A stretch of 34,584 bases of DNA from Ionaspis alba (taxonomy: Eukaryota). The notes under the pieces are model-generated. The model was not told the origin of the DNA. It was given only the letters and a program-made list of their open reading frames with translations, and ran no database searches. Position 1 is the stretch's first letter. Each line of letters begins with the position of its first letter. The stretch lies in the NCBI GenBank assembly GCA_964255285.1, contig CAXUUL010000084.1, forward strand, positions 1 through 34,584. Reading direction: 5' to 3'. Below are positions 1 through 34,584 of the stretch, in pieces. The position numbers and the translations under genes were made by a program.

Positions 1-882
1 ATGGGACTCAGAATGGACGACATACACATGCCAACTGTTGAAGCAGGCCCAACGACCGGTCAGAAGCTGGCCACAACTGCACCTGGTAATCACCCTTTAC
101 TTTTCGACCTAATAGCCGAGAAAGACAGTGTGGAGAATGAGCTCAAGGCTCTGGGAAGTGTTCTCGAAAGCGTGAGCATATACGCTTGAGAGATTTCAAA
201 ACTTGCAATAGCTGAAGATCAGGCAGCATGGTGTGACCATGAACACGACTCTCACGACCTTTGATGGCTACCCACGTGATGATCTGGACGTCGCTCAAAG
301 TGCGTAAATGTCAAGAGACTATGAGAAAATGTCTTTGCCAACATCATCACAGTACGGACGACTCGAGCTCGCATCATTCATCTACGGAATGACTACAAGG
401 GTCTGATGTCTCGAATAGAGACCGGCCTGCATGCACATCATGCCTCCATGAAAGACCTTGTCTCTGATTCAACTGGAGGATCATCCCAATTCTCAACCGC
501 ATCTGTATCTTCGGATCATCCCCAAGCTAGCCTACTCGAAGCTCCGTTCGCCAAGGTAAACAGTGTCGTCTCTGGAAGCCCAGCAGACGAAGCAGGCCTG
601 AAGGCGGGAGATGCCATACGGCGTTTTGGAAACGTGAACACTTTCAACCACGAGAAGCTAGGCAGGGTCGCCGAGACGGTTCAAAGGAATGAAGGGGTGC
701 GTATACTGACTGCTGGATGAGTGGCATAGCACGAGCTCATTCTTTCGCAGCGAAGTATAGTTGTAAGAATCTCAAGGACAGACGTGGCGGACGGAACCTC
801 GGAGGAGCTTCAACTGCAGCTGACACCACGTCGAGACTGGGGTGGTCGCGGTATGTTAGGCTGTCATCTTTTGCCCGTGTAG
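1..882 (+). CDS. NAS2: 26S proteasome assembly chaperone Nas2/p27 (PSMD9-like; Nas2 N-domain + PDZ), 4 exons
   Basis: Exons 1-171, 227-299, 353-696, 751-882 join to give HGVTMNTTLTTFDGYPRDDLDVAQIRTTRARIIHLRNDYK, a PDZ segment (FAKVNSVVSGSPADEAGLKAGD) and the C-terminal LTPRRDWGGRGMLGCHLLPV typical of Nas2; all introns GT-AG. Confidence 0.93.
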
Positions 883-1597
883 CTGTCCGCAGCTCTTTAG
901 CCATTGCAGCATGGACAACAACCTGCCACAGAAATGGTGTACTACGTTTTCTAGAGCTCTGTTGTGCGGTCAAGAGGTTGTAAGAGCTACCGTGTAGGTA
1001 CCCCAAGTGAGTAGAGCTGGACCCCTCCGTTTTTATGCATCAACAACGAGCCAGGGTAGAGCTCATGAATACTTCAAAACATGAAAGCGGTATTCGGACC
1101 TTGGACTTGTGGACCTCGATCTTGTGGCGCTGGCAAGTATATAGAAGGCGTCCTCGTCGTAGATGTGACATGATCAATGGATCCTATAATTTCTTTCCTG
1201 AATTACCTTAGCCGTTGTTCACTAGGAACTAGAAAGACCGCTCCAACATTAGCTCGAAGAAACATAACAAGCCTGAATTGCATATAAACGTGAATTATAG
1301 ATAGTAGTGGAGCAATGCCTGTTTGATGCCTGAACGGAGCCCGGAGCATGACTAAGCCAGTAAGCTCGTTGATTGGCTCGGCGAAACGTCTCTCCAGAAT
1401 TTTGTTGTTCTATTATCTACCACCTCCAAACCTCAACCTCTATAAATCTGTTCCTAGAAGCTTTTATCACACCTCTCGTCTTGTACTAATTGCACTCTCT
1501 GTGAGCCTAAGCGACTTCTCGAAGCGACGCGACAGTTGAACTGATAGTGTACAGGCACATCTCTTCCTCCGCTGAACCTCTACTACACACTTTCAAG

Positions 1598-2579
<982 letters not shown>

Positions 2580-3111
2580 ACGCGCATGGGACAAGTCGAA
2601 TAGCGCCTAGAGAGCTACGGGTGAGGCAGGAGAAGTGGATGCAATATCGGGTTGGAAGGGAAATGCAAGGAAGGACTTCAAGGGATAGCGAAAGCATGGC
2701 GTGTGCACATTTTGCCATCTTAGTAGTTTAGACCGGCGTCTGCACTGATGCAGACCACTCCTTTGTCTACAAAATACAAATCATGCAATTACGAGAGAAG
2801 AGTCGTTCATGACAAGCTCGAAGACTGATCGATTAGTGGGGAGGGCGCGTGCAAAGTCTGTAACGAGCTTTAACTCGACAGTCCTGGCACATTTGCTCTC
2901 TGAACAGCTCATAAAGTTCAGTATCTTAATAAACAGTCGTGTTATTTAGAACTATTTTGATTCGTTCAATAGAATGTCATCGCTCCTATCTACTCCTTTC
3001 AATGCTTTCTAATGGTCTTTATGTTTCATGTCATTCATATGTTCGCGTATCTTAGTATCCTCAGCTATCACAAAGCCACATCAATCGCACCCTAATCATA
3101 CCTCTCACCAT

Positions 3112-4983
3112 TCAGATCTTGACTTCAGCAGGCAGGCCAACCTCTAGCGGATCAACCCCCTTCTGCAATTCGCTCTTGCCAGGCATATTCCCCCTTCGCA
3201 TCAATTCCGCACACTTCGACATAATCGGATCCATCTGCATACTTGCGACAGCCACAATTGTCTCTCCCTTAGCATAATAAGCCGCGAACTTACCCTCCTC
3301 CGGCTTTCCCTTCAGCACAAGCTCATCCCAGCCGTTCGGCGTGTTGCCACAATACCTGAGCTGTGACCCAAGCGCGGACCAGAACACAGGAATGAAAGGC
3401 TTGGGCTTCGAGGAAGGAGACGCGATGGCAGTACCGACGCTGCGCCCGGAATTTTGCGCAACGTTCCAGTGCTCGATGCGGGTCAGACAGCCGTTGCCGC
3501 CAGGGCCATGGTATGGGTAGGTGGCGATATCACCGATAGCGTAGACGTCCTTAACACCCTCGACTTCGAAGGACTCGTTGCATTTCAGAGAGCCGTCCTT
3601 CTCGAGCTGGATTCCCTTCGCCTCCTTCAAGTAATCAGTGGCAGGGGCAACGCCAACACCAAGGATGACGAGATCGGCTTCGAGTTCTGTGCCGTCCTTG
3701 AGGTGGACAGCGCCAACGGCAGATGAGTCGGATTTGGAAGGGCTGGCCTTGTCGACACCGGCCTCCATTTTGAAATTGACGCCGTTCTTTTCGATAATGG
3801 TGCGGAAGATCTCACCGACCTCGGTACCCATGACACGCTCTAAGGGGGCCTTTTCCATGCCAACTACAGTCACCGTATTCTCCTTAGCAAGGGCATTGGC
3901 GACTTCCATACCGATGAAGGAGGAGCCGATGACGACGATTCTCCTGCCCTTCTTTTCGCCGACAGCTGAGAGAATGTTTTGCACGTCCGAGACGGTGCGA
4001 AGGACGAAGATGTTCTTGAGGTCTTTGAAGCCAGGTAAGGGTAGCTTCTTGGGGGCTCCGCCTGTGGCGAGCACGAGTTTGGTGTAAGGGTAGGATTTAC
4101 CGGACGCGGTTGTGACGGATTTTTTGGAGAAGTCGACGGAGGTGACGTCGTCGTTGATTGTTTTAATGGAGGCCGAATCGTACCATTCTTGTGGGCGGAG
4201 GAGGATCTTGGAGGAGTCGGGGATAAGGGCTTTGGAGAGCTTGGTCCGATCGACTGGGAGGTAGGCTTCATGGGAGATGAGAGTTATAGGGGCTTTGTAG
4301 CCGTGCTCGCGGAGCGCGTGGAGAGTTCCCATTGCTCCGCTTCCGCTGTAATGGGGAAGGAGGTCAGCGAATGTAAGAGCTGCTTAGAACAAGTTTCTTG
4401 GCTCACCCTCCGACGACAACCACCGACTCTGGACCTGAAGCCGAGCATTTGTGATTGGCAGATCTTCTGCTTGCCTTAATTGTAGCCTCCTCTCCCTTTA
4501 TGTAGACTCCTTCACTCTTCTCAATGATGTCGAACTTGGCCAGAGGGTCAAGGGCTGGTGCGTCTTCAACGTCTCCGGTCCCAACATTAAAGCAAGCTAA
4601 CTCAGGGTTAGCGGATGGCTTGTACAATAGTTGTTCGCTCACGTACCTCCATGCCATGCACAGGTTAGTCTCCCATCTGGGGTAAGTACACCATTCTTTA
4701 GAGGTGCTCCATAATGGGTGCAGTTTGAGCTCATAGCATGAGTCTTATCCCCCAGCTTCACCAATAGAACTTTTCCGCCTTCAATACCGTCAACTTCGAC
4801 CTCACGTTTCTCACCATTCTTTAAGTCTAGAGCAGACAATCCTTTGAGTTTGTATTCTTGCGTCATGATTCTTGCTGATATGCTAAATGGGGAACTGCTT
4901 CTTGGTAGAAAGGGCGACTGTGATAGTTTCCTGGTGAAGAATCGAAAGAAGGGGGCTGAATACGAGAGGGAAGGTGGTGGCAT
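3112..4983 (-). CDS. AIF-like oxidoreductase (N-terminal Rieske 2Fe-2S domain + FAD/NAD(P) pyridine nucleotide-disulphide reductase), 3 exons
   Basis: Exons 4983 (or 4866)-4647, 4596-4407, 4345-3112. Rieske motifs CTHYGAPL and CAWHGACF; Rossmann motifs VVVGGGSGA and VVIGSSFIGME; YAIGDIA; RIEHWNVA; PVFWSALG. Start codon is ambiguous between two in-frame ATGs. Confidence 0.9.
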
Positions 4984-5430
4984 AAGATTGAATGTAGAGG
5001 AGAAATGAGAAATCCCAATGTCATACACGGTACTATTCATCTGAGTACTCGCGTTTGGGTTAGACGTCATGTCAAGAGCAGCGAACCAATCACGTCAGCG
5101 TCATTGAAAGCACGACCCTCTTCCTCATTAATTAATAACTCGTCGGATATAATTCATTAGATGCATTAGCCACGAGTGAATGTTCATTCAATCAATTATG
5201 CTAAGTCTACCTAGGTTCAAAGACATAAATCACTCAAGGTCAAGCCAGTATTGATGTCGAACCATGCGGGCTCTTCCTGCTACCTCATCAACTCCCAGTA
5301 ATCCCCCCTCCCATATTGATCATCATTCCAAAGCAAGGCAACCATAACTCGTGCTTCCATAGTAGCAGCTTTTCTGTGTTTTCATAGGTGCATTCTAAAC
5401 GCCCGCTCGCCCCAAACGATCCTGAGGAAA

Positions 5431-7165
5431 TTATCCGCTCCCAAAAAGTCCGCTCCGCTTGGAATCCCCTATTACCGGCCTGACTTCGGGCTGTCGATAG
5501 TCTCTTCGTGGACCATCAACCGGCGCAAGATCTTCCGCCATTGCGTCCTCGTAGCTTGGAGGTGGCTCCTCGAGGCCATTGTCATTCGCAGGGACTACGT
5601 GATGCCAGCTCGACGGGCGTGATAAGTCGGAGCCTGGACGTGCTCCAGGTGAAGGCGATTGGGAAGCAGAATGCGAGAAAGAAGGTGGCTTCATATGTGA
5701 TATCGACAGAGGTCTATGGATGGGTTGACGTACAGGAGGACGTCTTGCCATTTCTTCAAGTAGTGCTGGTGGGGGTGAGATTCCTGAGTAGACCATGACA
5801 GGCATTTCTAGATTCTGGACGGTCAACTCGGGCTGCTTGATTTCAGAACAGGTAACATGAATATCAAGAATTTGAAAATACCTTCAAGTTGCCGGGCTTG
5901 CCATACATGATTCCGACCCTGATTTGAAGCGTATAATGGCGAGCTAGATTGCAGGTTTCGAAAGAAGGCGGGACCGTATTTGGCAGGGCGATCTGGTTCC
6001 ACAGCTTCGAATCAACTTCCATGTCCTTCTCTACTTGTGTTTCTGAGTTGCCGAGAGGGGTCTTCAGATTCGCTAAGCTAACAACAATCCAGCTCGAGGA
6101 TTCCTGCCTAGAAAGATCATGAGCTCGAATCTTAGTGTACCCGACAAGCTCGACCTGGAAGAGTGTGAGGAACAAAATCTCCGGAGTCTCATTCAGTTTC
6201 TTGACAATAACACGAAGCGGGAGGGGTTCGTTGCAGGTTATGATTGCTGGATCTGGAAGTCGGCCTTCGACGCTAATCTTCGGAGGCTCTCCACTGCTAG
6301 GAGCTGGTATCGAAGGCTTCCGGAAGAGACCTGGTTTCTCAGGGACTTCCACATGAGGAGAGAATTGATGCCGCCTCCTTGCATAGGACTCCCGTCGATT
6401 AGGAGGAGGTCGAGGCGGTTCTATGGGGAGAAAATAGAAGTTCGTGGTCTGCGTCCTGTCAAAATTGTACCTTCCCCCTTGGAGTGTGCCTTAAACATAC
6501 AGCTCTGAAATTCTCCTTGTAGAATGCCGCTCGCTGGACTGTGGCTTTGATGAAATACTTGATCTCCGCTTCTCCCGGAAAGCCACTCAACGAGGGCGGT
6601 AGAGGCTTCTTCACATGACTCTGCGTATCTCTTGCCATCTCCACGCGCATCCCGGTCATGTTCAGATTTGTGAGCATTGAATTGGTGTTCGCACAGGCAT
6701 TATTGAAGGGAACCTAATCGACAATATGAGCTTTCTCTCATACATCGACAGCCACCAAACCCACTTTGAACTGGAACGGATATACATGTTGACCAGAAGG
6801 TAGAGTAAAATTTGAGTTGCCTGGTGTTGCTTGGAGAATCACCCTCGTCGGGAAGACCGTTTCAACCTTGTACAGCAACTGCAGAGATGGTCAGCACATG
6901 TAGTTGGATTTTGAAGGTATACTGGCTACATACTCACCTTGTGCACTTCCAACTGCGTCTGTGACTTTTCGAAACGATCAGCTCGACCACTGTATCCTGG
7001 AAGCGGCGGTGCCGCAAGTCGAGTCCTGCTTTCACATTCCAGCTTCACGACCACGGCAGTGATTGTCTCATCTCCAAGGAGGTTCAGTATAACCCTCCCA
7101 GTAATTATGTCAAGATTGGTGAAGAATGCATGAGGTTTGTCAAGCTGAATATGAACCGCGGACAT
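5431..7165 (-). CDS. Alpha-arrestin (arrestin N-domain) protein with PY motif, 5 exons
   Basis: Exons 7165-6938, 6878-6765, 6713-6501, 6448-5882, 5832-5431. FFTNLDIITGRVIL, VVVKLECESRT, EVHKLLYK, GQHVYPFQFKVP, LPPSL, EIKYFIKATV, PPSFETCNLARHYTLQIRVG and C-terminal PPPSYEDA (PPxY, the motif bound by Rsp5/Nedd4 WW domains). Confidence 0.85.
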
Positions 7166-7785
7166 CGTGATCAACTTATGGCTTCAGAGGTTGCAGCAAG
7201 TTCACAATTGGTTACTAGGAGCGGAGAGAATGAGCTGCCGTCCATCTCATTTGTGCGATAGTCGAAGAGGATATAGCTCAAGCTCCATAGGTAGTTATCA
7301 TTGAGACGGAAATGAGGCATTTTGAATGCAGGGTCAGAGATCCGAGAAGGTGGGTAGCTGAATCGCCATCCGGTGAATGCCGTAGAAAAGGTTCCCCAAT
7401 TATTGCATGAACTTCTATTTGTCCGGTATTCTATAAATACGTACATAGAGCACAGTTTTCTCGGAGTTCTATCTAATTTGTGTATACATCTCTACAGCTC
7501 CACAGTACTGCTATCATGTTGATGACCATGAATGCCAAAAGGAGGTCTGTCCGCGTCACGCCTTCGTCTCGAGAGTGGCTTATGCTAGGCAACCAATCCA
7601 GTCTCAAGCAATGAGGTACTGTACCCAATGTGTGGTTCTATAGCACAAGTCTCGAACCATGACGAACTATTGCTTTCACACTGCGCCTCTCTCATGACGG
7701 CAACTCAAATATGCCTTGCAGCGGCTGCTCAGGCATCTCTTGGCGCTTCCGCAAAATCCTACGAGTCCCTCGCTCCGATTAGGTG

Positions 7786-9264
7786 TCAATATCCCTCTTT
7801 TGCAAGCATATCTAGACGTTTTAGCTCCTGTACCAGACCAGGAAGACGGAGACCAACCAGCAATGCTTAGGTAGAACGCTACCGCGTTGAAACTTTTGCA
7901 TGATTTATTAGACGTGCATTGGAAGGTTCGTGCTCGAGAGCCAACATACGTTCTTTTATTGCCGGTCAGTTCCCACACGAGCCAACGAAGCCGGTTCGTC
8001 CAATTGATCAAGTCCAAATGACTGACGCCTACTAGTGTGCCTTTGTAGGACGATTCTCCACCCCACCGGCTACTGGCCACACTGACAAGTCCGTCGTTGG
8101 GACCTTCTTCTCTTGTAACGATTCTGTGAGACTGGCGAAACGCCGACCACAACGCTGGCTCGAATTTTGCGCCATAAGAGAAGTATCTAGGTAACATTTA
8201 GACCTTGCTACGAAGGAAATGAAGCGGAGATCGTTAGGCATACCGTACGCCTTCACGATCGGGAGTCCTGGGATTGAAATCCTCTTTCATGAATTGCCGA
8301 GTCAGTTGACTGAAAGCCCCCGTTTCTATTTGGAGCAATTTCAGCGTCTTATACAATCTTGGCAGATAACTTGCTGCGGATCATTTAGTACTCATATCTC
8401 TAGCACTGGCAAGCCTCCACTTACGTCCGATGCGATCGAAAACGTAATCTGCGAATGCAGAACCTTGAGAACAGGTCAGTGCTGTCACGTTTGTTCAAAA
8501 CCAGAGGTCAATTACCACGATGAGGTGTTGCAATTGTTGTCAGGGAAAGTACATCAACACCAGGAGGCTTGAGTCGACTGATCATGTAACGAGAATCGAG
8601 TCCGCTGATCAATCAAGTCAGCTTCTGCGCAAGATGCCTCCTCGGATCAGCTAACAGAGCCATACCCCTATTCGGTATGAGCATTGGATATGTGTCAAGC
8701 GTAAGCAGCACATACCATGCTATGTCTGTAAATATTCAGCGAACCGAAGATTGACAGCAGTTGCGGCTTTACTCACGCAATAATATTGACGCTCTTACCA
8801 TGAGCTTTCTTGAGTATGTCGTCACTCAGCTTCGCCGCTCGCTCCTCAATAGACGCCGATGATGGTACAGACGCAGTGATGACCTCGATACCATTTGCTC
8901 TCAAAGCTTCTGTGATACCTCTCCAATAGTGGATCTTAGGGAGGAAGCGCCCACCAAGACTGAGCTCGTCGAAACCAAGTAGACCATGGGATAGAATAAT
9001 AGGATTCTTTGGTGTATCTACACGGGTAATTAGACCGAGAAGCAATACGACTATGAAAGCTTCCAACGTACTGTAATTAGCACGAATTGCAGCATACTCG
9101 TCCACGATATCATGGCCGATTCCAGCCGTACGTGGGCTCACGACATCCTCCAAGCTCCTTCCAGAAGATTGGTAGGCTCGAGAAGAATTCGAAGGGACAA
9201 CAGGACACTTTGACAGAACAATTGACAGAGACAGTCTTGGAAGCTTTTGTGACCATGAAATCAT
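7786..9264 (-). CDS. Tgl2-like triacylglycerol lipase (alpha/beta hydrolase), about 10 exons including 10-nt and 2-nt microexons
   Basis: Spliced product has PKNPIILSHGLLGFD, YWRGITEAL, SIEERA, VNIIAHSMGGLDSRY (AHSMG nucleophile elbow as in yeast Tgl2), SLTTIATPHRGSAFAD, NDGLVSVASSRWG, SHLDLINW and ends DMLAKEGY* at 7786. Start at 9264 is tentative. Confidence 0.88.
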
Positions 9265-9948
9265 AATCGCATTTGGGAATCCGTGGAAGCTTGTGACCCT
9301 ATACCCATACAAGCACCGCTCTACCACAGCAAGAGGACATCGGTTTAACACAGAGCAATACGAAATTAATCAATAAATGCTTATTGCGAAAGCCGTAATG
9401 ATGCTTCCATGGATATCGTGCTGCCCAATTCCTGAAATTTGGAACACTACGTAGTTCAGCCCTGTAGCTTCCTAAGCACACAAATGCTTGGATGTATCGA
9501 ACGGTTCATCCTCCAAGTCCAAGATAATGGCCGTCGCCGTTAAGCCTAGCAATGGGGCATAGAGGCTATTTGTGATCATTCAAGTAGCGCATGGGATGCA
9601 GATCGTTTCTGACTGATGTTCGAGTGGATATTGTGCCTCTAGATTGTACTTGCTCTTGAAATTGACACCATATGCAGCTGCCATGTTAACACAGAGCTGG
9701 CGCTTTCCGTGGGACACGATGCCAATGCCCATAGAGTTAATTCATAACTTGAAGCAAAGCTTCAACTTCTTCTTTTCTTCACATTGCTTCTTGGAAAGTC
9801 GATAGCATGTTCTTGATTGCTGGACTGGCTGATTCTTGGACTTCTATCTCTTTCCAGTCTTGTCTTTGCCTTTCTTCATCGTTTCCAGTAGCAACTAATT
9901 ATACCGCATGCTATTGAAATACTTATACTCGTGTGATCAAACTCCATT

Positions 9949-12900
9949 ATGAAGTCCTATGGGAGCCATAGCCTACTAAGGTCACCTTCGTACCCTTTAT
10001 GGCGGGATGCCTCCAACTCCGAACAAGAAAATACTACCTCTAGCGCTAACGCCCCACCGAAAGGGTTGTACAGGAACAAGTCATCGAGCTCTCTGTTCTC
10101 CACTGGCTCCGTTATTGCACGACCTTTGCAAGTCAGGAACGAGAATGTCATTCCTTCACGTACAATCTCACTATCGACGCTCGATGTGATGGTGGAGTCT
10201 ATGATAGATGCGAGCTCAAGAAAGTCCTCCGGACGTGTGTCTCACAAGTCAAGCTGGGACACGGATATCCTGTCACCACTACAAGAACAACTTCGACCGT
10301 CAACGAACATGGAAAGAGATACTCAAGAGGACACAACCAAAGCAAGATCTGTAGAGAACGTTCGAGAGATTGCTATGAGTTACCCCCACGGTTTAACGCC
10401 ATTTATTAATCTCTCTTCGGCAGCGGACGCGGGGAAAAGACCAGGTCAAGGTCAAATGGATACGGAAATACTGACTCACAAGAAACAGGCGGAAGAGGCA
10501 CACCCTTTTCGCAGATGGATGAGTACTCTTCATCGACGGAAGCAATATCAACCCAAGACTGTGCAGCCCCGAGTGGAACGATGGGCTCTGGACGACTCCG
10601 ATATGCCTCCCACAGAAGATGTAGCGTTAACTGACCAAAGGATATCGCGACACAAGAAATCCTCATCTTTCGCTTCCAGTGGCTTTGTCACGGCAGTTAA
10701 GTCAGCTAGTATAAGTCTAGCAACACTCAGCGTGGCTCCTCATTCTAGAAAGGCTCGGCGATCAACTCTCATTAGAAGCAGTCATAGAAGCAGCAGACTG
10801 TCGCAGAGCCTTTATCGTCCTTCGATGGATGCGAGCTCGTCTTCTGTTCGGATCATTGACGAAGCAGCACGAGAGCGAGCGATCAAGCGTCGAAGAATCC
10901 TGGAAGAACTGTTGAGCACTGAGGAAGGCTACGTAGCAGACCTGAAGGTTTTGGTCAACGTGAGCTAGATTAAGAGGCTTAAGTCATGATAATAATTGTG
11001 CTAATAGCCACACTCAGGTATATTTCACTCTTCTAGCCACCGCAACGCCTGTCTCGGAAGGCAAAATAAGTCATATTCATCATACCATCACGGAGATCCT
11101 CATCTTGCATGAACAGATCCTCGAGAATATTCGTACTGTCCTTCAGAGCTCCGGGAAGAGCCTTAGCTCTCGTGATGGCAATGCAGCCCGGAAAGCTCCA
11201 AGACACATTCGCTGGCACAGTCTAGAGTATCCATCTGCAAATGACGCTATTGTGTTTCCGGAGCACGCAAGACGCTCTCTCGATGTACCAAAGCGCGCCT
11301 CATCTCGGGACAATGTTCCAGTTTCGGAGCCAGAGGAAGCAGCTGAGATTGCACACATATTTGAAAGTGTGGTAAGTGGAGTAAATTAGTGCACACATAA
11401 CTTATACTGACTCATACGATAATTTTAGATGGCTCGCTTCTTCGTTTACGAAGAATACGGAGCTAGCTATGAGTCGATGCTATATGACATGAACCTGACT
11501 TCAAAGAACATTCCGAATTGGCAGGCTTACGAACGTGGCATAGAGGCGCTGGCCAACACATTGGCACCCGACAATAGTCGGGAGGATGGTAATAGAAAAG
11601 GACTTACTTTCGGGGATCTGCTGATCAAGGTACAAAGTTTTCTACCCAGGACATTCTCAGAATCTTACACTGATGATCGTAAAGCCCATCCAGAGAGTTT
11701 GCAAATACCCTTTGTTGTTCGCCGATCTTTTCAAGAATCTTCCAGTGATTGATGGTCCAGAGTCACATGCCACGGTGGAAAAGGTGCTCTTCAGACTCCG
11801 TGAGACGGCCTTAGAAATCAACAAAGCCACCAACGACGAATATACCAGAGAGCGGATACAACGATGTTGGAGCTTGCAAGACCTTCTCATATTTCCTGAT
11901 GCGGTGAAGCCTTCCTCACCAAACCACCGAACAAGATCAACCAAGGCTAATCCAAGTTTGACTACAGACTACAGCCCCATTCACTGTGAGAACCTTGGGA
12001 CACGCCATACTCTGCGGCGTTCTGCATGTTGCATATCAATCGAAACAAGGCGTTCTTGGCGGATATACGCTCTGTGCACTCTTCAAGTCATGTCTCATTC
12101 TAGCCTTGCCCGTCGAAGATGGTCGCCATTACAAGATAGCAGCAAGCATCAGTCTGACCGATCTGCGCATGGAGAAGACTGACAATGGGAAAGGTACCGC
12201 ATGCATAAGATCTTGTTAGACGAACGATGCTTAATCTTTGCAGGTTTACAATGTCACACGGCTCTTTTTTCATGGAAGATTGTATTCGAGTCAGACCAGC
12301 AAGTCTTCGAATTAATATGCAGTGCCTGTACGCCAGAAGAAGAGAAACAATGGAAGAGCCATTTGATGGAATTATCCGCTGCAGAAAGCCAAAATCAATT
12401 TGAAGAATATCCCATCTCACCGACGAGATATTCCACGCTTTATCTGAGCATCAGACCAATTGGAAGCATTCTTGGACAGCCTGGAACATTGGCCCGCCGG
12501 ATCTCAATCCAACGAGCTGCTACCCTAGGGCCCAGAACCAATGTATGCCAAGTCTTCATCAAGAACACACATGCCTTGCGAGATGGCATAGACTCTTCCA
12601 CCGCGGGGAATCTCGTTGTCGGACGATCTCAATCGCTGCTGACAACTAACCGGATACCAGTCCTTGCTCCAAAACGAATAGACCGAATGAGGATGGAGCA
12701 CGACCTGACCAAAGTCTGGACCAAGGAATTACTCCCCTATCCTGGGATTGGTGGCAGCCGGGGAGACCATACACACATTATTCGAGCCTCTGCCAGTTCG
12801 GTGATGCGAAAATTGAGTAGGGCCAGCATCGCGAGCGGCTTTAGCAAGCGTTCCACGAGCTTTGCTAGTCTCACCAACAGCAAGTTCGACGAGATACATG

Positions 12901-13244
12901 AGTCATCTGCAATCATCGGAAAGCTTGACACCTCGAACGGGGTGAATTCCATGCCCCTTCTTCCCATTAGCGAGAATAACAAGATTGATGCTCAAGGCGC
13001 TTTGAGCTTTCGTTCTATCGTTCTTCCCGAAAGAACAAGTTCGCGGAAAGGAACACATCCAAAACGCAAGCTTGGTGCTGGTAGAGAGAACGCGGCAGAT
13101 TTATTTGTGGAGCCTGACCTTGGAAAGGCTGTTGCCAGACAGTCTAGCAATACGCAAGAACGAACACTTAGGAACAGATGGAGTAGCCCGATTTCCTTGA
13201 TCAGAAGCTTTTCTACAGAAGGAATGAAAGGTTTCTTCGCCTGA
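9949..13244 (+). CDS. Rho guanine nucleotide exchange factor (DH domain followed by PH-like domain), 6 exons
   Basis: Exons 9949-10959, 11018-11371, 11429-11629, 11685-11903, 11968-12193, 12244-13244. DH signatures RRRILEELLSTEEGYVADLKVL and LTFGDLLIKPIQRVCKYPLLFADL; PH-like LGHAILCGVLHVAY and FSWKIVFE; Ser-rich termini. Confidence 0.88.
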
Positions 13245-13750
13245 AGCTGCGTGGGATTGTCAGCCTCAAAACTGTCTCGTCACGCCGTTGTAGGGAAGCC
13301 TGCTATCGTAGAGCAGTATACCATGCCCATCTTCAAACACAATATCGGTGTGAAAAGGTGCTCACGCGAGAATTATCGCGAAGTAGAAAATGGCGTTAGA
13401 TCAGTGTCAGACTTGTGGTTGGCTAGAGCAGTATAGCTATGTCCTGACCACAGTATGATTAAATGATCAGCGATCAGGGTCTAATTACAATGCTATGTTG
13501 AAGATGAGTGATTGTTCCTGGACCAGCTTCGGTAGTGCGAGGAGCTACCCCTGCCCCATGACGTAGAAATGCAGAGCTGCTTTCATGTCACGTTCACCTT
13601 CTTGTTCTCCACCAACAAACATCCGATTCCATAAAGTCACACTCCACATCCACTGTATTATCTAACGCTTCAATCACTCTTCTGAAAGTCTTCTGATACT
13701 GCCCATTACCTCACCGAAAGTAATCAGAAAATACTTAATTCGCCAATAAC

Positions 13751-14215
13751 ATGCCTCGTGGAAACGCTCCCCAGACCAAAGTCCACTACCAGGGCAAGGA
13801 CGAAGACTTCGTCATCTACGTCGACAGCGTCCAAGCCGTGCGCAACTGGAAAGACGACAGATCAATCCCGCTGGCCCATGTTGTTAGCGGCTTCAAGATC
13901 TTTGTGACCCACAAGTACGTCCATTACCCCAGAACCTCCAGTAGCAAAACTACTGACAAGTTGCTCCTTCGAATCAAGACACGGAGCTCAGAGTGTCGGG
14001 GATGGTGCAAGCAAGGCTACACTGGAGAACGAGTTTGGCACCTCGAACGAGGACGAGTGCATGATTAAGATTCTGGAGGGAGGGAATGTGCAGGAGTCAG
14101 AGGTTCGTGGTCACACTCTCTTGGATGAGGGAGGTCAGCTAATGAGTCTGGGTATTAGAATCCAGAGCGCCAGGGACCAAAGAACGACTCCATGGGAACT
14201 CGTGCAGCTCACTAG
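13751..14215 (+). CDS. RTC3: RTC3-like protein (SBDS/Sdo1 N-terminal domain), 3 exons
   Basis: Exons 13751-13914, 13979-14102, 14159-14215: KVHYQGKDEDFVIYV, WKDDRSIPLAHVVSGFKIFVTHKHGAQ, ASKATLENEFGT, KILEGG. Confidence 0.85.
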
Positions 14216-14749
14216 AGTGCTCGACGGAGCACAACCAGTAGACTTGCTCCCGGCACGTGCCTCCTGGCCTGTGAGGGTTCGGAGTACGAGTGATTAGGCA
14301 TGATGATGTTACGATACCGTGAGGGAAAGTTGGTACAGGCCGCGATGAAACTTTTCTGGCTCGGGGGCCTTCAGTCTTTTACTGGACTTTCTAGCGACAT
14401 GAGGCTGTCGACTTGTGTCATATAGGCCAGTTCAATCTACTGCCAGCAGGCTTCAGCAGAGGAGCTTCTTGAATATCTCCATTCGTAAATCCCCATGTTT
14501 GTATCTTGCTTCTGGAACCAGGACCGTCTTAGAAACTACGTACGAGTGGCAATCATAATATATAGGTGCAAGTAACGTGGTCCAACTGCCCTCGCTTGAC
14601 CTTCCTATCCCGCACGTGTCGATCCCAGGAATGTCGATCAAGTCTCATTCCACCTCGTGTCGACAACACTCTGTACTGGAGGAATTAAACATCAAGAGAT
14701 ATCATAAACATCGAAGCTTTCACTAAATTCAAAATATGCTTCCCTCAAG

Positions 14750-15605
14750 ATGACATCACGAGAAATTCCTCCAGAGCCTGGGGGTTTCCTCTATCCAACA
14801 CTTCCCTCGCCTCCTCCCTCCACTGTCTCGACATCTGCAGCCATACTTCCACAGCCTCGAACTCATCCCTTGACTCCAAACAGTTCGAAAGAGAGCAACT
14901 TCATCGAATATGTTGATCGGAAGCTCCTGGACATTTCTGGCCGCTTCGAACAGCGTTTCAATGTAGGCATGCAAGAGAGCCAAATCCCAGGTGCCGAGCG
15001 CAAGGGCTACGAAAAGTTTGGAGAGCTTGCCGGCGACCTAGAGAATATGGTGGAAGTTGTTTGGGTGTCTGGTACACGTATGGCCGCCTGGAGGGAGAGC
15101 ACTTGGTCATGACTAACGACTAGGCGGCACAGCATCACTTCAGATACCGTACCTTCTCAACATCGCGCTAGCTGTGACGAGATATCTTCCCTCCTTTCCC
15201 TTCGATCCTCGCAGAACGTTTCCCTTGTTACAGAAGCTAGACTTTGCATTTTCCTCTCTGCTCCATGGCCAGAATGTGGAGACTGGCGAGACTCTATCAG
15301 GTTTCGAAGGAGGCAGGACAAAAGTTACCACAACTGAGAAAGTGAGGATGAGAGGGATAGTGGAGAGGACCAGGATTGCTGTAGTTTCTGTGGCTAGCAA
15401 GGACGGGAGTGTCCAAGGTTCTTCCAGAGTGACAGAGACAGAAGACGACATTACGACTGATGATGATGATGCCATGATGGACGATATAGAGCATGGTATC
15501 GGAAGTGGGAGTTGGGAGATGGAGGTCGCAAGGGTTTATGAAAGGACCATTGTTGATCTGGGTGCCACGCTGGACGCTGCTCCTGGGAATAACGGACTTG
15601 GATAA
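14750..15605 (+). CDS. Tfb6-like protein (TFIIH-associated subunit family), 2 exons
   Basis: Exons 14750-15077 and 15133-15605: LPSPPPS, LPQPRTHPL, VVWVSGTPSLQIPYLLNIA, LQKLDFAFSSLL, TEKVRMRGIVERTR, WEMEVARVYERTIVDLG. Family call is from recalled motifs, not a search. Confidence 0.7.
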
Positions 15606-16140
15606 CCTAGAAGGTCTTGACGATTGTGTCTGCCAGTATGGAACAAAGAAGGTTTTCGGGAAGCGGATGCATCTACGGACATGAATATATATGGTCATGG
15701 ACTCTACCCTTACTGGATCTTACCGTTTAGAGGTATCTACATTGAATTGAGTCTTGCAAGATATTGGTGGAACTGCCATATGCCTTCAGGTACATCATAT
15801 TTCATTTATGTCTTTGCCCTTATCAACCAAATATCTCCTCAGACTGAGAGGCACGTCACGCCATTTTTTTCCCATTCGAATCGAAGAGATATCAAACAAC
15901 TAGATTCCTGTATGAGCTCCTTTGATTTACAGGCAAAGGCCGTTGGGGCATTGACTTTCGGGGTCCGTGTTTTGGTCGTACCCCCGCATACCCTAAATGG
16001 CGTTATCCAAGCTTTCGTCTCATCTTCAAGAAGCCCGCGCAATATCCGCCTTGTCCATTGTACCAAGAATGCAAATGTGATGCAGCAAAATCCGAATTGG
16101 TTAGAATACTGAAACCCAATTAGAGCTCTTAACTGCAATC

Positions 16141-18738
16141 ATGCCATCGTATATGTGTGGCTCCACTCGCATTTCTCTCTCTGTTGCCGACCTTGCAAAG
16201 TCAACAACTGCGTCTGCGATCCACAAAGTGGGACCCGAAGCAGCGTTGCTGATCCAGAATGTAGCAAACGAGCTGAAGAAGGATATAGCTGAGAGAACTT
16301 TACCAGAGATTCCAATTCTTACAGAAGAGCAATGGCCCAGTCATCTTCGTTTCATTGGTGCAAACCAGGATATGCCGTTCCTCATGGTACAAGCTGGAAA
16401 GGATCTCTTCAATCCAATTTCTTCGCGAAGATCGAGCCAGGTATTGTCTGTTAGCTCTACTGTAGAGCAGACTCACGATGGTGGCTCTCCGCAATCTTCT
16501 GACACATCTTTTTCGAGCTTGACGACTCTGGAGAGTACAACAGAGGTCAGTCCCGAAGACGAGATTAGCCTCTTGATACCATCAGACGTACAAGCTGATG
16601 GCATCAAGTCGCAGTCACCTGTACAGGTCGCTGGCGGAGTTCAAAAACCTGTGGTTCACTCAGAAGATCGGACGAAAGCTAGCAGCTCGGAGAGCATAGC
16701 ATTGAACACCTCTTCCGTAATCACGTCTCCATGCCAGACAAAAGAGCCAGAACTTCGTCGCTCTTCAGTACCGTCAGCACGTCTCGTTCCAGATCGTCGA
16801 CCCACCTTCTGTCCCGAAATGAAACCGCAAGCCCTCTGCCTCACGGTCCAGCTCTCCAAAAAATCCTTCCTCCGAAAACGCAAATCCAAACCTCTTGATG
16901 TCAAGATTGACATCTACTTCAACGGCGGGCTCTGTGCTTCTGCCTATGTTCCCGAACGTATGTGTTCAGAGTCCAATGTCGCGGACCTTACGCAACGCTT
17001 TGCAGGACGAAGAATCGAACGTCTGCTGGAGCGGCCATGGATCATCATACCACCTGGTCAGACACCTGCTGGAACGTTGCGCGAACACAAACGAAGCAAA
17101 AAGGGCGGATACAGCGGCGCTCTGCACAGGTGGACTGCTATAAACGAGCTGTTAAGAGAAGAAGCTGAGAAGGAAGGAAGGAACAGATGGGGTGATCTGT
17201 CTGTACTGGGTGATTATCTGGATAGTCTTTCCAGGTTGAAGATGCCGAAAGAAGTCGAAGATTTACAAAAGGCTGGTGGTCCAAAGTTCGGTGTGCTTGA
17301 CGTTGTTTTGACGACGGGCCATGGGAAAAAGTACGAGCCAGATTATGGATATCTCTCAGAACCGGCTCCCATGAAGACGAGCGAATTCAAGATACCAAAA
17401 CAAACTCTCGGACGCACGAGTCCTAGTCGTCTTGCTGGGTCACACACACACAAGCCAAGAGTCGCGCAACGCCCAAAGACATCTGCAGATGCCGAAATCA
17501 TCGCGAACGGTCTCTCCTACCTCACACCTCATGAGAGCTGTGTACCAGAATCCGCACAAGGTCAGAGATCCGAACATTCTGACATGGGTGGTATTGTTTC
17601 AGTTTCAACCCGCGGTGGCAACTTCCAGCCTCCAGATATTCCTTCGACGGCGCCTTCCGCCGTGCGACGACGCCAGTCCGGATCTATTCGAACTTCGGGC
17701 ACGACACCTACGTCCAGCCAGTCCGCTAATGTGATGGACGAGGACTCTCTAATACCATTTGGAAGCACACCACAAGCAAGCCCTCAGGATACACTGGTAG
17801 TGCCGACCTCGAGTGGCTCATGGACAGCTGCACAAAGCCCAACTCCAGTGCCACTTCGACACAGATTGGCAATGCCTGCGAGTAACATACCAGCCCTCAA
17901 GCGAGGAACAACGAACTTCCCGTTGACACCCCACCCGCCTTCATCATCCCTCCCAGGCAGCAACGGCCGCTCCCACTCCATAACCAAAGACACCAACAAC
18001 CGCGCTCACTCCCCGGGATGCCGCTTTACAAAGCGTTCTACTCCAAGTAAACCTGCAAACATTCCGCAAAAGCGATACAAGGGTTCTGACGCCACAGCTT
18101 CTGCCGAGGACGAAGAACTCGAGCGTCAACGTAAACGCTCCCGTATGCATGGCGAGCTCGTACTCACGAACAAAATGACGCTTGCTGAGGAAATTGCTGC
18201 CATCCAGGAGCAGGCTCGCGAAGAGCTGCTACCTGCTCAGAGCCACACAACAACTACTACAAACGAGCCTGGTTGCCGCAGGTCGTCGTCCGAGCAGATT
18301 GGACGGCGAAGCCAGTCTTGCGCTCCAAATAATCTCGCTCCACGGACAAAAGTCATCGTTCTACGTTTGTCAGCGGCTCGTCTGGCGACTTTTGTAAAGC
18401 GCCCGACGGGACCTGGTGCAGAATTCACTAGTACATCACCCCCAATCTCGCTCCACGCTCCCCCATCGGTGTCATCTGCCGCTTCCCTTTCAGCGCCACT
18501 GTCAACTCCTCGCAATACCAGCACGCCTAAATCGAAACCTCTCCCCAAGACTCCGCGCTCAAGAATACCACCTGCATCACGCGCAACCTATGTGCCGTCG
18601 ACTTGGCGGCCACCGCCGCTGAATGAGGATTGTGTCATTACGTATGCGCCGGATGCGATTAGGCAGGTCAAGGCAGAGAGGTCGGGCTGGTTTAAAGAGG
18701 TGGGGGTGTTGGTGGGGGTAAGGTTTTTGATTGGGTAG
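16141..18738 (+). CDS. Uncharacterised intronless protein, 865 aa
   Basis: 2.6-kb uninterrupted ORF with globular-looking blocks (LCLTVQLSKKSF, DVKIDIYFNG, RFAGRRIERLLERPWIIIP, FGVLDVVLTTG, C-terminal CVITYAP...GWFKEVGVLVGVRFLIG) separated by S/T/P-rich low-complexity sequence. Confidence 0.8.
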   Translation: MPSYMCGSTRISLSVADLAKSTTASAIHKVGPEAALLIQNVANELKKDIAERTLPEIPILTEEQWPSHLRFIGANQDMPFLMVQAGKDLFNPISSRRSSQVLSVSSTVEQTHDGGSPQSSDTSFSSLTTLESTTEVSPEDEISLLIPSDVQADGIKSQSPVQVAGGVQKPVVHSEDRTKASSSESIALNTSSVITSPCQTKEPELRRSSVPSARLVPDRRPTFCPEMKPQALCLTVQLSKKSFLRKRKSKPLDVKIDIYFNGGLCASAYVPERMCSESNVADLTQRFAGRRIERLLERPWIIIPPGQTPAGTLREHKRSKKGGYSGALHRWTAINELLREEAEKEGRNRWGDLSVLGDYLDSLSRLKMPKEVEDLQKAGGPKFGVLDVVLTTGHGKKYEPDYGYLSEPAPMKTSEFKIPKQTLGRTSPSRLAGSHTHKPRVAQRPKTSADAEIIANGLSYLTPHESCVPESAQGQRSEHSDMGGIVSVSTRGGNFQPPDIPSTAPSAVRRRQSGSIRTSGTTPTSSQSANVMDEDSLIPFGSTPQASPQDTLVVPTSSGSWTAAQSPTPVPLRHRLAMPASNIPALKRGTTNFPLTPHPPSSSLPGSNGRSHSITKDTNNRAHSPGCRFTKRSTPSKPANIPQKRYKGSDATASAEDEELERQRKRSRMHGELVLTNKMTLAEEIAAIQEQAREELLPAQSHTTTTTNEPGCRRSSSEQIGRRSQSCAPNNLAPRTKVIVLRLSAARLATFVKRPTGPGAEFTSTSPPISLHAPPSVSSAASLSAPLSTPRNTSTPKSKPLPKTPRSRIPPASRATYVPSTWRPPPLNEDCVITYAPDAIRQVKAERSGWFKEVGVLVGVRFLIG

Positions 18739-18797
18739 AGCAGGTTGAGTCTGTGGTGAAAGAGAGGTGAAGTGGTGGAGCGGATAAGGTGGCGGTA

Positions 18798-18897
18798 NNN
18801 NNNNNNNNNNNNNNNNNNNNNNNNNNNNNNNNNNNNNNNNNNNNNNNNNNNNNNNNNNNNNNNNNNNNNNNNNNNNNNNNNNNNNNNNNNNNNNNNN
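18798..18897. other. Assembly gap (100 N)
   Basis: Run of exactly 100 N. Confidence 0.99.
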
Positions 18898-18966
18898 CAG
18901 TCATACGATCATAGCATTTAGCAGAATTCCCAGTAATCTTCGGAGATGAACCAACGAGCTGACGAA

Positions 18967-20902
18967 TCACAGCTTCTCCGGGTCTGCAATTCCGCCATTG
19001 GTGATGATGTAGGTCGCCTCACGCTCAGGACAATCTAGGTAAGTTGTCAGATATGCCCACCATTCTTGCCCCAACAATCTACCCCTGAAGAAACAGAAAG
19101 GCGATGGATAACTGTACCTGGCGAGTCCTGGATCTTAGCTACGCGCTCATCACCACGACCTTTCCTCAGCAAGACCCTTGTCGTCGAGGCATGCGCCAAG
19201 ATATGTCCCCCAACCGGTTTGCGGCCGTCCGCACCTGCAAAGAGAGCACTTGCTCCAGGGTCACTTTGGACTTGATTTGTCTAAAGCTGTTGAACATGAT
19301 GTTTTACTAAGACGGTCGATCAGCGAGTGCTTACCATGAGCACACATACATTGAACTCTGTTGTACTGTCAGCCTTGATGTTCGGAAAGTGCTTGGGAGA
19401 AGGGCTTACCTTCAGCCATATGTGCCAGCTTCGAGAGGAACTGGTTGAGTTTTTGCTGGCGATCTGCCAACTCGCCACGGCCACAGTAGTCGACGCGGAA
19501 GCAATTCATAATGCTGTCGATGATGAGGAGACGGTACTCGTTTGTGGCGAAAGACTGTGAGAGGGAGTTGAGGAGCTCGAGTTGGTGCTATGGGATTGTG
19601 CTTAAGCTTAATTGTGACTGCTGGAAAGGGGAATAAATACCTCGCTGTTCAAAGCTCGAGCGTAGAGGATATTCTCTTGTGCCTCTCCAGGGTCCACTGT
19701 GAAGCTTCAGTTGGCGTTTATCAGAGAGAGGACGAATGGCGTACTATTGAACCTTTCCGCGATCTGTGCGATTCTGTTATATTTGTGATATTAGCTAAGA
19801 AGTCTGTACAGTGGTTCGACCTCCGTTACCTCTCCGGTCGGAAAGTGCCTTCAGTGTCTGGTATAGGTAAGCAGATAGTTGTGCGAGATCAGAATGTCCT
19901 AGGCCATTCGAGCATGGCTTACCGATGTAGGCAACCTTTCCAGCAGCGCCTCCATCTTCCTATCTTCTTAGCTATGATCACTGGATGGTAGAGAGAAACA
20001 AACCCTCGGCATCTTGTATTATGATTAGTACAATCAACGACCCTAAAAGATTGGCAAGCGCACCTGAGCCATGACGGACATGGTATGGGAAAGTTGGGTC
20101 TTGCCACATCCTCCCATCACGTCAGTCTAGTCCTCTCTCTCGCCTCCAGTGCAATTCCGCTTACGGAATTCGCCATACACCTGAAACCACGATCAGTGTA
20201 TTGTCCAATCAAGCACACGTTACGTTCAATGCTCACCTCACTGATACTCATGCTTTGGAATCCGCTGTATCACATCAATCAAGGAATGCGTCTCCACATC
20301 ATGAAAGAAAATATACCCGCCAAGAATGTTATCCAGCTGTTTGCTTCCCGTCGAGATTCTCACCACTCTCTTCCTCTGCTGCCCCAATTCCATCGCAGTC
20401 ACGAAACCGGTCGTCGTAGGCTGATCCCTCATAAGTTCACATCCTATTTGATCAACCTGCTACAAGAGGATGATGGCTCACAGATGAGAGGCAGACAGAC
20501 CTGGCACTTGGTAATAGCTTCCTTGACCTTCTCGACCTTGACCTCGCTGAAGCCTTTGATCTTGAGGAGGGTCTTGCGTGTCGCGGCATGGACTGACTGA
20601 TAGTGGGAGCAGTACTGTCAGGAAACGCGTACTAGGAGGACTGAGACTGGATAGTGGCATACAGCAACAGTGTAGTAGCCATTGGCTTTCAGCTTGGTAA
20701 TATCTGCGGCCCCAACGCCTAGTGCTTGTCAGTGTGTTGTCGGCGGTGGTCAAGGATAGAAGAAGAACCATATGCTTGGATGCCGTCGATGTCGACGATG
20801 AATTCCTGCCAACTATTTAGTTTGTTGAGTGGGAGAAAAACGCATATCTGGCATGCATGGTACCTCTTCGTCGATCTCATCTTCGATGGTGGAGGGAGGC
20901 AT
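18967..20902 (-). CDS. DMC1: Meiotic recombinase Dmc1, 17 exons / 16 introns
   Basis: Manual splicing gives [67 protein letters not shown] (Walker A), [35 protein letters not shown] (Walker B), [71 protein letters not shown] and SDPGA fit Dmc1 rather than Rad51. Confidence 0.95.
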
Positions 20903-21851
20903 GATGTTTTGGCTAGAAACTGGAGAAGTGTAACGATACTTGAGATATAGATAGCTGATAGATTCAAAGTAGATAACAAGAAAGATGAATGAGTTGGGAA
21001 GAGAATAGAAACCTTAAGGGCAAAGAGATGTCGGGATAAGGTTCACATCTTAGGGCACAAATGAACCCTAATCGAGCCCTGTTCGCTTCTTCTGAGCCAA
21101 AAAATTGTCTCACAAAATCAAAGCAAATCGCGCAATGAGAGCAAGAAAATTGCGGGAACATATCCAGATTACCTGCTTGCATATCAATCACATGTCACAG
21201 CTCGAAGAGGTAGTCGGGTATTTCAGAGCAAGTTCTTTCTTTCTCTCCCGAAATCAACACTTGTAGTTAAGTACCGCTTGTCCAACCACGCACATTACAC
21301 AAATCCAGATATTCAGCAGATCTGAGATATCGCCTGCTACCACTAAGTACCAACCGACAAAAGATTTCTATTTCACCGCTTTCCACATCAAGCAATCGTC
21401 CTCCCTTTCCTTCAGCTCTGCGTTTTCTGCTGATGCAAAATCCTCGTTCTTATCTCTCCAGTTCCCTCCTAGGTCTAGAAACTCTTGCTCTCTCACACAT
21501 CTCCTCGCCCTGACACGCAAGTAGGAAGCGAAATTTCGATACAGTACAGAGATTTTGTGATAGACGCCGTTCATAAAGGTTCTGCAGGAATGCCAATCAT
21601 GGAGGGGAAAAGCGATGTCGTAGCAACTTTTTGGTGTGTCGTAATCGTTAAGAAGTCGATGTTGTCGAAGAAGCGAACCTGAATGTAGGAGAATGCTGGA
21701 GGCGCAAGACGAAACCACCGATGTTGCCGAAATGAATGTACGAGTGACTGGGCCATAATACACATAAAAAATCGAAAAGCGATCATCCGAGGTAGGAAGA
21801 GCAGTTGGTTCTACTTTCCCTTCTTTGGATGAATGAAAGCCCTATATGCGC

Positions 21852-22857
21852 TTAGACAACTGCTGCGGTTGGCACAACAGATTGCATCTGAGTGTCTCCC
21901 AATCCATCGACTTGACCGTTCGTGTCGAGTGCTGTGCAGTCACGAGAGATGTGTCCAGCTTGGCCGCACTTGTAGCACACTTTACCTGTGGTATTGAGTG
22001 GACCGCCGTTGGGTGCAGTACAGTCGCGTGAAATGTGTCCCTTCAACATCGAGTCAGTCATACTTCGACAGGCAAATACCATGAGAAGATTGGCTTACGA
22101 GTTTACCACAAGCATAGCACTTCATGGCCTGAGCTTGACAGTCACGAGCGTAGTGGTTGGGCCCTCCACATTTGTAGCACGTCGCAGGGCGGGGTCCACC
22201 AGTCATTCCTCCTCTGAAGCCGCCGCCATATCCACCGCGAGGCATCATAGCGCCACGGCCAGCTCCGGTCCCAGGTTGCAATCCTGCACTAGGACACGCA
22301 CGCTGTGTAACAGGCTTAGCTTTCCCCCCAACTTGGTTGGCTCGATATACGTACAGCAAGATGACCTGGTTGGCCGCAAGTATAGCAGCGACCGCCGGAC
22401 TGGGCACCACTCAGGCGTAGGGTCGGGCAATCAGCTTGCACATGGCCCAGACCCTGACAGTGGTAACACTGCTTGGCTAGAACCCGATTGTCAGTCTTGA
22501 CAGTTCTTTCAGCGCATCGAGGACATGCACAGGGATCTTACTCTCCGTGGTTCGAGGATGCGGGCATCCGTTGGATTCATGTCCTGCCATGGTCAGAGTC
22601 AGGGAAAGGGTTCAAGAGCAGGCTGGAGCTTCCAGGCACCGCACCGGGTTGTTTGCCTAGAGTGGTGGTGAGCTAGATAATGGTGCAGATGGAATCTGTC
22701 GACGACTTACAGTTGTAGCAGAGTCGCTCGGAGGAAGAGCAGACCTCTAATTGGACTTCAGTTGTTGACCAGGCAGCACACCGATGTTGTACCACTCACC
22801 GGCGTAATGCCCGACGTTCCCACACTTGTAACACGCACGGCGTGTCAATGTCGACAT
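21852..22857 (-). CDS. GIS2: CNBP/Gis2/Byr3-like zinc-knuckle RNA-binding protein (7 CCHC knuckles + RGG region), 7 coding exons
   Basis: MSTLTRRACYKCGNVGHYAEVC, LCYNCKQPGHESNGC, CYHCQGLGHVQADC, CYTCGQPGHLARAC, RGGYGGGFRGG, CYKCGGPNHYARDC, CYACGKLGHISRDC, CYKCGQAGHISRDC; includes a 12-nt exon at 22656-22645. Confidence 0.92.
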
Positions 22858-23664
22858 CTTCAATGTGTATTCTGGCACACAGTCCTATCACAGCCATGTC
22901 AGATACATGAGAAGAAAGTCTCTTGTGGGCTCGACCATTTCTGGGTCTGGGATGTATGCATGGCAGGGTAGTCGGATGGTCGTTCTTGTGGGCCACGATT
23001 CAGAAAGAGCCACAGATCTTGGTTCACAAAAGTGCAAGTACCGGTGGAGAATACCTTTATGTTTCCGACTGCAGATATCCTTTGTTCCGTCCTGGCGCAG
23101 AGGTAGAGCTGTCAGTAACACTCAAGCGATCGACCACGCTCTCATCGAGGACCTGAACGATCGGGACATGAACGAACCTGTGCTACTAACCTCCCTTCCG
23201 CTCAGCAATATCCTTCTTCCAGCCCTCCAAAAGCTCTGACCTTCTTTGCGCAATCAAACCGACGATGTTGCTCTGTACGGGACTGAAGGAATGTGTTTGG
23301 CTTGGAGAAAAGGAAAAGCCTACGAGGCGATGCATCTCGCTTCGCTAGCGTCATGCACGTTTTGATTCAACAGGCAACTAGAGGCGGAAGTGAAGTCGGT
23401 GAGGATCCGTTTGGGAAGGGGAAGAGCAGTGAATGTCAGCCGAAAGAGCATGATCGCAATGGCGTGATAGTAGTTGACGAAGTCGTTATAAGAGCTAGCG
23501 ACATCACGAGGTCGCCAGAGCCATTTCCAGTTCATCTACAGCAGTGATACGGTGCTGGAGTACTTGGAGGAGGAAAGGACAACTGACAACCAAAAAAGCA
23601 GCACGATTTGGGCTTATATCAGCCAATGAATGTCATTTGAAGCCTCTACGAGACATGCATCTGT

Positions 23665-23764
23665 NNNNNNNNNNNNNNNNNNNNNNNNNNNNNNNNNNNN
23701 NNNNNNNNNNNNNNNNNNNNNNNNNNNNNNNNNNNNNNNNNNNNNNNNNNNNNNNNNNNNNNNN
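23665..23764. other. Assembly gap (100 N)
   Basis: Run of exactly 100 N. Confidence 0.99.
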
Positions 23765-23782
23765 CCTCGGTTCACCTTCAGC

Positions 23783-25450
23783 CTACTCCTCCCTTTCGAT
23801 GACGGCTGGAGCCTTGAGAGTCTTCCCCTTGAGAAAATCGAGGCCTTCGCCACCCTGACGCTCTGTTAATGTTGATGTCTAGCAAAGGGGCTTGTGACAC
23901 TTACATAACTGATCAGAGGCGAGATCTCCACACCCGACTCATCAACCCCTGTCTCGCTTTCCACTACACCACCAGCGCTCTTAATCCACCGTGTGCCTTG
24001 GGTCAGGATGTCCTTCTTACTCGTATCTGGGTCATCTTCCCCAGTTCCCTTAGCGTTCTTGAGGGGAGAGAACTCGTCCTCCCTCTTCACCTCCATGGAT
24101 GCAAATTTCTCCAGCTCAATCAGCGGGAAGACGTCGAAGACGAATTGCTCGAGCTTGATGCCATTTGGCTTGTCAGGCTTGACAGTCTCACCATTATCCG
24201 TATTTACATACGGGATCTTCTTTCGTGCCACATGGTGTGGGAGCTTGTGCGCCCACTCCTCGATAGTCTCCAAGAAGCGGAACGAATAGTAGTGGTTGAC
24301 AATATTTGCAGCTCGGAATTTGAGTACGTCTGGTTGCTTTGGGTCCATTGCCTCTGCAGTGGCCGCGTCGATCTCCGAATACTCTACCACATCTGGCTTG
24401 CCATTCTTGAGGAGAATCAAACCGACGGACTCTTTAGCGCTTCGTTTACGAACCACCTTGGTGGCGATGTCCACATCTTTGGAGGCGGCAAAGCCGATGA
24501 AGACGGGATCTGCAACCTTGACTAGGCAATTGTCCACGCAGTAGGCATGAATGTGCTCTATGCCACGTTTCCGCATATCCGTCCGGACGTTTGAGGTAAG
24601 CAGAGCCTGATAGATGCCCCCATTACCATCAGGCGCAACGGCTACCTGCAGATACGTATCAGCCTAATGATTTTGCCTGGAGTTTAACAACAAGGCCGTA
24701 ACATACCTTTGCCTTGCTCTCCAGTAGAATTTTGCCATCGTTCGAGATGCACGGTAAAACCCCTTGCTCAAAGATGACCACGTCGTCTCTCCCCAATCCG
24801 AAGTAGTTATGCTCCTGAAAATACTTCTCTGTGGGTCCTCGCGTTGGCCCGCTGGTCATGACATACCATGGCACAACCACATTCTTCTTGCCATGCTTTT
24901 TCTCAGCCAGTTGTTGGATCTTACAGATCCTCTCAGCCTGGATCTGAAACAGTGACTTGCCACTGGGTAGACCAATATTGAAACAGCCCTTAGGAGCTGA
25001 ACTTCCAAGGCGAGTGCCCTGGCCGCCAGCCATTAGGACCACAGCCACTTTGCCTTCGGCAATTAGATCTAAGCCTGATTGATACCATGACTCGATGTCT
25101 TCAGATTTGGAATCCAGAATCGATGCAACAGCAGATTCAGGTAGAGGTTTCAGCTCTGTCTCTACTTCCTTGTCGGAATTCTGTGGTGGATGGAGGGCCT
25201 TCTCCGTAATTTCATTAATGTACTTGGGATCAATTGTGGCTAGTTGATCGTAAAGACCTTCTTTTCCCGTCGTGTCCAATTCGTCGTAGAAAGCGAAAAC
25301 GTGGCCTTGCTCGGCTTTTTCGTATTTGGCCTTCAGCTCTTCGAGGTCCTCCTTACTGGGCTCTTTCGCTGGCGCGCCTCCTTGCTTGGGCGAAGTCAGG
25401 TTGAGCTTCTCCATTACGGTGTTCATGCTTTCTTTTAGGGCCGCTGCCAT
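23783..25450 (-). CDS. UAP1: UDP-N-acetylglucosamine pyrophosphorylase, 3 exons
   Basis: Exons 25450-24707, 24645-23905, 23854-23783: [71 protein letters not shown]; stop TAG at 23785-23783, just before the gap. Confidence 0.96.
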
Positions 25451-25782
25451 GACTGGAGAGTCAAGAATGGAATTTGGTACGGGTGAAGAATATACTGGTG
25501 GATCTTGTAGTCGATCCTTCTGGTATGAAAGTCGAGCGAGGATCTGCGAAGTTGTCCCTTATTGGAATTTATGAAAGAGCATAGAACCCCTCAGATGTAG
25601 TATCTCGATCATAGCCCCACCTCCATCAATTCCGGTGAGCGCTACTAGACCATTGTTTATGCATGTATTCACATATACGGGAAGGTTTATAACGTGTACA
25701 AGAATGAAGTACGAAATCTGTGCTTCAGGATACTAAGCTTGGGTATCATGTGAGAAGTAGAATTAAAAAGCATGCTGCGGCA

Positions 25783-27306
25783 TCATCGCCACCTATCACG
25801 GTCTCTGTACTCTTTCCTTCGATAGTCTTCGCTCCTATCGCTACTTCTGTCCCTTCTCCTACCATGCTGCGTTACTGGCGAGCGTCGTCCGCGATGATGT
25901 TCCTGCCTTGGACTTCGACTTCTGCTGTACCGATGTGGCGGCGATCTTCGGTCCTCTTCTCGATTGCGTCCACTTCGTATGTCGTCTTTATGAAACACCA
26001 TGCCATATCCATTGGATCGATGGCCCCCAGTCTCCATAGCTCTGTACTGTCGTTTTTGCTCAAGACCAGATATGCCACCGAATCCACCTCTGTGGTTAGC
26101 TCGTTTGGAATTTGTTGCTGTTCGCCAGGTGTCCGATAATCTGGAAACCTGTAACACCTGGTGAGCAACGTTATTGGAGCAGGTTCCAATCCAGACTTAC
26201 ACTTTGTGAAAAGTCAACATGAATACGATGGTCATCTATCAGGACTCCTTGCATCTTGAAGTATGCCTGCTCACAGTCCTGCTTATTCTCAAATTCAATA
26301 AATGCATACTGTAGGCTATCACCCGTCCTCTTGTCGCGTATTACTTCGCATGACAGTATCTTCCCGAAACGACTAAAAATGAGATCCAAGTCTTCGTCTG
26401 CGCGGAGAGTAAGCCTGGGATAGTTTATAAAATGTTTTCTGCTGGATCTACCTTGTGTAACGGGATTGAGTTTGCAAACAAACAGCACGTTCTCCGGTGG
26501 CTTGACTTCGGCAAATGGTAGATCTCCAACCATTTCCAGAGTTAAGGCTTGTGCCCTAGCCTCCCTCTCTCGACGCAGCTTCTCCACTGCCTCCTCATCC
26601 GCATTATCGTCTATTTCCTCATCATCCGCGATACGTACTGTGGCCAATTGAGCTTTCGACGGAACAGGACTCTCTGGAGGCTCGATGAGGTCTGACGGGT
26701 CCGGAAACGGATCGTCCAATATGACGGTGTGACGGATCCGAATGTCCTTTAGCGGACGCCCTTTCTCGTCAACAAAAGCGTCGTTGATTTTCTCCAGCGT
26801 ATCAAAACCCTCGACAACCTTGCCAAAAATAGCTGCTTTTCCGTCCAGGTAGTCAAGATTGTCCCCGAGAGTGATGAGAAATTGACTGGCAGCAACCCTT
26901 TCATCTGGGTCTCGAGTCCCCGCAGCAGTCGCCATGCTGACTGTGCCTCTTTCCGCATGTTTCAGCTTGGGATGTAGTTCTGCAGTGTATGTCTTCTTCG
27001 AAGGACCCTGCAAGATCCCCCAAATTGATGAGCCCCCATCGCTGTCCTTCGAATCCGGGCCAATAGGATCTCCCGTCTGGAAAGAGAAGTTCTTCTGAAC
27101 GCTATGTATGGGGGAGAAGTTATAGTATTTGATTTTGCAGAGCTTTAGGAAGCTAGATGACCATGAGATCTTAGTGTTTCAAATTCAGCAATGCTTCAGG
27201 ATGTGGGGCAGGTCTGAAGGACTCACTTTTCACAGGACTTCGGGGCATAATCAACCAGAAGGTCGATAACAATATCACCGATTGAGGTCTCGAGTATCAC
27301 AGACAT
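25783..27306 (-). CDS. PPIL4: Cyclophilin-RRM peptidyl-prolyl isomerase-like 4 (PPIL4/Rct1 type), 4 exons
   Basis: Exons 27306-27227, 27153-26452, 26397-26201, 26148-25783: [64 protein letters not shown] ([43 protein letters not shown]) and an RS/RD-rich tail. Confidence 0.94.
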
Positions 27307-27784
27307 TGCATGGGGTCGAGACTAGGATACACCTCGTTTCGGAGCAGGAGACAGTCATAAGATGGAGGTGGATATTACGCACAAAGGATGTTTCGATACC
27401 ACTGTTTATAATAAGCTCTTCTGCCGCTTGCAATAGCCGACGCGCCGCCGGCGGAAGCAAGTGTTTTCTCGCCAATTGTTGCCATGATCGTCACCGTCCT
27501 CTTACACCACACCGGGAGGACATCCAATTGATCTGTGCTCGTTCGTGCCGCTACCAGTCGTGCCTTACCATCTGCCATAAATCGAGTTTAATCTACAGCA
27601 TTTTAGATCTAGCATCGAGCTATCAGCAGAGAGGTTTTAGTGCTCGGCCTAGGACGATGCGCCCAGATCAAGTCCTTCATCAGCTCTTCCTACCAAGTCG
27701 ATGAGTATGTCCTATCTTCACGTTACATCATCGATAATCTATGCATGATATTGCAGCTTCAACTCTGTGCAATTGTTCTGTCGA

Positions 27785-27884
27785 NNNNNNNNNNNNNNNN
27801 NNNNNNNNNNNNNNNNNNNNNNNNNNNNNNNNNNNNNNNNNNNNNNNNNNNNNNNNNNNNNNNNNNNNNNNNNNNNNNNNNNNN
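27785..27884. other. Assembly gap (100 N)
   Basis: Run of exactly 100 N. Confidence 0.99.
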
Positions 27885-30035
27885 CGGCTTCTTCTAGAAA
27901 GCCTGATGTCCAAAGGGCGTGTAAGGAAATGCTTGCAGGCTGTCCTACCATCCGGTACCTTGCAGCCCTTACTGATATTCAGGCTCTCAACGGTCGGGCG
28001 GGAGCTCTGCCCCAACCCGCCATGCCCGTCTGTCATGCACTCTTTTATGCAAGTTTCCGACTCCTGTAATATCTCAGGCTCAGCTGGCATCTAGGATCTT
28101 GCAAGCGTCTGACTTTGCTGACTATTCCACCACGCTGCTTGCCTGCTTCCTTTGTTGCCGTTCACCAGATGGAGTCGAGCAACCAATGAAGAGGCAGGAT
28201 ATCTACGGTAGTATGGCCAGATCTGAGCAACAGGGTGTTCATGTCAACACGGGTGTGTCCGGTTTCAGCCCTGTAATAGCTGTCTATCCTCCTCGTACAG
28301 ATGGAAAAGCTCCTGCATGCAGGTTACACAGTACTTCACGTGCAATGGCCTGTGCATGTCCCTTCCTGTGCACGATTTCTGCACTGCTTTAGTGTCTCTG
28401 TGTCTCTGTGATGCTGAGCACTGACTGACTGGCATATACCCCTATCACTTTTCTATCCAGCGCCGAAGACGGATGCTAACAGAGTGACCTTCAAAAAGGT
28501 ATCTCTGCGCCGAAATCTCTGTGATTTTATGGGCCGCTCCCTCCAATGCAGCTTTCCCATGAAGATCGCCGAAACGGCACTGAAGCTTTTCCTCCGATGG
28601 TGTTGAAGAGGTAGCTTACAGATGTACTTTCCCTCGATTCCCCAACCATCGAGAGTCAAACCACTTAAAAGCTTGGATGGTATGAGGAATTTTGATCTCC
28701 AGTACATTCCATCACGATAGTTGGATGGAGGACACAAATTTTGAAATCAGTTCACAAGGACTGGTCTAGCATCAGATGTTATGTTTGCATGGCTCCTGAT
28801 AGCTCGTTTCCGAATATGCTGGCTGGTTTTGAAGCATCCGATAGGTACCGAGGAGTAATATGACAGCGTTGAAGGTTGATTGCTTCTCCACCCCGGTGTC
28901 GATCTCTAATGTATTACGTGCATGGAGCAAGACAACACGTTACCAGGATACCACAGGTGTATCTATCTTCAGGTAGATATTTATTCCCTCCAACTGCCAT
29001 CGCGTTCATGTCAGAGGCACATGAAAATGGCAGAAGAGATATTCAATGCCTAGACATGTCAAAGTGTGGGGTAAGTTACGAGTTGCAGCTTGTGGCAGTC
29101 AAGTTTGCTGTTGACATCTGCACGATGTTAGCAAATAAGCCCATCCACCACCATCTGGCTCTTGCCAAACGCAAGCACAAGATCTTCATGAGTAGTGTTA
29201 GGTCGCTATGCACGAATGGATCGCTCCGCATCGAATCAGGCCAGACTGTCTGGAACTTTCCCGTCCCTACGCGCATTTCGGCCTCTTTTGCTGAAAATCT
29301 GCCCAGCTTGTGTTTGCCTGCTCCTGCGATTGAACATGAATTTGCAAGACAGTCTCAGTCTCTACATCCCTAAACTACAGTACTTCCCAACTCCGCGGCC
29401 AGGCTATCATCCCTTCCATACCGTGCTATTTCATTGGAGCAAATTCAACTTCCCCTCTATCGTCTAAGAAAGCTGTACCACGTTCCACGCCACCGACTTC
29501 AATGTATACCTCTGCCGTGAGCACTACTCCGCCGCGCCTGAGGGTTTTGTACAGCATGCGCATGCAGCATGCAGCTTGCCGAACGACTATACCCTAAAAG
29601 ACTCTGGCTGTTTTGACTATTGTCTGGCCGACTGTACCTGACAACGAGGAAAGCTTTTCATCCTGTACCTCCTGCACTCCACTAAAGCGAAGTGATGTAT
29701 CGTAAATGCCTGAGCATCTAGCAACGTGGCTCTGTTGAGAAGGTACCCAGGTACTAGGGGGTGATCAAACATACATGCATGCTACTAGGATGGGTTTTAC
29801 TTATACCGCCATGGAGCTTGCTTGCTTCCCTTCGTCATCACTTTGGTCGTGTTTACACTACTCTGTACTTGATATTTCCCAAGAGCATACTGGAGCAAGG
29901 TGGAGCACATGTCCCACAACTATTGCTTTCTATCCCTCTTATTCTCATTACTCTGTGGAGCCTCTTCCATGATCGATCGTTCTTCTAACATCACTCCTTG
30001 CCTTAATCGTCCCCGGTATTGTCACTCTATCGATC

Positions 30036-31655
30036 ATGAGTCGTTACCATAATGCCCACGAACCTAGTGGCGAGTACTATCGCTTCCCACCACGACCGCT
30101 ACCCATGAGCATCACGCGAGCCACGCGTGATTCCGTACGAAACTTTGCAATCGCGCAGCGGAACTCTCATACGAGTCCAAGTCGCGAGTCGGATTCGGAC
30201 AGGCAATCGACTCCTAGACGCCGAATAGCGGTAGCGGTACGTCAAAAGCCAGTGTTATCGTAAACTTCTTCCAAAAGATCATTCGATGCTGATGGCTTTA
30301 CTACGCTAGTGTTCGCGTTGCCGCAAAAGAAAGATCAAATGCAGCGGCGACCAAGGAAACGGCGGTTGCGTGAGCTGTAAAAATGCTGGAACAGATCCAA
30401 ATCAATGTCAATTCTTGAGAGTACGTGCCCAATTCCTATCTGACTTTTCCAGGAGACTGACGGGTTTGATCTTTAGGTGAACTCAGACTCTTTGAGCTGC
30501 ACTATGCCAGCCAGCACAGAATGGCCATATTGGCCGAACGGTGGAGGCAACAACACCTCAGGATCTAATTACAATGCAAGTATCGGCCAGTATTCTTTAT
30601 TTTTTTTGTTATGTTTTCCTGGTTGATCTACACTCTCTCGTGGACAGTCATCAGGATCATATTCAACTGGCCCATATTCATCCATATCTCAAAAGGAATA
30701 CTGCGGAACCTATGGTGTCAATCCAAACGACAGTGTATACGATACGTATGGCATGCAGTCTCCCCAGTATCTGCTGCAAACCCCAGACTCTCAAGTATCC
30801 ACAACCAACTACGGTCAACCAGAACCAACCCGCCAATGGCAGTCGACCGGGCCATTGAATCGGTATAGCATGAGTTTCGACAACGAGCTCCCATCCCGCT
30901 ACGCCACATCCACAGTTCCCTACAACCCCTCTCTCATGTCTCCTAACCTCACCCTTCCGGACAATAATCTTTTTCCAGCCATGTCTTCCCTCGCCAACTC
31001 TCTCCCGACCGCAATCCCGCCCTTGAGCAGCGACCGCGTGCTCCCTAGCCCACGCGCCAGTAACATTCCATCAAATGACAATCCCCTCAACAGCAACACC
31101 TTCAACGACCTTCCCAACTTGCTCACGTCCCAGCCCTCAAGCCACAAGAACACCGTCCCCTGGGGTACTGAGCGCCTCACCACGGGTGGTTCTACAGCCT
31201 CCACTAGCACGGCCTCATCGGCACCAAGCACGCACCTTGCGGCACTCAGTAGCAAATCCTCCGCGTCACCTCCAGAGAGCCAGGAGACATCGGCCTTCGG
31301 ATACATCCCACTGGCTAATAGTCCCGCGACAGTCGCCGCCACGCCGGCAACCGAGTACACGCTCACACCAACTGCAACCTCAACGCCAACACTGGCAAAC
31401 ATGCCTGCTAGTAGCAACTATGCGGACTCGATGGCACGTGGCTCGCACGGTGTGGGGCATTTGTATACGTACAGCTTGGGTACGCAGAGCAAGAGGGATA
31501 TTAATGGGACCGGGGAGGCGACGCTGTTAAATGGGCAGCCGTATACGACGCTTAGGCATGTGCAGTCCAGAGCGGATAATGGGTATGGTGCGAGGACGGG
31601 GAGCGAGGAGGTGGTTAGGGGCAGGACGAGTGTGGCTACTGGGGGCAGAAGATGA
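30036..31655 (+). CDS. Zn(II)2Cys6 transcription factor, about 470 aa, 4 exons
   Basis: Exons 30036-30236, 30310-30420, 30477-30575, 30648-31655: RRRIAVA|CSRCRKRKIKCSGDQGNGGCVSCKNAGTDPNQCQFLR|V followed by a S/T/P-rich low-complexity region. The zinc-cluster exon is too short to appear in the ORF track. Confidence 0.88.
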
Positions 31656-31937
31656 TGCAGGCATAGTGGATGGTTGGGACCTATGAAGGTGATACGAGGG
31701 ACTGAGATCATGGAAGAAGGCGAGTGTGGGTGGGTCCACAGGTAAGTAGGTGAATGAGACTGTCAGTACAGCGGCCGAACGAATCTACAGCGGGAATCCG
31801 GTTGCAATGCTCTCGGAATGATAGGAATCCAGGCTGCGCCGGTCGCTAGCTTGGGGAGGCAAAAGTACGGGTGCGTTGGATGAGGTTCCCAACTTTCATC
31901 TTTCGGATGTGGAGAACTGCGTGTGGCTGCACGGCAA

Positions 31938-32037
31938 NNNNNNNNNNNNNNNNNNNNNNNNNNNNNNNNNNNNNNNNNNNNNNNNNNNNNNNNNNNNNNN
32001 NNNNNNNNNNNNNNNNNNNNNNNNNNNNNNNNNNNNN
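31938..32037. other. Assembly gap (100 N)
   Basis: Run of exactly 100 N; hides the 3' end of the MFS gene. Confidence 0.99.
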
Positions 32038-33925
32038 CCTCCCCACCATTCTTGCTCTCGTCTCGTCTCTTTCGAAGCAGCAGGAACCACAGTATCATTG
32101 ACATGAGGAAGAGAGCTGCGCCCAGAACATTGAACGGAAGACCCAACCATATCCCTCCTCCCTTGATCATTCCGGCACTGAACAAGCCTGCCACAATGGG
32201 ACCAGCACCCATCATACCAAGAGTCTCAGCAATAGCCATGACCGAGTATAGCTTAGCAACCTCGTTCTGTTTGACGAACGAAGTCATCAAAGCGCGAATG
32301 GACGCTCCTGTTCCACTGCCAAAGGTCTGGAAGAAAAGACCAATGATGAGAATTGGCACGGCGGGAGCGAAACCTTCTATGAAAAGTCCGATGGCCACCA
32401 TCAACAGGCCGACACAAGCAAGGATGCTGTCTTTCTTCATAGCGCTGTAGCCCTGTCTCTGGAGTAGGTAAGAAGAAGCGGCAGGTAGTACTATGAGAAG
32501 GCTGATGATATCAATACCCGATTGGAAGGACCAAATGTAGGTTGCCCGAGCTAAGGTCCACTCGTACCGTTTGGAGATGTATTGAAGTAGGAGATTGTCA
32601 AGAGTGTTTTGAGCCATTCTGATGGGAAACGTAAGCACGAGGATGATAGTCCGCCAATCTCTCACCAGGAATGCTGATTGCTCCAAGAAGATTAAGAGCA
32701 TGGCCTTGATTTGAACTAGATAGCCGTCTTTGGTGCCACTCCCAAACAATATGAACAATCTTGAATCCGAAGTAGTTTGAATGCTTGCATCATCTGACTT
32801 ATCAGGCTCATCGTCGAGCTTGGCTTTAAGACTCTCCGGTAATGCCAGAGCCAGTGGTATGCCCAGTACCTGAAGCCCAACGCCGAGCGTTATGGGAATC
32901 CATGGATCGCGCTCCATCAACTTTGCACAAATCGGCGGCGTAATGAGTGTGCAGAGTCTCATCACTGCAGTAAAGCGGAAAAATACACTTGCTCTGTGAA
33001 CAAATGTGAGTGCATTGCTTCACAATGTTGGATCTTGGTCGCTCTTCCACTGGGAAGAGATACGGGAAGCTCCACCTGATGAGTACTGAAATAACAGAGT
33101 GTGCTGGACGAGGAAAATTGGAACCAAATCTGAGTTTTCATGTGACAAAAGGACCACATTGGTTCACTGGTCCCAGAGCCATGAACATGCCATGGTGAAT
33201 TGGATTCGAAAATGATAAAGCAGGGTTCCTAGGACAACGGATAAACAACCTTACATACCTCTCAGCTTGGGGAGTGACATCTGCAATTATCGTATAGAAT
33301 AACGCTATACCAACCATTAATCCGCCACCAAAAATATTAGATATTGCTCCTAGCCAGACCAGCCGTATTGGTATAGCATACGGGAAAGCACCTATACGTC
33401 GTATAAGCTCATTGGATTAGAACCTGGATTATAAGACCAAGACTTACAAACAGCATATATCCACGCAGCCTCGATCCAGGCGGCTGTCAAAACCATGACA
33501 AAAATCCATTTGCGTCCATATCTATCTGCCAGCACGCCAAAGGGCACAGCAAGAAAAACGCCGGGCAGATAATCGAAGAAATCCATCCAGCCCTTTAGCA
33601 GGGCCAACTCGGTCTGTACAGAATCGATCTTGCAGTACTGTTCATCCACACTCCCACCTGGCTCGATGCGAGTAGGATCATTGGCTTCGTAGAACCTGCG
33701 GCAGTAGATACTTTCGAGGAGGCGTGTCCGAGGAGGTGCCTGTAAAATGTTCGCGACACTTACCACCGCGGCTATTGCGACGATAAGAATCAAGACCTTA
33801 TGCTGGATGTCTTGGGCTCGGAGAACTTTGACAGGGGTTTGCTCTGAATCGTCGGCGGTACGAATCCTATTGAGTAAGGGGGATCTCTCGTCACTTGGAT
33901 TCAGGTGGTCCTCTTCATTCGCCAT
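32038..33925 (-). CDS. Major facilitator superfamily transporter, 3 exons, C-terminus runs into the gap
   Basis: Exons 33925-33448, 33391-33259, 32993 to gap. N-terminal ERSPLL, luminal loop ESIYCRRFY...CKIDSVQTELA, MFS motif A GVLADRYGRK, IIADVTPQAERA and about 12 hydrophobic segments. Confidence 0.9.
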
Positions 33926-34584
33926 TCTTACAAGCCTTGAACAGGAGGTCGAGTTCTGCACCTTGAAAGGAAGAACACAACAAAAAGTGATCACAATACT
34001 GCTGCTCCTAGATACCCTTGCCCATGGCTGCTTATAACCATTCAATGGGCAAAATTGAAGAGAAAACGCGTCATGAAATCGCTGATTGTAGAGCTTGCGT
34101 CATATCTTCGAACGTAACGCGTACACAACACAAGGGAGCGAGCTGTGCTCGAATCCTTCAGGAAGACCAATCAGGCTGACGAGTCTTATCACAATGTTTC
34201 ATGATCAGAGGAGATCCTATAAATGTCATTTTCTCAATCGTAGAACACAGTCGATGTAGGCGTTGTCAATATCATTCACTTCCACCTAATAATGTAGTCG
34301 CGGTTTGCCTTGGAGTTAGAGCTCTTTTGCGGGCTTGGTCCTCCGAATGATTTCCGGTCAATTTTGGCAAACTGTTGTCCTAATTTGGGTCGAAAGAAGC
34401 GGCTCCTCAGGTAAGTTGACTAAATAAATCTTGTCAAAATTAGTCGGAGTTTAGCGGGAACAGGAGCCTTGCTCGGAGGACCAGACGGTATGAAAAAAAG
34501 TCCATGCACCCAAGGACCTCGCCTAAGGTGAGTGCCAGCTAAATTGATTCGTATTTAGCGGCAGTCCCACCTAAACTCGTTTGA

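What the first reader, a model, noticed from the sequence alone, without database searches (positions are those of the whole stretch)
8604..8777. Lipase catalytic motif is assembled from a 10-nt exon and an obligatory 2-nt exon (GG)
Seen on the minus strand: ATT GC|gtgagt..(8776-8726)..tacag|A CAT AGC ATG (8725-8716)|gtatgt..gctcat..aatag (8715-8668)|GG (8667-8666)|gtatgg..gctgac..atcag (8665-8605)|C GGA CTC GAT. Only by including the 2-nt exon does the product read AHSMGGLDSR, the nucleophile elbow of Tgl2-type lipases. Both flanking introns have their own donor, branch-like motif and acceptor (48 and 61 nt). Skipping GG frameshifts immediately after the catalytic Ser; retaining the 48-nt intron hits TGA; the 61-nt intron is not a multiple of 3. 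Known: exons this small are very rare, gene finders miss them, and complex twin introns (stwintrons) are described in Pezizomycotina, including in a putative lipase gene whose orthology to this one I cannot confirm. Inference: the two introns must be removed sequentially, and skipping could work as an on/off switch through NMD.
Basis: partly seen in the sequence, partly recalled or inferred. Interest (0 to 1): 0.8.

Follow-up and report, generated by a model that had tools for sequence, protein, structure and literature searches.

The report
Conserved two-base exon in lipase gene
A fungal lipase gene spells part of its catalytic motif with a genuine exon only two bases long, an arrangement kept in many distantly related moulds and lichen fungi that regularly misleads genome annotation.

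Summary
On the minus strand, a Tgl2-like lipase gene (CDS 9264-7786, 10 exons, 333 aa) has a 10-nt exon (8725-8716), a 48-nt intron, the exon GG (8667-8666) and a 61-nt intron. Only this reading gives AHSMGGLDSRY.

It is not chance. 39 of 80 related metagenome loci (26 of 49 lineages) show the same AG|GG|GT island. One of them is Penicillium decumbens. Both flanking introns are complete, and their interiors have diverged to shuffle level. 38 loci have no intron here, and none has only one of the two introns.

No RNA run was listed for this organism. In Aspergillus fumigatus, an uninterrupted ORF found on 425 public contigs carries HSMGG. Every NCBI genome model I aligned lacks exactly HSMG. 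This is indirect evidence that the exon is included in mRNA.

The published "stwintron lipase" (lipS) is a different gene, and this arrangement is not a stwintron. Sequential splicing is plausible but untested. The NMD switch has no support.

Exons of 1-2 nt are already known from plants and Coprinopsis, so this is a new, deeply conserved member of a known kind. Its practical consequence is widespread misannotation of the catalytic serine.

The parts
7786..9264 (-). Coding region of a Tgl2-like lipase gene. It has 10 exons and 9 introns of 46-61 nt, all GT..AG, and a 333-aa product. The start codon at 9264 is the first in-frame ATG and is not otherwise verified.
   Evidence: The model was built. 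The product aligns with orthologue P0002 in one gap-free block of 283 residues, 222 of them identical.
8777..9017 (-). Exon 2 (241 nt). It ends ..GKSVNIIA with GC of the Ala codon and contains the oxyanion-region motif SHGLLGF.
   Evidence: It is 65-82% identical to the 80 loci and gives a weak Lip_C hit.
8726..8776 (-). Intron 2 (51 nt, GTGAGT..TTACAG).
   Evidence: It is present in 25 of 26 lineage representatives and absent in L073, which is Penicillium decumbens.
8716..8725 (-). Exon 3, a 10-nt micro-exon ACATAGCATG. It supplies the last base of the Ala codon plus His-Ser-Met, and the Ser is the nucleophile.
   Evidence: The Ser aligns with the serine of the GHSQGG elbow of the solved lipase 1CVL.
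8668..8715 (-). Intron 3 (48 nt, GTATGT..GAATAG). Its branch-like motif GCTCAT is at 8682-8677.
   Evidence: Homologous introns are 45-59 nt long. A CT[AGC]A[CT] motif lies 9-12 nt from the 3' end in 21 of 26 representatives.
8666..8667 (-). Exon 4, the 2-nt exon GG. It gives the first two bases of the first Gly codon of HSMGG.
   Evidence: One search shows it is the only canonical decomposition. AGGGGT is invariant in 26 of 26 representatives. The island is seen in 39 of 80 loci.
8605..8665 (-). Intron 4 (61 nt, GTATGG..GATCAG). Its branch-like motif GCTGAC is at 8622-8617.
   Evidence: Homologous introns are 47-79 nt long. The motif is found within the last 45 nt in 24 of 26 representatives, mostly 9-14 nt from the 3' end.
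8516..8604 (-). Exon 5 (89 nt). It starts with C, the third base of Gly1, then reads GLDSRYMISRLKPPGVDVLSLTTIATPHR.
7950..8186 (-). Exon 8 (237 nt). It carries the probable catalytic Asp (GPNDGLVSV) and His (VSHLDLINW).
   Evidence: In orthologue P0002 these motifs align with the matching stretches of 1CVL (second stretch). The Ser-Asp-His triad of yeast Tgl2 is described in PMC11889585 (passages).

Best explanation
This is an ordinary, functional nuclear gene for a Tgl2-like, bacterial-family-I-like lipase. Its nucleophile-elbow codons are cut by three short U2-type introns within 14 coding bases. That leaves two internal micro-exons of 10 nt and 2 nt.

The GG exon is real and, I infer, constitutively included. 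Each flanking intron is recognised as a unit by its own donor, branch site and acceptor, which is the intron-definition mode usual for 45-80-nt fungal introns. The acceptor of intron 3 and the donor of intron 4 are only 2 nt apart, so two spliceosomes can hardly work there at once. The two introns are therefore probably removed one after the other. Either order gives a valid substrate for the second step. I mildly favour the upstream intron first, because it is transcribed first.

The arrangement is old. It is present in Eurotiomycetes at DNA level and in lineages nearest to Lecanoromycetes and Dothideomycetes. It has been lost several times, always together with its neighbours, as expected from loss through reverse-transcribed mRNA.

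Shown: the anatomy, the conservation and the coding necessity. Indirectly shown: inclusion in mRNA of relatives. Inferred: constitutive use in this organism, sequential order and the mode of loss.
For: Anatomy and unique decomposition:
-.

Gene model:
- All nine introns are GT..AG and 46-61 nt long.
- The 333-aa product aligns without a gap to P0002 over 283 residues, 78% identical.
- The Ser of HSM aligns with the elbow serine of the solved lipase 1CVL.

Conservation:
- One search matched 378 stretches, of which 188 are relatives. The best 80 were kept.
- 39 loci show the island. These are 37 full parses, L033 with a GC-AG intron 3, and L066, which is cut inside intron 4.
- 38 loci have uninterrupted coding sequence, and 3 are cut before the island.
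- At lineage level, 26 of 49 clusters have the island, 21 lack it and 2 are undetermined (plus L033).
- AGGGGT is invariant in 26 of 26 representatives.
- Intron interiors have median pairwise identity 0.55 and 0.52, against 0.51 and 0.50 for shuffled partners.
- Donors, branch motifs and acceptors are kept in both introns.
- L073 is 100% identical over 83 residues to a Penicillium decumbens protein.

RNA-level evidence in relatives:
- P0223 is an uninterrupted 339-aa ORF seen on 425 Logan contigs.
- It is 100% identical to the A. fumigatus NCBI protein P0246, except that it carries HSMG.
- All 9 NCBI proteins aligned with it lack an intact elbow. Eight lack exactly HSMG. The ninth, P0218, keeps HSM but skips GG and the following residues.
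- A genome model can delete those 12 nt only if intervening sequence is there. The uninterrupted ORFs must therefore come from spliced RNA.

Losses:
- The tree of 46 rows needs at least 5 changes of state, and starred branches force 3 of them.
- No locus has intron 3 or intron 4 alone.
Against: - No RNA data exist for this organism. No RNA holder was listed, so inclusion here rests on homology and coding logic.
- The mRNA sequence alone cannot say which Gs are kept. ATG-GG-CGGA could also be written as a 109-nt skip that keeps the first G of intron 3 and the last G of intron 4. Only the conservation of the inner island argues for two introns.
- I could not see the genomic DNA of A. fumigatus. 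Its exon structure is inferred from the 12-nt deletion in annotations and from the Penicillium locus.
- In the cluster of P0002, some ORFs (P0258, P0260, P0261) read through HSMGG on contigs of up to 11.5 kb and stop at the intron-5 position. These may be partly spliced RNA or genomes without introns 2-4. That cluster is therefore weaker evidence.
- The order of splicing is untested.
Confidence: 0.88

Rival explanations
1. One non-canonical intron. A single ~109-nt intervening sequence (8714-8606, ends UA..CA) is cut out, keeping the first G of 'intron 3' and the last G of 'intron 4'. There would then be no 2-nt exon.
For: It gives the same mRNA letters (my reading). Read aligners would report it this way. 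No RNA or lariat data were available to exclude it directly.
Against: - It needs non-GT/AG ends in every lineage.
- It does not explain why the inner AGGGGT is invariant in 26 of 26 lineages while the intron interiors are at shuffle level.
- It does not explain why a branch motif sits 9-12 nt upstream of the inner AG in 21 of 26, or why a GT donor follows it in 26 of 26.
Confidence: 0.03
2. Regulatory switch. Inclusion of GG is regulated, and skipping it sends the mRNA to nonsense-mediated decay. Alternatively, skipping both micro-exons (12 nt, in frame) makes a catalytically dead isoform. The arrangement would be conserved for that purpose.
For: - Skipping GG shifts the frame, while skipping both micro-exons keeps it and removes HSMG.
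- The fragile arrangement has persisted in 26 of 49 lineages.
- Intron 4 donors are weak at position +5, with G in 11 of 26, against 23 of 26 for intron 3 and 25 of 25 for intron 2.
Against: - No transcript evidence for any skipped form. All 51 proteins that lack exactly HSMG are NCBI genome predictions. None is an ORF from assembled contigs (with the source columns).
- At least three lineages lost all three introns without losing the gene, so the arrangement is dispensable.
- Persistence is also expected under neutrality, because only a precise loss is tolerated.
Confidence: 0.1
3. Stwintron. The two introns form a nested spliceosomal twin intron like those described in Pezizomycotina.
For: The two splice sites are nearly juxtaposed and consecutive excision is likely. 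Stwintrons exist in the same fungi (PMC5639578).
Against: In a stwintron the internal intron interrupts a splice motif of the external one, and nothing stays in the mRNA. Here both introns are complete before any splicing and 2 nt remain. The published lipS case is another gene family.
Confidence: 0.02
4. Artefact or pseudogene. An assembly error or a decaying gene only mimics a split motif.
For: Nothing specific.
Against: - A second assembly of a public run is identical over 7700-9300 at depth 121. It is probably the same source, so it is not independent.
- The same structure is found in 39 other loci.
- The full-length 333-aa product has the triad motifs and no frame problem.
Confidence: 0.01

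Closest known systems
Ultra-short conserved micro-exons of plants: the 1-nt exons of APC11 and VPS55 (PMC8831610, passages read)
   Same: - The exon is shorter than a codon and flanked by two canonical introns.
- It is conserved over long evolutionary distances.
- It is missing from reference annotations.
- Intron-less copies are explained by reverse-transcriptase-mediated loss.
   Different: The kingdom differs, and the exon is 2 nt rather than 1 nt. It lies inside a catalytic motif, next to a second micro-exon of 10 nt, and the flanking introns are only about 50 nt long. RNA proof exists for the plant cases and not for this window.
2-nt exons in the long-read annotation of Coprinopsis cinerea (PMC12230235, passages read: 57 exons of 2 nt in 50 genes)
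   Same: Exons of 2 nt in a fungus, whose omission breaks gene models.
   Different: That fungus is a basidiomycete. The passages I read give a catalogue with no conservation analysis. The case here is one gene followed across classes of Pezizomycotina.
Stwintrons, for example the [D1,2] stwintron of lipS/AN7524 (PMC5639578, abstract and passages)
   Same: - Two short U2 introns lie so close that they must be removed in two consecutive reactions.
- They occur in the same fungal groups.
- They are lost together with no intronic sequence left behind.
   Different: No splice motif is interrupted, each intron is canonical from the start, and 2 nt remain as exon. The host gene is different (Pfam07859 family against a DUF676/Tgl2-like lipase).
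Recursive (ratchet-point) splicing of long Drosophila introns (recalled, not looked up here)
   Same: An acceptor immediately followed by a donor (AG|GT) is used in successive steps.
   Different: There the 'exon' has zero length and the introns are very long. Here 2 nt are kept and the introns are minimal in size.
Yeast Tgl2 and bacterial family I lipases: 1CVL and 1EX9; PMC11889585 (passages)
   Same: - The (G/A)XSXG elbow, here AHSMGG.
- An HG motif near the N-terminus.
- Asp and His motifs in the C-terminal half.
   Different: Orthology to yeast Tgl2 was not tested here; only a source name says 'Related to TGL2' (P0060). I recall yeast TGL2 as intron-less and did not look this up.

Membership tests
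Internal micro-exon of 3 nt or less, flanked by canonical U2-type introns | Both flanking introns have their own donor, branch site and acceptor | tested here: met
   The window has GTATGT..GCTCAT..TAG and GTATGG..GCTGAC..CAG. The same elements are present in 26 lineage representatives.
Internal micro-exon of 3 nt or less, flanked by canonical U2-type introns | The exon is needed for the reading frame and for a conserved protein sequence | tested here: met
   One search shows a frameshift or stops in every other reading. One search gives a gap-free alignment of the 333-aa product to an orthologue.
Internal micro-exon of 3 nt or less, flanked by canonical U2-type introns | The exon and its splice sites are conserved in orthologues while the introns diverge | tested here: met
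   The island is in 39 of 80 loci and 26 of 49 lineages. AGGGGT is invariant, and the intron interiors are at shuffle level.
Internal micro-exon of 3 nt or less, flanked by canonical U2-type introns | The mature mRNA contains the exon | tested here: inconclusive
   No RNA run was listed for this organism. Indirect support comes from A. fumigatus: an uninterrupted ORF on 425 contigs has HSMGG, while the genome models delete HSMG.
Stwintron (spliceosomal twin intron) | An internal intron interrupts the donor, branch or acceptor motif of an external intron, which becomes canonical only after the first excision. No exon bases lie between them. | tested here: not met
   Both introns are complete in the primary sequence and GG remains in the product.
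lipS (AN7524) stwintron-bearing lipase gene | [quoted passage not shown] | tested here: not met
   Orthologues P0002 and P0223 hit Abhydrolase_1, DUF676, PGAP1, Palm_thioest and Lip_C, not PF07859. The paper's description was read.
Tgl2-like / bacterial family I lipase (alpha/beta hydrolase) | Nucleophile elbow (G/A)-X-S-X-G aligned with that of a solved lipase | tested here: met
   NIIAHSMGGLDSRY of P0002 aligns with NLIGHSQGGLTSRY of 1CVL (E = 1.7e-17). The window's product has the same motif. That this serine is the nucleophile in 1CVL is recalled. The equivalent S82 of LipA 1EX9 is stated in PMC11889585.
Tgl2-like / bacterial family I lipase (alpha/beta hydrolase) | Catalytic Asp and His present | tested here: met
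   NDGLVS and HLDLIN of P0002 align with NDGLVS and HLDEIN of 1CVL in a weak second stretch. Both motifs are present in exon 8 of the window. Their catalytic role is inferred by homology.
Tgl2-like / bacterial family I lipase (alpha/beta hydrolase) | Orthology to S. cerevisiae Tgl2 and mitochondrial intermembrane-space location | not tested
   The only support is a source's name for P0060, 'Related to TGL2'. No yeast sequence was compared, and location cannot be tested with these tools.

The most novel reading that the evidence does not exclude
The tandem 10-nt and 2-nt exons would be a conserved kinetic gate on a mitochondrial-type lipase. The two introns around GG must be removed in a fixed order. 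Failure gives either an NMD target (GG skipped) or an in-frame protein without its catalytic serine (both micro-exons skipped). Fungi would use the ratio of these outcomes to tune lipase activity. The arrangement would then have been kept by selection since before the split of Eurotiomycetes, Dothideomycetes and Lecanoromycetes.
Probability: 0.08. Interest if true: 0.8.

Novelty: new member of a known kind. Interest (0 to 1): 0.6.

Why it matters
1. It is a clean, deeply conserved example of an exon shorter than a codon in Ascomycota. It occurs in genetically tractable genera (Penicillium at DNA level here, Aspergillus by inference). The question of how a spliceosome handles an acceptor and a donor 2 nt apart could therefore be tested by RT-PCR of intermediates, lariat mapping and point mutations.

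2. It has a practical cost. Of the 360 database proteins gathered here, 210 break at this site. 51 NCBI genome models delete exactly His-Ser-Met-Gly, that is, the catalytic serine. They include the A. fumigatus Af293 reference protein and models of A. flavus, A. oryzae and A. niger ATCC 1015. Such a model loses its hydrolase family hits (P0246 against P0223). The enzyme can then be missed or called inactive in comparative studies.

3. The all-or-none pattern of the three neighbouring introns is a small natural data set on intron loss.

Tried and rejected
- RNA evidence for this organism: no RNA holder was listed. Only two runs of one study hold the stretch, both kept as contigs.
  - X1 is identical and is probably the source.
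  - X2 is the same species at low cover. It does not cover 8571-8721, which says nothing either way.
- Whole genome: none is held for this window.
- Earlier notes of this scan: three look-ups, by sequence, words and place, found nothing.
- Matched pair of genomic locus and transcript among the first 120 proteins and 80 loci: none was found for a micro-exon locus at 93% identity or more. I first took L010 for Pleopsidium flavum because of an identical 77-residue stretch. The exon-2 ends differ, so I dropped that claim.
- The P0002 cluster as transcript evidence: kept only as suggestive, because of the 11.5-kb contigs.
- First attempts to classify annotations by a regular-expression anchor missed most Eurotiales proteins. 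They were replaced by pairwise alignment to P0223.
- Pfam on single exons of the window gave only a weak Lip_C hit, so family assignment rests on full-length orthologues.
- Literature. No paper on this lipase micro-exon was found with these searches:
  - 'stwintron'+'lipase' (1 paper, which is lipS)
  - six phrasings of '2-nt exon' (4 papers, of which the 3 listed are not on fungi)
  - 'stwintron'+'nt exon' (0 papers)
  - microexon terms with Aspergillus, Pezizomycotina or filamentous fungi
  - 'microexon' or 'micro-exon' with 'lipase' and 'fungal'
  
  The library lacks most subscription journals. Supplements were not opened.
- Rooting the history (ancestral with losses, or later gain): not possible, because no outgroup locus was available.
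Full report
**1. What is in the window**

- exon 2 ends ..ATT GC at 8777
- a 51-nt intron (8776-8726, GTGAGT..TTACAG)
- the 10-nt exon A CAT AGC ATG (8725-8716)
- a 48-nt intron (8715-8668, GTATGT..GAATAG, with GCTCAT 10 nt before its end)
- GG (8667-8666)
- a 61-nt intron (8665-8605, GTATGG..GATCAG, with GCTGAC 13 nt before its end)
- C GGA CTC GAT..

I built the whole gene. The CDS runs 9264-7786 and has ten exons of 193, 241, 10, 2, 89, 39, 130, 237, 35 and 26 nt. The nine introns are 46-61 nt long and all are GT..AG. The product is 333 aa. It aligns with the closest full-length database relative (P0002) in one gap-free block of 283 residues, 222 of them identical.

One search tested the other readings:
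- Skipping GG shifts the frame right after His-Ser-Met.
- Retaining either intron meets a stop.
- An exhaustive listing of one or two GT/GC..AG removals that yield the in-frame mRNA finds only these two introns, in either order.
- Skipping both micro-exons (12 nt) stays in frame and deletes His-Ser-Met-Gly.

**2. The sequence is sound**

A public run (X1) assembled independently by Logan covers 7700-9300 in one contig at word depth 121 with no difference. It is probably the sample the window came from. It therefore checks the assembly, not the biology. A second run of the same study (X2) holds identical pieces at low depth and does not cover the micro-exon.

**3. What the gene is**

Exon 2 finds hundreds of fungal proteins that their sources name triacylglycerol lipase, lipase 2 or 'related to TGL2'. 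Full-length orthologues hit Abhydrolase_1, DUF676, PGAP1 and Palm_thioest.

P0002 matches solved bacterial family I lipases, such as 1CVL (E = 1.7e-17). In that alignment NIIAHSMGGLDSRY lies on NLIGHSQGGLTSRY, and NDGLVS / HLDLIN lie on the matching C-terminal motifs.

For yeast Tgl2, a mitochondrial intermembrane-space protein, the Ser of (G/A)XSXG with an Asp and a His are reported as required for function (PMC11889585, passages read). The Ser coded by the 10-nt exon is thus the nucleophile by homology. The GG exon starts the first of the two glycines that follow it.

**4. Conservation**

An alignment-based scan of JGI metagenome contigs matched 378 stretches. 188 of them encode relatives, and the best 80 were returned. 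I read the DNA after the exon-2 match in all 80:
- 39 loci show the island AG|GG|GT. These are 37 complete parses, L033 with a GC-AG intron 3 and a contig end just inside exon 5, and L066, which is cut inside intron 4.
- 38 loci have uninterrupted GCN CAY AGY ATG GGN GGN.
- 3 loci are cut by contig ends before the island (L052, L053, L062).

I grouped the loci at 95% or more nucleotide identity in exon 2, which gives 49 lineages. 26 have the island, 21 do not, and 2 are undetermined.

In 26 representatives (the window plus 25):
- AGGGGT is invariant.
- Intron 3 is 45-59 nt and intron 4 is 47-79 nt.
- Both start with GT and end with AG in all 26.
- A branch-type motif lies about 9-14 nt from the 3' end in 21 and 24 of 26.
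- The intron interiors are no more alike than shuffled controls, with medians of 0.55 against 0.51 and 0.52 against 0.50.

No locus has only one of the two introns. One locus (L073) lacks intron 2, so His-Ser-Met is fused to exon 2 while the GG exon remains.

**5. Which organisms**

L073 is 100% identical over 83 residues to a Penicillium decumbens protein, so it belongs to Eurotiomycetes. The L056/L065/L067/L072 group is nearest, at 84% in exon 2, to Elasticomyces elasticus, a Dothideomycete. That class assignment is tentative. The window is nearest to an unnamed protein (92%) and, among named ones, to Sticta canariensis at 82%, a Lecanoromycete.

At protein level, genome annotations break at this very site in several other groups: Xylona (Xylonomycetes), Peltula (Lichinomycetes), Candelina (Candelariomycetes), Sarea (Sareomycetes), and many Aspergillus, Penicillium, Aureobasidium and lichen-fungus records. 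This is indirect evidence for introns there.

I built a maximum-likelihood tree of 46 rows. The HSMGG columns were removed. L033, L047, L052 and L053 were left out because they had fewer than 150 aligned residues. The tree needs at least 5 changes of state, and well-supported branches force 3 of them. A 12-row clade without the introns contains L020. L020's nearest named protein is a Cadophora model at 92%, and I recall Cadophora as a Leotiomycete. Another 5-row clade without the introns is nested among intron-bearing rows. The root is unknown, so I cannot say whether the arrangement predates all Leotiomyceta.

**6. RNA-level evidence**

None is available for this organism. The best indirect evidence comes from Aspergillus fumigatus.
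- P0223 is a 339-aa uninterrupted ORF recorded on 425 Logan contigs.
- It is the representative of a cluster whose named members are A. fumigatus and close relatives.
- It is 100% identical to the NCBI protein P0246, except that P0246 lacks His-Ser-Met-Gly.
- None of the nine NCBI proteins aligned has an intact elbow. Eight of them, the Af293 reference XP_746728.2 included, lack exactly HSMG. The ninth, P0218 from A. lentulus, keeps HSM but skips GG and the following residues.
- A genome model can drop those 12 nt only if intervening sequence is present. The uninterrupted ORFs must therefore come from spliced RNA that contains both micro-exons.

Similar uninterrupted ORFs exist for Penicillium- or Aspergillus-like organisms (P0128, P0200) and for the window's closest full-length relative (P0002, P0253, P0254). 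In that last cluster a 25.5-kb contig gives an ORF that is identical through ..NIIA and then runs into an intron (P0252). Other ORFs read through HSMGG and stop at the intron-5 position on contigs of up to 11.5 kb. Those could be partly spliced RNA or genomes without introns 2-4, so I count that cluster as suggestive only.

**7. Consequence for annotation**

- 144 have HSMGG intact.
- 6 do not reach the site.
- 210 break there: 71 stop or diverge after ..IIA, 51 delete exactly HSMG, 38 have other joins, 31 have HSM followed by a wrong join, and 19 have HSM and then diverge.

Many of the 210 are raw ORF calls on genomic contigs, which would stop at any intron. All 51 exact deletions, however, are NCBI genome annotations (source columns). 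The deleted form loses its hydrolase family hits. Some records do carry the intact motif, among them A. niger CBS 513.88 XP_001395151.2, P. chrysogenum and P. brasilianum. The exon may therefore already be annotated in places. I could not see their exon tables.

**8. Mechanism**

Each intron is a self-sufficient short fungal intron. The acceptor of the first and the donor of the second are 2 nt apart, and the branch site of intron 3 lies about 13 nt from the donor of intron 4. Simultaneous assembly of two spliceosomes there is hard to picture. Consecutive removal is the natural expectation, and either order leaves a canonical substrate. This is inference, because no intermediate was observed.

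Intron 4 donors are weaker at +5 (G in 11 of 26) than those of intron 3 (23 of 26) and intron 2 (25 of 25). I note this without an explanation.

**9. Comparison with what is known**

The 'putative lipase' with a stwintron (lipS, AN7524) is an alpha/beta hydrolase fold 3 protein whose [D1,2] stwintron splits a Pro codon (PMC5639578, abstract and passages). It is a different gene, and the present arrangement fails the definition of a stwintron.

Exons of 1-2 nt are known:
- Conserved 1-nt exons of plant APC11 and VPS55 are missing from reference annotations, and intron-less copies are ascribed to RT-mediated loss (PMC8831610, passages).
- 57 exons of 2 nt in 50 genes appear in the long-read annotation of Coprinopsis cinerea (PMC12230235, passages).
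- A 2024 paper states in its abstract that functional microexons had not been described in filamentous fungi before its Trichoderma case (PMC11121469).

My searches found no paper on this lipase micro-exon. The library lacks most subscription journals.

**10. Verdict**

This is a real, ancient 2-nt exon inside a catalytic motif, widespread in Pezizomycotina. It is a new, well-conserved member of a known kind, not a new kind. The regulatory reading remains speculation.

Noticed in passing
window 8716-8725 (-); L073:2738-2749: The exon just upstream of GG is itself a 10-nt micro-exon, so the elbow is built from two tandem micro-exons. In the Penicillium decumbens locus L073, intron 2 is absent and His-Ser-Met is fused to exon 2, while the GG exon is kept.
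   Followed up: yes
proteins P0245, P0246, P0231, P0234, P0211: Skipping both micro-exons is in frame (12 nt). 51 NCBI genome models do this and so lack the catalytic serine. They include A. fumigatus Af293 XP_746728.2 and models of A. oryzae, A. flavus NRRL3357 and A. niger ATCC 1015. The shortened A. fumigatus protein loses its DUF676, Abhydrolase_1 and PGAP1 hits.
   Followed up: yes
L033:1055-1243: In this locus the intron before GG starts with GC (GCACGT..TTGCAG), which looks like a GC-AG variant of intron 3. The contig ends 9 nt into the next exon.
   Followed up: partly
26 lineage representatives: Donors of the intron after GG are weak at position +5, with G in 11 of 26. The figure is 23 of 26 for the intron before GG and 25 of 25 for intron 2. 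Donors of the intron before GG often have a pyrimidine at +3 (9 of 26). I have no explanation.
   Followed up: no
L012, L015, L016, L017, L019, L021, L023, L029-L031, L036, L038, L041: In these loci, some on contigs of up to 1.6 Mb, the whole lipase gene is one uninterrupted ORF of 330-380 codons, stop to stop, so all nine introns are missing. In the tree they are nested among intron-bearing rows. This fits wholesale intron loss through a cDNA copy.
   Followed up: partly
proteins P0258, P0260, P0261, P0256: These ORFs are identical to the window's closest full-length relative. They read through HSMGG but run into the intron-5 position. One pair lies on contigs of 11,566 nt. They are either partly spliced RNA, with introns 2-4 removed before intron 5, or a genome that has lost introns 2-4 only.
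   Followed up: no
L063 and L070: These two loci lack the three introns but sit inside a well-supported clade of intron-bearing loci. L063 is a 1557-nt contig with an uninterrupted 331-codon frame and could be a transcript. L070 is a 10.8-kb contig whose frame breaks later, so it looks genomic.
   Followed up: no
window 3115-4383 (-), 24662-25558 (-), 26174-27178 (-): Other long open frames in the window hit Pyr_redox_2/Reductase_C, UDPGP, and cyclophilin plus RRM_1. This is ordinary fungal housekeeping context. Long frames at 9937-10965, 12183-13241, 16105-18735, 30627-31652 and 31766-33019 had no Pfam hit at 1e-5.
   Followed up: no
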